DNA of 64,000 bases from a virus: IMG/VR virus record IMGVR_UViG_3300045988_127310; one strand, given 5' to 3'. Under the pieces are notes generated by a model that worked only from the letters and a program-made list of their open reading frames with translations, searched no databases and had not been told where the DNA came from. Position numbers and translations under genes: made by a program. Shown here one piece after another: positions 1 through 64,000 of the stretch (position 1 is the stretch's first letter; each line of letters opens with the position of its first letter).

Positions 1-760
1 CGGAGATAAGTTCTCTGATATTTCCGAAGTTACTTTATGGCTACTTAGAAGGGCTGCCGGCACAACTTCTATCCCGGAAGGAGAAGAGGTTTATGTAGAG
101 GGAGATGAGGTTAATAGTATTATGACCGATATGGAATCAAGGTACGGGATAGACACCATCAACCACTCACATACGACTAAGGCTATAAGGGATCTTGACG
201 GCGTGTCAGGTTATAAAGTAGAATACGGCTTAACCTTTTTGACATACGATCCTTTTATTAGAATATCCAATCCAAGGAAAGAATCTAAGGCCGCAAAAGA
301 CGAGCCTCGTATATCCGAAGAACCGCTTACTCACATATCAAGGGTGACAACCCCTTATTTCCTGTATGGTGGTGACGAAGCATATACATCTGTTCCGGCT
401 AAGGTAGAACCTATACCGGAGAAGATAATGGGTCGTAATGGTATTAAATTTGGTATGAGTGTAGTCGAGCTAACCAAATTAGGGTACAAAAAAGCTGGTG
501 GAAACTGGATATATAAATTCTATATGAACTCAGGTGTGTATGATTTGTATAATATCAGTACCGGTGAAGCGTTTAGGGCAAAACCGGATCTTGGAGTTAA
601 GATAAGTTCCAGTGCATTCATCCGTTCTTTATCTCAATCTGGTAGAAAAATACAAAATATGATGAGTAACATGAGCCAGGAAGAGATAGATAGGAATAAG
701 AATCTTGTAGAAGGTTCTGATAATTCGGATTCGATAAATGAGTTAAACAAGGAGTGTTGA
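1..760 (+). CDS. hypothetical protein, 5'-partial (frame stays open to the window edge; first ATG at 122)
   Basis: Frame 2 has no stop from position 2 to the stop at 758-760, and its third codon positions are A/T-rich like the rest of the genome. The other frames carry early stops. No recognisable motif. Confidence 0.5.
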   Translation, partial: GDKFSDISEVTLWLLRRAAGTTSIPEGEEVYVEGDEVNSIMTDMESRYGIDTINHSHTTKAIRDLDGVSGYKVEYGLTFLTYDPFIRISNPRKESKAAKDEPRISEEPLTHISRVTTPYFLYGGDEAYTSVPAKVEPIPEKIMGRNGIKFGMSVVELTKLGYKKAGGNWIYKFYMNSGVYDLYNISTGEAFRAKPDLGVKISSSAFIRSLSQSGRKIQNMMSNMSQEEIDRNKNLVEGSDNSDSINELNKEC

Positions 761-762
761 GT

Positions 763-1293
763 ATGAGAAGGAGATTTTTTAATGCTGCGGATAATTTCGT
801 GGGAGGATGTTATAATAAGTTATCCAATGAAGATATAAAAAGGCTTGGAGGGAAAAGACCTTATGTATGTCAGTTTAATAAAATTCATATACATATAGGA
901 CCTGTATTAAAAGATCATGATTCTGATGTTAGTTACATAATGTTTAATAGTGATTGGAATTATGGTGGTTATGATTCTATGGTTTATAATCATAGCAATA
1001 ATGGTATTTTTATATTAGGCGAAAATAAAATTGGTAATATAGAAAATCATATACAGGATCTAACATATTGGTACGAATATGATCCAAACATTAATGAAAA
1101 TTATTGTTATTATTATTATGAAGCTGATAATAGTGGAAATGCTATTAAGTTGAATGGTGAGTTTAGTGATGTTAGCACTGTTTTTAACATTCCCAGTTTG
1201 AAGGTTACCACTCTTCGTGATGGCAGTTTGAGTTTTCCAGAGATTTATATAGAAGGAGTTTGGGATCCGTCATTGTATAAGTCGATTTTATAG
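763..1293 (+). CDS. hypothetical N/Y-rich protein beginning MRRRF
   Basis: The ATG at 763 follows an AAGGAG-like element; the track's upstream start is GTG at 754. The N-terminus MRRRFF is shared with the ORFs at 16681 and 17303. Confidence 0.55.
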   Translation: MRRRFFNAADNFVGGCYNKLSNEDIKRLGGKRPYVCQFNKIHIHIGPVLKDHDSDVSYIMFNSDWNYGGYDSMVYNHSNNGIFILGENKIGNIENHIQDLTYWYEYDPNINENYCYYYYEADNSGNAIKLNGEFSDVSTVFNIPSLKVTTLRDGSLSFPEIYIEGVWDPSLYKSIL

Positions 1294-1318
1294 TTAATTT
1301 TGAAAAAAGTCAATTATT

Positions 1319-3577
1319 ATGGGTGTCAAATGTCAGATAGAAAAAAAGGAAAATGAAATAAAACGGGTTAAGGCTCCTAACGGGGAGCCTTCCGTCCTTT
1401 ACGAAAGTGCTTTAAAAGTATTAGGAAACAGCGAGCGGGCTCTTCAGGTATGGGCTAAGGCTTACACTCCTGGTTTTTTGTCGTATTACGGTCATTGGAA
1501 TAACCCGGCTCCAGGGGAGATGTTTAACACCGATCCCAATGACGAACCTCTTTTAGAAGATGTGCTGTCGTATATGAAGCGTCAGACTTATTTTGCTGAT
1601 CCTTTAACGGCTCAGGATGTTAAGGATGTAAGGGATTTCCTTTTGTCTACTCATTATTTTTTCAATGCGTCTTCATTGTCTAATGCTATTCTCTTCGATT
1701 TTTATGTAGATGGCAGTTTGATACTGAATGAGCAGAAATTAAGGAGATCCGGTTTGTATGATGAAACAGAAATAAGTCGTATTTTATCCGATCCTTCTGT
1801 TTTAAACGAGGTTTCGACTTCCATGAGAAAGTTAATAGATTCTTCTATTAACGAACATGATAGGGAAAAGGATAATTATTTTATGTCTGTTGACTATCAG
1901 TATGGTCCTGTTGTTTACAAGGAGGGAGTGTTTAACCAATTTGGTAAAAAAGTACCATATAATCCTTCTGAGCTTTATTGGGCTATGGGCAAAACAGTAG
2001 CCGGCATAAAAAACTTTTCTGAATTTTCATCTGCTTTTGAATCGTTGAGAAATTCATATCCTGAACTGGTTGAGAAATTCGTTTCTGATAAAGAATTTGC
2101 CGAATCTATGTTTGATGAGTTCTCATCTACGAATAAGATTCCGGTAATAAACATAGAAGGGGATGATGTGGTAGAAGGCAAGAGAAGATCCTTGTCTAAG
2201 CTACAAGATCTGTCTTATTACAATCCTGGCAAAATAGAGTTCCTAAGAGCTCGTATATCGGCTTATTTACATAGGGCTAATGCCGACACCGAATCCGATT
2301 TAAGAAGCATGATATGGGATATAGAAGAGGCTTGTACGTGGTTTGGCATAGATATAATAGGGACATCGGAAACTTATGATGGCACAGAAGAATCTTTGAA
2401 TAAGATAGATAATTTGATGCTGGATCTTGATATTTATGTGGCCAGGCATAATGATGTAAATTATGCTCCAACGCTGGCATCTTCTATAGATGATGTTCTT
2501 GGTGATAGCACAGATTATTATTCTGAATTATTGCCGGAGTATATGGATAATTTGAATATCGTTTATTCTGAATCCGATATAGACCCAGTAGAGGCATTTG
2601 AGAAACATTCATTGCTTAAGGTAGGAGATAATCTATATCAAAGGATCAGCAAAGATGATATTAACGAGATGTATCAAATATCAACAGTGTTAGCCAAGCA
2701 CAACCTAACTCATTTTTCTACTAAAATATATCCTGAATCTTGTTTTAAGAACGGCGTTTTGGATAAAGAGAAAGTACGGAACGTAGATAATAATACGCTC
2801 ATGGATTCCATTAAAAAATACGTCAGATCGTTCATGGATTCTCAGAACACGGAGGACATGATAATGACCAGGATGGCGTTTGGTCACCCGGCGGTACTTG
2901 ACGTTCCTTACGTGGATGTGGATCGGGAGTATAGTCGATACATGAACAAAAAACAAGATAGCGAAAACCCATTATCCTTATTCGATTTATACCAATCTTA
3001 CCTTGACAACAAACTCCATAAAACAAAATTATATGATAATGCCCATAAGTATCTTGACTTCAAACCTGGTCCATCTTTGGGCCTTATTTCTGATGATCCT
3101 GATATTTTGAAATCAATAGAATTATCTTTATCTGGAAAAGACAGGTTGATGTTGTTTGATTATAGCATGACCAGTACCGACCCTTCTTTATCAGAATTGT
3201 TTTATTTGGAGAAGTATGACCCTTCGTATGCCGGGAATGATTTTGAACACTATTTTTACACCAGGCACCCGTATTTGTTAAAAGAAAAATCGGGCCCTAA
3301 TATCGTAGAGCAAGATGGTGTTATAACAGCCGAAGGTATTTATGATAATTTTATAAGAGTAGGTAATAAGATATGGTCTAAAGTAAGCGAGAGTAGTTCC
3401 GGCTCTATCTACCAAAATCTGACAGGAACCGAATCAGAGGTGAAATACGATTCTACTCAGAAGGCTAAGACGGTAGAAACCGATTACGCTCCATACCAAA
3501 ACAGATCTGGCTTGACGCAAGACATGACCGTAAGCAAGCCTGAATTGGATGATCTTAATAAATTGGAATGTAGGTAA
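1319..3577 (+). CDS. large hypothetical protein (752 aa), possibly virion-associated
   Basis: Long uninterrupted ORF followed by the hairpin terminator at 3623-3653. No catalytic motif recognised. Confidence 0.6.
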   Translation: MGVKCQIEKKENEIKRVKAPNGEPSVLYESALKVLGNSERALQVWAKAYTPGFLSYYGHWNNPAPGEMFNTDPNDEPLLEDVLSYMKRQTYFADPLTAQDVKDVRDFLLSTHYFFNASSLSNAILFDFYVDGSLILNEQKLRRSGLYDETEISRILSDPSVLNEVSTSMRKLIDSSINEHDREKDNYFMSVDYQYGPVVYKEGVFNQFGKKVPYNPSELYWAMGKTVAGIKNFSEFSSAFESLRNSYPELVEKFVSDKEFAESMFDEFSSTNKIPVINIEGDDVVEGKRRSLSKLQDLSYYNPGKIEFLRARISAYLHRANADTESDLRSMIWDIEEACTWFGIDIIGTSETYDGTEESLNKIDNLMLDLDIYVARHNDVNYAPTLASSIDDVLGDSTDYYSELLPEYMDNLNIVYSESDIDPVEAFEKHSLLKVGDNLYQRISKDDINEMYQISTVLAKHNLTHFSTKIYPESCFKNGVLDKEKVRNVDNNTLMDSIKKYVRSFMDSQNTEDMIMTRMAFGHPAVLDVPYVDVDREYSRYMNKKQDSENPLSLFDLYQSYLDNKLHKTKLYDNAHKYLDFKPGPSLGLISDDPDILKSIELSLSGKDRLMLFDYSMTSTDPSLSELFYLEKYDPSYAGNDFEHYFYTRHPYLLKEKSGPNIVEQDGVITAEGIYDNFIRVGNKIWSKVSESSSGSIYQNLTGTESEVKYDSTQKAKTVETDYAPYQNRSGLTQDMTVSKPELDDLNKLECR

Positions 3578-3622
3578 TTTTTGTGTACATATATATAGTC
3601 TTTTCATAGTTATAATTTGGGA

Positions 3623-3653
3623 AGTGAGGCTTGTGAAAGTCTCACTTTTCTCA
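3623..3653 (+). terminator. rho-independent terminator-like hairpin (AGTGAG/CTCACT stem plus T-run)
   Basis: 6-bp perfect stem with 12-nt loop, followed by TTTTCTC, 46 nt after the stop of the 752-aa ORF. Confidence 0.5.
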
Positions 3654-4285
3654 TATATGCACGTATATCAATAACATACAAGAAAAGTTAGATTTTCATT
3701 GTTTATGAATTATTTTTATTAAGTTTGCAATATTAGTTTCAGGAAGGGATTATAGAAATAGGAAAAAGTAAGAACCGGACGTAACTAATAACAGTAGGAA
3801 ATGAGAATCAGTACCATCAAACGTAATAACAGCATTCATCTTATGTATAAAAACATTATGAATGATTTAGGTCAATTAAGAACTGTAGTTTCAAAATCCT
3901 ATATTTATAATCTGATACAAAATCAAACCGGATTAAGTATCAGAACTATATCCCATGTCTTGAATCATACAAAAGAACAGGATACAGATTCTTTGCGAAA
4001 GGCATACATTTTCATATATTTGTGTGTTCTTTAGTTTTTAGATTTAAGTTTTTCATGGTATTAGTTTAGATTAGTATAGATCAGGGTTCGCAGTGATGCG
4101 GGCCCTGGTTTGATTTAAAAAGTATTAAAATATTTGCTATTTAAAATCCTGTTCCTATCTTTGCTCCAGAAACAATGAACAACGAGATCCCACCTCTGGT
4201 TGTTTGATGTTGAAAGATATTTTTGGCTCATTAGGGTTTGTCATAGTGGGATCTGACATTCTCTTTTGGGCCTATTTTTTTTATC

Positions 4286-4852
4286 ATGGATAAAGTTTCT
4301 GTTTTTGAAAGTTCGGATTTTGGAGAGCTTAGAATTATTGTAGATCCAAAAGGAGATGTTTGGTTTGTGGCGTCAGATGTGGCTAAATCTCTTGGATATA
4401 TAAATGCTAAAGATGCGGTAAAAAGACATGTAGATGATGATGATTCTATGCTTTTGCAAGTATCTGATAATCAATGGGGCGTAAAACGATCTATATTGAA
4501 AACCAGATATATAGATAGTATAAGAATAATTAATGAATCTGGTTTATATTCTCTTATATTATCTTCAAAATTAGAGTCTGCTAAGAGATTTAAGAAATGG
4601 GTAACATCTGAGGTTCTTCCTTCTATTCGTAAAACAGGAGAATATAAAACAAGTTCCGGTGGAAAGGGAATTTTGGTCCCTGACTTTTCTAATCCGGCAG
4701 ATGCAGCAAGAGCCTGGGCTGATCAGTATGAAGCTGCTCAGAGAGCTATAGCCGAAAAGTCGCAGGCAGAGGCAGAAGCCGGCGTTCTGATGGGACGTAC
4801 ATGGGGTACGGTGGTGGTATTTACGACCATTACGGTATGCATGAGAAGATGA
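4286..4852 (+). CDS. Bro-N (BRO family N-terminal / KilA-N-like) domain protein, antirepressor-like
   Basis: The N-terminal ~110 aa (FxFxxxELRIIVDxxGxxWFVASDVAKSLGY...AVKRHVDDDD) match the Bro-N DNA-binding domain signature. The last ~20 codons look out of frame; see the collinear ORF at 4801. Confidence 0.7.
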   Translation: MDKVSVFESSDFGELRIIVDPKGDVWFVASDVAKSLGYINAKDAVKRHVDDDDSMLLQVSDNQWGVKRSILKTRYIDSIRIINESGLYSLILSSKLESAKRFKKWVTSEVLPSIRKTGEYKTSSGGKGILVPDFSNPADAARAWADQYEAAQRAIAEKSQAEAEAGVLMGRTWGTVVVFTTITVCMRR

Positions 4853-5058
4853 AGGAAATGGAAGAACGCGAAAACGAGCTGGAAGAAAGGGAAAGAAGGC
4901 TTGAAGAGCGCGAACGTCGTCATGAAATGGAGGACCGGGAATACCGGAGGATGGGTTACGAATCCTACCCGACCGATTACTATGGAGACGACAGATACTA
5001 CGGTGACGGACCTCAGATGCGTAGAGGTCGCGGACGTGGCAGAGGTCGTTCTTATTGA
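4801..5058 (+). CDS. highly charged Glu/Arg-rich segment ending in an (RG)4 repeat; possibly a frameshifted continuation of the Bro-N gene
   Basis: Strong triplet periodicity. The frame is open from 4732, overlaps the Bro-N ORF by 52 nt in another frame, and ends at a single TGA at 5056-5058. Confidence 0.35.
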   Translation: MGYGGGIYDHYGMHEKMKEMEERENELEERERRLEERERRHEMEDREYRRMGYESYPTDYYGDDRYYGDGPQMRRGRGRGRGRSY

Positions 5059-5151
5059 GGAGCAGACGCAGAGGATCCAGCTTATCAGAAATATGTAGAT
5101 ACTTACGGCTACCATTTTTCTAATGCTCTCGCTGATGAGGCGGTAAAGAAG

Positions 5152-5445
5152 ATGGTCAACGTCGATGGATCCAAGAGGATCTGGAAGCAGCCGGAAATAA
5201 AAGATATTTTTGAAAAGTGCGGAGCGAAGAAGCCGGATAAAGCGACATGGGGCGATGTCCAATATGTCTTTGCAATGTACTATTCGGATGGTTTTCCGAA
5301 GGTCTTCAAATGTGAGAACGAGTTGGTGAAAGCTACGTTAATGTATTTGGATGATCCGGATGCTCCCGAAGGAGTAGCCTTTATAAGATGGCTTGCCGTG
5401 CAAGATTACCTCGGCGAAAAAATAAACTGGAAGGATCTGACCTGA
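5152..5445 (+). CDS. hypothetical protein; same frame as 4801..5058, separated from it only by one TGA
   Basis: Frame 1 is open from 5059 to 5445 with no stops between the TGA and the ATG at 5152. Followed by an imperfect GC hairpin plus T-run at about 5550-5590. Confidence 0.4.
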   Translation: MVNVDGSKRIWKQPEIKDIFEKCGAKKPDKATWGDVQYVFAMYYSDGFPKVFKCENELVKATLMYLDDPDAPEGVAFIRWLAVQDYLGEKINWKDLT

Positions 5446-5880
5446 GATCCAGACCCAGGTCCTTCCGGTGGTGCGGGAGCCATAGTAAAAAAAATATGAT
5501 TCCCGCATTCCCGTTTTTCCCGTTTGGAAAAAAAAGGAATAAAAATATTATACCGGTCGGCGGGCAATAGAATACCCGTGGCCGGTTTGTTTCACATAAC
5601 TTTTTTTTGACATGAATATAGCACACGAATCTAAATCGAATAAAACCCCATTGTATTTAATAGGAGAGTTGATTGGCGTACCGAATACGGTTATGGACTC
5701 AGCATTGCATGAACTGAAAGATAGAATAGACAAAGACCCTAAATATAAAGATGTTAAAAATTGGCTCGAATCTTTACCCAAGATCTGAACCTATTTTTCC
5801 CAATACCAGGCCCGATGCGATTTTAACGTATCGGGTTTTTATTTTAATTCATATTGTTTTATTTTAAATCTAATTAATTT

Positions 5881-6144
5881 ATGAATGTCGTACTTTTGTT
5901 GAAAAAGTATTTTTTTATGGAAAATAAGGAAGATTACGTTGGTTACGAAGATCAAGAACTGTGTAACCGGTATTACAAAGAGGCTGAAGCCATGAGGCAA
6001 AAGCAGGACTGGTCTCGGCTTAGGGCTGCCCCTGCTCCGGCTAAGGGAACGCCATCGCCCGGCTGGGGTCAGCTTGGACGTGGAAATGAAGTTCGTGTCA
6101 AGTACGTTAGCATCAATTCAGGATTGGGAGGGGATAGGTTATGA
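5881..6144 (+). CDS. hypothetical small protein (early-type cluster)
   Basis: First of a run of ten short rightward ORFs with 4-nt ATGA start/stop overlaps. A second in-frame ATG lies at 5917. The middle section is GC-rich. Confidence 0.4.
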   Translation: MNVVLLLKKYFFMENKEDYVGYEDQELCNRYYKEAEAMRQKQDWSRLRAAPAPAKGTPSPGWGQLGRGNEVRVKYVSINSGLGGDRL

Positions 6145-6359
6145 CTGTAGAAGAATTAGCTAATAAAAGATACGGTGGCGAATTTGTTTTCATGCTTGGT
6201 TATTTGGAAGGTGTAACAAGATTCGTTTTTGAATGTTTCGATCCCAGACCTGATCACGAAGGTAAAAATACTTATATGGCTTCCTATTTTGATAAGCGCA
6301 TCCGTAGAAGAGATGTGGTGGATGTACCGTATTATATGAATGTTTCAACGAAATCATGA
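6141..6359 (+). CDS. hypothetical small protein
   Basis: ATGA overlap with the upstream ORF (translational coupling). Confidence 0.45.
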   Translation: MTVEELANKRYGGEFVFMLGYLEGVTRFVFECFDPRPDHEGKNTYMASYFDKRIRRRDVVDVPYYMNVSTKS

Positions 6360-6559
6360 AAACACTACTTTTTAACATACCTTCTTTCTCTGGTAAGATA
6401 GTTTCTCCTACCTGGATTAAGGCCGTAAGATATTTTCAATCCAGATCGAAGGCAGAAAGAGATTCGTATTGTTCGGTTTGTGGATGTACGGGAGGGTGTA
6501 ACCTGTGCGATGATATAAGTAAATATAGGATTTCAGAACAACTAAAATATTATATATAA
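6356..6559 (+). CDS. hypothetical Cys-rich small protein
   Basis: ATGA overlap with the upstream ORF. Carries a CSVCGCTGGCNLCDD cysteine cluster. Confidence 0.45.
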   Translation: MKTLLFNIPSFSGKIVSPTWIKAVRYFQSRSKAERDSYCSVCGCTGGCNLCDDISKYRISEQLKYYI

Positions 6560-6560
6560 T

Positions 6561-7193
6561 ATGGTTAGAATCGCATATTTCGGAACCGATGGCTGCCCCG
6601 GTCATCACGTTATTCCAATACGAGGTAGATTCACAGAAGAGGATATTAAGGTAATAGAATCTGTAGATTGTGATGATTTCTATAAGGTGTTTGACGTCAT
6701 GCGTTTTAAGATAGCTGAGTTTAAAGGATGGACGATATTGGGAATCCCGGCAAGCTTAGACGATCATAGACCTGGAAGCAAAACCGTTATCTTCATAGAG
6801 GGTAAAGCTAACGAAGCTGATTTTATGGAAGTCATACAAGAGTATTCTTTTCTTAAAAATAATGTAAAGAAACTTGCCGAATTGTATCATGATGGAGAAT
6901 GGTTTGCTACTGGTAAATTGAATCAAGATCCGCCTAATAAGGAACAGTTTCAATTTGCGTTAGACAAGGATGATATTATTAACATGATTAGGGGAGTCGA
7001 TTTAGATCCTTATTCTGATGTGGCGAATGAAATGGAGAAAATCGGATTGGGATCATCATCTGATTCTTCATATGAGGGTCCCATATGGTCTTGGTTTGTT
7101 AACAAAGTAGAACTTTGGCAGAAGAATAATGTATGGGATAGTTTCTCCGCTGAGTTTTTGTGGGGTTTGTATTGTAAGATAAAGAAAGTATAA
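6561..7193 (+). CDS. hypothetical protein (210 aa)
   Basis: Starts 2 nt after the previous stop. No recognisable motif. Confidence 0.55.
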   Translation: MVRIAYFGTDGCPGHHVIPIRGRFTEEDIKVIESVDCDDFYKVFDVMRFKIAEFKGWTILGIPASLDDHRPGSKTVIFIEGKANEADFMEVIQEYSFLKNNVKKLAELYHDGEWFATGKLNQDPPNKEQFQFALDKDDIINMIRGVDLDPYSDVANEMEKIGLGSSSDSSYEGPIWSWFVNKVELWQKNNVWDSFSAEFLWGLYCKIKKV

Positions 7194-7216
7194 TAACAAC
7201 TAATTTAAAATAAATC

Positions 7217-8080
7217 ATGGAATTAAAGGATTTTAAAGATGTAATTAGAGTGATGACAAAAGAAGAGTTCGAATCAGCAATCAACGAAGATATTAAATTC
7301 GTTGAAATATTTAAGCATTTTTTTAAACATGATGATGATGCGAGGATAATAGAACACGTAAAGTCAGTGTTAGAAGCATCAGTAGATTACTTCTATCCTA
7401 ATCATCCTGAAGTAGAATTTGAAAAAGATTTTAATATACAATACGATGTCAATAAGATCTTGAACAAATACGGCCACACCGAAATGGGTCTGTATAAAAT
7501 ACAGCTCTATGTAGAGAAGATTTTGGGTAGTATTCAAAACAAGAAGCCTGTAGACGTGGGAGAAGTCTCTGACGGATACCACACTTTCAATGAATTGTAT
7601 CGGTATCGCATGTTGTATAACGCTGCCTTCTTTAATCTATTAGCCAGAAGCGGACAGGTTGAAGTTTGCAAATCAAGGAGACACAGCGACGGAGAAAAAT
7701 GCTTCGGTTCTGATGATTGGTTTATTGTGATGGCGATCCTACCTACCGGTCAGGTATCTAATCACTATGAAAGCAAATACTGGGATTTGTTTGATGTTCC
7801 TGAAAGAGAGACCGCTTTCGAATACGATGGCCATACATCAAATGAAGCTGCCGACAGACTTAAAAAGTATCTCAAACTGCCTCGTCGTGGCATGACATTC
7901 GAACAGGCTTTAGAACGGCTTAAATTAGGTAGTAAGATAAAAAGAATCGATTGGGGTAAAAAGTATATCTGTATATTTGACGTAAATATATTGATGGTAG
8001 ATACAGGTCAAAAAGTAGCATCAAATTGGAATCCAACCGAACATGATATTATGTCTAATGACTGGGAGATTGCGGGATGA
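7217..8080 (+). CDS. fusion protein with a C-terminal DUF2829/Tad2-like domain (candidate anti-Thoeris signal sponge) and an uncharacterised ~225-aa N-terminal region
   Basis: The C-terminal ~60 aa (MTFEQALERLKLGSKIKRIDWGKK...WNPTEHDIMSNDWEI) fit the M-x-F-x-E-A-L...K-x-G-x-K-[VI]-x-R-x-x-W ... W-x-P/S-x-x-D-x-x-x-x-D-W pattern I associate with DUF2829/Tad2. This is recall only, not a database hit. Confidence 0.5.
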   Translation: MELKDFKDVIRVMTKEEFESAINEDIKFVEIFKHFFKHDDDARIIEHVKSVLEASVDYFYPNHPEVEFEKDFNIQYDVNKILNKYGHTEMGLYKIQLYVEKILGSIQNKKPVDVGEVSDGYHTFNELYRYRMLYNAAFFNLLARSGQVEVCKSRRHSDGEKCFGSDDWFIVMAILPTGQVSNHYESKYWDLFDVPERETAFEYDGHTSNEAADRLKKYLKLPRRGMTFEQALERLKLGSKIKRIDWGKKYICIFDVNILMVDTGQKVASNWNPTEHDIMSNDWEIAG

Positions 8081-8352
8081 GTTTGTTTGTATGTTCAAAA
8101 TGTGGCTGTATAGATAATACAGCCACATCATATTACTGGGCTCTTATAAGACCTTGTAAGAATCGTATTTACGATAAGTCGCTAAAGGGATATGAAGGCA
8201 AGCCTCTTTGTTCTGAATGTGCCGCTATTGAATATAGTAAGGGAGGCGAAGTGGTGGTAGTTCCTGGAACGTGGCACGGTAAGTTCAAGAAAGAATGGCC
8301 TACTGAAGAAGAAAAGAAGCATATTGGTAAAAACGGTATTTTAAATTATTGA
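8077..8352 (+). CDS. zinc-ribbon small protein
   Basis: Two CxxC pairs (CSKCGC...CSEC). ATGA overlap with the upstream gene. Confidence 0.5.
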   Translation: MSLFVCSKCGCIDNTATSYYWALIRPCKNRIYDKSLKGYEGKPLCSECAAIEYSKGGEVVVVPGTWHGKFKKEWPTEEEKKHIGKNGILNY

Positions 8353-8355
8353 TTT

Positions 8356-8661
8356 ATGTGTGATAAGGAAATTGTTGTATGTGCAGCTATATGGGTTCAA
8401 GATCACAAGAACAAGCCTCACGGTCCAGTAAATATACCATCTGGAACCGTATTTTGTGGATTGAGACACTGTTCCATAATATCGCAACTTGCGGCATACG
8501 GAATAGCTCATAAAAACCGCAGTGTTCAAGGATTTTTGACAAGCAAGAATCGGTTTTTAACAAGAGAGGAAGCGTCTGAACTTGTTAGAAACAATAATCA
8601 GGAGATGGTGGTAGATAGAAATGCCATTAGAGAACAGTTGTATTCAGAAGATTTGTATTAA
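8356..8661 (+). CDS. hypothetical small protein
   Basis: Colinear ORF with no overlapping competitor. Confidence 0.5.
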   Translation: MCDKEIVVCAAIWVQDHKNKPHGPVNIPSGTVFCGLRHCSIISQLAAYGIAHKNRSVQGFLTSKNRFLTREEASELVRNNNQEMVVDRNAIREQLYSEDLY

Positions 8662-8678
8662 CTAAAAAATAAAACAAT

Positions 8679-9029
8679 ATGGGATTTATAATCAAAAAGT
8701 CAATATTTTATGATATGATGGACGGCAATCAATTAAAGTATGAATTTGACAACAGGGATTTAGATCATATCACATTTAAAGGTGATGGTAAAGAATCTTT
8801 TTCATTTAACAGAGCACTTGTTGAAAATTTAATTGAGACATTTGAAACCATGCATGATATATATTCCGATAATTACAAGCTTAAGGTTTATACTGGTAAT
8901 TGCATAATTCAATTGAGCGAAGATTCAAAGGACTTAAGTAAATCCTTTTTTGACGTATATGATAAAGATGAAATGAAAATGATATACGCAATAAATATCA
9001 GTATCTTGAAAGAAATGTTTGTCATATGA
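8679..9029 (+). CDS. hypothetical small protein
   Basis: Colinear ORF. Confidence 0.5.
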   Translation: MGFIIKKSIFYDMMDGNQLKYEFDNRDLDHITFKGDGKESFSFNRALVENLIETFETMHDIYSDNYKLKVYTGNCIIQLSEDSKDLSKSFFDVYDKDEMKMIYAINISILKEMFVI

Positions 9030-9223
9030 TCACCAAGCAAGATATACAAGCAGCAACATCGTATATTTTCCGAAGCAGTTTTGTCTCGGAGGACCAGGCA
9101 AGGAAAGCAATGGTAAGAGCCGGCAATAACGCTACCAAGAACCTCGTCAAGACCTTTAGAGGCAAGTTGTTCAAGAAAGCTTTTGAAAGAGCCCGTAGAG
9201 GAAAGGATATCAGTTTTTTTTGA
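9026..9223 (+). CDS. hypothetical basic small protein
   Basis: ATGA overlap with the upstream ORF. Lys/Arg-rich. Confidence 0.4.
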   Translation: MITKQDIQAATSYIFRSSFVSEDQARKAMVRAGNNATKNLVKTFRGKLFKKAFERARRGKDISFF

Positions 9224-9332
9224 AAGACAGGAAAAAGAAAGTGGTTTCAACTTTCTTTACAATCCTAATAATGGTCGTATGCAAAGCGGTCATATTATAA
9301 TAGATGGAATTGATCTGTTTAAACAAATAATT

Positions 9333-9503
9333 CATGAAAGGTAAAAAAGTTGATATTCGTTTAGGTAGAGGTCTGGCGAATCAGATTAAGATAAACAAAA
9401 CCATTCCAGTGTCTCATAAACCAAAAGAAGAACGTCGAATGATGTTTATTTGTGGTGATGATATTGCTTCTCTTATAAAGCGGTTTGAAAATGAATCAAA
9501 GTA
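9333..9503 (+). CDS. possible 56-aa ORF below the ORF-track size cut-off
   Basis: Runs from the ATG at 9333 to the TAA at 9501-9503. A hairpin with T-run follows at about 9508-9540. Confidence 0.25.
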
Positions 9504-9553
9504 ATATAAAGTCGGGCATGTGTCTTGTCTGACTTTTTTTATATATTTGTGGC

Positions 9554-9877
9554 ATGGCAAGAGGTTATTATTGGATACCGCAGACAGATGAAACGTTAAA
9601 TGGCAGAAGCTATTACGTGGCTAAGATAGTAGGGGATATCACGTTTGATACTAAACGAAAAAGAATCGTATTTCAAGCTGATAGGTATTTCCCTGTAGGA
9701 TCTGTTTTCCATTTTACGCACAATTGCTTCAATTATATCATAACTTGCCGACTTCGTAAGCCGGGGCTTTGGTTTGAAGCCAGGAGAGAGGATTCGGGCC
9801 CTATTTGCCCTGAAGATATTGAGCGCTTTGAATCGGGAAGGTTTATACACCGAGATGGGTACATGCATTACATATAA
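9554..9877 (+). CDS. hypothetical protein (107 aa)
   Basis: ORF followed by a strong terminator. Confidence 0.5.
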   Translation: MARGYYWIPQTDETLNGRSYYVAKIVGDITFDTKRKRIVFQADRYFPVGSVFHFTHNCFNYIITCRLRKPGLWFEARREDSGPICPEDIERFESGRFIHRDGYMHYI

Positions 9878-9929
9878 GCTGAACTTGACGATTTTTCGTC
9901 AGATTATAATTTTTTTTCATATCATTTTT

Positions 9930-9968
9930 AAGCCATCAGACTTAGGAGTTAGATGGCTTTATTTTTTA
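9930..9968 (+). terminator. rho-independent terminator (AAGCCATC/GATGGCTT stem plus T-run)
   Basis: 8-bp perfect stem and 14-nt loop, followed by TTTATTTTTTAT. Confidence 0.6.
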
Positions 9969-9988
9969 TGATATGCTTGATTTTTAAC

Positions 9989-9996
9989 TACCTTTG
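9989..9996 (+). promoter_or_regulatory. Bacteroidetes-type -7 promoter element TAccTTTG upstream of the giant ORF
   Basis: Matches the TAnnTTTG -7 consensus of Bacteroides sigma-AB promoters, 24 nt before the ATG at 10020. No exact TTTG -33 partner was seen. Confidence 0.25.
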
Positions 9997-10019
9997 TCTC
10001 ATAACAAAAATGTTTTATC

Positions 10020-13000
10020 ATGGTATCAACGTGTATTATTAAAAGAGATAATAAAAAGAAAGTTGTTTCTGTCTCTACCAGATCAGGGGACAGGTCTATG
10101 TTGTTTGATAAAATAGCATCTGTTCCTCTTATGGAGAACAGGGAGCGGGCTACTACTGTTTTTAAAACCGTATTTTCCAACAAGTTCTTAAAGGCTTTTG
10201 GCGACTGGAGAAAGAGAGTGCCTATCAACAAACAGGCTTATAATAAGGTAAAATCCAACATCGATCTTATCCCAGAAGCCTATAGAGAAAGGGTGCTGGA
10301 TAAGGCTTCTAAGATGAGTAATCCTGTTCTTGTATCAAAATCAGATGCAACTTATGGGATTCAAGAATCAGGCTTCGGATTCTATAGCCAAGATCTGGGT
10401 GATAATATTATGTTGGTGGATGCTATGATCCCATCAAGTATTTCCGTACCGGAAGAACCAGGAATAGACGCCGGGCAGTATTTACAAGATGCTATATTTT
10501 CGGACTTCACTCCCGTATCTGTGGTACAGGATAAGGGTGTTAATTATATGGTTATAAAAGACGGTCTTAAGATATTTAGCCCAGAAGAGCTACCAGAAAC
10601 AGATTCTAATCCTGTGGGTGTAACGTATCAGACTGGAGAGCCTCGTTTGTTTTTCATGAACGATCGTAGTCAATTATTTGAAGATTACGGAGAAGCTCTT
10701 CGCTCTGGCGGGAATGATATCAGAATAGGGTTCTTATCAGGCACCGTTCAAGAATCTACCGTGGATGGCGTGGCAGACATTACTTACAAAGCTGGAAAGT
10801 ATGTTCTTAATAATCCCAAATCTTTTATACCGGTCATGACCGCTTCTGCTTCTACTTCTTTATCAACAAAAGGTGGTATAATTAACTACCTTATAAAGAA
10901 AGGTCTTTTGTCCGGATCTAAGATATTCGATCCTGAAACAAGAAGCTATTATCTTACAGGAGAAGGTCATACAGGACAAATTAGACTTTTCAATTCAGCC
11001 TTATCATACACCGAGCTCCGTAATCATTTTGGTTCCGATGTTTCCATGAACGACCAAGGTATGATAACCATAAGCTCGTTGGATAACAGTAAGGTAACTA
11101 TGAGACTCGCCACCGGAGGAACGGAAAGGATTAGTAGGGAACAGATAAAGAACGATCTTAAGTCAGGAAGATACAATGAATTGGACGCCAAGTACGATCA
11201 TTTTGATGCGCTTGTAGTTTCATTCATATTAGAAGATAACGATCTTTATGCTGATACTAAAGCTAAGATCGTATCAGATTATAGCAGGCAGGAACGTGAC
11301 CAACGAAATTCTATTGTCGAGATACTGAAAACGCTTGGCGTTAGTGTCATAGGTATGACCGACTATATAGAGAAGTACCAAACCAAATACGGGCACGAAC
11401 CTTCTGCTAAGGCATTGGCGGATATTGCTAATAACGTAATAGCAGTTGGTGAAGATGCTACTTTATCTGATTTAGTAGAAGAAACAGCCCACTTTCTTGT
11501 AGAGGCATACAGAGATCAGAATGCTGTTGAGGCTGTTCTGCAAGATGTAGAAGGTACGGAAGAGTGGAACCAGTATGCAGGTCAGTATTATAATACATAC
11601 GGTAAAGCGTATGAAGGAGCTGAGCTTGATAATGCTGTTAGGAGAGAAATTCTTGGAAAGATCCTCGCCAGGGAGATGCAGGCCGGCACAGCACAGGCGC
11701 CGGTAGAGCCCACCTCCTTCCTGGGGCGCGTCCGGCAGCTTTTCTCTGGAATCGTAAGCTGGCTTAAATCAGCTTTATCAACCCAAAGACAAGATTTGAA
11801 TAACGTTATTAAAAACATTCGTGATCTTGCCATTACTGACATAGATAAAGGATTTGACACCTCTCTGTTAAAGGATAATGACTTTACATTATACTCCCTT
11901 TCTTCTATGAACAAGAACAAGTTTCTTGAGTCTAAGATCAGATCACTAAGAAAAACATTAAGAGACTTACGTCAGATAAGCTCTGATAGGGCTGTAACTA
12001 CGTCTATGACCCTTGCGCAGCTTAAGACCATAGAAGATAAGATAAATAAGGTAGAGACCGAAATAGACAAGAATGAGATGGCGGCTGCCATGAACAGCAT
12101 GATCTCCACAGCCGAAGCTCAGGTCAGATACTTAAGCAATGTGGTGAACACCATCCTTCATGGTGATACCAAAGACGGCAAGCTTCACTTCAACACCAAT
12201 GATCGAAAGAACGTAGATATTATCAACAATCAGGTTCTTCCGATCATGAACGATCTTCGAGGATATATCCGTAACAGAAGTACCGAATTTGATGAACGTG
12301 AAAAGCAGGATTATACAAATAGGATCAACACCGTCATTGCCGACATCAATGGTATTCAGTCTGATATTAAATCAGTACAAGACCTTGATGAAAGTACGTT
12401 GCTTGATAAGTTAATGAACGAACTTCATGTGCCGGCAGATAAGGTAAAGAGAGTAAAAGAATTTTTCGACAAGGTTCAACACGATGTTTCTTGGATAAGT
12501 AGGTGGTTTGGTATATTAGAGCATTCTTCCAGTCCGTTCAATAACGCTCTTGGAGCTATGATTGCCAAAGACAATTACAATGCGATGGTGAATGCCCAGC
12601 CCGCCATATCCGATTTCCTGGCATATGCGAAAAAGCATGGTTTTAACAAATCTGAATTTGAAAAACTGCTTCAGAAAGTAGACGGCAAAACTTCTAATTA
12701 CCTTCGTAGTGCTCTTGATATGGCTAAATACGATCGTAATAAGAAGCTGGCGCAGATGCGAGCGTTTGCGACTGCCATGAACATAGAGATATCAGAAGAA
12801 GAAATTGGTGATGTGGTTGACAATAACCGTAATTACGTATTTAAAAGAGAAGTAGTTGACAAGGATGGAAATACGGTTACTGAAAACGCTAAATTCAAAC
12901 CATCGTCTGATAGGGTTAATACCGATATTTTTACCATCGAGCAGGAAAAGATCTATACGGAACAGATGGAAAAGTGGGATGCTGAAAATTCGGAACTGGA

Positions 13001-16000
13001 ATTTAGTGAAAGTTATGCCACAAGAATGGAATCCATATACAAAAAGGCTGAAGAAGAATTAGGGCATCCAGTTTCTCAAACAACCAAAGAATACCTTAAT
13101 GCTCTATCCAGGCAAAAACGGATACTGAGGCAGCCTTTTATTGATAGCGGTGGTAATTTTGATGAAGTTGCCTATTTTAAAAGCAGCAATTACGAAGAAG
13201 AAGGACTGCTTCGTAAACAACGTAAAGAAGCAGCTTCAGAATACATATATGTAGGAACCAGGAGAGTGGAAAAAACCGGCGACCAACTTAAGATGGCCAA
13301 AGAAATACAAGCTATAAATGAAGTTTGGAGAAAGGAATCAAATAATGTTACTAATGCCGTATCAGAATCGTTTTTGCAAAAATTGAGAGCGATTCAGAGC
13401 GAATCAGGAGGGGAAGCTGCATTGAGAACGCTTATGTTGGGTGGTCACCTGTCATTCAACGATCGGTTTTGGAATGATATAGAATCGGAACAGTCAGCGC
13501 GCACCGAATCAAATAACAAGGCTTCGTATCTCAAAATGGCGCATGATATCATTAGTTCTACGACAAGCGATAGAGATGCGACTGACGTGGATTCTATTGT
13601 GAAAGATATAGAAAAAAATAAGGCTATTATCAAGGAAATAATCGGAAACAATCGCGATGTGGCTGATATCGGAGAAATTAACGAAGCAACATTTACCTCA
13701 TCCGAAAGAGATGCTTTTAGGGCCGCATCTGAAGCTATTGAAGCCGATTACGCTATTTTGATAGATTATGCTAAGATGGTGGGTCTTGAAGATATTGATA
13801 AGTACCTTACTAAAAGCAATAAGGCTGAAAACGAAGTAAATCAGTCTTATTTAAATGCTCTTGCTGACTCCAAGGAAGTGGAATGGAAGTTCGTACAACG
13901 TCATACTACGGCGAAGAAAGCAAAAAGGATTCAGGCTTTAAGGGATAAGCTGTTTAAGGCTGCTGATAACCGATATCTGTTTACCGTATCTGAAACCAAC
14001 TACCTGTCAGAAAAGCTTGGTATAAGCAAAGAATTAGACGGTAGAGATTTTAGGAATGCTGTTAATGCTAAGATGGCCAGCTTGTTTTTAAATAATACAA
14101 GAGAAGAGGGTATAGAAGCTGACATAAAAGCGGGCATAGAAGAGGCCAATGCTATTGTTAATGAATTTGCCAGGAGCCAGGTCTTTTCGTACTATAAACG
14201 CATGGCGCCTACTGGATATGCGGCTATGATCGACAAAATCGGTCGAGGTGAGATAGATGTGGCGCAGATGGTTAAGGACGTACAAAACGGTACATCCACC
14301 CAAGATTATGGCATGGATATATCGTACCTTTCTTTCGATCCTGCAAGGGCATGGGTGGCTGAATCTGAAGCCGAAAATAGCGGCCGTAATCCTGATTATG
14401 TAAAAGATCATGGGTATGGTCATCGAATGCCTAAGAAAAGCCTGTATCGTGATGAATCGTATTTCAATGACTTTGGCATCAAGTATGATGTTGACGGTAA
14501 TGAGGTTGCTACTAAAAATGTAGAGCAGTGGAATATGATTCAAAAACTCAAGGAAATAAAAAGACAATCCCTTGATCTATACAAAGAGCAGAGCCCGAAC
14601 CTGTATGCTATTCCACAGATATCAAAACAAGACATAGAACGTATAGAAGGATTGGGTATTAACTTCAAAAATACGGTTCGTAATTTTGTATCAGATCTGT
14701 GCCTGGACAGAGTAGACGATTCTCTATATGGTAAGACCAGGCAAGGAGAAGTGTATGACCCGGAAGACAGACTTAGGTCTATACCTAAATACTACATATA
14801 TGAGTTGGAGAACCAAGATGATGTATCTCACGATTTTGGCTACTCTTATTCGATGCTTATGATGCAGTCATCGTTATACAACGAAAAGCAGAAGTCTATA
14901 GAGCTCGCTCAAGGACTGGAACAGATGTTACTGAACAAGCAATTTGAAGGCGGTAAGAAGGCTGAAGCAACCCAAGCATATCAGATGTTCAGAGACTTCT
15001 TCAACGATCATTATTATGGCATTAGGATGAACACCAAAAGACTTACGGTGAACATCGGAGGATATACGGTAGACCTTACAAGAATTATGATGGCTGTTGA
15101 AAGATTTATGTCGGTCATGAACTTGGCACTGTCTCCGTTTGTGGCAGCTACCGGCGCCTTAACAGGTCATATCAACCTCATCATGGAATCTGCCGTAGGA
15201 CAGTATATAAGCAAAGACTCCCTTAAATACGCATCGGCTGAATTTTCACGCCTTGCTCCATCTTGTATAGCAGAAACCGGAGACATAGATAGGAAAAGTA
15301 AATTATATGTCATAGGTGAGAGAATGGGGATATTCAATATCCGAAATCGTATGTATGGTGCCGGATACAATAGAGCGGCCAGGACCTTAATGCGTTCGCC
15401 TATGTATGCTTTTATGGAAATCCTGAACTACCCTCTTGATCCGCAGGTTATGATTGCTACTATGGACAATGTTCGTTATTACAAAGGCCGGTTCTACACG
15501 CTCCAAGATTTCAAGATGGAAAAAGAACGCAATAAAGAACAGAGTACCATAAAAAGAGAATGGAACGCATTAAAAGATCGTACTTTATGGAGTATGGTAG
15601 ACGTCGTGGATGGGAAGGTGGTTGTAAAGCCCGGATCAGGTGTTACTGTTGAGGAAGTTGAAACCCAGATGGCTATAACCAGGAATCAAGTCCGTAGCTT
15701 GTCGCAGATATGTAACGGATCTTTGAATGAAGAAAACCGAACTGCTGCATCGCGCAACTGGATAGCCAGGTTCATGACCGCCCACCGAGGATGGTTGGTG
15801 CTGGCGGCTCAACGTCTGTGGAAAAGACGTGGCTTCAATTTCCAGACAATGCAAGAAGAGGAAGGGTTGTCAATTACGTTAAAGAATATGATAGCCAAAA
15901 CATTTAGCCTGGCTTCCGAGTCTGGTATGAAAAACATCATAGATGCCTGGAATGAAAATAAAGACAATATGAATGAGGTAGAAAAAACCAATCTCAAACG

Positions 16001-16466
16001 TCTCAGTGTCTATGCCGGCACGTTCCTTATCATGCAGGCCGTATCTATGCTTCTTGCCGGATGGCGTGATGATGATGAAAACGAAGAAAGTTGGCTTACT
16101 CAATTCGGATCCTATGTCGGATTCAGAACCATAAACGAAATAGCTTCACAGATGCCGTTTATTATGGAGCTTAACGTGGTAGATATCATTAACGATCCGT
16201 TTGTTATGGGGCGGAAACTGAAGGATCTTACCGATCTTAGGAATTATTCACTTGATAAAGTAACATCCGGCACATACAAAGGAGAGTCTAAGTTATTTAG
16301 GCAACTCGCCAAACAGACGTTTATCAAACAATGGTATAATATCAAGACGCCGGAAGACGTAGCGTGCGCTTATAATTGGTGGCAGCAGACGAACAACAAG
16401 TCAATGATGTTCTTCATCGGCGCCACTCCTGATTCGGAAGGTGATGAGGATACAAGCTACAAATAG
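10020..16466 (+). CDS. giant protein (2148 aa) with long coiled-coil stretches and a C-terminal hydrophobic helix; tape-measure-like or ejected-cargo-like; function unassigned
   Basis: Single uninterrupted ORF bracketed by terminators. It has coiled-coil-like heptad segments and a C-terminal hydrophobic helix (VYAGTFLIMQAVSMLLAGW). No polymerase, terminase or portal motif was recognised. Confidence 0.75.
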   Translation: MVSTCIIKRDNKKKVVSVSTRSGDRSMLFDKIASVPLMENRERATTVFKTVFSNKFLKAFGDWRKRVPINKQAYNKVKSNIDLIPEAYRERVLDKASKMSNPVLVSKSDATYGIQESGFGFYSQDLGDNIMLVDAMIPSSISVPEEPGIDAGQYLQDAIFSDFTPVSVVQDKGVNYMVIKDGLKIFSPEELPETDSNPVGVTYQTGEPRLFFMNDRSQLFEDYGEALRSGGNDIRIGFLSGTVQESTVDGVADITYKAGKYVLNNPKSFIPVMTASASTSLSTKGGIINYLIKKGLLSGSKIFDPETRSYYLTGEGHTGQIRLFNSALSYTELRNHFGSDVSMNDQGMITISSLDNSKVTMRLATGGTERISREQIKNDLKSGRYNELDAKYDHFDALVVSFILEDNDLYADTKAKIVSDYSRQERDQRNSIVEILKTLGVSVIGMTDYIEKYQTKYGHEPSAKALADIANNVIAVGEDATLSDLVEETAHFLVEAYRDQNAVEAVLQDVEGTEEWNQYAGQYYNTYGKAYEGAELDNAVRREILGKILAREMQAGTAQAPVEPTSFLGRVRQLFSGIVSWLKSALSTQRQDLNNVIKNIRDLAITDIDKGFDTSLLKDNDFTLYSLSSMNKNKFLESKIRSLRKTLRDLRQISSDRAVTTSMTLAQLKTIEDKINKVETEIDKNEMAAAMNSMISTAEAQVRYLSNVVNTILHGDTKDGKLHFNTNDRKNVDIINNQVLPIMNDLRGYIRNRSTEFDEREKQDYTNRINTVIADINGIQSDIKSVQDLDESTLLDKLMNELHVPADKVKRVKEFFDKVQHDVSWISRWFGILEHSSSPFNNALGAMIAKDNYNAMVNAQPAISDFLAYAKKHGFNKSEFEKLLQKVDGKTSNYLRSALDMAKYDRNKKLAQMRAFATAMNIEISEEEIGDVVDNNRNYVFKREVVDKDGNTVTENAKFKPSSDRVNTDIFTIEQEKIYTEQMEKWDAENSELEFSESYATRMESIYKKAEEELGHPVSQTTKEYLNALSRQKRILRQPFIDSGGNFDEVAYFKSSNYEEEGLLRKQRKEAASEYIYVGTRRVEKTGDQLKMAKEIQAINEVWRKESNNVTNAVSESFLQKLRAIQSESGGEAALRTLMLGGHLSFNDRFWNDIESEQSARTESNNKASYLKMAHDIISSTTSDRDATDVDSIVKDIEKNKAIIKEIIGNNRDVADIGEINEATFTSSERDAFRAASEAIEADYAILIDYAKMVGLEDIDKYLTKSNKAENEVNQSYLNALADSKEVEWKFVQRHTTAKKAKRIQALRDKLFKAADNRYLFTVSETNYLSEKLGISKELDGRDFRNAVNAKMASLFLNNTREEGIEADIKAGIEEANAIVNEFARSQVFSYYKRMAPTGYAAMIDKIGRGEIDVAQMVKDVQNGTSTQDYGMDISYLSFDPARAWVAESEAENSGRNPDYVKDHGYGHRMPKKSLYRDESYFNDFGIKYDVDGNEVATKNVEQWNMIQKLKEIKRQSLDLYKEQSPNLYAIPQISKQDIERIEGLGINFKNTVRNFVSDLCLDRVDDSLYGKTRQGEVYDPEDRLRSIPKYYIYELENQDDVSHDFGYSYSMLMMQSSLYNEKQKSIELAQGLEQMLLNKQFEGGKKAEATQAYQMFRDFFNDHYYGIRMNTKRLTVNIGGYTVDLTRIMMAVERFMSVMNLALSPFVAATGALTGHINLIMESAVGQYISKDSLKYASAEFSRLAPSCIAETGDIDRKSKLYVIGERMGIFNIRNRMYGAGYNRAARTLMRSPMYAFMEILNYPLDPQVMIATMDNVRYYKGRFYTLQDFKMEKERNKEQSTIKREWNALKDRTLWSMVDVVDGKVVVKPGSGVTVEEVETQMAITRNQVRSLSQICNGSLNEENRTAASRNWIARFMTAHRGWLVLAAQRLWKRRGFNFQTMQEEEGLSITLKNMIAKTFSLASESGMKNIIDAWNENKDNMNEVEKTNLKRLSVYAGTFLIMQAVSMLLAGWRDDDENEESWLTQFGSYVGFRTINEIASQMPFIMELNVVDIINDPFVMGRKLKDLTDLRNYSLDKVTSGTYKGESKLFRQLAKQTFIKQWYNIKTPEDVACAYNWWQQTNNKSMMFFIGATPDSEGDEDTSYK

Positions 16467-16591
16467 ACGAAAAATATCAGACTTGCATTGTTTTTGTATG
16501 ATTCCAATATGCTATATTAGCATCGTCAAAGAGTAGATTGTACGTTTTTTGTTCTTACTTGAAAGGTTATGTAGGTTTATTTTTTCTGAAA

Positions 16592-16634
16592 TTGTTTTCT
16601 TACCGGTTCTCAGTCAGAGATGATAGGGAACCGG
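16592..16634 (+). terminator. rho-independent terminator (ACCGGTTC/GAACCGGT stem plus T-run)
   Basis: 8-bp perfect stem followed by TTTCTTTTAT, 126 nt after the giant ORF stop. It overlaps the track's nominal start (16620) of the next ORF. Confidence 0.6.
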
Positions 16635-16680
16635 TTTCTTTTATGTTGTCAATTATTGCTATCTTGCAAACAAAAAATCA

Positions 16681-17111
16681 TGAGACGAAGATTTCAAATA
16701 GGGATGGGGGTAAATCCCTCGCTTATAATCAATAAAGGCATATACATCCAACATGTAGATGGAGGATTATATACAAAAGAAAATTGGTCTAATAAAGGAT
16801 ATTCCAATGATCTATGCAATGGAATAGCTCTTGTAGATAAAGTGTGTTTTGTTATAGCCACCGAATATATTGGCACATTTCGTTGGGGTAAGAATGGAGA
16901 AATAGACAATATATTTGCACAAGATAGTTCTCATATTGGAACTATTAAAAAGGATTATTGGGGGCGTGAAAATCAGAATGCGTATCTTGAATATGATACC
17001 AGTAATACAGATTACGCTTTTAATAAAGCTAATAGCTATTTATTTAAAAATGGTCAAAATGGATATGTAGGTGGCGCCGGAGAGTTTTTTTTTGATATCA
17101 TTGTATGCTAA
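16681..17111 (+). CDS. hypothetical protein beginning MRRRF
   Basis: The ATG at 16681 lies after the terminator. The N-terminus is MRRRFQ. Gly/Asn/Tyr-rich, with a possible beta-rich binding module. Confidence 0.5.
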
Positions 17112-17302
17112 TGAAATAAACGAATGTCTTTTAATGGTAGGAGGTACGATAATGAGTAATAAAATGTGGACATCCACTCAATCTACACAATTTACCTATT
17201 CGTGGTATTATGATATAAACATCCAAGGAGATCATTTGGATACAAGTACAAGGAGTAATCCACGTTATGTCCGCCCCTTTACCGAATTAATTTTATGAAA
17301 TT

Positions 17303-18040
17303 ATGAGAAGAAGATTTGAAAATAATGCTAAACTATATGAGTATAAGATAGTTAGCAATTGTATAGGGGGGGGGGTAATCGTAGAGGGAAAGAAAGTAGG
17401 CACCATTCCACAGGGCGGGCAATTTATCTTTCTGTCTAAAAAAGAACGGCTGGATTCCATAAGTGTCCAAGGCGGTGTTCCAATGGAAGATAGGCGAGAG
17501 ATCGATAGTCAGGTTGATACGACAGAGAAATTGCTTGAACAGGATTCGGTGGTTCTTGCTATTGCTTTAGCAACCTCTTCTTATTATGGATTTAGAGTAA
17601 GTGTGATAGCACCTGATGAGTTTACGCTAAGAACAACCAATAGGATTAATAGAACCTTTTTAATAACAAGCTTTACTCCACCTGCTGCTATATACGGTGT
17701 AAACTTTGGTGATCCTATTGTCCTTAATTATGATAGTTACCAATATGAGATGCCAGATCTTGTAATTGATGGACCTCATGATAGAATAGTTAGGGCAGAT
17801 CCTAATCTTACTTGGGTTGTAGAATGTACAGACGCCGACTTTAAACCTTTGCCATATCCAAAATCATGGTCTGGCCAAGGTTTAAATTCTATGTTCTTAC
17901 CAGAAATGAAACGTCTTGCTCCTGGTGATCATCATGTATCATATACAGCTTATATTAATTTGGACTTGATAGATGATGGCGGAAGTAAAGTTCATACTGA
18001 ATATCTGATATTAAAAAAAACACTTAATTTTACGATATGA
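17303..18040 (+). CDS. hypothetical protein (245 aa) beginning MRRRF
   Basis: N-terminus MRRRFENN. Last rightward gene before the strand switch. Confidence 0.55.
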   Translation: MRRRFENNAKLYEYKIVSNCIGGGVIVEGKKVGTIPQGGQFIFLSKKERLDSISVQGGVPMEDRREIDSQVDTTEKLLEQDSVVLAIALATSSYYGFRVSVIAPDEFTLRTTNRINRTFLITSFTPPAAIYGVNFGDPIVLNYDSYQYEMPDLVIDGPHDRIVRADPNLTWVVECTDADFKPLPYPKSWSGQGLNSMFLPEMKRLAPGDHHVSYTAYINLDLIDDGGSKVHTEYLILKKTLNFTI

Positions 18041-18129
18041 CAACAATCCCCAACCGTACGCCTATTGTATGGTTGGGGATTGTTGTAGTTACCATCTTTT
18101 CTTATATAAGCAGAACATGAAATAAGTTT

Positions 18130-18618
18130 CTAAGCATTAACTTCATGACCTTCCCTATCTGTGAAAACTAAACCAATACCTTCTATGATATGTCCTACTA
18201 CAGGAGCTTTGTCAAATTCCTCCTTCGTAGCCCAAGTAGCATTATCAGGCATCAGATCCTTGAATGCGTCCGAAACATCACCTTGACACCAGCAGTTATT
18301 TGATGTAACAACGCCTTTCCCTTCGATATTGATATACATTTTTCTTCCATCACATCCAAGGCTGTTCCATCCGCTCGGTACGTTTTCCACCATAGGCTTA
18401 AGCACCCAGCTTACACCGTCTATCCTAACCCATCCAGGATCGTCTTTGTGCTTGTCGTACAAGTTTTGCCAAAAAGAGCATTCGTAGCACCATCCCCTGT
18501 CTTCCATGACAGTTCTTATCTCACTCCTTTCAAATCCATCTGCATCCATCGTGTGCGGAGAATGAGGCTGGTGAGGGGTGCCACATTTTGGACATACGAG
18601 TTTTAAATTATTTTTCAT
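18130..18618 (-). CDS. hypothetical protein with N-terminal zinc ribbon (CPKCG)
   Basis: ORF convergent with the rightward block. Confidence 0.5.
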   Translation of the reverse strand: MKNNLKLVCPKCGTPHQPHSPHTMDADGFERSEIRTVMEDRGWCYECSFWQNLYDKHKDDPGWVRIDGVSWVLKPMVENVPSGWNSLGCDGRKMYINIEGKGVVTSNNCWCQGDVSDAFKDLMPDNATWATKEEFDKAPVVGHIIEGIGLVFTDREGHEVNA

Positions 18619-18750
18619 ATTATTTCACTTTTACGATTTTAATAGAATCTCCGATATTGTATTCTCCTTGGTATCCAACGAATTTTATGATTCTATTATG
18701 TTTAAATATTGAAGGTGATTATATACAACTTTGCACCATCTATATAAAAC

Positions 18751-18795
18751 AGAAGCCGGATAATGATTAACGTATATCCGGCTTCTGTTTTATAT
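18751..18795. terminator. bidirectional terminator hairpin (AGAAGCCGGATA/TATCCGGCTTCT)
   Basis: 12-bp perfect stem flanked by A-run and T-run on both sides. Confidence 0.6.
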
Positions 18796-18797
18796 GG

Positions 18798-18986
18798 TTA
18801 AAATTCTTTTTCGTTACCACCTTTTTTAGAGGTGGTTTTATCAAAAAGAGGGTCGTTAGGATCTGTTTTGGGATTATAGCTAAATACACCTTTAGCTATT
18901 CTCTTCATATCCTTCTCTAATTTTCCACTTTTACTACTTCTGATCGTAGTAGTGGTTGATATTGTGAATTTCTTATTTTTTTTCAT
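18798..18986 (-). CDS. small basic ORF downstream of the transposase
   Basis: 62 aa; overlaps the transposase stop by 4 nt. Weak. Confidence 0.3.
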   Translation of the reverse strand: MKKNKKFTISTTTTIRSSKSGKLEKDMKRIAKGVFSYNPKTDPNDPLFDKTTSKKGGNEKEF

Positions 18987-19906
18987 GCCGTAATTTTCTT
19001 TAGTTGTGAATACCTTAATCGTCGTTTGGTATTCTGCAAAAATACATCGAATCTTTCAGATTCCGATAGATGTTTCGTGTTATATCTGAAAGATTCGCAA
19101 TCTACATATCTTTGAAGATGTTTTCTCGACACCCAGAAATGGGTTCCAGAAATCATTTTCTTCAAATGGCTCCAATATCCTTCGATTGTGTTTGTTGATC
19201 TTCTGCCTATTACATACGCTCCCTTTTTGTGATATACTTTTTGATGATCAAACTTTTCTTTGTCGATCCCGTTATACGCATACCATTCGTCAGAATATAT
19301 GGTAGAATTAGGATGAACGGTATTGTATATCAAAGGAAGTAAGGTTTTACCTTTTGTGTCTGTAACGACATAAGTGACAACAAATCCTTCTCGTTGGAGT
19401 GTCCCAAACACAGGGGTTTTATCTTTTAAAGATCTCCCCTGTGCATCTTTAACTTTATCCTTACTATGTCTATTCTTGTTTTTGCCACCAATATAAGTTT
19501 CATCCACTTCAATCTCGCCTTTCAAACACGGCTCTTTTATTTCAATACTAAAACAATTGTGAATACGTTGAAGCATAAACCAAGCCGTTTTCTGTGTTAC
19601 TCCCACGATTTTAGACAACTGTAAAGATGATACTCCTCTTTTCATTTCAACAACAAAATAACAAGCCAGCATCCATTTTCGTAATGAAACCTTTGAATTT
19701 TCAAAAATCGTTCCTGTACGAACATTGAAGTATTTACCCGTGTTTTTACACTTGTACCTATTTCCTTTGCATTTATACACCTTAGATTCCGGATCAAAAG
19801 GAGAAACAACGTGATCTCCCCACCTTTCTTTTTCAAGAAAGGTTATACACGCTTGCTCATCAGGGAACAATTTTGAAAATTCAGGAAGTGATTTAAAATC
19901 GAACAT
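18983..19906 (-). CDS. IS1595-family (ISXO2-like) DDE transposase
   Basis: 307 aa. It has an N-terminal zinc-ribbon region, then a DDE-type core with the ISXO2-like pattern (GEIEVDETYIGGK ... YSDEWYAYNG ... TNTIEGYWSHLKK). Size and motifs fit IS1595-family transposases, which are common in Bacteroides. Confidence 0.7.
   Translation of the reverse strand: MFDFKSLPEFSKLFPDEQACITFLEKERWGDHVVSPFDPESKVYKCKGNRYKCKNTGKYFNVRTGTIFENSKVSLRKWMLACYFVVEMKRGVSSLQLSKIVGVTQKTAWFMLQRIHNCFSIEIKEPCLKGEIEVDETYIGGKNKNRHSKDKVKDAQGRSLKDKTPVFGTLQREGFVVTYVVTDTKGKTLLPLIYNTVHPNSTIYSDEWYAYNGIDKEKFDHQKVYHKKGAYVIGRRSTNTIEGYWSHLKKMISGTHFWVSRKHLQRYVDCESFRYNTKHLSESERFDVFLQNTKRRLRYSQLKKITA
18983..19906 (-). mobile_element. 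IS1595-family insertion sequence core; terminal inverted repeats not delimited
   Basis: Transposase gene only. Flanking AT-rich DNA gave no clear inverted repeats or target-site duplication. Confidence 0.4.
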
Positions 19907-20075
19907 ACTTCTTATCTTTATATTGGATTATAAAAATACAAAAATATATTCATATAACCAACTAAAAATCAATTAAATTCATCGAATATCTGATTTTGAA
20001 TTATTTTTTTTTTGTTGTTAAATTTCTAATTCTTTTCTATTTTTGAGGATTGTCTAACTTTATAATACTAATATC

Positions 20076-20471
20076 ATGTACAAGGAAACTGTCAAAATTG
20101 ATTCTATAGAGTGTACCATATTTTATGATCAAGATATTAATCTACCTCAAAAACAAGAAATAGATTTTGAATTTAAAATTGAAGACGTGCCCTCATACCA
20201 ATTTAAAAATGGACAAATCAATTCTTATGTTTCGGGTAAGATTTTTGAGATCAAGTCTATTTTACCTATAGAAGGCAATATTTCAAAATCTTCTTCTTTT
20301 GCTGAAATTCCTAAATTTAATATTACTTTTGATTTTCTATATAAATTATCTCTATTTCATTTGGAAAATCACTTGAAAACGTTAGAACTTGTATATAATC
20401 ATAAATTGGATAAAGATTCAATAACCAATATTCTTAAAAAGAAATTGGATGATTTTTTTTATCATAAATAA
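20076..20471 (+). CDS. hypothetical protein (131 aa)
   Basis: ORF in the cargo islet. Overlaps the 3' end of the leftward ORF 20434..20682. Confidence 0.4.
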   Translation: MYKETVKIDSIECTIFYDQDINLPQKQEIDFEFKIEDVPSYQFKNGQINSYVSGKIFEIKSILPIEGNISKSSSFAEIPKFNITFDFLYKLSLFHLENHLKTLELVYNHKLDKDSITNILKKKLDDFFYHK

Positions 20472-20682
20472 ATTTATCATACTCTTCTTTCGATATTCTT
20501 ATGCCATCTTTAAAATAGATGGCATAAGGCGTTTTTTCTGGTATAACTACAGAAATATATCCTTTTGAATGTAATATTTTCTGAAATTTATCATTGTCAA
20601 AAAAATAATAACTTTCAAGTAAATGGATATATTCTTTATCTGTTAACCCCCAAAGACTTTGATAATCTTCTAAATGTTTCAT
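20434..20682 (-). CDS. hypothetical small protein
   Basis: Its ATG directly abuts the conserved 38-nt element at 20681-20718. Confidence 0.45.
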   Translation of the reverse strand: MKHLEDYQSLWGLTDKEYIHLLESYYFFDNDKFQKILHSKGYISVVIPEKTPYAIYFKDGIRISKEEYDKFIYDKKNHPISF

Positions 20683-20718
20683 AACTGTAATTTTTAAAAG
20701 TGAATAATTAATTGATTT
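20681..20718 (-). promoter_or_regulatory. conserved 38-nt promoter/leader element, copy A (ATAACTnTAAnTTTTAAAAnTGAATAATTAATTGA)
   Basis: 35 of 38 nt identical to 43481-43518. Both copies end exactly at a leftward ATG. Confidence 0.45.
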
Positions 20719-20720
20719 AT

Positions 20721-20760
20721 AAAAAGAAAGCGGTGATAAACTAAGTTACCACCGCTTTTA
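20721..20760 (-). terminator. rho-independent terminator for the lipoprotein/OMP transcript (AAGCGGTG/CACCGCTT)
   Basis: 8-bp stem; a T-run on the minus strand follows the lipoprotein stop. Confidence 0.55.
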
Positions 20761-20778
20761 CTATCATATTGTTTCGTA

Positions 20779-21174
20779 TTACTTTATTTTGTACATTGAG
20801 AAATCTTCAAAATCACCAGATATACAATCAAGTTTCAGCCAACCTTCTGACACCTTTACATCATAAACAATAGGTGGCTCAGGGTCACTATCAAATACAA
20901 TGACTAATCTCATTGTATTTTTATCAAAAGAGTATGTGAAAGGATCTGGGCTTTTCTTTTTGCCTTCATTGTAATATACAGTCATTACGCCTGTATCGTC
21001 ATTATAAAATGTGAGTTCGAAAAATTCATCTGCGGGGAATTGCTCTCCCCATGAACCTATTAATATGCTGTTATTGTCATTATTCACATTATCGTCGTTA
21101 CACGAAAATGTGAATAAAAGTAGCAAGGTTAATAATATATGTAGTACTTGTTTCATGTTATTGTTAAAATTCAT
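20779..21174 (-). CDS. lipoprotein (signal peptide plus lipobox FSC)
   Basis: The N-terminus MKQVLHILLTLLLLFTFSCNDD is a type II signal peptide with a lipobox cysteine. Confidence 0.65.
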   Translation of the reverse strand: MNFNNNMKQVLHILLTLLLLFTFSCNDDNVNNDNNSILIGSWGEQFPADEFFELTFYNDDTGVMTVYYNEGKKKSPDPFTYSFDKNTMRLVIVFDSDPEPPIVYDVKVSEGWLKLDCISGDFEDFSMYKIK

Positions 21175-21868
21175 ATCCTACCTTTATACTAAATCCGTTC
21201 ATGTCACCACTTCCATCTCCCCATTCTTCATCAAATGATACCTTTTGTATAGAATATCCTATACCTAAATTAACAGCTTGTTTTTTAGTAGTCATAAACC
21301 GTACACCAATAAAAGGGTTACAATACAATCCACCTTTTTTTGCATGTCTTGGTGCTTCTTTAGTATTGAACTTATACCCTATTCTTAATGCAATAAAAGG
21401 TGATATTGGACCATTTAAGGCATATCCTCTCACATCAGCAAATATAGGTATGCTTACTGTTGAATAATCGGTCATATAGTGTATGCCGGTTCCACCTCCT
21501 ACAAATAAATACTGATTGATTTGGCTTCCATACGTGAAATATAATTCTGGACCTTTGTATCCACCTGCCCAGTATCCAAGATCAATCATAAATCTACTCC
21601 CTGTCAAATCGTACTTTTCATTGGATATCTTAAATGGAATTTTAGATTCTTTCTCTTCTTTGGTTATTTTACTGATATCTTCCATAGGGTACACAAACGT
21701 ACTACCATCAGAAGTGCGAATAGTAATTTGCTTGTCTGGTATCTGCTCGATAATAACCCCTTTTATAACACTTCCATTTTTTAAATGAATAGCTTCAACC
21801 ATTTTGTTCTGTGAGTAAGCGCATACACTACCCAATAGAACAACTAACAATAATAGATACTTTTTCAT
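21164..21868 (-). CDS. outer-membrane beta-barrel protein (Bacteroidetes OMP, porin-like)
   Basis: Signal peptide MKKYLLLLVVLLGSVCAYSQ; alternating amphipathic strands; C-terminal VGYEF aromatic terminus typical of beta-barrel OMPs. Confidence 0.65.
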   Translation of the reverse strand: MKKYLLLLVVLLGSVCAYSQNKMVEAIHLKNGSVIKGVIIEQIPDKQITIRTSDGSTFVYPMEDISKITKEEKESKIPFKISNEKYDLTGSRFMIDLGYWAGGYKGPELYFTYGSQINQYLFVGGGTGIHYMTDYSTVSIPIFADVRGYALNGPISPFIALRIGYKFNTKEAPRHAKKGGLYCNPFIGVRFMTTKKQAVNLGIGYSIQKVSFDEEWGDGSGDMNGFSIKVGYEF

Positions 21869-22363
21869 ATGAAATAATTTTGCTCTTTCTGCCTCCTTCG
21901 AAAGATTAACAAAAAAAAGAAGCGTGGAGACTATTGGATACTACCGCATTGAGGTCTTGGACTACCCTTCGCACAATAGTAAACAATAGCCCCACGCCTT
22001 ATGTCAGTATACTATTATCCCTCTTGTATAATCAGAATGCGTATACAACAACATAGGCGTAGGAGCTGTATGTCTATTATCTTGTGCGAATGAAAGTGTC
22101 CAAGTTTCAATGCAAGATAATATCTTAACGCTTCTACGTCTTTATTCTAATACGTGAGGGCAAAGATAGTTATTCTATCTAATATTTTAAAACGGCTTAA
22201 AAGGATTTAATTTGATGTAAAATGAATATTGGGAATTTTAACAGTTCGTGTTTTTGCATAAACAACAAAATATCTAAGATCATGAACAAATGCAAAAAGC
22301 CATCAAGAGAAACAGCCAGTAAAGCAGGCAAGTTATTAAGAAAGAAGATATCTTCCAAAGATG

Positions 22364-22708
22364 TTAAAACTCTTGCAGGTTACACTTTACAAGCCGCTTC
22401 CCGTCGTGGAAAAAGTAAGAGTGGTTGCCAAAAGAAAGGAAAATAAGTTCTTTAATACAAGCTTTTGGTATGGTCATTATACCAGAAGCTTGTTCTAATG
22501 TATTGGAATTACCAACAGCATAATGACCAGCTACAGATATAGATCTCTCATTTTCATGTACAACAATACCATAGCTCTCTATTTCTGATATATCTGTTTC
22601 GTAATCCTCCAGATCTACCCATGTTCTTTCTGATAGGTTGGAATCTATCCACTTAACTAATACCCGCTTGTTTAAAAGCGATTCTTTTTTATGTCTATTC
22701 TTTTTCAT
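22364..22708 (-). CDS. hypothetical protein (114 aa)
   Basis: Leftward ORF, preferred over the overlapping rightward 74-aa ORF. Confidence 0.45.
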   Translation of the reverse strand: MKKNRHKKESLLNKRVLVKWIDSNLSERTWVDLEDYETDISEIESYGIVVHENERSISVAGHYAVGNSNTLEQASGIMTIPKACIKELIFLSFGNHSYFFHDGKRLVKCNLQEF

Positions 22709-22817
22709 AACTTGTTATATTGATTTTTTAATAAACGAAAAGAGATTGTGCCAGCATTTTGACACAATCTCAATTATATGGGAATAATACTAAGGAAAGG
22801 TGTAAAGTGGTATATAA

Positions 22818-23006
22818 TTACCAAAATTTGTAACCTGGTTTTACAGCTTCCGCTTCTTCTCTCGTATCAAACATTAAGGTAGTGACAGCTCCTATGCCTT
22901 CGCAAATGTAAGACACTTTCACCCACCACCTAAAAATACCAGAACCGTAATCATCATAGTACGGCTCGGAAAGAATCTCTTCTACATACCCATCTAAATA
23001 ATTCAC
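22818..23006 (-). CDS. hypothetical small protein
   Basis: 4-nt overlap with the upstream gene. Confidence 0.35.
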   Translation of the reverse strand: MNYLDGYVEEILSEPYYDDYGSGIFRWWVKVSYICEGIGAVTTLMFDTREEAEAVKPGYKFW

Positions 23007-23725
23007 GATCTCTCCTCCTTGTTTTTAGATTCTGCCTCTTCGAGTATGCTGATCACCTTATCAACAATATCTGAATCGGATATTTTCTCAATAAAAACAT
23101 CCATTGCCTTAGTTATGTCATTGGCTTCTTTTTCTTCAAGAGCTATTTCTCCACCGGTAATAGCATCAGATAATGATGTAGATAAGTGTCTTATCTTATC
23201 AATGCTCATAAACGTAAATGGATTACCACCCCAGCCACCACCCATTTCTTTCATGATCTGATATCCACCTGAAATAAGTCTGCCTGATGTCATGGCCAAG
23301 AAGGATACGATTAGGGACAGTACCGCCGCTTCCGTCCGCTCCTCGGACGCGCCCCTCGACCACACGGCTGCCCTTATAGCGCCGGCCAGGTTGTCTATGT
23401 ATGGCATGAGGCAATCTTCCATCGCTTGTGTTATATCAGCTATAACCTCACTACGCTCTTTATTTATGTAGTAGATAGAAGCATTGTACCTCTTTATCTC
23501 TTTGTCCATATCATTTAAAAGACGCTTGATATTGTGCTTATACATAGGACTGGTTTTAATTACTTCCTTTAGCTTAAGAATGTAATTATAAGCCTGGTCG
23601 TTTACGAACAACGTCATGGTATCAACCGTAGAATGAAGCGTGTTGAGACTGTTAAGAATCTTATCGAAATTGTTTATCAAATAAGCTTTTCTGGCTTTTG
23701 CTGCATAGTTAATCATCGCATTCAA
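23003..23725 (-). CDS. hypothetical protein (240 aa)
   Basis: Colinear ORF; contains a GC-rich island at about 23290-23400. Confidence 0.55.
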   Translation of the reverse strand: MNAMINYAAKARKAYLINNFDKILNSLNTLHSTVDTMTLFVNDQAYNYILKLKEVIKTSPMYKHNIKRLLNDMDKEIKRYNASIYYINKERSEVIADITQAMEDCLMPYIDNLAGAIRAAVWSRGASEERTEAAVLSLIVSFLAMTSGRLISGGYQIMKEMGGGWGGNPFTFMSIDKIRHLSTSLSDAITGGEIALEEKEANDITKAMDVFIEKISDSDIVDKVISILEEAESKNKEERS

Positions 23726-24251
23726 ATTTTAGATTTTCAAGTTCGTGTATTTGTAACTTAAGAGACTTAATTAAATCCGTTCTCTGCTCCTCTGCATGTT
23801 TTAAAGCCTCTTCCTTGCTTTCAAAAGCACAATCCCCTATCTGATAAGGGGTGTAACGACCAGGAGTGTCGGCTAATAAAAGACCACCACAATCTTCTAT
23901 TCTGGCTTTTACCTTTCTTATTTTCCCATCTTTTAGACACATGTCCGTAACCCATACGAATTTACCATATAATTTATCATACTCTTCTAATCTCTCTTCT
24001 TGCAATTCATACCATTTAGGCTTAGGAAATCTTAATGTGAATTTAATTTCGGTATCTTTCTCTAAGACATTAATATCATACGCCTCCGGCCACAGTTCTT
24101 TTATGCTGTCTTCATCTTCAGCATACGCCACCAATACAAATGAATTATCGGATTCTGCACTACACCAATATGGATATTTTATAGGCCATTTGACTGGACG
24201 GTAGTCGTTGTCGCAGTCGGATTTTTTAATGTAAAATCTTGCTCTAATCAT
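23709..24251 (-). CDS. hypothetical protein (180 aa)
   Basis: Colinear ORF. Confidence 0.55.
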   Translation of the reverse strand: MIRARFYIKKSDCDNDYRPVKWPIKYPYWCSAESDNSFVLVAYAEDEDSIKELWPEAYDINVLEKDTEIKFTLRFPKPKWYELQEERLEEYDKLYGKFVWVTDMCLKDGKIRKVKARIEDCGGLLLADTPGRYTPYQIGDCAFESKEEALKHAEEQRTDLIKSLKLQIHELENLKFECDD

Positions 24252-25449
24252 GATTCTTTTATTCTTTTAAGTATATGTTCAATAACTTTAATAGTCCACC
24301 CGTTTCCCAACATCTTGTACTGTTGGGTTTCGCTGCATTCCCATTTATACCAATCTGGTACAGTCTGTAACCTGGAGCACTCTGTAGGGGTTAATCTTCT
24401 TATTCTGAAATCGCCATGTAATGTTCTCTGTATGATAAAATTGTTTCTATCATATGAATTACAAGATAATGTTGGAGTCTTATCTTCATGAAATCCACCT
24501 TTGTTAAATCCTCTTGGTATTTGGAAAATAAGATTATCTTTCTGAACTGTTGTGAGACAATTGGATTTTCCATCGTTTTTAAATTCAATCATCTGAACTG
24601 TTTTAAGACCAGATTCTCTACATGTAGGTTTTTCTGGATTCCTACCTCTCATTGCTACACAAATAAGATCGTACGTGTATTTACCCTTTACGGTAACAGT
24701 ATTGGATTTTTCATCTTTTGTTTTAATATTAGCTCCATAATAATTCCCCTTGTCGTGATTTCTTTTCAAGTGAAAAGCTAAATTGTTTAAAACTTTTTCA
24801 GATAAGTAATATTTTTCATCTACTTCATATTCCTCTATATCACTTATGGTCAAACCCTCGTCTTTAGGCTGAGGGATAATGCCGCCTTGAATATTAGTCC
24901 AATAAATACGTTTCCTGGTTTGAGCGGAAACAAGTGCTGAATTAATATGATTGCCTTTACACCCTATAGCATCATCGAATACCGGCTCCCATTTCTTTCC
25001 CATCTTAACGTTCTCAAGAAGAAACAACACATCAGGATTAGTTTTTCTTACATCATTCAAAATACGAATAAACTCCCAGAATAAGTAAGACTGACCGGCA
25101 AATTCAAATCCTTGTTTTTTTTTAATTCAAGATACTCATCAAGTGATTTGATTTCTATTCCTTCTACGGTAGACAACCCTTTTCTTTTTCCAGAAAAGGA
25201 CATATCTGTACATGGGCTGCCGGCTAAAATAAGATCTATGTGTCCAAGATCTTCTACATTCAAATCCCTTACATCTCCTACTTGTATCGTATTAGGGAAA
25301 TTTAATTGCGTTCGTTTAATAGCAAACTTATCTATTTCTGATGCATAATATACTTCAGGTGTGATCCCTACTTCTTTTAACGCTATTTGACCACATGACA
25401 TTCCGTCAAATAAACTTAACACTCTCATGGCATTATACACATTTTTCAA
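24248..25449 (-). pseudogene. Dcm-type DNA (cytosine-5) methyltransferase, split into two ORFs by a -1 frameshift within an A9 tract (phase-variable OFF, pseudogene, or homopolymer sequencing error)
   Basis: The N-terminal ORF carries motif I (LFDGMSCG) and the PC motif (GSPCTDMS). The C-terminal frame carries ENV (FLLENVKM), QTRKRIYW and the C-terminal RRLTPTECSRLQTVPDWY...LGNGW motifs. The frames join perfectly if the A9 run at 25115-25123 were A10. Confidence 0.8.
25115..25123 (-). repeat. homopolymeric A9 (T9 on the plus strand) tract at the methyltransferase frameshift point
   Basis: Encodes KKN in the N-terminal frame; one extra A restores a KKKQGFEFAGQSYLFWEF reading. Confidence 0.8.
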
Positions 25450-25741
25450 TTTTAATTAATTTTGATGATAGATACATATTCCATTTTCCTCTGCCTCTAT
25501 CACCTTTTTCGTTTTGTTTTTGGATTGTCAAGTACAGATCTCCGTCTTCACATACTTCAACTTTTTTCAAGAAGCCTATCATTTCATCTCCTGTTTCGTG
25601 TAAAATACGGATCTTATCTCCTTCTTTTAACCCATAATTGGAATCAAAGTATTCTTTTTTGATTCTATCAATATTGTCTTTATGTTTTTTTATAGCATAA
25701 AGCTCTTTTCTTAATAAATAATTTAGTTGTTCTATTGTCAT
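25433..25741 (-). CDS. hypothetical protein (102 aa)
   Basis: Colinear ORF. Confidence 0.5.
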   Translation of the reverse strand: MTIEQLNYLLRKELYAIKKHKDNIDRIKKEYFDSNYGLKEGDKIRILHETGDEMIGFLKKVEVCEDGDLYLTIQKQNEKGDRGRGKWNMYLSSKLIKIEKCV

Positions 25742-26295
25742 TTCTTCTCCTCCTTATTTAATGGTATTAATCCTTTCCCGTGCTTATCATACCACAGCAT
25801 AGCTATACAATTCCATGCACATTGTGCAAGATGAAAACATCCTGTATCAGAATCCACTCTTTCTCCTTTCATGTATTCTATCAGGTGTCTAAACATTGCC
25901 GCGCGATACCGTTCAAAGCCGTTGTCAAGATTCTGCCAATTATTAGGCCCATATTTCTTGGCTCCAGCATGATAGACTTTTACAATGTCCTCAATTTCTT
26001 CCATCGGAAGCAAATCCCATCGTAGTTTATCGTCAATGATGTCATTTTTCACCGATTTGTTTTCTCTGGATACTTTGACAGGAATAATACCCATAATGTC
26101 CGTTCCTATGATAAACGTCTCTCCATTGCAACAAACCTCAGCATATTCATCATCTACCTCTATGTCTGATACTGCCTCCACTATAGCTCCTCTGGCTATT
26201 TCTAATTCGGAACTGATTACATCACTTTCCAACATGCGAAAAATAGATCCTTTTGGATAAAGGATGTTTTTAGTATTATTGTCCATCTTTTCCAT
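25738..26295 (-). CDS. hypothetical protein; C-terminal half resembles an all-alpha NTP-pyrophosphohydrolase (MazG-like) domain
   Basis: C-terminal pattern RWDLLP..E...KYG.NNW...GFERYRAAMFRHL...GE..DSDTG..HLA. Assignment is tentative. Confidence 0.4.
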   Translation of the reverse strand: MEKMDNNTKNILYPKGSIFRMLESDVISSELEIARGAIVEAVSDIEVDDEYAEVCCNGETFIIGTDIMGIIPVKVSRENKSVKNDIIDDKLRWDLLPMEEIEDIVKVYHAGAKKYGPNNWQNLDNGFERYRAAMFRHLIEYMKGERVDSDTGCFHLAQCAWNCIAMLWYDKHGKGLIPLNKEEKK

Positions 26296-26339
26296 TGTTT
26301 TATCGTTGTTTTAATCGCTTGATATAATAATATAATCCA

Positions 26340-26678
26340 TCATTCTCCTGTAAAGCGGTCAAATTCTTCTCCGCTCATGACAATGCGGTTAATGATAATT
26401 ATGCCGTTATTGCTATAATTATCACTTTTAACTCCCATATCATCAAGCTCCTTCTTTAAGTCTTCAAATGTGGGACCTTTCTTGTCTTTGAAAAATAAAG
26501 TAGCATGTACAACCTTTCCATTGTTTAGTTTTACTCTCACGGTATAGACATACCCTTTTTCATCTTCATCCTTTTTATTGATATCATCAAGGATGCTATT
26601 TATCATATCCTTGTCCTCACGTGATAGGTTGGATATGGCTATTCTGCCCTTTAATCTAAATACTTCATTTTCGTTCAT
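26340..26678 (-). CDS. hypothetical protein (112 aa)
   Basis: Colinear ORF. Confidence 0.5.
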   Translation of the reverse strand: MNENEVFRLKGRIAISNLSREDKDMINSILDDINKKDEDEKGYVYTVRVKLNNGKVVHATLFFKDKKGPTFEDLKKELDDMGVKSDNYSNNGIIIINRIVMSGEEFDRFTGE

Positions 26679-26962
26679 GACTTTCTGTTTTTGTTGTTTT
26701 CAAAATATTGTCTTACGGCTTCTATGGCTTTATCATCATCAAAAGCTTCTTCAAACTCCGTGTAGAACCTATCTCGCTCCATGCAGAATGTGTTTTTTCC
26801 TTCCGGTATAGGACGGAACACAACCACCCTCTCTTTGTCGTGATTGGTTCCTATTATGTTATTGTCTAAGATAATAGAATACCTTCTTGAACTTTTGTTG
26901 ATAACAACATCATGTTGAAGACCATACAATTTAAGTATTTCCCTTAATTGATTTGTTTCCAT
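26675..26962 (-). CDS. hypothetical protein (95 aa)
   Basis: 4-nt overlap with the downstream gene. Confidence 0.5.
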   Translation of the reverse strand: METNQLREILKLYGLQHDVVINKSSRRYSIILDNNIIGTNHDKERVVVFRPIPEGKNTFCMERDRFYTEFEEAFDDDKAIEAVRQYFENNKNRKS

Positions 26963-27319
26963 TTATATTATTCCTTCCAAATTTACTTTAATAGAACCAT
27001 TTATGGTTTTAATGCTCCCATCTATGGTCGAAATCACATCATCTATATCATTTATAATACTTTCCATGTCATCAACCACCTCCTCCATATCAGTTACAGC
27101 CTGATCTGACTCCCAATATCTTTCTGAGTCTTGTAACGATTCCGGTATATTATCTCTCGCCTCAGTCTCTTCGTCTAAAATCATATCAACATCATCTTTG
27201 GCTGAATTTATGTTGCACTTCAACTCCGACAACTTTGATTTGATGTATTCAAAATCCGTTTTATACTTATTTACGTTGTTAATAACATCCAATATTTTTT
27301 TTCTTCTCTTGTTGTTCAT
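26963..27319 (-). CDS. hypothetical acidic protein (118 aa)
   Basis: Colinear ORF; Asp/Glu-rich. Confidence 0.5.
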   Translation of the reverse strand: MNNKRRKKILDVINNVNKYKTDFEYIKSKLSELKCNINSAKDDVDMILDEETEARDNIPESLQDSERYWESDQAVTDMEEVVDDMESIINDIDDVISTIDGSIKTINGSIKVNLEGII

Positions 27320-28740
27320 GCCTTTATCCTATTATAATATTCGATAATCTTTTCTTTTCTATCTCCTGGTTTTACTGCCATATTCTCAGCCAAGAACCTA
27401 AAATAAGACACCGGTATGTCCTTGAATCTAATTCCTTCATATTTTCCAAACCACATTATTATACTGTCAAGATCGTCTTCTCTCCTACCATCTCCATTCA
27501 CAGATTTAAGCGAGGCTGCCCGGCGAAGGATCTCGTCTTTGGTAATAATATCACCCATCCTTATATTGGACAGAAGTTGATCGCCGGCAAACATACACCA
27601 GCCCTTAGAAGGGAATTGTTCGATTGTCAGGTCTTCTATCCGACCAAAGCGTCTCATGTTGTCGCAGCAATCAACTATCAGCGCCTCTTTCTTGTCAGGA
27701 TGGATGCGTACGGCGCGGCCTAATATTTGGTAATAAGTTGAATATGAGAAAGTTGGGCGACCAAATATCACACAATCAAGTTCAGGAAAATCAAATCCGG
27801 TAGCAAGCGTTGAATAATTAAAAACCACCTTCAACTTACCTTCTTTGAAATCGGATATAATTTGTTCTCTTTTCTTTTTGGTTGTTAGCGATGTTACGAC
27901 ACCGGTTATGGCTCCCATCCTGGCATTCATGAACTCTGATATTCTATTACATGATTCGATAGAATCCATGCAAACCAAAATGGCTTTACGCTCGTTCATA
28001 AGTTGAAGAAGGCGCTTGTAGATAGAGTTGTTTAAGCCGTTTCGTACAATACTTTCTTTAATAGATTCGTTGGTGTATTCAGCTCCGGTACTGTTTAACA
28101 TCAGAGCCGATTCATCAAAAGACCATCGTTCGTACTTAAGTGGACACCAAAACCCTTGAGAAGTTAGTTCTTGTATTTGAGTCACATGAACTATTTTCTT
28201 GAAGAAGTTATGCTCGTCTTTCGTCAACATATTGAGCTTGCTGTAGTTTCCTTCCAGCATGGAACTGTAGGTTCGGAGGCGGCAGGGAGTGGCGGTGAAG
28301 CCCAGCACCTTCGCCTCTGGAAACCCGTTCATAAACTCCATAAATTCAGAACCTTCTTCAGGAGAATATCCTGAATGACATTCGTCTATCAATAAGGTAT
28401 CTATCCCTATATCCTTCAACCTCGCTACATCTTTCTTTATGCTCTTTAATGTTGCATAAGTCATAGCCGACAGCTCCTTTATACCACATGAAGCAGAATA
28501 TATAGTAGGTTCAGAACCGAATGATACGGCCTTCGCATAATTCTGCTCCAGAATCTCTTTTGAGGGCTGTAATACTAATGTCGGTCTATTTATTTCATGT
28601 GCTATCTTGGATATCAGAAGGCTCTTTCCACATCCGCATGGGGCTACGATTATGCCAGGCTTCTTAGATCTTCCTGTAAGAAACTTAAGCCCGGCATCTA
28701 CTGCCTCTTTTTGGTAAGGTCTAAGTTCAAAGCCCATCAC
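27316..28740 (-). CDS. SF2 DEAD/DEAH-type DNA helicase (DECH box)
   Basis: LRPYQ motif, Walker A (APCGCGKS), motif II (LIDECH), motif III (FTATP) and motif VI (QILGRAVR). Confidence 0.8.
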   Translation of the reverse strand: MMGFELRPYQKEAVDAGLKFLTGRSKKPGIIVAPCGCGKSLLISKIAHEINRPTLVLQPSKEILEQNYAKAVSFGSEPTIYSASCGIKELSAMTYATLKSIKKDVARLKDIGIDTLLIDECHSGYSPEEGSEFMEFMNGFPEAKVLGFTATPCRLRTYSSMLEGNYSKLNMLTKDEHNFFKKIVHVTQIQELTSQGFWCPLKYERWSFDESALMLNSTGAEYTNESIKESIVRNGLNNSIYKRLLQLMNERKAILVCMDSIESCNRISEFMNARMGAITGVVTSLTTKKKREQIISDFKEGKLKVVFNYSTLATGFDFPELDCVIFGRPTFSYSTYYQILGRAVRIHPDKKEALIVDCCDNMRRFGRIEDLTIEQFPSKGWCMFAGDQLLSNIRMGDIITKDEILRRAASLKSVNGDGRREDDLDSIIMWFGKYEGIRFKDIPVSYFRFLAENMAVKPGDRKEKIIEYYNRIKA

Positions 28741-29104
28741 AATCTATTATATTATTTTTTGAAAGTTCTATTATCGCCTCTTTCAACATCTCCCTTGCTT
28801 TATCTTCGTTATCTTCAAGCAAGCATACACTGCACGATATGCCCATACGATCTCCATAAGCCTCGGCATTACCTAATGTGAATGCGCAGCAGTAATCATA
28901 ATCCATGTTTTTTGCTACGGTAATAAACTGATTATCTTCTATCAGTACAGCATATTCAGCATTGGTTTCACACATGATAATGGCTTTATCTTTTTTTATA
29001 GACAATACCTTGTTTCTGAAAAGTCCGTTATAAATCCATAGTTCCTTTCCTGCATTTTTATAAAACGCAGCCATATCTTCCTTGATTGTAACTTCTTTTT
29101 TCAT
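28727..29104 (-). CDS. hypothetical protein (125 aa)
   Basis: Colinear ORF. Confidence 0.5.
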   Translation of the reverse strand: MKKEVTIKEDMAAFYKNAGKELWIYNGLFRNKVLSIKKDKAIIMCETNAEYAVLIEDNQFITVAKNMDYDYCCAFTLGNAEAYGDRMGISCSVCLLEDNEDKAREMLKEAIIELSKNNIIDCDGL

Positions 29105-29107
29105 GAC

Positions 29108-29464
29108 TTACTTGTGTTTAACATCAGTAATTAAAACATATCTTTTAACAATATCTTCAAGACTCACAGAAGAACGTATATATAGTTTTTCTTCGTACTC
29201 ATATAGAGCGTACCCTTCTTTTATGTCTAATATCTTAATCACATGCTTGCCTCTTTCAAATGGATCCTCAAAGTAGCTCTTATGTTCGTATCTTTGACCG
29301 ACTTTTATTTTGTCAGTTTTCTTCTTCATCTTATAACGATCTATTGCTCTACCTGTTTTTATGAAAGCTGTCGTGAGTAAGTATAATAAAACTAAATACA
29401 AAAGGATCGCTACTCCACATATTAGATCTTCTTTCATTACACTCCTTTTAAATAGTTGAACCAT
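29108..29464 (-). CDS. membrane-anchored hypothetical protein (N-terminal TM helix)
   Basis: Hydrophobic segment ICGVAILLYLVLLYLLTTAFI near the N-terminus. Confidence 0.5.
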   Translation of the reverse strand: MVQLFKRSVMKEDLICGVAILLYLVLLYLLTTAFIKTGRAIDRYKMKKKTDKIKVGQRYEHKSYFEDPFERGKHVIKILDIKEGYALYEYEEKLYIRSSVSLEDIVKRYVLITDVKHK

Positions 29465-29603
29465 ATATCCTCCAGCTTCTCCTGAAGCTCAAACGCTTTC
29501 TTGAAATTCCCGCATCGTTCAGCAACGTCTCTCATGTATGTCAAGTTTATAACTTCCGGATCTTGCCGGTATTTTGTTCTTAACTTTTGAACATCCTCAT
29601 ATT

Positions 29604-30623
29604 TCATCGTTTTATCTTTTTAGACGGATCCCAATCCGAAGAGAAAGGGCATTCGTTTTTGTTATGTAATCCAAAGTCACAATAATAACACAGTGCTGAC
29701 GGGCAGGGCAGCTTGTTTTGCGGAACAGGCTGACTTAGGGTGGCGCGCCGCTTGCTATACCTGGCTCCTTCTGCTCCCTGGATGTACGCTTGAAATGTTT
29801 TTACACTATTATCTTCAAAATCATACATTTTGGATAAAGTGTCATTTAGCATTTCTATAGATTTTGTTTTACGTTCCTCATCAACTTTAACCTTTTGGTA
29901 TTGTCTGGTCCTGGTAAAGAAATAGATGTTCATATCCGGCAGAACCCCACCATATTTTCTATAGATGTAAAATGAATATATAGGATGCTGTAAATTCGTT
30001 TCCAACTTCTTAGAATCAAAAACCTTATTCCCTGATTTCCAATCTATGACATAATGGTGAACTACGTTCTTGCTTTTTATAGCCAGATGAAGGTCTACTG
30101 ATCCTACTATGTACACATGTGTATGAACGTCACCATTTATATCAACAGGCTTAGGAAGACGATACGGCAGCACAAAATCTTCTTCTACTCCAACTATAGC
30201 ACCGTGTCTGATAAGTTTCTCACAGGGATTAAGATCACTATCAGCTATCATAAACCTATTGCCGTCTTTTTTGAACAGATCCACAATCCAAGCAAGAAGC
30301 TCCCCAGATTGTTTCATGGCTATCATCATATTTTCTGGTGATTGCCAAGGTATGTCTTCTTGATAGGAATAGTAACTTATCGCTTCTCCAAGGTCTTTAC
30401 CAGAAGGCTGTCTTCCGTTCTTAAAGAAGTATTCCAGTGTTTTATGGATAACCGTACCATAAGATGTAGCTTCTTGTTTTTCTGTAGACCTTTTACCCTC
30501 TACGTAAGTCTTATACCATTTCATTGGACAAGTAAGAAACGTATCTATCTGGGAATAAGATATGGCAAGACGTTTCACACCATTAAACTCCTTATATAGC
30601 AAATGTGTTTCCGGGACCATCAT
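29604..30623 (-). CDS. Cas4/RecB-family PD-(D/E)xK exonuclease with Fe-S cluster cysteines
   Basis: Motif II (GSVDLHL), motif III (VIDWKSGNK), a QhxxY-like motif (QHPIYSFYIY), one N-terminal Cys (TCPMKWY) and a C-terminal CPSALCYYC...C cluster. Confidence 0.7.
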   Translation of the reverse strand: MMVPETHLLYKEFNGVKRLAISYSQIDTFLTCPMKWYKTYVEGKRSTEKQEATSYGTVIHKTLEYFFKNGRQPSGKDLGEAISYYSYQEDIPWQSPENMMIAMKQSGELLAWIVDLFKKDGNRFMIADSDLNPCEKLIRHGAIVGVEEDFVLPYRLPKPVDINGDVHTHVYIVGSVDLHLAIKSKNVVHHYVIDWKSGNKVFDSKKLETNLQHPIYSFYIYRKYGGVLPDMNIYFFTRTRQYQKVKVDEERKTKSIEMLNDTLSKMYDFEDNSVKTFQAYIQGAEGARYSKRRATLSQPVPQNKLPCPSALCYYCDFGLHNKNECPFSSDWDPSKKIKR

Positions 30624-30979
30624 AAGTCATTGTCTTTAAATCCTTCCGGGTAATATACGACATACTTCTTACCGTCTTCTGGTGTCATGGCAAACTGCAT
30701 GTAGTTATCGCGATTACGATGCTTACCATCTAATCCTCGCTTCCAATACAGAATCCCGTCTATATCCACATAAGACCGTCCGCGTTCGGCTCTAACTACG
30801 TCCGTGTGCAGCAGATACCCGTCGGAAGACACAATCCATACTTTATCTCCTTTGTTTAAATAAGATATTCTTTTTCTTACAACAACCTTTTTCTTATTAT
30901 CCAATACAAATTCCTCGTCAGTCATACTCTTCATCCTCCTCTTCTTCTGTTTCAAAATCAATTCCATAACACTGATCAT
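30620..30979 (-). CDS. hypothetical protein (119 aa)
   Basis: 4-nt overlap with the nuclease gene. Confidence 0.5.
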   Translation of the reverse strand: MISVMELILKQKKRRMKSMTDEEFVLDNKKKVVVRKRISYLNKGDKVWIVSSDGYLLHTDVVRAERGRSYVDIDGILYWKRGLDGKHRNRDNYMQFAMTPEDGKKYVVYYPEGFKDNDL

Positions 30980-31142
30980 AATGCTTGGTCAGTTCTTCTG
31001 GTTCTAAATCTTGTCCAAAATCCATGTTAAAAATATCGTAATTAGTAAAGCACTTAAAATCACTGTCCCTGCCGGCATGAAATCTATGAATGCTGCTTTT
31101 GCTTCTTCAATTAGGCCCAAGTGTAACCTTGGGCCATTGTAT

Positions 31143-32843
31143 TTATTTTTTGTCATCTCCTTTTAACTTCTTTAAAGTATCTGCAATCGGAAGCTGATCA
31201 ATGACTCCCAATGCCGGAGCGACGGTCTTGACAACATTATTAAGGAAATTACCGGTACTGTTCTGACCGCCGTCAAATACCGTGATATTTCCGAGGTTAA
31301 TGTGCTCAAATGCTTTAACCTGTTCTCCAGCAATTTCTTTCCACTGATTAACCATCTTGTACTGGATGGCGATCTGAGGATTGGATTCTGCTGCTTCCAC
31401 CATAGCCTTAAATCCGTCGGCTTCTGCCATTAACGACTTTTTCTTACCTTCGGCTTCTGCCCCCAGTTTCATCTGAATAGCTTTTGCCTCTGCCTCAGCT
31501 TTTGCCAAATGTGCTGATGCCTCAGCCTCAGCCCGGCGTTTGATCTTCTCGGCCTCGGCATCAGCTTGCAAGATAGCCTCTTCCTTTTGGGTTTCAGCCG
31601 GCACAATCTTTTCAGCCTTAAGCGCAGCCTGAACTTTCTTAGCCTTAGCTTCTTCCACTTCTTTGTCGGCAAGCTCTTTTGCTGTTTTTACAGCCGCTTC
31701 CGATTTAACTTTTTCTTCTCCGGCCTTCTTTTCTGATTGAGCTTTGATGATCTGTAGTTCTGATACTGACACAGCAACCTCCTTCTGGGCATTGTTGTAT
31801 CCTATAGACGCATTTTTCTCAGCCTCAGCCTTCTTAATCTGAGCTTCAGAGTCTTGTATTGCTATAGCCGCTTCCTTGTCAGCTTCAGCCTTATTCTTTC
31901 CGACTTCTTCCATCCTTTCAGCCTCGGCTTTATTTACTTCAAGTTCTGCCTTAGATCTTACGATCGCCGATTCCTTGTCGGTTAAAGTTTTTGCGATAAC
32001 CGCAGCCCTGTCTCTATCTGCTTGAGCTACACCGATCTGTTTCTCTTTATCGGTTAAAGCCAAGGCTATTTCTTTTTCTTTTTTCGTTTCAGCTACTATC
32101 GTTTCCTTTTCTTTTTCAGTACAAGCAATTTGAATCTCTTGTTCTTTTTTGGTATTAGCCACAGCCGTTTCTTTCTCCTTCTGCTGTACAGCAATCTTAA
32201 TAGCACCCAGCTTCTCCTGCTCTTCGATATTAGCCTGTGCTTCGTTCAGAGCCCTACTTTCAGCCTCCTTACCAAGGTTCATAATATAACCGGCTTCGTC
32301 TCTGATGTCACTGATGTTGATGTTCAGGAGGTAAAGACCTAACTTATTAAGCTCGTTATCAATGTTCTTTCTTGCCTTATCCAAAAACTCATCCCTGTCA
32401 GAATTAAGTTTTTCGATTGTCATTTCAGCAATAATCAAACGCATCTGACCGTAAACGATGTCCGTAATAAGATTTTCAGTAGATTCGGTATCCATCCCCA
32501 AAAGTCTTTCTGCCGCATTTTGCATGATTTCGGGATTTGTACTGATAGCTACTGTAATGGTCGTAGGTACATCTACTCTAATATTCTGAGATGACAAAGC
32601 ACCGGTAAGCTTGCAATCTATTTGCATAGGCTCCATTGACAAAACATCATAGCTTTGAATAATAGGCAAGACAAATGCCGCTCCACCATGATATAATTTC
32701 GCCGATTTCTTTTCCCCACCTGTCTTACCATAAACGACCAAGACCTGATTAGGCTTACATCTACGATACCTTGATAAGACTCCGATGATTGTCAAAATAA
32801 TCACTACAGCTAAGATAGCTGACACGTACATGATTGTTGTCAT
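31143..32843 (-). CDS. flotillin-like SPFH/band-7 membrane scaffold protein (FloT/YqiK type)
   Basis: N-terminal TM helix and an SPFH-like domain, then a ~250-aa Ala/Glu/Lys-rich coiled-coil (EA-repeat) region and a conserved C-terminal tail. The overall architecture is that of bacterial flotillins. Confidence 0.8.
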   Translation of the reverse strand: MTTIMYVSAILAVVIILTIIGVLSRYRRCKPNQVLVVYGKTGGEKKSAKLYHGGAAFVLPIIQSYDVLSMEPMQIDCKLTGALSSQNIRVDVPTTITVAISTNPEIMQNAAERLLGMDTESTENLITDIVYGQMRLIIAEMTIEKLNSDRDEFLDKARKNIDNELNKLGLYLLNINISDIRDEAGYIMNLGKEAESRALNEAQANIEEQEKLGAIKIAVQQKEKETAVANTKKEQEIQIACTEKEKETIVAETKKEKEIALALTDKEKQIGVAQADRDRAAVIAKTLTDKESAIVRSKAELEVNKAEAERMEEVGKNKAEADKEAAIAIQDSEAQIKKAEAEKNASIGYNNAQKEVAVSVSELQIIKAQSEKKAGEEKVKSEAAVKTAKELADKEVEEAKAKKVQAALKAEKIVPAETQKEEAILQADAEAEKIKRRAEAEASAHLAKAEAEAKAIQMKLGAEAEGKKKSLMAEADGFKAMVEAAESNPQIAIQYKMVNQWKEIAGEQVKAFEHINLGNITVFDGGQNSTGNFLNNVVKTVAPALGVIDQLPIADTLKKLKGDDKK

Positions 32844-32874
32844 AACTTTTAAAATTTAATTGTTGATAAAAAAA

Positions 32875-33363
32875 TTAGATACTTAATTCTCCTTCTTCAT
32901 ATTTTATATTCGCCTTGTCGCCGTTTTTGTAGGTTTTTCCAGACAAGCATCTTACTCTCATTTGCTCTTGTCTTCCATTTTTCGAAATATTTACCATATA
33001 ATGATTCTTCCCTGATCTAAATACTATCTCCACTTCTCTTCCGTTTAAATCTTCCGGACATTCGTACACCATTTCTTGCTTTAACTTAAGAAGTAACTTA
33101 TATACGTAAAACAAAACGATAAAGAAAAACGACCCTATCACAACCCCTACTAAATGAGAACCCGAAAAGTAGGTAGTCCAGCTATATCCAAGAATAAAAT
33201 GTGTTATACCCTTAAATGATATGATGTCTGATAAAGACATGCTTAAATCAGAAGCATTGTCAATATCCGTATCCAGATCAGATCCTAATATCGACAACAA
33301 AAACTGTATAACAAAAGCAAATGATGCTATTAAAGCCATGCATAAAATTATATCACTTTCCAT
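32875..33363 (-). CDS. NfeD-like membrane protein (short form: N-terminal TM helices plus C-terminal OB-fold)
   Basis: Two N-terminal hydrophobic helices and a C-terminal beta-rich ~60 aa (VEIVFRSGKNHYMVNISKNGRQEQMRVRCLSGK...). Sits immediately upstream of flotillin, as in yuaF-floT and yqeZ-floA operons. Confidence 0.65.
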   Translation of the reverse strand: MESDIILCMALIASFAFVIQFLLSILGSDLDTDIDNASDLSMSLSDIISFKGITHFILGYSWTTYFSGSHLVGVVIGSFFFIVLFYVYKLLLKLKQEMVYECPEDLNGREVEIVFRSGKNHYMVNISKNGRQEQMRVRCLSGKTYKNGDKANIKYEEGELSI

Positions 33364-33604
33364 ACCCTTCTGTTATTATTTTGTAAACAAGATCAGTCAT
33401 ATCTTTGATGGTCTCCATATCATAATCAATAATAACAATATTGAATTTTTGTTCCACCATCACTTCCAGTTCAATTTGATCAACAGAATCTAATCCAAGT
33501 TCTTTAAACGTCACATCTTCTTCATGAACTATATCTATTTCCGAATTAAGAAACTGAGTAATAATTATATCCTCTATTATCTTTCTGATTCTTACTTTTT
33601 CCAT
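33353..33604 (-). CDS. acyl-carrier-protein-like protein (phosphopantetheine attachment motif)
   Basis: 83 aa, acidic. ELGLDSVDQIEL matches the LGxDS[LV] Ser-attachment motif of ACP/PCP domains. Overlaps the NfeD start by 11 nt. Confidence 0.55.
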   Translation of the reverse strand: MEKVRIRKIIEDIIITQFLNSEIDIVHEEDVTFKELGLDSVDQIELEVMVEQKFNIVIIDYDMETIKDMTDLVYKIITEGYGK

Positions 33605-34305
33605 TGCTTTCTAATTTTGTTAAATAAATACGTTTTTATGTTTTTCAATCGCTCTTTGTCTGTTTCAGAACTTCCGGTAAACAAATAATCCGGATTGCCT
33701 TTAGCTGGCGGCGTAGGCAATTTAGATACGGCAAACAACCAATCCATTTCCTTATTCTTCTTAGACTCCAAATAAGGCTCGGTAGCGATCTTAAATTTTT
33801 CAGCTATTAAGTCAAAGAGCTTTGAATTTTTAAGGTTCATATGAACTGAAAAAGCCTGAGAAGGCGGTTTCCATATGAAGTTGCATAAGCTCATTGTATA
33901 ATCTCCTGACTCTGCTATATAAGATTCCGTTACCTGAAGTATGACCTCTTTCTTGAATGAGGTGTTACCCATAAACCAACACAATCTGGATTCCGCTTCT
34001 TTTCTGCTGACACCTATGTCTTTTGAATATGATTCGTACATTCCTATCATAATCTTCAACGTTTCCAGAACCTCGTCTGTCATCTCCGGTGTCTCTATAT
34101 AATTCACAAAAGACGTTCCTTTGTTGGTCAATCTCATCACGCCTGATTTTAATTTCTCAACCAGGCCAAGCTCTATATACCTCCCAGCATCTTCTTCCGG
34201 CATGGCTTCGATCATAACCGTATCCTTCTGTCTTATGGCAAGAAGATTAGCAAGATCATTAGGAGTCATGTCTGATGCTGCAAGTTGTCTGAAATTGATG
34301 TACAT
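33592..34305 (-). CDS. hypothetical protein (237 aa)
   Basis: Overlaps the ACP start; colinear. Confidence 0.55.
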   Translation of the reverse strand: MYINFRQLAASDMTPNDLANLLAIRQKDTVMIEAMPEEDAGRYIELGLVEKLKSGVMRLTNKGTSFVNYIETPEMTDEVLETLKIMIGMYESYSKDIGVSRKEAESRLCWFMGNTSFKKEVILQVTESYIAESGDYTMSLCNFIWKPPSQAFSVHMNLKNSKLFDLIAEKFKIATEPYLESKKNKEMDWLFAVSKLPTPPAKGNPDYLFTGSSETDKERLKNIKTYLFNKIRKQWKK

Positions 34306-34307
34306 AC

Positions 34308-34505
34308 CTAATCAGCTTTAATGAAAATAACATCCTTGTTATCTTGTTTATCAATATGTTCACATGGACCAATAATCATGTCTGTACATGAACAATAATT
34401 GTATTTTTCAAATATACACCTATCGCATGTATCACCTTCCACACATTTTAATCTTACAAGTCCGGCAGTAAACACTTCTCCTACTTTAAATTCCTTCTTT
34501 TCCAT
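34308..34505 (-). CDS. small Cys-rich zinc-ribbon protein
   Basis: CVEGDTCDRC...CSC...CEH cysteine pattern. Confidence 0.4.
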   Translation of the reverse strand: MEKKEFKVGEVFTAGLVRLKCVEGDTCDRCIFEKYNYCSCTDMIIGPCEHIDKQDNKDVIFIKAD

Positions 34506-34520
34506 ATTCCCTCCTTGTTT

Positions 34521-35123
34521 TTAACTGTTGTACCCTTCTTTAATAATCGAATTTCTACCGGTAGATACCGACTGTCGAAGATCGTCATGTACAGAATCTA
34601 CCGTAGAATACTTGTTTCTGGTTGTAAAAATCACTTCCAGCATCTCCTTGTAATCACCTAAAGCTACTTCGTATCTCGGATCTACTTTGGCTTTTCTTTC
34701 AGCCTCGGCATTACTTTTAGCCAGTTCTCGATCAAGAAGATCTTCTTTGATTCGGTCAGCAATCATATCAAGTTCTTTTTTAATAACTTCTCCTGCTGCC
34801 CGAAGTTGACCTTCTACGTCACCAAGCTGGTCTTGGACGGTTCCTATTTCTTTCTTTAGACGATCGTATTCGTTAATCATACCCATATCACCAGCATAGC
34901 CAGAAAAGTCCTTGATTATTCTGGTTCCTTCTTTAAGGAGCTCAATAACTCGTCTTTTACGTTCTCTGCTTATTAAAGACGGAAGACGATAATTCATATC
35001 CGCCACCGCCTTATCATGTATGGAGTTGATTAAAAACATCTCTCTTTCATCCCCTGCAAACTCAGTAAGAACCAAAAGGAACTTACTTATCAGGTATTCG
35101 TTTTCTTCTACCGTTAGTCTCAT
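34521..35123 (-). CDS. hypothetical coiled-coil protein (200 aa)
   Basis: Colinear ORF; heptad-like charged stretches. Confidence 0.55.
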   Translation of the reverse strand: MRLTVEENEYLISKFLLVLTEFAGDEREMFLINSIHDKAVADMNYRLPSLISRERKRRVIELLKEGTRIIKDFSGYAGDMGMINEYDRLKKEIGTVQDQLGDVEGQLRAAGEVIKKELDMIADRIKEDLLDRELAKSNAEAERKAKVDPRYEVALGDYKEMLEVIFTTRNKYSTVDSVHDDLRQSVSTGRNSIIKEGYNS

Positions 35124-35137
35124 GGTTCTTATTTTTT

Positions 35138-36256
35138 TTAATACAATGACTGTTCTTCTTTTGTCTCTTGTTCCTGATTGTCCGTAACGTCTTCCACAGT
35201 ATAGAGCTTAGGCGGCGTCGGCGGCTGGTTGGGGTTCACGAACTTCGTCCCGCCCTCCCCGTACATCCATCCATGTCCCGGCAGTATCTCTGGGTGGATT
35301 GTATTAGTAAGCTCTTCCATACTAACTTGCCTTACCTTCAGTATATGATGAAACACAAGTCCGGCTGTCCTGAATGATGTTTTGTTTTCAGTTTTAAACC
35401 TATCAAGAGTCTGATACCAATCTTTCCCAAATATCATATACTTATCCAGCCCGTACCTACGAGGATTGTGCAAACCTATCATTAACGTACATAACTGACC
35501 CAGCGTATCAGATTGGTAAAAATCAGAAAGACGCGGAGGTTGCTCTTGTGGGCTTTTTATCCTTCCTTCTATCTCTCTGTTGAATTGGGATATGATGAGG
35601 AAAAATATGTTTTTATATACTAATTTAGCTTCGTTCATAACCGCCACCAAATCATCTATAGCCGACTTAGGATCTAACCCCATTCTTTTTATCAAAGCAA
35701 TATGATCGACTTTAAATATTATAAGACGTTTGTCTTTGTGTTTGGTAGCTATATGATACACAGCCGCCTCAAACTCTTTTACCGTACACGGAGCATCGAT
35801 GTATATTATATTATTCCTGATTTCACCTTGAAGGATTTCAAACATCCTCATCTCTTCTACTGTATTAGAATCTTGCCTTCTTAATATTTCAGGAGCTCGC
35901 TTTTTCATATCCTGGCTCATTCTACGAAGAAGAAGATCTTGAGGATTCATTTCGAACTCGCAATTAACAAGAAAATAATCTTCTGCTTGCGGGTTGATCA
36001 TCGGATTCATCACATTTTCCAATATCTTTTGGGCCACATACGATTTACCTACAGATGGCCGGGCTCCTATGGCAATAGCGTGCTGAGGAAAAATACCTCC
36101 AAGCAAAGCCTCATCAATATAATCGTATCCGGTTTTAGCGGGGATAAGCTCTCCCCGCCTGTATTTCAAGATATTCTCATACGCCTCTTCCATAACCTGT
36201 TTAGAGGTCTTGAATATCCTTCTTATATCTATCCTATTTGCTATCTCCTCTTGCAT
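35138..36256 (-). CDS. DnaB-like replicative helicase (RecA-fold C-terminal domain)
   Basis: Walker A (GARPSVGKS), a Walker B/H2-like LIIFKVDHIALI, and an H3 SQFNR match to the DnaB SQLNR motif. Confidence 0.7.
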   Translation of the reverse strand: MQEEIANRIDIRRIFKTSKQVMEEAYENILKYRRGELIPAKTGYDYIDEALLGGIFPQHAIAIGARPSVGKSYVAQKILENVMNPMINPQAEDYFLVNCEFEMNPQDLLLRRMSQDMKKRAPEILRRQDSNTVEEMRMFEILQGEIRNNIIYIDAPCTVKEFEAAVYHIATKHKDKRLIIFKVDHIALIKRMGLDPKSAIDDLVAVMNEAKLVYKNIFFLIISQFNREIEGRIKSPQEQPPRLSDFYQSDTLGQLCTLMIGLHNPRRYGLDKYMIFGKDWYQTLDRFKTENKTSFRTAGLVFHHILKVRQVSMEELTNTIHPEILPGHGWMYGEGGTKFVNPNQPPTPPKLYTVEDVTDNQEQETKEEQSLY

Positions 36257-36512
36257 TTTTGTCGCCTTTCGTATCCGACTTGGATCCCCTATTAGCTTTT
36301 ACTGATTTATACCTAAGACCGTTCTTGGTATGAGAACAATCCTTGCCTTTCCTCCAGCCCTTGCCCTTCTTCTTGTCCGTTTCGTAGTTTTTACGACCAA
36401 GCTCCCGGCGTTTGGCTTTCTGTTCCGGTCTGGCATTTATCTCCTTGTCCTTTTTAGCCTTTTTCTTCCTGGCTTCTGGATGAGTCCTGTAGTACTCTGT
36501 TGATCTGCCCAT
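36234..36512 (-). CDS. highly basic Lys/Arg-rich small protein (possible DNA-binding)
   Basis: 92 aa with more than 35% K+R. Overlaps the DnaB-like start by 23 nt. Confidence 0.45.
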   Translation of the reverse strand: MGRSTEYYRTHPEARKKKAKKDKEINARPEQKAKRRELGRKNYETDKKKGKGWRKGKDCSHTKNGLRYKSVKANRGSKSDTKGDKNARGDSK

Positions 36513-36564
36513 GTGCTTATATTTTTTTTGATTAATAATAGCACAAAGATAGGCAATTCGCGCC

Positions 36565-37131
36565 CTATTTCAACCTGCCGTAGCTCATATCAGGATCACA
36601 CCAGACATACCCATCTTTCTCATCATGGAGATACTCAGGACATCCTCTACATGCGCTACTTCCTGACACTATTTGATTGTTTTTATTAGGGCACTTATCT
36701 CCAGGTTTATGCCATTCTATTCTCGAACCTGATCGCTCTTTGTTTACATGACAGAATTGAAAGACTTTTCCCATCGTCTTCTCGCCAAACATACCTATAT
36801 GTGTGTACTCTTCCGGTATAGATAGAAATTCAGATAAATCTTTATACATCCCTTCCCGTTCCTCCGGCGTAGACCATAATCTGTCAAGTTCGGCATGGAC
36901 TCTTATCTTAAGAGACCTCAGTGATGGCCCCGCAAGCCGGCCTTTAGCTTTTCCCTTATTCGGCCCTGATTCATGAACACCGACATAAGCGTTGCATGGT
37001 TTGCACATCATAACCATCCCTAAGTCTTTTCTGCTATATATTTTATCGGCATTTACCAGCTCAGTTTCTCTTCCGCAATAAGGACAAATTTCGCCTCTTA
37101 AAACCCGTTGTTGGCGCTCATTAAGTTCCAT
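36565..37131 (-). CDS. multi-zinc-ribbon protein (188 aa)
   Basis: CPYCG...CKPC and CPNK...CRGC clusters. An HNH-like function is possible but not established. Confidence 0.5.
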   Translation of the reverse strand: MELNERQQRVLRGEICPYCGRETELVNADKIYSRKDLGMVMMCKPCNAYVGVHESGPNKGKAKGRLAGPSLRSLKIRVHAELDRLWSTPEEREGMYKDLSEFLSIPEEYTHIGMFGEKTMGKVFQFCHVNKERSGSRIEWHKPGDKCPNKNNQIVSGSSACRGCPEYLHDEKDGYVWCDPDMSYGRLK

Positions 37132-37373
37132 ACCCTATTCTTTTGTTTTTCTTTAAACTTTTCATACAAACTGCTTTCAGTTTCCATTTCTGAGATCTCT
37201 ACCTCTACGTCCTCTCTTTTGAAAATTACTTTCTTGGCTGTCGGATACGCACATTTAGAGATACGAATAGCATTACGAATAGCGTAAACAAAATACGTTT
37301 CTGGCGACGATTCAATCACCACTACCTCGTTTAAAGTGTTTTTGTAATTTTCCATATTATCTACTTGCTTCAA
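37098..37373 (-). CDS. hypothetical protein (91 aa)
   Basis: Colinear ORF. Confidence 0.45.
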   Translation of the reverse strand: MKQVDNMENYKNTLNEVVVIESSPETYFVYAIRNAIRISKCAYPTAKKVIFKREDVEVEISEMETESSLYEKFKEKQKNRVWNLMSANNGF

Positions 37374-37707
37374 TTATATAACCCGGATGATCTTCACACG
37401 CCTCTTTATATTCGATAAGAAACTTAAGAAATGAATCATAAGACCCCCATCCGTTTTCCGGCTCGTATCTCAAAAGACTTTTTCTCTTAGAGATCATAAT
37501 ACATATGCCTTTTGTAAGTACATTCTTCATCTCATCGGTATCTATTTCCCTACCCAATTCTTCTGGTCTCCAAACATAATCGTACAGCGTTTCTTTATTT
37601 TCTGATACGAATATTCTTTGTGCCATCTTGTTCATGTTGTGGGTGATGTTCGCAACCCATTCACGATCTTCTTTCTTCTTGTTCTTAATATAAACATCCA
37701 GGCTCAT
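37357..37707 (-). CDS. hypothetical protein (116 aa)
   Basis: Colinear ORF. Confidence 0.5.
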   Translation of the reverse strand: MSLDVYIKNKKKEDREWVANITHNMNKMAQRIFVSENKETLYDYVWRPEELGREIDTDEMKNVLTKGICIMISKRKSLLRYEPENGWGSYDSFLKFLIEYKEACEDHPGYIIEASR

Positions 37708-38698
37708 GATATTTTTCTTTTACCTTGTTATTGATTATCAAATCTGCCACATCATCTCCGTCTCCTACATTTTCAACATTTTGAAGATAGTCCGATACTT
37801 TTATCCTTGACTTCATCATCATCCCATCTATCTTTTTACTCCATGTCTCAAATGCTTGTCCTTTGTCCGGAAAAGCTACGGTCTTTCTATCTTTTAAAAC
37901 ATCTATCACTTCCGGTCTTAGATTCTGCAACCCACCGGTAGCTACAAATAACTCATCCGGTTTATTCACAGCGCATATAATAGCCGTCTTTTCTGATTCC
38001 ACCAAATTAACCACCTTATCCGGATATTGGCTTAGAAGATGTTCTCCGAACAGGCATTGTCTAAACAAGAAGTCTCTTGCATGCAACGAGTGATAAAACA
38101 TAACATGAGGCCGCTCATTGTCACCGTCTTTTTCTTTCACTCTTTTTACATCAATCTCATTCCCCTGGCTGTCGGTCTTTATATAAAAGTCCATGATCTT
38201 GCCGGTTCTACATACAAAATCTTTGTCTATCTGCCAGAATATACAACACCCTTTCCATCCCCATAAGTCCATTGTTCCGACATGATACCTTCTGAACACA
38301 TCAGATACCCTTTCTTTTCCCCATAGAGACGATAAAAATCTAAATACGGTGTTTCTATCGTCTGGAACCACAGTCCTCTCAAACTCGCTAAAAGGTATGT
38401 AATTTACAACGTCAGGATTTACAGGAGGACGATAAGCTCTTATGCACTTGTTTCCCGAGATCCAAAGATCTTTGTCACCTACATCCTTACCAGTAGGTCG
38501 TTTATCGTAACCGCAAGTCCGTTCATGATCGCATCTTCCGAACTCGTTGCCGACAACCTGGCCTGTTGCCACATCAATATAAGGGGTGAGACACCGGCTT
38601 TTCCCGCAAGCTGGGCAGGTTAGCTTCAGTCGGCTCCTGCCCGGCCTGCGGTCAAGTTGAAACCGAGGTACGTTTTCGTATTTTCTAAAATCAAGCAT
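37685..38698 (-). CDS. DnaG-like DNA primase (N-terminal zinc-binding domain plus degenerate TOPRIM)
   Basis: Zinc-binding CPACGKSRC...GRCDHERTCGYD at the N-terminus and a TOPRIM-like VNLVESEKTAIICA ... VAFPDKGQA at the C-terminus. Two genes away from the DnaB-like helicase. Confidence 0.55.
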   Translation of the reverse strand: MLDFRKYENVPRFQLDRRPGRSRLKLTCPACGKSRCLTPYIDVATGQVVGNEFGRCDHERTCGYDKRPTGKDVGDKDLWISGNKCIRAYRPPVNPDVVNYIPFSEFERTVVPDDRNTVFRFLSSLWGKERVSDVFRRYHVGTMDLWGWKGCCIFWQIDKDFVCRTGKIMDFYIKTDSQGNEIDVKRVKEKDGDNERPHVMFYHSLHARDFLFRQCLFGEHLLSQYPDKVVNLVESEKTAIICAVNKPDELFVATGGLQNLRPEVIDVLKDRKTVAFPDKGQAFETWSKKIDGMMMKSRIKVSDYLQNVENVGDGDDVADLIINNKVKEKYHEPGCLY

Positions 38699-39041
38699 TT
38701 TTAACTCCTCTCATCGCCTCTATGATTCTATCTGCTATAGTTATAGACCATGACACCACATCTGGTATATATACTCCGCAATCTATTTCTCCTTTTCTAT
38801 CTTGCATTTTAATGAACTCAATAGAATAAGCCTTAACAAGATCGAATCTACGTTGTTCCCAATCTACGTCTTTGTTTTTATCATCCACAGGAAGGGTATC
38901 GAGATAATAATTTAAACTCTCATTTATCACACTTCCGTTGCTGTCATAGAATTGTATTTGGTCATAGTCGCTTCTTATAGTTGAACCACTGAAGGTGATT
39001 ACGTCTATTATCTCCCCGGTTCTTCTAATTTTTCTTTTCAT
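38691..39041 (-). CDS. hypothetical protein (116 aa)
   Basis: Colinear ORF. Confidence 0.5.
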   Translation of the reverse strand: MKRKIRRTGEIIDVITFSGSTIRSDYDQIQFYDSNGSVINESLNYYLDTLPVDDKNKDVDWEQRRFDLVKAYSIEFIKMQDRKGEIDCGVYIPDVVSWSITIADRIIEAMRGVKNA

Positions 39042-39238
39042 ACTCTTCTTGTGTTTCTAACCAGTATAGGCATTGTCACATTAACAGTCTTGCCATATTT
39101 CTCGTAAGATGTGAGTATGCATATTGCATACTTATCCCCTATTTTCAAATCTTTCGATAATCTTAATCTTGAACCCCTTTTGATGTTAATAAAATAATCA
39201 CCAAAAGGATTGATACATATCGGTTTTACGATTTCCAC
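39038..39238 (-). CDS. hypothetical small protein
   Basis: 4-nt overlap with the upstream gene. Confidence 0.4.
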   Translation of the reverse strand: MEIVKPICINPFGDYFINIKRGSRLRLSKDLKIGDKYAICILTSYEKYGKTVNVTMPILVRNTRRV

Positions 39239-39266
39239 ATAATCTCCTTAGGAATAACAATATCAC

Positions 39267-40583
39267 TCATATTACGAATCTTTTAGACATTTCCTCAGCA
39301 ATATCATATACGACAATATGATCCTCTTCATTGTACGGCTTATTGATATTCAGCACTCCTTTTCTCACTTTAAACCTCTTATCTTTTCTGATATGATTCA
39401 ACATCCCTTGTTGGAATACACAGTCTGCCTTCTCCATAGCAGCATTTTTATCAGACCATTCCTTTAGCGTATAACCTTTACTGTTCGTGCTTTTTGGAGA
39501 AAAATTCATAATACGTGCATCAATTCCGTACCAGTTTTTAACCATTCTCCTTTCAGCCTCCAATTGAAAAGCATGTTCATTTCGTATGTCACCTGATTTA
39601 AAATCTAAGATAACAATCTCTTCTTTCTCCACTTCTCTCACTTCCTTCTTCGGATCTCCTTTTTTGAACTGCCCCGTAGCCCTTTGATACACGGCTCCAA
39701 AATAACCTTCTTCTTTGTATTTGAATGTCATTTTAACCATCGCATCTATCGGCGTAGCTACCAAATAATCTTCTAATGACAATATTCTTTCAATCATCAT
39801 CGGCTTAACCTTATACTCTGAACAAAATTTAGCAAACTTCATAACTCTGACAATCATATCGTCAAGATCATCTATGCTACCAAAGAATTTGTCAAGATTC
39901 TTTTTTGATATTTTAAGCTTGCCTTCTTGCACTGTCTTAACTATAAAACTTCGATTTAAGACCATATCTCTACCCGTCAAGTACAATCCGTATAGGTAGT
40001 GCATGATCGTTCCTTTATCTGCATCATATTCTGATACTTCTTCCGGATTGCGACCAATCATCCTCATCTCCTGTCTCCATTCTTGAAGAGCCGTCTTGTC
40101 ATCTACGAATCCGTCTCTGATCATGGTTGTTACCGAAGCATATATCTTGGCTGTCCCATCGTCCATCTTTCTTACATAAAAACGATTACCGTCTAATGTC
40201 AATCTTACGAATTTGGGAGTCTCGATCTTCTTTAACTCATCACAGATATAAAACGGCTCTAACGTTTCCTGATTTTCTGTAAACGGATTCGAATCCTCTT
40301 CTCCAGGGTTAGGAGCGGCTTCCTCCGCCGGAGCTTCCGGTTCCTCCTTCTGGGCCTGCTCTGGCTCAGGCGCCGGCTCTTCAACTACTGGAACCTGTCC
40401 ACCTCTTTCCGCTATGTCTCTGTTCTTTATTAAAGACATAACCTCCTTCTTCAACTGCTCTGGTGTTTGGTTAGGATCTGACACCGACATCACAACATCG
40501 TTCATTCTAAACAACGTATTTCCTTCTCCTTCTACCATAGGCGCAAACCCTAAATCTGTCAATATTTTTATTTTCTCTTTCAT
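39267..40583 (-). CDS. PD-(D/E)xK nuclease of the RecB/YqaJ family with an N-terminal Pro/Glu/Ala-rich linker
   Basis: PIDAMV motif, then IVILDFKSGD (the hhDxK[ST]G nuclease motif) and QLEAE; the catalytic spacing is unusually long. An acidic low-complexity segment lies at residues 55-100. Confidence 0.5.
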   Translation of the reverse strand: MKEKIKILTDLGFAPMVEGEGNTLFRMNDVVMSVSDPNQTPEQLKKEVMSLIKNRDIAERGGQVPVVEEPAPEPEQAQKEEPEAPAEEAAPNPGEEDSNPFTENQETLEPFYICDELKKIETPKFVRLTLDGNRFYVRKMDDGTAKIYASVTTMIRDGFVDDKTALQEWRQEMRMIGRNPEEVSEYDADKGTIMHYLYGLYLTGRDMVLNRSFIVKTVQEGKLKISKKNLDKFFGSIDDLDDMIVRVMKFAKFCSEYKVKPMMIERILSLEDYLVATPIDAMVKMTFKYKEEGYFGAVYQRATGQFKKGDPKKEVREVEKEEIVILDFKSGDIRNEHAFQLEAERRMVKNWYGIDARIMNFSPKSTNSKGYTLKEWSDKNAAMEKADCVFQQGMLNHIRKDKRFKVRKGVLNINKPYNEEDHIVVYDIAEEMSKRFVI

Positions 40584-40741
40584 GATCTTCCTCTAATCAA
40601 TTCTTCTTTAATACAATGTAACACTGTTTCCACTTCATCTTTATCTCTATCTTTCACTGCGATAGCTATATCCTTGCCATAACTCTCTCTCTTCGTATGT
40701 GAGCATAAAAGATAGTTTCATCGTCAGCTTCTATTCTTATT

Positions 40742-41257
40742 TTATAAAGTTTTCTCATATCTGTCAATTATTTCAATAATTAATCTACCTCTTTCTTTAA
40801 TCATTCCCCTGCTTTCCATATCCAGTACCTTCTTTACCGCATACTTCCACACAAAAGGAAATTCTGTTTCAAGTTTATCAAATTCCATCCGGTCAAGATA
40901 CATGTCGAATACCGTATGCTCCGATTCATGAAGGAAAACTATATTATCCCTGCAAGTAGCAACCGACTTATATATCCTTTTCGGAAGTATGTGACATACG
41001 TTACATACTGTAGGAAAATGAATAGCCTTACCGGTCATAGACATTCGAATAGTACTCAACTCCTCCAACATAAGACGAAAAAACCCGGATAAATCCGGGT
41101 TCTCTAACTTTTTCTTCTTGCTGCTGTTTTTAATGGATGTAATTCTGTCTTTTTTCTTCGGAGTCAACTCTTTGCTCCTGCAAGCCTGGCATAAGCCATG
41201 ACTTCTTATCATTACTTTTCGTCCGCATTTTTCGCAGACGTACAATTTCTTTTCCAC
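40742..41257 (-). CDS. zinc-ribbon protein (171 aa)
   Basis: N-terminal CEKCGRK...CQAC. Confidence 0.5.
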   Translation of the reverse strand: MEKKLYVCEKCGRKVMIRSHGLCQACRSKELTPKKKDRITSIKNSSKKKKLENPDLSGFFRLMLEELSTIRMSMTGKAIHFPTVCNVCHILPKRIYKSVATCRDNIVFLHESEHTVFDMYLDRMEFDKLETEFPFVWKYAVKKVLDMESRGMIKERGRLIIEIIDRYEKTL

Positions 41258-41463
41258 TTTTTATATTTCGATACAAGCGATATGTATTTAGATATAAGCG
41301 ATATACTTGAAAAAGATAACGCCGTTAAAGACAGCGTATATGGTAAGTTCATTAACCATCTTGGCACTTCTTCTGTCTTAATCACTATCAGTAAAGTAGC
41401 ACCTGCCACTACCAATAATACAATTGCTGTCGCAAGTGCTACACGGGAAACAACATCACTCAT
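41212..41463 (-). CDS. small 2-TM membrane protein with a charged C-terminus (holin-like topology)
   Basis: Two hydrophobic helices and a KYKKWKRN tail. Overlaps the downstream gene by 46 nt, so it is uncertain. Confidence 0.3.
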   Translation of the reverse strand: MSDVVSRVALATAIVLLVVAGATLLIVIKTEEVPRWLMNLPYTLSLTALSFSSISLISKYISLVSKYKKWKRNCTSAKNADEK

Positions 41464-41926
41464 CAGTTTTCTTTTCTCCCAATTTTTCTACGCCTTTTTG
41501 CAGATCGTATTTAAACACTTCAATGATTTTCGTTTCCACAATAGACTCGCAATTCCAGTCTCCTAACGTACCCTGCATACCTTTAGTCAACACAGCTTCG
41601 GCATCCTTAGGATTGCCGGCCTGGATATACATATAGCATGGAGTTTTCTTTTCTTTACCTTTCTTTTCATCCAGTGTAATGTAATTCACCTTACACTTAT
41701 ACCAGTACTCAGCTTCTCCGTTGAAGAAGATTTCCGACACTTTAATAGGATTAATTTTTACAACCTCGAAAGATTTGTACAAATCCTTGAAGATCTCCAA
41801 CGATCTTGATTCTGCCTCTGTGTAAGACAAGGCATCCACCAAATACTTTTCAGTTACTTTCTTTTTTTTGCCGTTCTCGATATTATCAATCTCGGCTTTT
41901 ACCGTAATTTCAAACCAGCGATTCAT
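41456..41926 (-). CDS. hypothetical protein (156 aa)
   Basis: Colinear ORF. Confidence 0.55.
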   Translation of the reverse strand: MNRWFEITVKAEIDNIENGKKKKVTEKYLVDALSYTEAESRSLEIFKDLYKSFEVVKINPIKVSEIFFNGEAEYWYKCKVNYITLDEKKGKEKKTPCYMYIQAGNPKDAEAVLTKGMQGTLGDWNCESIVETKIIEVFKYDLQKGVEKLGEKKTDE

Positions 41927-41937
41927 TGTATTAATAT

Positions 41938-42192
41938 TTAATTAGTTGATTTCTTTCCTTTCTCTATACTATTTTTAAGTCTTTCAGAACACCACTGCAA
42001 AACGTCCATCATCATCATCTCATTGTTGGATAAGATACCTTTTATAATTAACGCCAATTGATGCTGTGACATTCTTAGGCTCATATCAAATCTTCTTTCC
42101 TCTTCATTTACTATCGTGGCTACGAAATACTTACACCCCTCTAAGTGCGTCAGGGCTTCAATCATAGCTTCTTTTATCTCTTTTTCTTCCAT
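41938..42192 (-). CDS. hypothetical protein (84 aa)
   Basis: Colinear ORF. Confidence 0.45.
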   Translation of the reverse strand: MEEKEIKEAMIEALTHLEGCKYFVATIVNEEERRFDMSLRMSQHQLALIIKGILSNNEMMMMDVLQWCSERLKNSIEKGKKSTN

Positions 42193-42267
42193 TCTGTTTG
42201 TTTTTTTTGGACAAAGATACGTCTTTTGATAATAAAAAAAAATTCAAAATGATTTAATTTAGCCTAA

Positions 42268-42936
42268 TTACGGCTCTTTTGATTCGTCCGGTATAGGCAT
42301 GTCAAACTTTTTTCTGATAAACGACTCTGTTTCTTCATTGAATGGATAGGCCTCCTTAATAAAATTCATAGCTACCTCCATATCACCGTCTGCTATATCT
42401 TTATACCTTTCAAAGATACCAATCAGGTCATTGTTATATGAACGCTCTTGTTTTATGTTGTACACGTATTTCAACACCCTGTCTTTAATTTCATTGGCTT
42501 TTTTCACAGTATCATTGAAGGAATTTATACTTTCCAATTCTGGATCTTTGTTTTCCTTGTTTACCTTATCAAACTCTTCCTTGCTATATCCTGCTTCTCC
42601 TGTAATGGCTGGGCAAACACTTCCATTTATGATCCAAAACTGTTCATACGATCCTATCAGAAACTTTGATTCCATTTTAAATGCATTATATTTAATAAGC
42701 AAATTAGCCACCTCTGTTGCACCTTCTATGGTTCTAAAACCGATACCGATATCTTTTAACATAAATACTGGAACTCCAGTTCTTGGATACACGACTTCTT
42801 TTTTGTTCTTTATATTCCAGTTTTTAGCTTCAATTGGAATACCTTTACCAGCAAGCTCTTTGTCTATATACAGATATATCTCTTTGCATGTCAATGACAC
42901 GATCTCATCTCTGCTTAAATCAAAAACTGTTTTCAT
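42268..42936 (-). CDS. hypothetical protein (222 aa)
   Basis: Colinear ORF. Confidence 0.55.
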   Translation of the reverse strand: MKTVFDLSRDEIVSLTCKEIYLYIDKELAGKGIPIEAKNWNIKNKKEVVYPRTGVPVFMLKDIGIGFRTIEGATEVANLLIKYNAFKMESKFLIGSYEQFWIINGSVCPAITGEAGYSKEEFDKVNKENKDPELESINSFNDTVKKANEIKDRVLKYVYNIKQERSYNNDLIGIFERYKDIADGDMEVAMNFIKEAYPFNEETESFIRKKFDMPIPDESKEP

Positions 42937-43136
42937 TTATTTTTATTTATTAAATTAAACAATCTACCTCTTTGTTCAGGCTCCGTATATTCTACCCATA
43001 TATCGGCTGCCACATTTCTAAGAAATTCCATAAAGTCATGATGATCCCTGTATTCAACAGAATCGACTTTTCTCACAAAACTTAGGATTTCCTTTAACAT
43101 CTTATTGTTTTCTTCAAGAAGCTCTCTGTCGGTCAT
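42933..43136 (-). CDS. hypothetical small protein
   Basis: 4-nt overlap. Confidence 0.4.
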   Translation of the reverse strand: MTDRELLEENNKMLKEILSFVRKVDSVEYRDHHDFMEFLRNVAADIWVEYTEPEQRGRLFNLINKNK

Positions 43137-43321
43137 AACCTTTCAAATTTTCTTCTTAATTTATTCATTCTTCTATTTTCTTTAAAACAAGGAAATGGCT
43201 TATCTTTTACCGATAAATAACCATCTTGAATACAGTCGCTTATAGCTTTAGAGGATAGTATTTTTACTAATTTTGTACCCGATCTATCATTAGGATCGTC
43301 AAGTCCTAAAACGTTTTGCAT
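43133..43321 (-). CDS. hypothetical small protein
   Basis: 4-nt overlap. Confidence 0.4.
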   Translation of the reverse strand: MQNVLGLDDPNDRSGTKLVKILSSKAISDCIQDGYLSVKDKPFPCFKENRRMNKLRRKFERL

Positions 43322-43480
43322 TCCGGTATTAGACCTCGCCTCTACGAATTAAATAACATTCTCCTTTTTTATTAGGATGCTTCTTAAACGGATCTTTTGG
43401 CAAATATATGTATTCATACTTATCAGTACATTTTTTTTGTTTCTCCAAATTGGATGAAGTGTTTTTCCTTTTTTTGTCTC

Positions 43481-43518
43481 ATAACTCTAACTTTTAAAAA
43501 TGAATAATTAATTGAGTA
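43481..43518 (-). promoter_or_regulatory. conserved 38-nt promoter/leader element, copy B
   Basis: 35 of 38 nt identical to 20681-20718. Abuts the ATG at 43472 of a 19-codon ORF. Confidence 0.45.
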
Positions 43519-43527
43519 TATAATTAC

Positions 43528-43794
43528 CTAAGGTAATAGATCATCCAAATAAGCCCATGATTCCATTTCATCTAATCTGCATAAAATACATCCTGGACGG
43601 CTGGATATAAAAGTTCTGTTCTCTTCCAATATACCCATAATTGGATTCTTTGATCCTATTGTTGATTTCTTAGGGAGAAACACAATAAAACGGTGGCAAT
43701 CTGGAATTACTGTTATAGAATGCCACACGCTGTTAATGCGCCACTCTGCACCAGCTTTAAAAAGAGGAACAGCATATTCTATATCTTGTTTCAT
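43528..43794 (-). CDS. hypothetical protein (88 aa)
   Basis: Colinear ORF. Confidence 0.45.
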   Translation of the reverse strand: MKQDIEYAVPLFKAGAEWRINSVWHSITVIPDCHRFIVFLPKKSTIGSKNPIMGILEENRTFISSRPGCILCRLDEMESWAYLDDLLP

Positions 43795-44092
43795 GTCTTA
43801 TTATTGTTTAATTAATTTAAATATTTTTAGTTTTGAAATTATTTAATATGCTTATCGGCTGGATTGATTATCAATCCATCGTCACATGAAGGGAATGATA
43901 TGTTAGATTCTCCATTATCAAGATTAGTCAGTTTAACCGTTCCAGCATATTCATCATCCACAAAAAAACAATTGACCCGAAGAAACCACAAACCTGCATT
44001 GATATGTATTCATCATTGCTCCAAGTTGTCTAATCTTAGTTTTAATCTCTAAAAGTTGAGCGTTGTTGATTATATTCTTATTCATATTTTTT

Positions 44093-44548
44093 TTAGTTTT
44101 GAATTAATGTGAAAAGGGCAATTATAGTCGCAACTGATATAATAGATAAAATAACATTTGCCAATGTATGCCTTAAAAGGCGTCTTTCGAGATTTGCGAT
44201 ATGCTTTCTTAGTCCTTCGCAATGTTTTTTTGTAGACCTGGATTCTTTGAGTTCTTTGTTGTATTTTATCATATTTTTGTCACACCATTTCATTATATCA
44301 GCACTTGCTTTGTTAAGCATATCTCTGATTTTTTCATCATCATAGAATGGTATTTCAACATCAACACAAGTATTTGGCCTGTATAATAATCCGTATGTAT
44401 CAAAGCACACTTTCAATGTGACAACTTCAGGCTTAGCCATTTCTTCGGCTTGTTTCTTTATCTGCTCATCTGTTGCTTCGGCTTTAGCTTTAAGCTCATT
44501 GTAGTCTTCTATATTCAGCAAAGCCATGTTTTCAAATTTTGTATTCAT
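44093..44548 (-). CDS. tail-anchored membrane protein (C-terminal TM helix)
   Basis: C-terminal hydrophobic helix NVILSIISVATIIALFTLI. Confidence 0.5.
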   Translation of the reverse strand: MNTKFENMALLNIEDYNELKAKAEATDEQIKKQAEEMAKPEVVTLKVCFDTYGLLYRPNTCVDVEIPFYDDEKIRDMLNKASADIMKWCDKNMIKYNKELKESRSTKKHCEGLRKHIANLERRLLRHTLANVILSIISVATIIALFTLIQN

Positions 44549-44734
44549 ATCTACTATTTCTTATTTAGAGTGAATGTTTGCCAAATGCTTTATCCCAACG
44601 CCTGTTTGTTATCTGTACACGTACTACCAACGCATCACGATATTTACGGGATTATATGGTTCTTATGTGGCGGATGTTGATAATCCTAACAACGCATTCG
44701 TACTGATTTTTGCAAACTGTTCACTCAATTATTT

Positions 44735-44986
44735 TTAATTTTTAATTAATTCAACTCCTATAATATCTTCGTAATCAATATAGTGCATCATTGAAACACC
44801 GTTGTCATCATTAGCCATTATTTCAACACAAGCAGAACATCTATTGAATGCACCTTCGATTGTTATACCCGTTAATTGCCTAAAGAATCCTAAAAATTTC
44901 TTTGGCCTGATAATCCTAATACGGACAAGATCATTCCAAGTTATTCCTTTATATTCACAAATAGATTTAAACTTCTCGGCTGTCAT
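44735..44986 (-). CDS. hypothetical protein (83 aa)
   Basis: Colinear ORF. Confidence 0.45.
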   Translation of the reverse strand: MTAEKFKSICEYKGITWNDLVRIRIIRPKKFLGFFRQLTGITIEGAFNRCSACVEIMANDDNGVSMMHYIDYEDIIGVELIKN

Positions 44987-45005
44987 AATTCGATTATTTT
45001 AGCTG

Positions 45006-45260
45006 TTAGTCATTTTTTGGAATCCAGTTATCCGTATCACAGTGAAAGCAATATCCGGTTTTAGGATGCTCCGCACCGTCTTTAGCTCCGCAGGTTCCGC
45101 AATAATATTCCTTATCATATTCTGGGGAAAGACCTTTATTTCGTTCTTTGATAACAGCTTTTCTTTCTTCGAGCATCATCATTTTATCAGGATTACGACT
45201 CAAATAAAACTTTCTGACTTTATGTATTTGCTTATCAAAGCAGATCATCGGACTCGGCAA
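45006..45260 (-). CDS. zinc-ribbon small protein
   Basis: CGTCG...CFHC. Confidence 0.45.
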   Translation of the reverse strand: MPSPMICFDKQIHKVRKFYLSRNPDKMMMLEERKAVIKERNKGLSPEYDKEYYCGTCGAKDGAEHPKTGYCFHCDTDNWIPKND

Positions 45261-45444
45261 TTTGTTTTGCTGTATATTTACTCATGCTCAATTATTTTTA
45301 AAGTTTATCTATTATTTTGTCACCCATTTCCTGCCATTCATCACTCACGCTTATAACCAATCCTATGATAGTGAATGATAATAACAACGTAAAAATAAGT
45401 CATAACAGAAAGCAGATAAAAACACATACATACCTCATGATTTT

Positions 45445-46191
45445 TTAGTTGTTAGATAAAAGCAAAATCGGTTCATTTGACTCCGCAATTGCTTTTATTT
45501 GTTCTGGATTGATAAAACTCTTAACTTGTTCGCTTATATTACAAATGGACTTGATCATATCAACGAATAATTTCGAGGTACATTCGTTACACTCCACTTC
45601 CATTACCTGTTTATATCTATTGTATGATATGCCCGTTACACAATTCAGCCAGTGCGCATAGGTTCCTTTTTCTGTATTTAACCTGCTGTATTCTACTTTT
45701 GTCTCTCCATTTCCATATTCAATTACTCTTTTTAGAAATGGTTTTGCATAAACACTAAAACCGAAAGGTTGGGTGTTTAAGGCATCTAAACGGGAAGTTC
45801 CATCCCTCCATTCTCCATTTTCATCGCCTCCTGTCCATTCCTTAGAGGTGTTAGGGACAATATTTCCGTTTTTGTCATATGAAAACAGGCAATTCGTTTC
45901 CAGTTGATACTTAATAACAGGCACTTCTTCTACTATTTTATAACTCAAACATCTCTTCAGAACTTTCCTGATTTGACTCACTAGATCAGAAAATGATGTG
46001 CTATTGAAATATCCTTCGTTACCTAATCTGTTTGTAGGTAATTTGATCCCATAAGAACGAATCTTATCCACATCTTCTTTTGATAAAGTAGTGGTAAACA
46101 CTCCTTTTTGGGTGATATTCACTTTAACAGTTACAGATAAACTGTTGTTATCATTCTTTTCCGTTATATTTAGTGTTGTTAATACTGCCAT
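45445..46191 (-). CDS. hypothetical protein (248 aa)
   Basis: Colinear ORF. Confidence 0.55.
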   Translation of the reverse strand: MAVLTTLNITEKNDNNSLSVTVKVNITQKGVFTTTLSKEDVDKIRSYGIKLPTNRLGNEGYFNSTSFSDLVSQIRKVLKRCLSYKIVEEVPVIKYQLETNCLFSYDKNGNIVPNTSKEWTGGDENGEWRDGTSRLDALNTQPFGFSVYAKPFLKRVIEYGNGETKVEYSRLNTEKGTYAHWLNCVTGISYNRYKQVMEVECNECTSKLFVDMIKSICNISEQVKSFINPEQIKAIAESNEPILLLSNN

Positions 46192-46209
46192 AATCAGATC
46201 TTTTTAAAA

Positions 46210-46461
46210 TCAATTTGAATAAATATAATGCATTCCTGCTTCATATACCTTATGTACATCAGGGTCATTCTTGTCTTCCGGTTCCAATTCACTCTCTTCA
46301 CAAGTATAATCCCATTCAGAGTTGTAGTACATATCCTCGTCTGTTTTCTCCAAGGAACAATCTTTCATTAGATTCATATTTTCTCCCCATACTGCAACTT
46401 CTTGCTGTTGCTCTTCTTCTGTCATAAGGGATATTTTGTCTTTCAATTCTTTCCAGGTCAT
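46210..46461 (-). CDS. hypothetical acidic protein (83 aa)
   Basis: Colinear ORF. Confidence 0.45.
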   Translation of the reverse strand: MTWKELKDKISLMTEEEQQQEVAVWGENMNLMKDCSLEKTDEDMYYNSEWDYTCEESELEPEDKNDPDVHKVYEAGMHYIYSN

Positions 46462-46485
46462 GATTTCTAAAATATGATCAATAAT

Positions 46486-46869
46486 TCATTCTACATCAAA
46501 AAGTTGATCTAACACCAATAATTCGGCATCCATATCTTCATCTTTCGGGAAACGAACTTTTATGTTTCCGAACTTAGATGTCTTAAACAAGATGTAGGGG
46601 TTCATGTCTTCGGCAGTCACCGGCTTATATTCCTTAACTTCCGACATCTTGAGATACCAGTCGCCTATTTTTACAAATCTGGAGAAGACAGAACATAGAT
46701 GCGCTTTTACAGACTGTATCTCCTTTTTATCTTTGAAAGATATAATTTCGTCCTTTCCCCTTATCCTGATTGACAGAAAAGGGCGAATGTTATCTGTTTC
46801 ATTTTGAAATTTGAAGCCTGTTATGGCCTGCTTTGGGATTCTTCTCCCCGTTAATATAAAATAGCTCAT
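46486..46869 (-). CDS. hypothetical protein (127 aa)
   Basis: Colinear ORF. Confidence 0.5.
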   Translation of the reverse strand: MSYFILTGRRIPKQAITGFKFQNETDNIRPFLSIRIRGKDEIISFKDKKEIQSVKAHLCSVFSRFVKIGDWYLKMSEVKEYKPVTAEDMNPYILFKTSKFGNIKVRFPKDEDMDAELLVLDQLFDVE

Positions 46870-46881
46870 TGTTGAAAATAT

Positions 46882-47679
46882 TTAATTGGACATAAATATA
46901 CGAGTTTTACTAAGATATCCTTCTGTCATCTCTATGAAATTCACACAATCTAATTTGCTTAACTTGTAAATCAATGCCGGATTGTGTACTATGGCTATAA
47001 TCTGTGTTTGTGGTTTATGGAATGACAATACATTATAAATTTGCATTATGTTGTCAATGTCAAGATTCCTATCTGGCTCATCCATGAGAACCGTGTATTC
47101 AAAACTGCTTTTTGTTAATGTTATGCGGTTTCTTTCATAATACTTCAACAGGTTATCAATTCTTTTAATCCAAAACGCATTTGATTTTTTCTTGTATTCT
47201 ACAAGATCTTGTATTGGAAATGTATAATCCTTTTGACCGAACATTAAATTGAAAAGTGATTCCAATGATAACACCACTTTCTCTCCATAAGATCTTCGAA
47301 TATTATTCACATACAAATCTAAGTTGCTGATGTTTTTCAATACGCTATCTCGATTCATCTCCGCCGATGGCAATAAACGGAATACTTTCCCTGCATAATC
47401 GGATGATATGTCAATCCCATCAAGAACCTTGTCATCATCATCAAATATAGGTGGAAAATCCAGTGCCTCGATCGGTATTTCAGAGCACATGGACTTCTCG
47501 CATAACGCATACATTGATATGATGTTAAGCAAGGTTGATTTTCCACTACCGTTTTTCCCTATAATCACATTCACTCCTGGCTTGAAAATAAATTCTCTGC
47601 CATTTTCAAATGCTTCTATATCCGAAACATATTCAAATGGAGTTTTTGTATTGTCTTTTATTTTTACTGATGTTATCAT
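46882..47679 (-). CDS. minimal ABC-type (AAA_21-like) ATPase
   Basis: Walker A (GKNGSGKST), a signature-like SYGEK motif, Walker B plus D-loop (TVLMDEPDRNLD) and an H-loop (IAIVHN). There is no coiled-coil or nuclease domain. Confidence 0.7.
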   Translation of the reverse strand: MITSVKIKDNTKTPFEYVSDIEAFENGREFIFKPGVNVIIGKNGSGKSTLLNIISMYALCEKSMCSEIPIEALDFPPIFDDDDKVLDGIDISSDYAGKVFRLLPSAEMNRDSVLKNISNLDLYVNNIRRSYGEKVVLSLESLFNLMFGQKDYTFPIQDLVEYKKKSNAFWIKRIDNLLKYYERNRITLTKSSFEYTVLMDEPDRNLDIDNIMQIYNVLSFHKPQTQIIAIVHNPALIYKLSKLDCVNFIEMTEGYLSKTRIFMSN

Positions 47680-47690
47680 TGTAATCCTTT

Positions 47691-48545
47691 TTAAAAATCA
47701 ATTACCGCCCGAACCATGTCTCCGATGTGCTTGTTGCCGGTGCCCGTGAGGCCACTGGAGAAGACCACGTACCACGCGACGGCCTGGCTGCTCTCAGTAC
47801 TGGACCAATACCACGTCGAGGAGAGGGGAGATGCCGAAACATAAGTGAATGCTTTGTTTAGTTCGTCCATATAATGGGCCATTAAATTTAATTGACCAAG
47901 AGATGGTATATACTCGCCATCTTCCAGCAGATTTCTCAATTTTGGATTTCTGGTTACAAGGCGTTCCGTATTGCCGCGTCCGTCAATGTCAAACAGCGCA
48001 TCACATTCACGTTCGTAATATGTCCCACTTCCGGATTCTTCACGGCTATCATCGTCAAGCAATTGTATGATATCATGCTCCGTCAGTGAGATTGCAAATG
48101 ACATGTATCTGTGCTTCAACCCAATGTATCGTACACAATCTTTGGAGTTATCGCCGGTAAACGGCTCTGCATGTCCGTCTTTGTAGATTATATACAGTCC
48201 GTCAGTTGACTCTTTCTTATCCTCTTCGGATGGTACTCTGTTTTCACATGTACATTTCTCACTTTTGGATCTTACGATTATATTCAACTCATTTAATACA
48301 TGATCCCTGATGACGCTCTCGCACGCTTCTCTTACAAAATCATGATCTCTTCGTTTGAGTTCATCATTCACCATGCATCTGATCCAGTTTTCTATCTGGT
48401 TGTCACCTCCATATGTATTAACCATGTACCGTTTTACGTGTTTCTCCAATAACGGCTCTATGTTTTTGATTATATCTTCTTTGGTAAGGTGAAGTTCATT
48501 TAATATACAGCTCCTTACTGCCTTGCATTCTTTACTTGTGCTCAT
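47691..48545 (-). CDS. hypothetical protein (284 aa), immediately upstream partner of the ABC ATPase
   Basis: Its stop lies 12 nt before the ATPase start. Cys/His-containing, with a GC-rich island at its 3' end. No motif recognised. Confidence 0.55.
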   Translation of the reverse strand: MSTSKECKAVRSCILNELHLTKEDIIKNIEPLLEKHVKRYMVNTYGGDNQIENWIRCMVNDELKRRDHDFVREACESVIRDHVLNELNIIVRSKSEKCTCENRVPSEEDKKESTDGLYIIYKDGHAEPFTGDNSKDCVRYIGLKHRYMSFAISLTEHDIIQLLDDDSREESGSGTYYERECDALFDIDGRGNTERLVTRNPKLRNLLEDGEYIPSLGQLNLMAHYMDELNKAFTYVSASPLSSTWYWSSTESSQAVAWYVVFSSGLTGTGNKHIGDMVRAVIDF

Positions 48546-48556
48546 GATATGCCCAT

Positions 48557-49024
48557 TTAATACTGTGAATCATATTTTCTTTCTCTCCCGCTGTCTTCCC
48601 CTATAGGATTATCCCATCCGTATTTTACAGCCGTAGCTTTAAATAGAGGTAGCCCGTAAAATCCATAATCATCCTCATCCCAGTCTTCAAGACCTTCTTC
48701 CAGGATGTAGTTCCACATCATTACACATTCAAACATTAAACTGGCTGATATTCCTCTCTGATTTAATGCCTTTTCAAAACCGAATCTTACATCTTCCTCA
48801 AGCTGTTTCAAAACATTCTCCCTGGTAAATTCAACTACAGTACTGTTCCACCTTTCTTCGTTATTGTATTCTTCGTTCGGCTTCATACCGAAATCCTTTA
48901 TCATGTTATATGGGATAAATTTAGCCAGTCTGTTAAAATCTCTACCGTCTAAACATCTTGATGTTAATTCTTTAAGTTGTTCTAATGTTTTCATAAGCAA
49001 TTTTGTTTTATAGGTTAATCCCAT
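48557..49024 (-). CDS. hypothetical acidic helical protein (155 aa) translationally coupled to the nucleotidyltransferase
   Basis: Overlaps the upstream nucleotidyltransferase gene by 10 nt. Contains no histidine at all, so it is not a HEPN domain. Confidence 0.5.
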   Translation of the reverse strand: MGLTYKTKLLMKTLEQLKELTSRCLDGRDFNRLAKFIPYNMIKDFGMKPNEEYNNEERWNSTVVEFTRENVLKQLEEDVRFGFEKALNQRGISASLMFECVMMWNYILEEGLEDWDEDDYGFYGLPLFKATAVKYGWDNPIGEDSGRERKYDSQY

Positions 49025-49677
49025 CCTCCAGTAGTGTACAAAGATATATCTTCCTCCTCTACGTTTACACCTTTAATAGCCTGTAGAAGTTTTTTCTTTG
49101 TCTCCCGGCACATATTGTAACCATATCCTTTATACCGATATGAGCGCTCCCATGTACTTACTGGAAAAGGGATATTTTCGTCAATAACCAGCCTCTTCAT
49201 ATGAAGATGTTCGAAGAATTTCTCATGATAGAGTAGTTTGTACTCGTATGCTACTATACTTGCAGATGAGAATGGAAAATAATCATCTTCTTTTTCTTCG
49301 TATTTGGGCTCCTTATAGTAAGCCATTTTTGTCACAGTAAAATCGAAGCTCCTAAGAATCTCTTTCGGCTTTCCAAACTCTGACTCTATGAACTCTATCC
49401 ATACCTTTTCTCCCTCTTTCTGGAACGCACATACCTTCTCATTTCTGTACTTAAATTTCCATCCTTCTTTCTGATGTTTTTCATCATTGAACAAATCAAC
49501 AGCTTCCTGAAAATCGCTTTCACTTTCAAAGAAAATATCAATATCTTTCACTTTTTCTCCGGAAAGGATATTCTTAAAACATCCACCAGCTATGAACCCT
49601 TTGTGACCTTCCATATACTTGTCAAGCCATCTTATTTGCCAGAAATTATCTGGAGTATCTATTACAAAATTGTTCAT
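49015..49677 (-). CDS. nucleotidyltransferase with a PolyA-polymerase/CCA-adding-enzyme head-domain motif (Pol-beta superfamily)
   Basis: FIAGGCFKNILSGEKVKDIDIFF matches the GGxVRDxLLGxxxKDxDh head-domain signature of class-II tRNA nucleotidyltransferases and poly(A) polymerases. It is only 220 aa, lacking the usual body and tail domains. Confidence 0.6.
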   Translation of the reverse strand: MNNFVIDTPDNFWQIRWLDKYMEGHKGFIAGGCFKNILSGEKVKDIDIFFESESDFQEAVDLFNDEKHQKEGWKFKYRNEKVCAFQKEGEKVWIEFIESEFGKPKEILRSFDFTVTKMAYYKEPKYEEKEDDYFPFSSASIVAYEYKLLYHEKFFEHLHMKRLVIDENIPFPVSTWERSYRYKGYGYNMCRETKKKLLQAIKGVNVEEEDISLYTTGGWD

Positions 49678-49695
49678 ATCGTTTGTATTTTGCTG

Positions 49696-49950
49696 TTACC
49701 AAGCGAGATAAAAATTCCGCTTCACAATAATACAGTGAGTGTAATTGCTTAGGTCGATTCCATTGTCCGTAAATGTATCCAGGACCCGTTTTTCCACGTA
49801 TTTGAGTTTTACTGTTATCCCCTTCTTAAACACTTCTATTAACTTCTCATTGCACTCAATAGGTCCAATAAAACAGTACCTATTTGAAGGACTGTCTGAT
49901 ATACAATATGTCTGACATCCTAACATGTTGCTTAAAATATTCTCATACAT
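49696..49950 (-). CDS. hypothetical protein (84 aa)
   Basis: Colinear ORF. Confidence 0.4.
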   Translation of the reverse strand: MYENILSNMLGCQTYCISDSPSNRYCFIGPIECNEKLIEVFKKGITVKLKYVEKRVLDTFTDNGIDLSNYTHCIIVKRNFYLAW

Positions 49951-50075
49951 ATTTTCTATATTTTACAATTTTTAGCTATGTTACTTAATTCAGCAGTCAT
50001 TATCAAATCTGATAGTGATCGCCCCGCATGCACATTTTTGAATAAATTTTATCTTTAATAATTTTCTCATTAGAG

Positions 50076-50549
50076 TTATCCTCTATTTACTTTTTTCTTT
50101 ATTTCTTCCGCGATCTCTTCTAATGTTGTTGGAGATAAATAATCATCTATCCTCAACTCTCTTACATAATCTAAGCAATCCAGACCCTTAGCATCTATTT
50201 CCTGCCTCTCTTCGTCGACCCACCTTAAAGTGCCATTTTCTCCACATTCCGGGCATTTGTCAGCTCCACATGGAAGAAGCATTTGTGCTCCACATAAGAC
50301 ACATCTTACCCAGTCTCCGTGCTGCACCCCTTCGTATGTTCTTGTTTTCATATTTGTCATTTTATCATTTACAACTTTCACTTCTTCGCTCCACAAACGT
50401 ATCTTATATATCGGAGTGATGCCGATCAGAATACCACTATCTTCACCCCAATACTGAAGTGTTTTGGACTCGATTTTATGATGCAATTCCTGTATTCCTC
50501 CTTTGTTTCTGTCATAAGGATAAAAATCAGATAACTTTATCGTTTTCAT
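50076..50549 (-). CDS. zinc-ribbon protein (157 aa)
   Basis: CVLCG...CPECG. Confidence 0.5.
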   Translation of the reverse strand: MKTIKLSDFYPYDRNKGGIQELHHKIESKTLQYWGEDSGILIGITPIYKIRLWSEEVKVVNDKMTNMKTRTYEGVQHGDWVRCVLCGAQMLLPCGADKCPECGENGTLRWVDEERQEIDAKGLDCLDYVRELRIDDYLSPTTLEEIAEEIKKKVNRG

Positions 50550-51283
50550 TTTTCTGGATTTTCAGCAGTTTCTAAAAGACATCCATTGCCCTCAAAAGGA
50601 ATGCAATAATCCCATAATGTTCCATTGAAACATTCATACTTATAAGGCAATCCATTATAATCGTCCACAATTTCCCTTGCAAACAAACTGATATTCCATT
50701 TTTTATTTCCTTCTTTTCTTACCAGCACTTTGTCAAACGGCTTAAAATCATATTTCGGTTTTTCTTCAATTCCGAAGAAGCGTTTCAGATATTCTTTTGC
50801 TTTAGGATTTTCGCTTTTCTTTAACGCTTTAATCATCTTCTGTTTTTCCGAATCTGTTGCAAGTCTATAACATTCTATGTGGTTTTCGTGTGCAGCAATA
50901 TTATCCGATATATTAAGACTTGTTCCCGCTGCAAGACTCGCATACAAAGATGTTAAATATTTCCCATGCATATTTAAAATAAAAATATAACTTCCATCTT
51001 TGTTGCTTAACACATCTCCATCTTTAAATGTAGTATATTCCGGGACTTCAAGAAGGAGGCGATTTTCGCTGCTAAATGCTTTTCCTGTAGCAGAAAACCA
51101 ATCTGCCGATACAGAAATAGAATGAATTACAACCAATAACGGACAAATTGACGAATTGTCTTCATATACTATTTCTGCTCTATTTCGTCCTTTCTCTGTC
51201 ACAATCTGACCTACTCTTTCCCCTATGTTTATTTTTTTCGCCGTTTCTAAATCAAACGGGATTGTTACCATTTTATATTCCAT
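50546..51283 (-). CDS. hypothetical protein, tandem paralog A (245 aa)
   Basis: Shares VPFDL.TA.KI, FK.GDVL...G..FI and DFKPF..VLVR...W...LF...CIP[FY]EGN..LL with 51288..52025. Confidence 0.6.
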   Translation of the reverse strand: MEYKMVTIPFDLETAKKINIGERVGQIVTEKGRNRAEIVYEDNSSICPLLVVIHSISVSADWFSATGKAFSSENRLLLEVPEYTTFKDGDVLSNKDGSYIFILNMHGKYLTSLYASLAAGTSLNISDNIAAHENHIECYRLATDSEKQKMIKALKKSENPKAKEYLKRFFGIEEKPKYDFKPFDKVLVRKEGNKKWNISLFAREIVDDYNGLPYKYECFNGTLWDYCIPFEGNGCLLETAENPEK

Positions 51284-51287
51284 AATC

Positions 51288-52025
51288 TTATTTGTTTTTA
51301 TTGGTTCCTAAAAGATGTTCGTTCCCTTCGTATGGGATACACTGACTAAATCCTACCCCTCCTAAGCATTCGTATTTATTATCTCCTACTGATTCTCTGG
51401 AAAATAGATGCAATTTCCACCTCTCTTGGTTAGTTCTTCTTACCAGCACTCGTTCAAATGGTTTGAAGTCACGTTTCGGCATCTCATCTAATAGATACTC
51501 ATATTCACTTAAATATCGTTTTATTATATCTATTTTTCTACTGTCTTCGGCTTTTATAATCTTTTCTGCTAAAAATTTCTTCTCTTCCTCTATAGCCTTT
51601 CTTACATGCCGTTTTCTATATTCGTCATACACATCAGTCCATGATTTGTAATCAAACCCAATATCTCCAAATGATGCCATTCCGCATATACATCCCATTA
51701 CCCCTTTGGTAATAATTCCATCATATATGAATTGATATCCATTAGTGCTTGTTAATACATCTCCTTTCTTAAAATACGCTCCAGCCTCTACTTTCAATTC
51801 CAGAGTGGTGCCGCCAATAGTACAACCTTCCGTGTTGGCATATATAGCACTTACCCCATATCCATCTTTTTTTACAAAAAGCAAATTATAAGGACCTGCA
51901 CAGTCTTTCGACTCATATACAAATTCTATTTCAATATTATCAATTAATACCGAACCTTCTATTTCTCCGCTTTTAATTTTTCTCGCCGTATTTAAATCAA
52001 ACGGAACAATAATTGGATTTTCCAT
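51288..52025 (-). CDS. hypothetical protein, tandem paralog B (245 aa)
   Basis: Same length and conserved blocks as 50546..51283. Confidence 0.6.
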   Translation of the reverse strand: MENPIIVPFDLNTARKIKSGEIEGSVLIDNIEIEFVYESKDCAGPYNLLFVKKDGYGVSAIYANTEGCTIGGTTLELKVEAGAYFKKGDVLTSTNGYQFIYDGIITKGVMGCICGMASFGDIGFDYKSWTDVYDEYRKRHVRKAIEEEKKFLAEKIIKAEDSRKIDIIKRYLSEYEYLLDEMPKRDFKPFERVLVRRTNQERWKLHLFSRESVGDNKYECLGGVGFSQCIPYEGNEHLLGTNKNK

Positions 52026-52065
52026 ATCTTTTCGTTTTTAATTGTTATAAAACAGGATGGGTTAC

Positions 52066-53127
52066 TTACGCCCATCCCAGTTGTTTTGCTATTCTCTCCA
52101 TTTCGTCATATGCTATCCTATGACATCCAGCGGTTAGCAAATCGTTTTCGTACCGATTTAGACTCCACTGGTGACCGGTGACGTCCTCCACCAGACCGTG
52201 CCGAAACTCGGCGCCCCGGTGCATTGCCGACACAGCCCGCCACAGTTTTCTGGCTTCTGCTACTCCAATCTTTATCTGTTTACTTGTCTCAATAATATTT
52301 CCTTTTATACGAATCCAGGCGTTAGGTTTTTCACCAGGAATATAGAAAGGTGTATTCAAGAAATTTATTTCTCCTGACTTCCACTCTTCCAGTTTTTCAT
52401 CAAAATCCTTGTAACGGGCTTCTTCTTCCTTTCTTAATCTCTCTAATTTTATTCTTTCTCTTTCTTCCTCACCCTTTCTCCATCTTTCAGATCTTTCTGA
52501 ATACTTAATCCATGTACCTTCCCCGCAAACTTCATCAACAATCACATTTACGGTCCCTAACACTTTTAATCCTTGATGATCTAATAAAATTTGAAAGATG
52601 CGTTTTAATTCATGTACGTGCTTACGCTTGATACTATCTCCGCTCTTGGATAATTCATGATTGGTTCCAAGCCAATCATTAGCACTCTTTTTAAGGATAC
52701 TCTTAGCAGTCCCCATGTTAAAGAACTGAATGTAATCCATCATATTCCCAAAAGCGCCCCAAATATCTGTATAAGATAATTCTGTTTTAGCTCTTTTGTA
52801 TTTTTCAATAGACTTCTTAATTGATTCCAGTTTGCTGGCAACAAACCCCATATTACCAGTATCCGATATATTATCCCCTACACTGAAAACCATTGCCCAA
52901 GTTGGTATCGCATTACGAACATAGCATTGATGTTTGTTCGTGGTAGCAGAATAATAATCTTCATTTATCAGGTATGCTTTCTTCCCTTGTTTGTTTTTTA
53001 CTATTCTCCCGACTTCAAAGTGATACCCATAAGAATAAATACTTGTACCTTCAAAGAAGAAATTGCTCCCTGATGCTGATTCTTCTTGTTCATGAGCCCA
53101 CAAGTGAGCGACCATTGAATTGTTCAT
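52066..53127 (-). CDS. hypothetical protein (353 aa) with a central charged coiled-coil
   Basis: Long ORF with a KGEEERERIKLERLRKEEEARYKDFDEKLEEW segment and a GC-rich island near its 3' end. Confidence 0.6.
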   Translation of the reverse strand: MNNSMVAHLWAHEQEESASGSNFFFEGTSIYSYGYHFEVGRIVKNKQGKKAYLINEDYYSATTNKHQCYVRNAIPTWAMVFSVGDNISDTGNMGFVASKLESIKKSIEKYKRAKTELSYTDIWGAFGNMMDYIQFFNMGTAKSILKKSANDWLGTNHELSKSGDSIKRKHVHELKRIFQILLDHQGLKVLGTVNVIVDEVCGEGTWIKYSERSERWRKGEEERERIKLERLRKEEEARYKDFDEKLEEWKSGEINFLNTPFYIPGEKPNAWIRIKGNIIETSKQIKIGVAEARKLWRAVSAMHRGAEFRHGLVEDVTGHQWSLNRYENDLLTAGCHRIAYDEMERIAKQLGWA

Positions 53128-53139
53128 ATAAATATCTTT

Positions 53140-53406
53140 TTAATTGTTTAACTTACCTTTATCATATGACATTCTCTTTTCGTATTTTTCAATACGTTCG
53201 GTTATCATATCGCAGAAGACTTGCCCCTCTTTTTCGGAACCTCTGAAGTAACCAACCATCTTCAGAATATTTCCGTCAAATTCATGGACAAACTTGTTAT
53301 AATAATGCTCACCCATTACCCGTCCGTATTTTTCTACGAACAAATCCTTGTCCAGTGATTCATCCTTAAAGCAACGATTGTAATCCCATCTTGCTTTTAT
53401 GCTCAT
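53140..53406 (-). CDS. hypothetical protein (88 aa)
   Basis: Colinear ORF. Confidence 0.45.
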   Translation of the reverse strand: MSIKARWDYNRCFKDESLDKDLFVEKYGRVMGEHYYNKFVHEFDGNILKMVGYFRGSEKEGQVFCDMITERIEKYEKRMSYDKGKLNN

Positions 53407-53795
53407 AGTTTTATTAATCTACAGTTACTATCTTCAAATACCGGAACCTTCCCTTGTTCTCTAAAATAAGCAGTGGCCACCTTGAAAGCATAAAGCGGAT
53501 TTACTTTCTGGATTTCTCGTTGTGATTTATAGAAAGATAACGGCTTACATACATAGAAATTTTCATTGCCAAGACTCCCAAAAAGCCAATCCATACTACC
53601 TTCATCACAATTAGTGCCACCCAGTATTATTAAATCACATCCGGTCTTTCGGGTTCCAAGAATAAACATCTTATTCTTGTTTTTCGGTTGCATAAATATT
53701 TCCTTGTCGATTTTAAACCAGTCACTCTGGCAACTCTCCACATCCCGGCGAACGATTTCGTCGATTTCATGGGCATATTCTTCTTGTGTTTTCAT
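53403..53795 (-). CDS. hypothetical protein (130 aa)
   Basis: 4-nt overlap with the downstream gene. Confidence 0.5.
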   Translation of the reverse strand: MKTQEEYAHEIDEIVRRDVESCQSDWFKIDKEIFMQPKNKNKMFILGTRKTGCDLIILGGTNCDEGSMDWLFGSLGNENFYVCKPLSFYKSQREIQKVNPLYAFKVATAYFREQGKVPVFEDSNCRLIKL

Positions 53796-53823
53796 AAGAT
53801 ATGTTATTAAAAATGATAACTAC

Positions 53824-54248
53824 ATATGTTTCTTAAAAGAAATTCCAACAACCTGTTACGATAAATTCTCCCATCCCGTATTCAGCAAGTTGCTTAAACG
53901 ATTCTATCCCATTGCAATAATAAAAAACATTATCATTATCATCATCGTTGATGCTCAATGATAGTTTTATTGTCGCTCTTTTATCGTCTCCTGTCTTCTT
54001 CCACACAATCTGACATTCTATGTATTCAGGCTCCTTACCTGTTTTTTCTACAAATTCATGAAATCTTAAATCAATTTCATGTTTGACTTCTTCAACGTTA
54101 GATATTATTACCTCGTTTTCACAATCCCCGCAAATAGCATGCGTGAAAGATTCATCAAAATAATCTATTATTTCTCTGGTATTCGGATTTACTATGGCTT
54201 CACAAGCAACCTTTGTTCCACCACATCTTGTACATATATATCCCGTAA
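53824..54248 (-). CDS. candidate zinc-ribbon CDS (~135 codons) with no ATG/GTG/TTG start; possible frameshifted continuation of 54249..54437
   Basis: A stop-free frame encodes ...YICTRCGG...CGDC... It exactly fills a 450-nt gap that has no other ORF. In-frame start candidates are only ATA/ATT. Confidence 0.3.
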
Positions 54249-54437
54249 TTATCTTCTTTTAAAATGTTGAATAATTTCATCTACTGTAGCCTTACGCCAT
54301 GTGATGCAGCTTGCGTCTCCCCTGAACCGGAGCTCTTCGCACTTTACCCACCTGTCTCCTATGGCGTCCGTCACTATCAGCCATTGACCTGAATCAGTAT
54401 TATTTGTAATTCTTTGGTGTTCTTTTTGATAATACAC
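54249..54437 (-). CDS. hypothetical small protein
   Basis: 62 aa; contains a GC-rich island. Confidence 0.35.
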   Translation of the reverse strand: MYYQKEHQRITNNTDSGQWLIVTDAIGDRWVKCEELRFRGDASCITWRKATVDEIIQHFKRR

Positions 54438-54458
54438 CCTCGTGATCTCCCCATCTCC

Positions 54459-55355
54459 TTATTCTTTCAGGTTATGTTCTTTCATTATTTCTTCTATCAA
54501 TTCGTCTGTTTCCATATAATAACCCCAACAGGAATCAACCTCTTCCCATCCTTCTCCCTCTTCATCCTCCCTGGATTCATCTTCGTATTTCTTGACAAAT
54601 TTCACTTTCTTTTCAAGCACGTACCCCTTTACATCTTCCCGCATCCACATACCTATGGATTTCACTTCATCATCAATCAATTTGTCAATTTGGGTTTTCC
54701 AATCGGAAGTATTATTACTAACTATTTTTGTGTACCTCTCCTTTGTACAGAAAGCTATACCTTTAACATAATCCTCTTGACTGTATCCTGTTGTGGACCA
54801 TTCTTTGACAAATATATCCTTGCCTAAGTCTGAAAGAATCTGAATCAATTCTTCACATCCTAAGTCTTCTATAAATTCATACGTATAATCATACGTGTAA
54901 AGATCTGATGGAGAAATGCTAAAAATTTCTTTATAATACCACATTTTATCATGGTTATCATATCTCAGTCGATAACCGTCAATCTTGCCTTTCTTAAAAT
55001 AATTCAGCAAGTCTTTCCATTTAACATATTCACTAATAAGTTTATGTAGTGCATCTATAAGTGAGTGCCGACTATCTCCGTATTTACCAAACACTTCTCT
55101 CCAATCGCACACATCTTGCAGTCGATGTAAATAGATACATTCCCATAAGAAACATGCTGCCATATCCCAACTTTCACAAGGACATGCACTGTCAGTATCA
55201 TAGTATATTTTTATACGATAATTCCCTACTTCTTTTGTTGTAATAAGTCCGTCTTCCATGTCTTTATATTTTACACAAAGTGAATAATATATATCTAACA
55301 CCATAACTGTTATGTTTATATGATACCGAGAAACCCTCAGAACGAGCAAAATCAA
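54459..55355 (-). CDS. hypothetical protein (298 aa)
   Basis: Colinear ORF. Confidence 0.55.
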   Translation of the reverse strand: MILLVLRVSRYHINITVMVLDIYYSLCVKYKDMEDGLITTKEVGNYRIKIYYDTDSACPCESWDMAACFLWECIYLHRLQDVCDWREVFGKYGDSRHSLIDALHKLISEYVKWKDLLNYFKKGKIDGYRLRYDNHDKMWYYKEIFSISPSDLYTYDYTYEFIEDLGCEELIQILSDLGKDIFVKEWSTTGYSQEDYVKGIAFCTKERYTKIVSNNTSDWKTQIDKLIDDEVKSIGMWMREDVKGYVLEKKVKFVKKYEDESREDEEGEGWEEVDSCWGYYMETDELIEEIMKEHNLKE

Positions 55356-55548
55356 TTGCTACCTGTTCATGTGCCATACGAATTGTGTTACCATTAGATG
55401 ATATATTAGTTTCTCGAATATGCTTGTCGCAAATAAAACTTGCATATCCATACGCCTTAATTAGACGAGAGATTTTACTAATAAATTCGTCTTTACTGAA
55501 TGGTGCTTCTTGCGCTATTTCCATACGCAATTTTTCTGCTGCTGTCAT
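55264..55548 (-). CDS. hypothetical small protein (true start probably an internal Met)
   Basis: Overlaps the downstream gene by 92 nt as called. Confidence 0.4.
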   Translation of the reverse strand: MTAAEKLRMEIAQEAPFSKDEFISKISRLIKAYGYASFICDKHIRETNISSNGNTIRMAHEQVAIDFARSEGFSVSYKHNSYGVRYILFTLCKI

Positions 55549-55552
55549 AATA

Positions 55553-55867
55553 TTAATCTGTTATTTTATAATAATAATCAAGTTCCTCTCCCTTAAAGTT
55601 GTTCATGGCATACTCGTCAGCTTCCCGCCACAACCGGTCATACAATGCGGCCAGTTCACGATTGCTTTCATAATGCTGCCAGATTTTATGATTCAATACG
55701 AGCGTTAATTCCGTGAAAAACTTATAATCATCTTCCCATTCACTGAATGCACGTTTGTAGGTATCTTTGACACCTGCTACACCATACTTGTCGGCTATGC
55801 TGAAATCTTCCCAAAAGGTAGTTATCAGGTCATAGCCGTTCTCCTGCATAAATTCTCGAAATGTCAT
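55553..55867 (-). CDS. hypothetical protein (104 aa)
   Basis: Colinear ORF. Confidence 0.5.
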   Translation of the reverse strand: MTFREFMQENGYDLITTFWEDFSIADKYGVAGVKDTYKRAFSEWEDDYKFFTELTLVLNHKIWQHYESNRELAALYDRLWREADEYAMNNFKGEELDYYYKITD

Positions 55868-56026
55868 AAGCTATTATTTTAATCTTCTTTTTACATTATG
55901 CTTACTTTTTCCAGCACCAAAAATTCACAGCATATTTCCCAGTAGTTATAAATATCTTATCCCCTCCTATCTCCGCAAGTATGTTCTTTCCAAATATCCT
56001 TGTAAGAAGCGGTATGTACTTTGCAT

Positions 56027-56422
56027 CTATAGGTAAATCCTGGGTTTTGTATTAAACAGCCTAACAGTGTGAAAATCTTCATTTAGCTCTACCCTGTTTT
56101 TATCCCAATACCCCAAATCGTTGATAGTTGCCGGGAATCCTCCTACGTCGTTATACTTATAGTAATCGTTTTGATTAAAAACGATTCCCTTTATTAAGAG
56201 GTTCCCGATGCTTTTCATGTTGAATCCGGACAACGCGATCTGCTCTGAGATATAACTAATCAAACAGTTATGATACGTGTTTGGCTTATCTCCTCTCTCG
56301 TTAATAATTTTCTTCCATTTCTTCGTTAATGGAACCCTAATATCCATATATGTACCAAATACGACTATGTTAGGACATTCTCCTTCAAACTTCGTTAAAT
56401 CTTCTACTCTCATAATCAACAA
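56027..56422 (-). CDS. hypothetical protein (131 aa)
   Basis: Colinear ORF. Confidence 0.5.
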   Translation of the reverse strand: MLIMRVEDLTKFEGECPNIVVFGTYMDIRVPLTKKWKKIINERGDKPNTYHNCLISYISEQIALSGFNMKSIGNLLIKGIVFNQNDYYKYNDVGGFPATINDLGYWDKNRVELNEDFHTVRLFNTKPRIYL

Positions 56423-56515
56423 ACATTTGTATTGTTTTCGTCGTTCACTATCTGACTAATGTACGGTCCTGGCCACAGACAGCCAGGCCGGCCTCATGGC
56501 AGGGCAGGCGCCGCC

Positions 56516-56704
56516 TTACTCTGGCTGTTCTACCCACTCCCTGTATCCTACATTAAAACCAATAGGATCATACCTTTTGATCATAGTGCCATAATTCTCT
56601 CTACCGCAATACCTGTTCTTTCCTCCAATGATCCATCTCTCATCGTCTCTATCTGGAGATATTGAGTTAAGATACTTCTCATAATCTTTTCTACTCTTTC
56701 CCAT
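56516..56704 (-). CDS. hypothetical small protein
   Basis: 62 aa; GC-rich 3' end. Confidence 0.35.
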   Translation of the reverse strand: MGKSRKDYEKYLNSISPDRDDERWIIGGKNRYCGRENYGTMIKRYDPIGFNVGYREWVEQPE

Positions 56705-57059
56705 CTTTGTCTTGATTTAAGCAATAGTTAATAAAATAAGCAACCTGTTCATTTTCCCCTGTATTATCATAATCACCTAAAGTCATATCATCATAATCCA
56801 GCAGAACTATACGAAAATCGTTTTTTTTGACATACACTTCCGTTAAATACATAGGAATCCCAGCAATTTCTATTATCACCGGAAACTGATCGTCAAAGTC
56901 AAATACATCATTAGTTTCTTTAAATTCTTTAAACTCTTTAAATTTTAGCTTTATAATTCCATTGTTTTCTGCTAATGCTTCTTTGATGTACTTTAATCTT
57001 TTTGCATTCAGATCAACCTCCGCTTTTTCTATTTCTTTGTACAATTCATTCAGATCCAT
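56691..57059 (-). CDS. hypothetical acidic protein (122 aa)
   Basis: Colinear ORF. Confidence 0.5.
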   Translation of the reverse strand: MDLNELYKEIEKAEVDLNAKRLKYIKEALAENNGIIKLKFKEFKEFKETNDVFDFDDQFPVIIEIAGIPMYLTEVYVKKNDFRIVLLDYDDMTLGDYDNTGENEQVAYFINYCLNQDKDGKE

Positions 57060-57561
57060 ATTCCACTATATTTATGTTGTCAAATTTTTCTTTTATAACA
57101 TCCAAGGCGCCACACTCGTTTGTTACCATAGCATACTTTCCTGGCTTCATTCTCCACAGATTGAAATACCTTGTCACATTTATAATGTTGTTAAATAATG
57201 ATATTTCGTATCTTGTATTCCCATTTACATCATGTCCAGCTTTTTTTAAATAACATAGGGTCGGCTTGTATTTGAAATAATTAAAAAGCCTATACCATCC
57301 CTTTCCGTTACATGTTTCACGATTCCATATTCCAGTAAGCTTCCTATATCCCCTTACCGGTATTTTCTCTATTTCTTTTGGTACAATCTTGACATACTCT
57401 CCTTCTCCGATTGGTATAGTCATATTACCTGCCTCTTCCGTGCAAAAGTATTCTATTTCAGATGCCATTCCTTTATACACATAGAACCGGTATGGGTTCC
57501 CGTCAGGGTCTACCCGATCCATATAGTATAATATCACTTTGTCTACTTTTATCTTTTTCAT
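57046..57561 (-). CDS. hypothetical protein (171 aa)
   Basis: Colinear ORF. Confidence 0.55.
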   Translation of the reverse strand: MKKIKVDKVILYYMDRVDPDGNPYRFYVYKGMASEIEYFCTEEAGNMTIPIGEGEYVKIVPKEIEKIPVRGYRKLTGIWNRETCNGKGWYRLFNYFKYKPTLCYLKKAGHDVNGNTRYEISLFNNIINVTRYFNLWRMKPGKYAMVTNECGALDVIKEKFDNINIVEYGSE

Positions 57562-57809
57562 TCCTTTATTCTCCTTATCTTTAAATCGTTATTCCCACAG
57601 TATTCCTTCAACCAACTATCCGTTAGATAACGATTAACTCTATCGTATTTCTTTTTCGGACCCTTGCTCCAGAATTTCCATTCGTTTGTGATATTGTACC
57701 CATATTTATCAAACCAATGGATATAATACACTACGTTACCGTACAAATCCACTCTTTTTCTTTCCTGTATGACTACCTCGTAAGGCATCTTCTTGCCTCT
57801 TTTCTCCAT
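57558..57809 (-). CDS. hypothetical protein (83 aa)
   Basis: 4-nt overlap. Confidence 0.45.
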   Translation of the reverse strand: MEKRGKKMPYEVVIQERKRVDLYGNVVYYIHWFDKYGYNITNEWKFWSKGPKKKYDRVNRYLTDSWLKEYCGNNDLKIRRIKE

Positions 57810-57887
57810 CTTTGTCCTCCTTTCTTGAATAAAAAAAACGGCACCTATCTTCGCAGACCAGTGCCGGTAACTAACTTACATGGAAAA

Positions 57888-58298
57888 CTATTTTACTTCA
57901 ACTAATTCTACAGAGCTGTAGAATTTAGTGAAGCTACCAACAAATTCTCTTATATTTTTATATTCTTCTGGTCGTTTTCTGTTATCGTCTTTTATATAAT
58001 TTACCCACAGTCTATCTTCTATGCTCTTAATCGCATTTTCTATAGTAAATTCGTCGCTGACACACATTAAACACGAAGATCCGGTTTTCTTATGTGGTTT
58101 ATACACCCTTGAAAAAGACCACATTTTTATCCTGTCGTATATATATCCGTTGTTTGGATAAACGAATCCTATCCGGCTGTCACCTTCTTTGGCATAAAAT
58201 ACACCTGGCTCCTTCCCGCCCTTTCTATATACTACGAATCCTTTTTCTTTTAGGATCTTAACCACTTTATTTAATTTATTTTCTACGTTCATTTTCAT
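57888..58298 (-). CDS. hypothetical protein (136 aa)
   Basis: Colinear ORF. Confidence 0.5.
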   Translation of the reverse strand: MKMNVENKLNKVVKILKEKGFVVYRKGGKEPGVFYAKEGDSRIGFVYPNNGYIYDRIKMWSFSRVYKPHKKTGSSCLMCVSDEFTIENAIKSIEDRLWVNYIKDDNRKRPEEYKNIREFVGSFTKFYSSVELVEVK

Positions 58299-58749
58299 GC
58301 AAAAATTTAAAAACGACCTTCATTACATTTCCAAAGTTCTCCACCTTAACCCACTCGTGAGCTACTGCTCTAAGTACGGATGTTTCGTATGTCGGAATAT
58401 TGTCTTCTTCAACCACCTTACAAGAAGCCAGAACTCCTTCAGTCGGCTTTAGTCCGAGGTCATGCAGCTCGCAGAGACCGCCCGGCTGGCGGAATGCGCA
58501 CCACCCGTCTTTCTCTGTTGGCTGGATCATCGCTATTGGTTTTTCTTTCACTGCAAGATACCCTACCATCCACATTGTTTCTTTTAACCTGTCAGCGTAT
58601 CCGGCATCTATGATAGCTTCTATGTCTTTTGGCGTACCAATACAAGGAACTTTACACATGTTTTTACATTTATCACATGTACAAGGTTGCTCCCATCTGT
58701 TATGATCTATGCCTACCAACTTCTTTATCCGTTCTACTTCTTCTTTCAT
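58276..58749 (-). CDS. Cys-rich protein (possible zinc/iron-chelating CxxCxxxC cluster)
   Basis: CTCDKCKNMCKVPC. Confidence 0.5.
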   Translation of the reverse strand: MKEEVERIKKLVGIDHNRWEQPCTCDKCKNMCKVPCIGTPKDIEAIIDAGYADRLKETMWMVGYLAVKEKPIAMIQPTEKDGWCAFRQPGGLCELHDLGLKPTEGVLASCKVVEEDNIPTYETSVLRAVAHEWVKVENFGNVMKVVFKFLHENERRK

Positions 58750-58750
58750 A

Positions 58751-59032
58751 TTATACTATCTCTGTTAGTTTTTCATAATACAACTTCATTTCCGGTGAAG
58801 CATATTCCATGAATGCTTCGAATAAGTAGGGTACCTCTATTATCATATTCACATTACAACCTTCTGCCTGTGAAAGAGATTCAAGATCATTGCTGTATGA
58901 ACACGTTACATGAGCTCCTACATTAAACACATGTAAATCTAATCTTACATATTCCATACATAAATCTAACGCTTTAAACAAGTTTTCTACCTCAATCTCC
59001 TGAAATAGGTCTATAAACATCCTTAAATCCAT
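58751..59032 (-). CDS. hypothetical protein (93 aa)
   Basis: Colinear ORF. Confidence 0.45.
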   Translation of the reverse strand: MDLRMFIDLFQEIEVENLFKALDLCMEYVRLDLHVFNVGAHVTCSYSNDLESLSQAEGCNVNMIIEVPYLFEAFMEYASPEMKLYYEKLTEIV

Positions 59033-59415
59033 TATTTTACTACCCTTTCTATGTGTTTAATTAATACTACTGCCATCCCCTTACCTGTTTTTATCGCACA
59101 TTCCGATCCTTTTATCCATTCTACACACCCTACATACTTTTCCGTAGCATGAAATCCGGGATTGTATTTTCCAGATGTACTGAACTCTACCGTATCCCCT
59201 ACCTTCAGATCATCAAAAGCAATAGACCATGTGGTCCAAATTCTATCATGTCTCCCAGGCTGAATAGCTCCGATTACGCCTTTTTTACGACCGTTTTTTA
59301 TCGCCCTTAGTATTATCTTCCTATCACCTTCGATAAGGCTGCAAAAGCGCCCGTAAAAGGTCAAATCAACCTGTTTTCCTCCTATTTCTTCTCTTATTTT
59401 TGTTATTCTGTTCAT
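59032..59415 (-). CDS. hypothetical protein (127 aa)
   Basis: Colinear ORF. Confidence 0.5.
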   Translation of the reverse strand: MNRITKIREEIGGKQVDLTFYGRFCSLIEGDRKIILRAIKNGRKKGVIGAIQPGRHDRIWTTWSIAFDDLKVGDTVEFSTSGKYNPGFHATEKYVGCVEWIKGSECAIKTGKGMAVVLIKHIERVVK

Positions 59416-59659
59416 TTTCTGATTTTGTTTTATTTTTTTCTTTGTTTTTTCTATCTTCTATAGAAGATGATAATAACATTATCTTTTCTATGTTACTTTT
59501 TGACTGTAAAAAAGAATCGCATTTCATTACTACTACCACCTTCTTAAGTTCCCCATTATCGTATAGCGATACACGCATCATGTTTTGCACCTCGTCCACT
59601 ATCAGACCTGGAGTAGTCTTAACCATTTTGCGTAGCTTATTATACTCCGGTCTTTCCAT
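59366..59659 (-). CDS. hypothetical protein with a basic C-terminal tail
   Basis: Overlaps the downstream gene by 50 nt, so it is uncertain. Confidence 0.35.
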   Translation of the reverse strand: MERPEYNKLRKMVKTTPGLIVDEVQNMMRVSLYDNGELKKVVVVMKCDSFLQSKSNIEKIMLLSSSIEDRKNKEKNKTKSENEQNNKNKRRNRRKTG

Positions 59660-59924
59660 TTCCTCTGTTTATTACTCTATAGTATTTATCCTTGTCCCCT
59701 TCTTTCAACTTCTCCAGATAGAAAATTCCATCATGTAAATGAGACAAACAAAACCTGTATCCGTATTTCTGTACTCTTCTTACATGATCCCGCAGTCTTA
59801 TCTCTTCACTTTTGTCTTGTACTTTGATCTTAATACTGTCTCCTTCTTTGATTGTGTATAAAATAGTTTGAATCTCTTCTTTTTTCATCTTATAAAATAT
59901 TTTAACGGCAGCACCTATACTCAC
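59640..59924 (-). CDS. hypothetical protein (94 aa)
   Basis: Colinear ORF. Confidence 0.45.
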   Translation of the reverse strand: MSIGAAVKIFYKMKKEEIQTILYTIKEGDSIKIKVQDKSEEIRLRDHVRRVQKYGYRFCLSHLHDGIFYLEKLKEGDKDKYYRVINRGNGKTGV

Positions 59925-59951
59925 GCACCACTACTGCCTTATGTTTAACAA

Positions 59952-60584
59952 TTAAATACTTAACTCTTCAATGGTCAAGCCTTTTTCTTTTGCCCATTTT
60001 AACATTGCGCATAATTCTGTTTCTGACTTATATTTCGGATCACGCCACGCCCATCCGAATTTATCCAGGACATGATGATATAATTCGTCGGCCTTTGCCG
60101 TGTAAATGTCTTTGAATAAATGCTCCGAACCTTCTGGTATAAGCATCTCTGTTGTTGCAAAATCAGAATACGACAAACATCCGTAAGCATATTCTGTTAT
60201 TTCACTCCATGCTTCTCCGGCTTTAAATCCAAATTCTTTTACAAAAGCCAAAGTTAGATACATGTTTAATAATATTGTTACATCATATCCAGAATCCGAC
60301 TTTCTTTCTATTATTTTCTTTTCAAATTCCTTTAAATCTTCAGGCCCTAAAAAGATGTATCCTGGTACCGACCGATAATTAGCCTCCGCATACTTCTTGC
60401 ATTTATCATCATTAACAATCTTACCAATGTTAGATAACATCTTTTGCCTCCATTCATCACAAAACTCTATCCTTACATCCATCCAATCAGTATCATAATT
60501 GTACTCTTTTGGATGTCCTACCGATATTACCTTTATGTTATTCACGCCATATTCATAAAGGCGTTCACCCACCTCATTCGCCAT
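59952..60584 (-). CDS. hypothetical protein (210 aa)
   Basis: Colinear ORF. Confidence 0.55.
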   Translation of the reverse strand: MANEVGERLYEYGVNNIKVISVGHPKEYNYDTDWMDVRIEFCDEWRQKMLSNIGKIVNDDKCKKYAEANYRSVPGYIFLGPEDLKEFEKKIIERKSDSGYDVTILLNMYLTLAFVKEFGFKAGEAWSEITEYAYGCLSYSDFATTEMLIPEGSEHLFKDIYTAKADELYHHVLDKFGWAWRDPKYKSETELCAMLKWAKEKGLTIEELSI

Positions 60585-60760
60585 TCCTGTACAAAAGGAA
60601 CAAACTTATTGCAATAAGAATCAAAATCAAAATCCGATTCTTCTTCATATTCCGGCATCTCATCATATTCCTGTGAAAAGAAATGACGCGGGTCTGCTAT
60701 TGTTTCATAAAAACTTACGTTAATGAAACAAAATTCGTTGGTTGTTGTTTTTAATATCAT
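60542..60760 (-). CDS. hypothetical small protein
   Basis: Overlaps the neighbouring gene by 43 nt. Confidence 0.35.
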   Translation of the reverse strand: MILKTTTNEFCFINVSFYETIADPRHFFSQEYDEMPEYEEESDFDFDSYCNKFVPFVQEWRMRWVNAFMNMA

Positions 60761-61011
60761 AGCTTTTTGTATTTACGTACATTTTTCTTGCCATAGAATC
60801 TACACATGGCACGAATCTGACTATAAAATACTTTTGTCCTCCTGGCCTCAAAGTATTTAAACATTTCTTCATTCTTTGTTTCCCACACGTAATCCGTTTG
60901 GGAACTCATGTGATTTTTGTCCTTGCGTGAATAATGGTAATATGATACCACAACACGTTTCGCGCCATTCTTTACAGGTACGATATTCACGTCTATGTTA
61001 TTATCTGTCAT
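60757..61011 (-). CDS. hypothetical protein (84 aa)
   Basis: 4-nt overlap. Confidence 0.45.
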   Translation of the reverse strand: MTDNNIDVNIVPVKNGAKRVVVSYYHYSRKDKNHMSSQTDYVWETKNEEMFKYFEARRTKVFYSQIRAMCRFYGKKNVRKYKKL

Positions 61012-61311
61012 ATTATTATTGTTTTATGTTATTTAATGGTAATACTGATCCCATTTATGTGTCAGATGATAATCAAACATTATATTTGCCCTGTCTTGCG
61101 ACCTCGGAAGGGCATTTCCGAGTTGGAAAGTGCGGGTGATTCCAACGATTGTAAAACCGGGGGTTCCGTACGTTTGTATCCAAGAATCCCGTTTGCTTTA
61201 GCGATGGGAGTATGTCAAGCATTATATAAATACAAAGAGCGCATACCTTCACAGGCCGGCGCTCCTTTCAATAAAAATGAAAAAACTAACATTAACATAA
61301 AAATCCGTTTT

Positions 61312-61539
61312 CTACTTCTTATGTTTTAATCTTTTAATGGCATCCTTTCTTGAGTATGCCATTACTTTAGTGCCATTAATATCAAATTCTTTTTCTGTTC
61401 TGACAATCTTTTCTCTTCTATATGTAGATTGCATTCCTTTTCCCCTTTTAGTATTTAGCACAAAGGCATCATCTCCGCACATTGCAGCTAATATCATAGG
61501 GAGCAACAGACCTCTGTATTTCATATTTTTCCTCCACAA
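61312..61539 (-). CDS. hypothetical basic small protein
   Basis: Colinear ORF. Confidence 0.4.
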   Translation of the reverse strand: MWRKNMKYRGLLLPMILAAMCGDDAFVLNTKRGKGMQSTYRREKIVRTEKEFDINGTKVMAYSRKDAIKRLKHKK

Positions 61540-61751
61540 TTATTATATCTGCCATATTCGTTTCTTCCATCATTCCGTATTTCAAAAATCATCTTCTTAT
61601 GATCTTTGCCTGGTAACTTATCCTTAACAGCCGATATTACGCCCGCTATAGACGTGAATCCCGAATCTGTTATTGAACACAGTAACACACCTCTGTCTGC
61701 GCCGGTGCTTATCGCTGACGCCTTTATAATATTATTTTTATATATTCTCAT
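61521..61751 (-). CDS. hypothetical small protein
   Basis: Colinear ORF. Confidence 0.4.
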   Translation of the reverse strand: MRIYKNNIIKASAISTGADRGVLLCSITDSGFTSIAGVISAVKDKLPGKDHKKMIFEIRNDGRNEYGRYNNCGGKI

Positions 61752-61929
61752 AATCTTTCGTTTTATTATCTACAAACTTATCTATATCGTCTCTTATTCT
61801 TTTTAGTACTCCGGCTATAATTTCCGGCATCCCTCCTTCGGTACGGTTCGGAGTTTCTATCACCCCATCAATCCTACCAATTTGACGCCATAAGAAATTG
61901 GCGTCTTTCGCATTAAATTCCCCCATCAT
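61738..61929 (-). CDS. hypothetical small protein
   Basis: Colinear ORF. Confidence 0.35.
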   Translation of the reverse strand: MMGEFNAKDANFLWRQIGRIDGVIETPNRTEGGMPEIIAGVLKRIRDDIDKFVDNKTKDYENI

Positions 61930-62161
61930 GTCTTATTTTACAGTAAACAACTTGCTTTTTTAAGCACCAGTCTTGCGATTCTGAGAGTGAACACCGTTCG
62001 GAGTTGTTAAAAAATATACAATCTTTGCAGAACATAAGAGGATCTTCGTCGTCACCAACTACTTTGACATCATACTCTATGCCATACAATTTTAATCTAA
62101 ATACATCCCCTGCTTCTTTAGAAGACAAATCCATGTTCGGACCGAATGTTATTACTTCCAT
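61913..62161 (-). CDS. hypothetical protein (82 aa)
   Basis: Its ATG lies 22 nt downstream of the conserved 25-nt element. Confidence 0.45.
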   Translation of the reverse strand: MEVITFGPNMDLSSKEAGDVFRLKLYGIEYDVKVVGDDEDPLMFCKDCIFFNNSERCSLSESQDWCLKKQVVYCKIRHDGGI

Positions 62162-62180
62162 ATAATTATGTTTTATTGTT

Positions 62181-62205
62181 TGTGAGATGCCCAGAATCGA
62201 ACCAG
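62181..62205 (-). promoter_or_regulatory. conserved 25-nt promoter-proximal element, copy 1 (tRNA T-arm-like: CTGGTTCGATTCTGGGCATCTCACA on the minus strand)
   Basis: 22 of 25 nt identical to 63429-63453. Both copies lie 22-24 nt upstream of a leftward ATG and follow a terminator hairpin. Confidence 0.45.
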
Positions 62206-62248
62206 GACCGGCACATACGCACCGGCACGCCGCGTCATCCCTCTATGA

Positions 62249-62288
62249 TACAGAAATAGGCATGTCTATCCTCACGAACCGACATGCC
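62249..62288 (-). terminator. rho-independent terminator (GGCATGTC/GACATGCC stem plus T-run on the minus strand)
   Basis: 8-bp perfect stem and 14-nt loop, followed by TATTTCTGTAT. Downstream of gene 62335..62649. Confidence 0.55.
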
Positions 62289-62334
62289 AAAACCCAAAAC
62301 TTAATTTGATGAATAAAATAGATTAACAAAAATA

Positions 62335-62649
62335 CTATTCTAATTCTTTTATAATATCTTTCACAATATTCAGCCTCACCTCCTTCGTTTTTGGACTAAG
62401 ACAACCAAACCACCCATAAAACGTTCTTGTTTCCTCTGGTTCTGTGGCCATACTTATCTTCTCCTCCAATTCCGGGAAATATATTCTCACCATTTCGTCT
62501 GAACAAAACTCATATATATTTTTATGTGTTTTGAGATACATAAACACTACATTTCTTAACGCAACACATATGTATTCCCCATCCTCTAACCTATCAATCA
62601 TCTCATATACCTTTTTCCATATGAATAATCGCTCTTCTTTTGTAAACAT
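62335..62649 (-). CDS. hypothetical protein (104 aa)
   Basis: Colinear ORF. Confidence 0.5.
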   Translation of the reverse strand: MFTKEERLFIWKKVYEMIDRLEDGEYICVALRNVVFMYLKTHKNIYEFCSDEMVRIYFPELEEKISMATEPEETRTFYGWFGCLSPKTKEVRLNIVKDIIKELE

Positions 62650-62663
62650 ATCCTTCTTTATTT

Positions 62664-63005
62664 TTATGGTATTATTTGACTGTATGCAGACTTTTCCATG
62701 TACACAACACTATGTTCCTGTCCAAGTATTTTCTTTGCTGCTTCTTTCTTTATCGCGCAATATCTCCCTGTACGATACGGATTCTTTTGATCTGATCCAT
62801 CCTCGACTTCGATAATAAAACAACCTCCGTCATCTATTATCTTTTTGCAATTGTCACATATTTCTCCCGTGCATATATGATGCGGCGCCTGCCCTTTGAT
62901 GTTATTCCCTAATAAAGCAATCCCCATCTCTTCGCCACATATCATGCAGACTTCTATAGACGGATTCAATCCGTGTTCTGGATGTAATGTAATACCATCT
63001 TTCAT
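62664..63005 (-). CDS. Cys/His-containing hypothetical protein (113 aa)
   Basis: CMICGEE...HHICTGEICDNC cysteine pattern. Confidence 0.5.
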   Translation of the reverse strand: MKDGITLHPEHGLNPSIEVCMICGEEMGIALLGNNIKGQAPHHICTGEICDNCKKIIDDGGCFIIEVEDGSDQKNPYRTGRYCAIKKEAAKKILGQEHSVVYMEKSAYSQIIP

Positions 63006-63406
63006 TTTCTTTCCTCCTTCATTAATTCTATTATAAACTTTTTATCTTGTTCCCACAATGGCAGCCCTTCTTTTACTGTGTATGCCACTGTTTCCCTCTC
63101 TCCTATTAATCGCACGGCAATCTCTCTTGCTTTCAAGTCATCCTCCTCATGCGATTTATTTATTAAATCATAGGCACATGATTCCACCTTTTGCCTTTCG
63201 ATTATTATCGAACCCATTAACTCGCTTATATACGATCCTAAAAACGATAAGACATTAATAGCTTTCCCAATATCATTTGAAATAGCACTTGCTAAATACA
63301 TCTTATCCATATACTCCGGCAAAGCCTCGTATGCCGTTTCTATGTTTTTATACTGATTTTCGTTTACCTCCCTTTTAATCAGTTCTTCAAATTCTTCTTT
63401 TAACAT
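63002..63406 (-). CDS. hypothetical protein (134 aa)
   Basis: Its ATG lies 24 nt downstream of the conserved 25-nt element, copy 2. Confidence 0.5.
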   Translation of the reverse strand: MLKEEFEELIKREVNENQYKNIETAYEALPEYMDKMYLASAISNDIGKAINVLSFLGSYISELMGSIIIERQKVESCAYDLINKSHEEDDLKAREIAVRLIGERETVAYTVKEGLPLWEQDKKFIIELMKEERK

Positions 63407-63428
63407 GTTCTTCCCTATTTTAATGTTG

Positions 63429-63453
63429 TGTGAGATCGCCGGAATCGAACCAG
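63429..63453 (-). promoter_or_regulatory. conserved 25-nt promoter-proximal element, copy 2 (CTGGTTCGATTCCGGCGATCTCACA on the minus strand)
   Basis: See copy 1. Confidence 0.45.
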
Positions 63454-63469
63454 CCTACCGCACCATGAA

Positions 63470-63511
63470 TCCCATAAAGCAAATGCTCCGATCTTCGCAG
63501 ACGGGAGCATT
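63470..63511 (-). terminator. rho-independent terminator (AATGCTCC/GGAGCATT stem plus T-run on the minus strand)
   Basis: 8-bp perfect stem followed by TTTGCTTTAT on the minus strand. Confidence 0.5.
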
Positions 63512-63630
63512 CTGTCTAAAGCATAAGAAAATTAATGAAGAAATTTTTCTCACTTACGCCATAGCATCTAAAATAGCTATCAGCACTATTTCTATGACAA
63601 ACATAATAGAAAATATCTTAAATGCCTTTT

Positions 63631-63915
63631 TCATATTATTTCCTCCTTCTTCTTTATGTTTATAGTTCTTCTATACAGGATCTCTCCGGTCGTAATATCC
63701 TGTGCGCTTACACTAATACGAACACAGTCCTTTAACCAACTCGGTCTGTGTTTAAGCAATTCTTTAGCACTCGTTCTTAATATCATCTCTTTGGCATCTG
63801 ATACCGGCATAGACCTGTTGCTTATTAGTCTACTACTTTTCGAACCTGTAGAAGATACCCAATTTATCCAAATATAATGTATTGTTCTTCCATCTTTTTT
63901 CTTTTTACGTTCCAC
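63631..63915 (-). CDS. hypothetical protein (94 aa)
   Basis: Colinear ORF near the window edge. Confidence 0.45.
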   Translation of the reverse strand: MERKKKKDGRTIHYIWINWVSSTGSKSSRLISNRSMPVSDAKEMILRTSAKELLKHRPSWLKDCVRISVSAQDITTGEILYRRTINIKKKEEII

Positions 63916-64000
63916 AATAAACTGTCCTGGCTCTGCTCCGACCTCCGTTCCACCTACAACCGCAGGCCTTAGCCCAAGGCGCCGCCTACTCCCCCTCTAT

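What the first reader, a model, noticed from the sequence alone, without database searches (positions are those of the whole stretch)
62181..63515. Two copies of a conserved 25-nt element with a tRNA T-arm/acceptor-like sequence, each placed as terminator-spacer-element-ATG
Seen in sequence: the minus-strand sequences CTGGTTCGATTCTGGGCATCTCACA (62181-62205) and CTGGTTCGATTCCGGCGATCTCACA (63429-63453) are 22/25 identical. Each lies 22-24 nt upstream of a leftward ATG. Each is preceded by an 8-bp-stem terminator hairpin and then a GC-rich spacer; in copy 1 the spacer holds two GTGCCGGT direct repeats. The GGTTCGATTC core is the canonical tRNA T-loop. Inference: the conserved position points to a promoter or operator class, possibly for a phage-specific sigma or regulator. 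Alternatively they are decayed 3' tRNA fragments or attachment-core remnants.
Basis: seen in the sequence. Interest (0 to 1): 0.6.

Follow-up and report, generated by a model that had tools for sequence, protein, structure and literature searches.

The report
tRNA-like minihelices between phage genes
The two repeats are not promoters or whole tRNA genes but conserved miniature tRNA mimics (acceptor stem plus T-arm) in the transcripts of a large gut phage; placed just upstream of genes, they probably serve as cutting signals for the host's tRNA-processing enzymes.

Summary
Two 22/25-identical 25-mers lie on the minus (coding) strand, each after a stable hairpin and 19 or 22 nt before an ATG.

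Each 25-mer is the 3' half of a compact tRNA-like element: a 6-7 bp acceptor-like stem stacked on a canonical T-arm (5 bp, loop UUCGAUU). The two are joined by a 13-29 nt connector that replaces the D and anticodon arms.

ARAGORN and Rfam call no tRNA. Relatives of phage csAssE-Sib (95.6% identical to the window) carry these two types plus a third, differently sequenced type just outside the window.

Across 28 distinct cores, collected by homology without any pairing filter, 93% of stem cells pair and 7 of 12 pairs show compensatory double changes. T-loop positions 54-58 are fixed. Many G-U pairs make the fold specific to the sense RNA.

All three types sit 20-29 nt upstream of varied ORFs, as the phage's real tRNA-Cys does (17 nt). 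No copy encodes CCA.

Best reading (inferred, not shown): t-element-like punctuation signals cut by RNase P and RNase Z. As repeats, they also sit at gene-cassette indel junctions.

The promoter/operator reading is not supported. This is a new variant of a known kind.

The parts
62259..62288 (-). Upstream hairpin of unit 1: GGCAUGUC-G-GUUC-GUGA-GGAU-A-GACAUGCC (8 bp, 1x1 loop, 4 bp, GNRA loop). It lies 47 nt after the stop codon of ORF 62335-62649.
   Evidence: MFE fold. Relatives keep pairing through U-A/U-G/G-U changes. Same architecture as hairpin 2 with a different outer-stem sequence.
62242..62258 (-). 17-nt spacer UAUUUCUGUAUCAUAGA between hairpin 1 and the tRNA-like element. The predicted RNase P cut lies at its 3' end.
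   Evidence: Sequence. The cut site is inferred.
62182..62241 (-). tRNA-like element, type 1 (60 nt). 5' acceptor strand GGGAUG 62236-62241; connector ACGCGGCGU 62227-62235 with an invariant GG; dispensable internal hairpin 62207-62226; T-arm CCUGG-UUCGAUU-CUGGG 62190-62206; 3' acceptor strand CAUCUC 62184-62189; A72 and C73 (discriminator-like) 62182-62183.
   Evidence: Not called by ARAGORN or Rfam.
62162..62181 (-). A-rich 20-nt leader AAACAAUAAAACAUAAUUAU ending at the ATG (62161-62159) of ORF 61913-62161. The AAUAAAAC part recurs at 61760-61767 and marks a deletion junction in relatives.
63481..63512 (-). Upstream hairpin of unit 2: (G)AAUGCUCC-C-GUCU-GCGA-AGAU-C-GGAGCAUU(U). It lies after the 26-aa ORF 63554-63634.
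   Evidence: MFE fold. Relatives show A-U to G-U to G-C replacement in the outer stem (AAUGCUCC/GGAGCAUU versus AGUGCUCC/GGAGCACU).
63430..63474 (-). tRNA-like element, type 2 (45 nt). 5' acceptor strand UGGGAUU 63468-63474; 13-nt connector CAUGGUGCGGUAG 63455-63467 (CAUGGUG invariant, the rest variable); T-arm GCUGG-UUCGAUU-CCGGC 63438-63454; 3' acceptor strand GAUCUCA 63431-63437; discriminator-like C 63430.
   Evidence: RNAalifold recovers exactly this fold.
63407..63429 (-). A-rich 23-nt leader ACAACAUUAAAAUAGGGAAGAAC ending at the ATG (63406-63404) of ORF 63002-63406 (phrog_15742).

Best explanation
Each repeat is the 3' half of a miniature tRNA mimic encoded on the sense strand of a long co-directional array of small phage genes.

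Shown:
- The RNA can fold into a 6-7 bp acceptor-like stem stacked directly on a canonical T-arm.
- A short connector replaces the D and anticodon arms. It carries an invariant GG that could play the role of the D-loop G18/G19.
- Stem pairing is maintained by compensatory substitutions in three paralogous sequence types across all 270 copies collected.
- The elements lie 20-29 nt upstream of start codons.
- None encodes CCA.

Inferred:
- The acceptor/T-arm stack and elbow is the minimal substrate of RNase P, RNase Z and the CCA-adding enzyme. The elements would therefore act like plant-mitochondrial t-elements or mitochondrial tRNA punctuation.
- RNase P would cut at the 5' end. That leaves the upstream mRNA ending shortly after its protective GNRA hairpin.
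- RNase Z would cut after the discriminator-like C. That releases the downstream mRNA with a short, A-rich, unstructured leader suited to a host that does not rely on Shine-Dalgarno pairing.
- The excised 45-60 nt minihelix would be discarded or CCA-tailed.

A secondary consequence (shown): as dispersed repeats, the elements and their AAUAAAAC-type leaders sit at indel and recombination junctions of gene cassettes among related phages.
For: Not a tRNA:
- ARAGORN finds no tRNA in the window or over the copies in the 40 relative loci scanned (L001-L040).
- Rfam gives nothing at gathering scores. At E<=10 the only hit is the 17-nt T-arm.

A real, selected RNA fold:
- 270 copies were collected by blastn homology without any pairing filter.
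- On the 28 distinct acceptor+T-arm cores, 92.9% of cells pair. Of the 24 unpaired cells, 22 are at pair 1:72.
- 7 of 12 pairs carry changes on both sides. 0 of 500 shuffles reach the observed pairing or covariation score. Slid controls give 34-59% pairing.
- RNAalifold independently returns the acceptor+T-arm fold for type 2 and type 3.
- Abundant G-U pairs would be A-C mismatches on the other strand.

tRNA-specific constraints:
- Loop positions 54-58 (UUCRA) are near-invariant while 59-60 vary.
- G53-C61 is invariant.

Family:
- A structure-descriptor scan of 1.3 Mb of related phage DNA returns the three mini types, genuine tRNAs, and three T-arm units beside rsr, one of which is not an annotated tRNA.
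- A similar scan (connector limited to 5-40 nt) finds 2 in the window. Block shuffles of the related 151-kb genome give 0.32 per genome.

Position:
- All types precede ATGs by 20-29 nt, even where the downstream gene differs.
- The phage's genuine tRNA-Cys sits 17 nt before the next ATG in the same orientation.
- None of the phage's six tRNAs nor the elements encodes CCA, so 3' maturation and CCA addition are needed anyway.

Precedent: t-elements found with the same GGTTCRANYCC motif direct RNase P/Z formation of mRNA ends (PMC1920247).
Against: - There are no expression or end-mapping data. Cleavage by RNase P or RNase Z is purely inferred.
- Pair 1:72 is usually mismatched, so the acceptor stem is effectively 6 bp. 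Chen et al. found that only a Y RNA with a 7-bp acceptor stem was cut by RNase P (PMC4201824).
- For type 1, energy-based folding prefers an alternative pairing to the weak, G-U-rich T-stem.
- An extended-hairpin alternative (GUG-C-GGU...AUC-U-CAC) is possible for types 1 and 2.
- Single-sequence folds are not more stable than shuffles (z -0.1 to -1.9).
- The covariation rests on three paralog lineages in closely related genomes, so there are few independent events.
- Only three copies exist per genome, clustered within about 3.3 kb. General mRNA punctuation would be expected more widely across the operons.
- If the upstream hairpins terminate efficiently, read-through transcripts spanning the elements would be rare.
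Confidence: 0.5

Rival explanations
1. The elements are genes for small, stable tRNA-mimic RNAs with a trans function. After excision they would be CCA-tailed, by the host enzyme or by the phage nucleotidyltransferase annotated in the relative. They would then act as decoys or sponges for tRNA-binding factors, such as host defence nucleases or transferases that target acceptor ends, modification enzymes, EF-Tu or AlaRS. Their position before ORFs would be incidental.
For: - The fold is the minimal substrate for many tRNA-binding enzymes.
- G3:U70 is present in types 1 and 2.
- The related genome is annotated with a CCA-adding/poly(A) polymerase-like gene, PNKP, an NrnA-like phosphodiesterase and Ro60/Rsr, which together form an RNA-repair/quality-control toolkit.
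- The minihelix is under strong purifying selection.
Against: - G3:U70 is absent in type 3 and is replaced by A3:U70 in some type 1 copies.
- There is no anticodon arm, so anticodon nucleases cannot be decoyed.
- The annotated nucleotidyltransferase ORF (window 49015-49677) has no Pfam hit at E<=1e-3.
- A destabilised 1:72 pair next to G2 G3 resembles substrates that are CCACCA-tagged for decay (my recollection of Wilusz et al. 2011, not checked here).
- No precedent was found in the literature searches.
Confidence: 0.15
2. The elements are uncleaved cis-acting 5'-UTR structures. They would stabilise the 5' end of the downstream mRNA, or keep the A-rich translation-initiation region unstructured and so promote ribosome loading. 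The tRNA likeness would be ancestral baggage or would recruit a tRNA-binding factor in cis.
For: - The distance to the start codon is constant (20-29 nt) across different downstream genes.
- The leaders are A-rich.
- The phage's nearest cultured relatives infect Cellulophaga, and a relative's record annotates Bacteroidetes-associated carbohydrate-binding proteins. This suggests a Bacteroidota host, where initiation relies little on Shine-Dalgarno pairing (established knowledge).
Against: - This reading does not explain the precise conservation of T-loop residues 54-58 or the acceptor/T-arm geometry.
- A generic hairpin would do the job.
- A genuine tRNA, which is certainly processed, occupies the same position before another ORF.
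Confidence: 0.12
3. The elements are degenerate tRNA pseudogenes with no RNA function. They would matter only as dispersed repeats that promote recombination and cassette shuffling, like PeSLs in T4-type phages, or they would be att-type remnants of integration into tRNA genes.
For: - Gene content differs immediately downstream of the elements among relatives.
- One contig (L033) joins a type 2 element to the gene that normally follows type 1.
- A deletion junction uses AAUAAAAC microhomology.
- The PeSL precedent is documented (PMC2839356, PMC4122927).
Against: - Neutral decay would break stems. Instead pairing is kept through compensatory changes, and T-loop residues are fixed in 270 copies.
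- Both acceptor strands are present, unlike att 3' fragments.
- No integrase is annotated in the complete relative.
Confidence: 0.08
4. One reading: the elements are DNA-level promoters or operators for a phage-specific sigma factor, RNA polymerase or regulator, placed after a terminator. This would be a PeSL-like terminator-promoter cassette.
For: - The arrangement is hairpin, then conserved block, then ATG.
- One weak sigma-70-like match (9/12) overlaps copy 1.
Against: - What is conserved is pairing, not sequence.
- Type 3 shares only the T-loop with types 1 and 2.
- G-U pairs make the fold impossible on the template strand, so an N4-type DNA hairpin promoter is also unlikely.
- Promoter-like matches are not enriched (14 found versus 10.8 +/- 3.0 in shuffles).
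- I saw no shared Bacteroides-type TTTG/TAnnTTTG motif.
- Only about 20 nt separate the element from the ATG.
Confidence: 0.05
5. The elements are Y-RNA-like partners of the phage-encoded Ro60/Rsr.
For: - The related genome encodes Rsr.
- Bacterial and phage Y RNAs contain tRNA-like domains with a T-arm (PMC4201824).
Against: - The topology is wrong. YrlA runs T-arm, then closed acceptor-like hairpin, then D-arm, inside a terminal Ro-binding stem. These elements have an open acceptor stem and no terminal stem.
- They lie about 75 kb from rsr.
- A much better YrlA-like candidate with exactly that topology lies next to rsr (L123 22590-22715).
Confidence: 0.03

Closest known systems
Plant mitochondrial t-elements (tRNA-like processing signals; Forner et al. 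2007, PMC1920247)
   Same: - Non-decoding tRNA-like structures recognisable by the GGTTCRANYCC T-arm motif plus an acceptor-like stem.
- Embedded in mRNA precursors, next to mRNA 5' or 3' ends.
- Occur beside genuine tRNAs that play the same role.
- CCA is not encoded.
   Different: - Here the setting is a dsDNA phage of a probable Bacteroidota host, not an organelle.
- The elements are much smaller (45-61 nt, versus a non-canonical cloverleaf of about 74 nt).
- They sit within 20-29 nt of the start codon and are paired with an upstream GNRA hairpin.
- Cleavage is unproven here, whereas several t-element ends were mapped experimentally.
Animal mitochondrial tRNA punctuation, and MALAT1/mascRNA-type tRNA-like 3'-end processing
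   Same: - A tRNA or tRNA-like fold within a long transcript is used by RNase P and RNase Z to separate functional RNAs.
- The upstream RNA is left with a protective structure at its 3' end. That is a triple helix in MALAT1 and would be a GNRA hairpin here (the MALAT1 part is from my own knowledge).
   Different: - Those systems use full cloverleaf-like folds in eukaryotic or organellar settings.
- Here the D and anticodon arms are missing and the host is bacterial.
- Processing is not demonstrated.
YrlA-type bacterial and phage Y RNAs (Chen et al. 2014, PMC4201824)
   Same: - A tRNA mimic with a canonical T-arm.
- Found in phages.
- Can be an RNase P and CCA-adding substrate when the acceptor stem is long enough.
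- The related phage encodes Rsr.
   Different: - YrlA is circularly permuted relative to tRNA: a closed acceptor hairpin between the T and D arms, with the termini forming the Ro-binding stem.
- YrlA is encoded next to rsr.
- The window elements have an open acceptor stem, no D-arm and no terminal stem, and are far from rsr.
tmRNA tRNA-like domain
   Same: - An acceptor stem plus T-arm joined by a short D-loop analogue without a D stem.
- G3:U70 is present in types 1 and 2.
- The only Rfam hit is the T-arm of beta-tmRNA (E = 2.8).
   Different: - No tag ORF, pseudoknots or long P2 helix.
- ARAGORN finds no tmRNA.
- G3:U70 is not conserved in type 3.
- The discriminator is C rather than A.
PeSL promoter-terminator cassettes of T4-type phages (PMC2839356, PMC4122927)
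   Same: - Composite intergenic motifs, a stem-loop followed by a conserved block.
- They flank small ORFs in plastic genome regions and coincide with indel and shuffling junctions between close relatives.
   Different: - In PeSLs the conserved block is an early promoter at the DNA level.
- Here it is a co-varying RNA fold that mimics tRNA, and no promoter consensus was found.
Armless or truncated mitochondrial tRNAs, and prokaryotic tRNA gene fragments (PMC2797822, PMC9897764; found, only titles and abstract openings seen)
   Same: - Shortened tRNA-derived sequences that standard tRNA finders miss or mislabel.
   Different: - Armless mitochondrial tRNAs keep an anticodon arm and decode. These elements have no 7-nt anticodon loop, and type 2 has no middle arm at all.
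- From my own knowledge, fragments of the att type are one-sided 3' pieces without a co-varying 5' strand.

Membership tests
Canonical tRNA gene | Cloverleaf with D-arm and an anticodon arm (5 bp, 7-nt loop); detected by tRNA finders or Rfam RF00005 | tested here: not met
   ARAGORN finds 0 in the window and none over the copies in the 40 relative loci scanned. Rfam shows no tRNA hit even at E<=10. The connectors are 13-32 nt, and their hairpin loops are 4 or 5 nt.
Canonical tRNA gene | T-arm: 5-bp stem closed by G53-C61, with loop T54-Psi55-C56-R57-A58-N-N | tested here: met
   G53-C61 is invariant in the 28 distinct cores. The loop is UUCRA in 27 of the 28 distinct cores (one has UCCGA), with variable positions 59-60.
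t-element / tRNA-like mRNA processing signal | GGTTCRANYCC-type T-arm plus an adjoining acceptor-like stem in a non-decoding fold | tested here: met
   Type 2 has GGTTCGATTCC. Type 1 has GGTTCGATTCT, where the last pair is G-U. A 6-7 bp acceptor stem abuts the T-stem.
t-element / tRNA-like mRNA processing signal | Located in the sense orientation inside a transcription unit, between coding regions | tested here: met
   Both copies lie on the minus strand between minus-strand ORFs in a strand-uniform gene array. Transcription itself is inferred.
t-element / tRNA-like mRNA processing signal | Element termini coincide with mapped mRNA 5'/3' ends; cleaved by RNase P and/or RNase Z | not testable with these tools
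   No transcript-end or enzymatic data are available. This is the key missing test.
t-element / tRNA-like mRNA processing signal | No encoded CCA after the discriminator (CCA is an RNase Z anti-determinant) | tested here: met
   The tails after the discriminator-like C begin AAAC (type 1), ACAA (type 2) and, in most type 3 copies, UAAA or UAUA (one variant UGAA). The phage's own tRNAs also lack CCA.
YrlA / Y RNA | Order T-arm, closed acceptor-like hairpin, D-arm, enclosed by a terminal Ro-binding stem | tested here: not met
   The elements have an open acceptor stem, no D-arm and no terminal stem. The rsr-adjacent RNA in the relative does show that order.
YrlA / Y RNA | Encoded adjacent to rsr | tested here: not met
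   In csAssE-Sib, rsr lies at 73.1-74.7 kb. The elements lie at about 148.6 kb, 149.8 kb and 0.5 kb.
tmRNA | tRNA-like domain with G3:U70, plus a tag reading frame and pseudoknots | tested here: not met
   ARAGORN finds no tmRNA. G3:U70 occurs only in types 1 and 2. Only 13-29 nt lie between the acceptor and the T-arm in the two window copies.
PeSL-like terminator-promoter cassette | Stem-loop followed by a conserved promoter (-35/-10 or host-specific boxes) | tested here: not met
   The hairpins are present. Promoter-like matches are not enriched, and none is shared by the copies. The conservation is structural.
PeSL-like terminator-promoter cassette | Sits at indel/shuffling junctions between close relatives | tested here: met
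   Different genes follow the same element type. L033 is a type 2/type 1 recombinant. AAUAAAAC microhomology marks a deletion junction.
attP core / tRNA 3' fragment | Identity to the 3' end of a host tRNA gene; integrase nearby; only the 3' part present | tested here: not met
   A co-varying 5' strand is present. No integrase appears in the annotated relative. No matching host tRNA was found among 120 bacterial hits; the scan was truncated, so this last point is inconclusive.
AlaRS-type minihelix | G3:U70 identity pair, A73 discriminator | tested here: not met
   G3:U70 occurs in 16 of 28 cores. It is G:C in type 3 and A:U in two type 1 variants. The discriminator is C in all.

The most novel reading that the evidence does not exclude
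The phage encodes a small family of excised 'mini-tRNAs', consisting of acceptor stem, T-arm and elbow only. They would be released from its mRNAs by RNase P and RNase Z, and CCA-tailed by the phage's own nucleotidyltransferase. They would then act in trans, for example by saturating or misdirecting a host factor or defence enzyme that reads tRNA acceptor ends or elbows. That would make them part of the same RNA-repair/quality-control toolkit as the phage PNKP, Rsr and Y-RNA-like gene. Their role in mRNA punctuation would then be secondary.
Probability: 0.12. Interest if true: 0.85.

Novelty: new variant of a known kind. Interest (0 to 1): 0.6.

Why it matters
If these minihelices are processing signals, a large gut phage punctuates its polycistronic messages with stripped-down tRNA mimics. 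That strategy is documented for mitochondria, plant organelles and a few eukaryotic long non-coding RNAs. In the searches made here I found no description of it as a dedicated, conserved element class in tailed phages.

It would give a concrete, testable handle on how mRNA ends are made in phages of Bacteroidota-type hosts, where promoters, terminators and translation signals are poorly understood.

It would also define a minimal natural substrate, 45 nt long, for RNase P, RNase Z and the CCA-adding enzyme.

It shows that tRNA finders and Rfam miss a class of conserved tRNA-derived elements in viral metagenomes. It also shows that such repeats mark the boundaries where gene cassettes are gained and lost.

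Tried and rejected
- **Complete tRNA or tmRNA.** ARAGORN and Rfam were negative.
- **Origin from a phage or host tRNA.** The six tRNAs of the related genome are not similar to the elements. It returned mostly chance matches in coding DNA plus 12 ordinary tRNAs, none like the element, so it is uninformative.
- **Alanine-minihelix / tmRNA-like identity via G3:U70.** Dropped, because type 3 and some type 1 variants lack it and the discriminator is C.
- **Y-RNA partner of the phage Rsr.** Dropped on topology and distance, and because a better candidate sits next to rsr.
- **Alternative extended-hairpin fold for types 1 and 2 (GUG-C-GGU...AUC-U-CAC).** This fold is possible, but it cannot form in type 3 and G-to-A variants break it. 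It is not the family-level fold.
- **Promoter.** The sigma-70 scan shows no enrichment, and no Bacteroides-type boxes are shared.
- **Function from neighbouring genes.** The adjacent small ORFs have no informative Pfam or PHROG match.
- **The annotated 'CCA-adding / poly(A) polymerase' ORF.** It has no Pfam hit at E<=1e-3, so I do not lean on it.
- **The 2148-aa virion protein.** It gave no PDB sequence match.
- **Distant cultured relative phi4:1.** It has orphan T-arm hairpins before two ORFs but no clear 5' acceptor strand, so it neither extends nor refutes the family.
- **Literature.** Searches for a phage precedent found none.
Full report
**1. The observation**

Read on the minus strand, the two 25-mers are present exactly where the finding places them: 62181-62205 and 63429-63453. 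They are 22/25 identical. A degenerate pattern written to match both copies, allowed up to 3 further mismatches, finds only these two sites in the 64-kb window; 100 dinucleotide-preserving shuffles gave none.

Both copies lie in intergenic gaps of a strand-uniform array of small minus-strand ORFs. The ATG follows the 25-mer after 19 nt in copy 1 and 22 nt in copy 2.

Each copy is preceded by a hairpin of one shape: an 8-9 bp outer stem, a 1x1 internal loop, 4 bp, and a GNRA tetraloop (GUGA or GCGA). The outer stems differ completely in sequence but both pair. Relatives show A-U to G-U to G-C replacements in them. The U-tracts are weak, and the terminator scan does not call these hairpins.

**2.

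Each 25-mer has a complementary 5' strand a short way upstream.

- Copy 2 reads UGGGAUU - CAUGGUGCGGUAG - GCUGG UUCGAUU CCGGC - GAUCUCA - C (63474 down to 63430).
- Copy 1 reads (A)GGGAUG - ACGCGGCGU - [GCCGGUGC GUAU GUGCCGGU] - CCUGG UUCGAUU CUGGG - CAUCUC - AC (62241 down to 62182).

Each is therefore an acceptor-like stem abutting a canonical T-arm, joined by a short connector that replaces the D and anticodon arms. Between the two copies, T-stem pair 1 is C-G versus G-C, and acceptor pair 7 is G-C versus U-G.

ARAGORN finds no tRNA or tmRNA in the window. Rfam finds nothing at gathering scores. At E<=10 it reports only the 17-nt T-arm against beta-tmRNA.

**3. Relatives**

The region is 95.6% identical to phage csAssE-Sib (OR575929.1; 151 kb; human gut). 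That phage's major capsid protein is closest, among cultured phages, to Cellulophaga phages phi4:1 and phi17:2, at 34% identity. The record annotates Bacteroidetes-associated carbohydrate-binding proteins. A Bacteroidota host is therefore likely, though this is an inference.

An exact-pattern scan of IMG/VR hit its 120-locus limit. None of the hits in the 40 loci scanned (L001-L040) overlaps an ARAGORN tRNA.

I then ran a structure descriptor over 1.3 Mb of these loci. It required a 5-bp T-stem (G-U allowed), a TTCRANY loop, and a 6-nt 3' strand fully paired with a 6-mer 5-60 nt upstream. It returned the following:

- Type 1: 58 nt, or 44 nt where one GTGCCGGT repeat is lost.
- Type 2: 42 nt.
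- A third type: 61 nt.
- Genuine tRNAs: 68-70 nt.
- Three T-arm units beside rsr, one of which is not an annotated tRNA (see section 8).

Type 3 reads (U)GGUUGU-A-GCAU-AA-AUUC-GUACA-GGAU-AGGA-AUGC-GUG-UCCGG UUCGAUU CCGGA-GCAACC-UC. It lies about 1.9 kb upstream of copy 2 in csAssE-Sib, just beyond the end of the window, and 23 nt before an ATG. Its acceptor sequence is unrelated to that of types 1 and 2, yet it pairs.

With the connector limited to 5-40 nt, the descriptor finds 2 sites in the window. Block shuffles of the 151-kb genome give 0.32 per genome.

**4. Covariation**

To avoid selecting for pairing, I collected copies by blastn homology alone. This gave 114 type 1, 108 type 2 and 48 type 3 copies. 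I reduced them to 28 distinct acceptor+T-arm cores, with connectors removed.

For the 12-pair stack:

- 92.9% of cells form standard pairs. Of the 24 unpaired cells, 22 are at pair 1:72.
- 7 of 12 pairs show changes on both sides.
- 0 of 500 shuffles reach the observed pairing or covariation score.
- Sliding the partners by 1-3 columns drops pairing to 34-59%.

Within types there are clean double changes:

- Type 2 T-stem pair 4 goes from G-C to A-U (L092).
- Type 3 T-stem pair 3 goes from C-G to U-A (L035/L104).
- The type 2 copy in L045 has the 3' strand AAUUCC and keeps all six pairs.
- The inner arm of type 3 cycles through AUUC/GGAU, AUCU/GGAU, AUUC/GAAU and AUCU/AGAU.

RNAalifold independently predicts the acceptor+T-arm fold for types 2 and 3. 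For type 1 it predicts the acceptor stem and the internal hairpin, but replaces the weak, G-U-rich T-stem with an alternative pairing. G-to-A variants break that alternative while turning U-G into U-A in the T-stem.

T-loop positions 54-58 are essentially fixed (UUCRA), while 59-60 vary. G53-C61 is invariant. Each connector keeps an invariant GG, a possible G18/G19 analogue (inference).

The many G-U pairs would be A-C mismatches on the other strand, so the fold belongs to the sense RNA.

Two caveats apply. The sequences are close relatives in three paralog lineages, so independent events are few. Single-sequence folds are also not significantly more stable than shuffles.

**5. Context that bears on function**

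All three types precede start codons by 20-29 nt with A-rich leaders. This holds even where recombination has placed a different gene downstream:

- Type 1 is followed by MEVITFG... or MRIYKNN...
- Type 2 is followed by MLKEEF..., MKDG..., or, in L033, the gene that normally follows type 1.

One deletion junction uses the octamer AAUAAAAC. It is shared by the type 1 tail and by window 61760-61767.

In csAssE-Sib a genuine tRNA-Cys sits in the same orientation 17 nt before the next ATG. None of the phage's six tRNAs, and none of the elements, encodes CCA.

The related genome is also annotated with Ro60/Rsr, PNKP, an NrnA-like phosphodiesterase and a nucleotidyltransferase. The nucleotidyltransferase ORF in the window (49015-49677) has no Pfam hit. 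The small ORFs next to the elements have no informative family match.

**6. Interpretation**

The shown facts are these: a selected, sense-strand, tRNA-like acceptor/T-arm minihelix, present in three paralogous forms, sits immediately upstream of ORFs, in the place where a real tRNA also occurs.

The acceptor/T-arm stack with its elbow is the established minimal recognition unit of RNase P, RNase Z and the CCA-adding enzyme (established knowledge). Plant mitochondria use tRNA-like 't-elements', found with the same GGTTCRANYCC motif, as RNase P/Z signals that create mRNA ends (PMC1920247).

I therefore propose that these are phage t-element-like punctuation signals:

- RNase P would cut at the 5' side. 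The upstream mRNA would then end a few nucleotides after its GNRA hairpin, which would protect it from 3' exonucleases.
- RNase Z would cut after the discriminator-like C. The downstream mRNA would then start with a short, unstructured, A-rich leader.

This is inference; I put it at about 0.5.

Points against it:

- The acceptor stem is effectively 6 bp, with a mismatched 1:72 pair. Only a 7-bp Y-RNA acceptor stem was cut by RNase P in PMC4201824.
- There are only three copies per genome, clustered within about 3.3 kb.
- How often transcription reads through the hairpins is unknown.

**7. Rivals**

- **Trans-acting excised mini-tRNA mimic (0.15).** This fits the RNA-repair gene set. There is no direct support, and G3:U70 is not family-wide.
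- **Uncleaved 5'-UTR stability or translation element (0.12).** This does not explain the tRNA-specific residues.
- **Functionless tRNA pseudogenes acting only as recombination repeats or att remnants (0.08).** Purifying and compensatory evolution, the presence of both strands, and the absence of an annotated integrase all contradict this.
- **Y-RNA partner of Rsr (0.03).** The topology and location are wrong, and a better candidate sits next to rsr.

**8. Seen in passing**

- **Y-RNA candidate.** In csAssE-Sib, outside the window, the RNA just upstream of tRNA-Tyr, tRNA-Lys and rsr (L123 22590-22715) folds as follows: a terminal stem (GGAAGGUG/CACCUUCC within a longer helix), a V hairpin, a T-arm (ACAGG UUCGAGU CCUGU) and a closed acceptor-like hairpin (AUUUUUC-AUGCAA-GAAAGAU) (z = -2.2). 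By eye it also has a D-like arm (AGAUC AGUUGGUA GAUU). This is the YrlA order described in PMC4201824. Rfam did not report it at gathering threshold.
- **Cellulophaga phage phi4:1.** It carries orphan T-arm hairpins on the coding strand: one 9 nt before the ATG of gp169, and one 26 nt before the ATG of gp193, directly after tRNA-Ile. I could not find a convincing 5' acceptor strand for either.

**9. Verdict**

- The feature is a conserved family of tRNA-like minihelices. It is most likely a bacterial-virus version of t-elements or tRNA punctuation, and it doubles as a recombination junction.
- It is a new variant of a known kind. Interest is about 0.6.
- Transcript-end mapping and in vitro RNase P/Z cleavage are the decisive missing experiments.

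Noticed in passing
L123 22590-22715 (+) = OR575929.1 about 72590-72715, outside the window: A YrlA-like Y-RNA candidate lies directly upstream of tRNA-Tyr, tRNA-Lys and the Ro60/rsr gene of csAssE-Sib. The MFE fold (z = -2.2) gives a terminal stem (GGAAGGUG/CACCUUCC), a V hairpin, a canonical T-arm and a closed acceptor-like hairpin; by eye there is also a D-like arm with AGUUGGUA. Rfam did not report it at gathering threshold.
   Followed up: partly
L122 about 505-570 (-) = OR575929.1 about 505-570, about 1.9 kb upstream of copy 2 and beyond the window end: A third type of the same tRNA-like element. Its acceptor sequence is unrelated (GGUUGU/GCAACC), it has a co-varying middle arm, and it sits 23 nt before an ATG. 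The annotated upstream CDS (556-843) runs into its 5' acceptor strand.
   Followed up: yes
window 61760-61767 (-) and 62166-62173 (-): The octamer AAUAAAAC occurs in the type 1 tail and again just upstream of the MRIYKNN ORF (ATG at 61751). Relatives that lack the two ORFs in between are joined exactly there. This indicates microhomology-mediated loss or gain of a two-gene cassette.
   Followed up: partly
L033 (IMGVR_UViG_3300045988_114508): A natural recombinant. A complete type 2 element is followed, after ...UUAAAA, by the leader and gene that normally follow type 1. The three ORFs between the two window copies are deleted.
   Followed up: partly
window 63918-64000 (-): A further GC-rich intergenic stretch follows a stop codon. 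It begins AUAGAGGGGGAGUAGGCGGCG, which resembles the start of the type 1 unit (AUAGAGGGAUGGCGCGGCG), but it has no T-loop. Its fold is no better than shuffles (z = 0.1).
   Followed up: partly
L123 22590-22900 (+), outside the window: Three repeated leader motifs, (A)GUGGUGAUGG...GUUACUUCG, each precede a T-arm-containing unit: the Y-RNA candidate, tRNA-Tyr and tRNA-Lys. This suggests a duplicated tRNA/Y-RNA cassette next to rsr.
   Followed up: no
L247 (Cellulophaga phage phi4:1, NC_021788.1) record positions 129943-129965 and 143323-143345; also L246, record 91108-91256: Orphan T-arm hairpins on the coding strand that are not called as tRNAs. One lies 9 nt before the gp169 ATG. One lies directly after tRNA-Ile and 26 nt before the gp193 ATG. 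Two more lie near the tRNA cluster, one of them closing a 122-nt unit with a 7-bp acceptor-like pairing. No clear minihelix could be drawn for the first two.
   Followed up: partly
window 49015-49677 (-): This ORF corresponds by length (663 nt) and approximate position to the csAssE-Sib gene annotated 'polyA polymerase / CCA-adding enzyme'. It has no Pfam match at E<=1e-3, so that annotation is not confirmed here.
   Followed up: partly
L121 2541-2699 (OR575929.1 148558-148716): The GenBank record annotates a 52-aa 'hypothetical protein' across the hairpin and type 1 element. This is probably a spurious ORF call over a structured RNA.
   Followed up: no
window 10020-16466 (+): A 2148-aa ORF matches only a PHROG 'virion structural protein' (phrog_37651, E = 2e-77). 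It has no Pfam or PDB sequence match.
   Followed up: no
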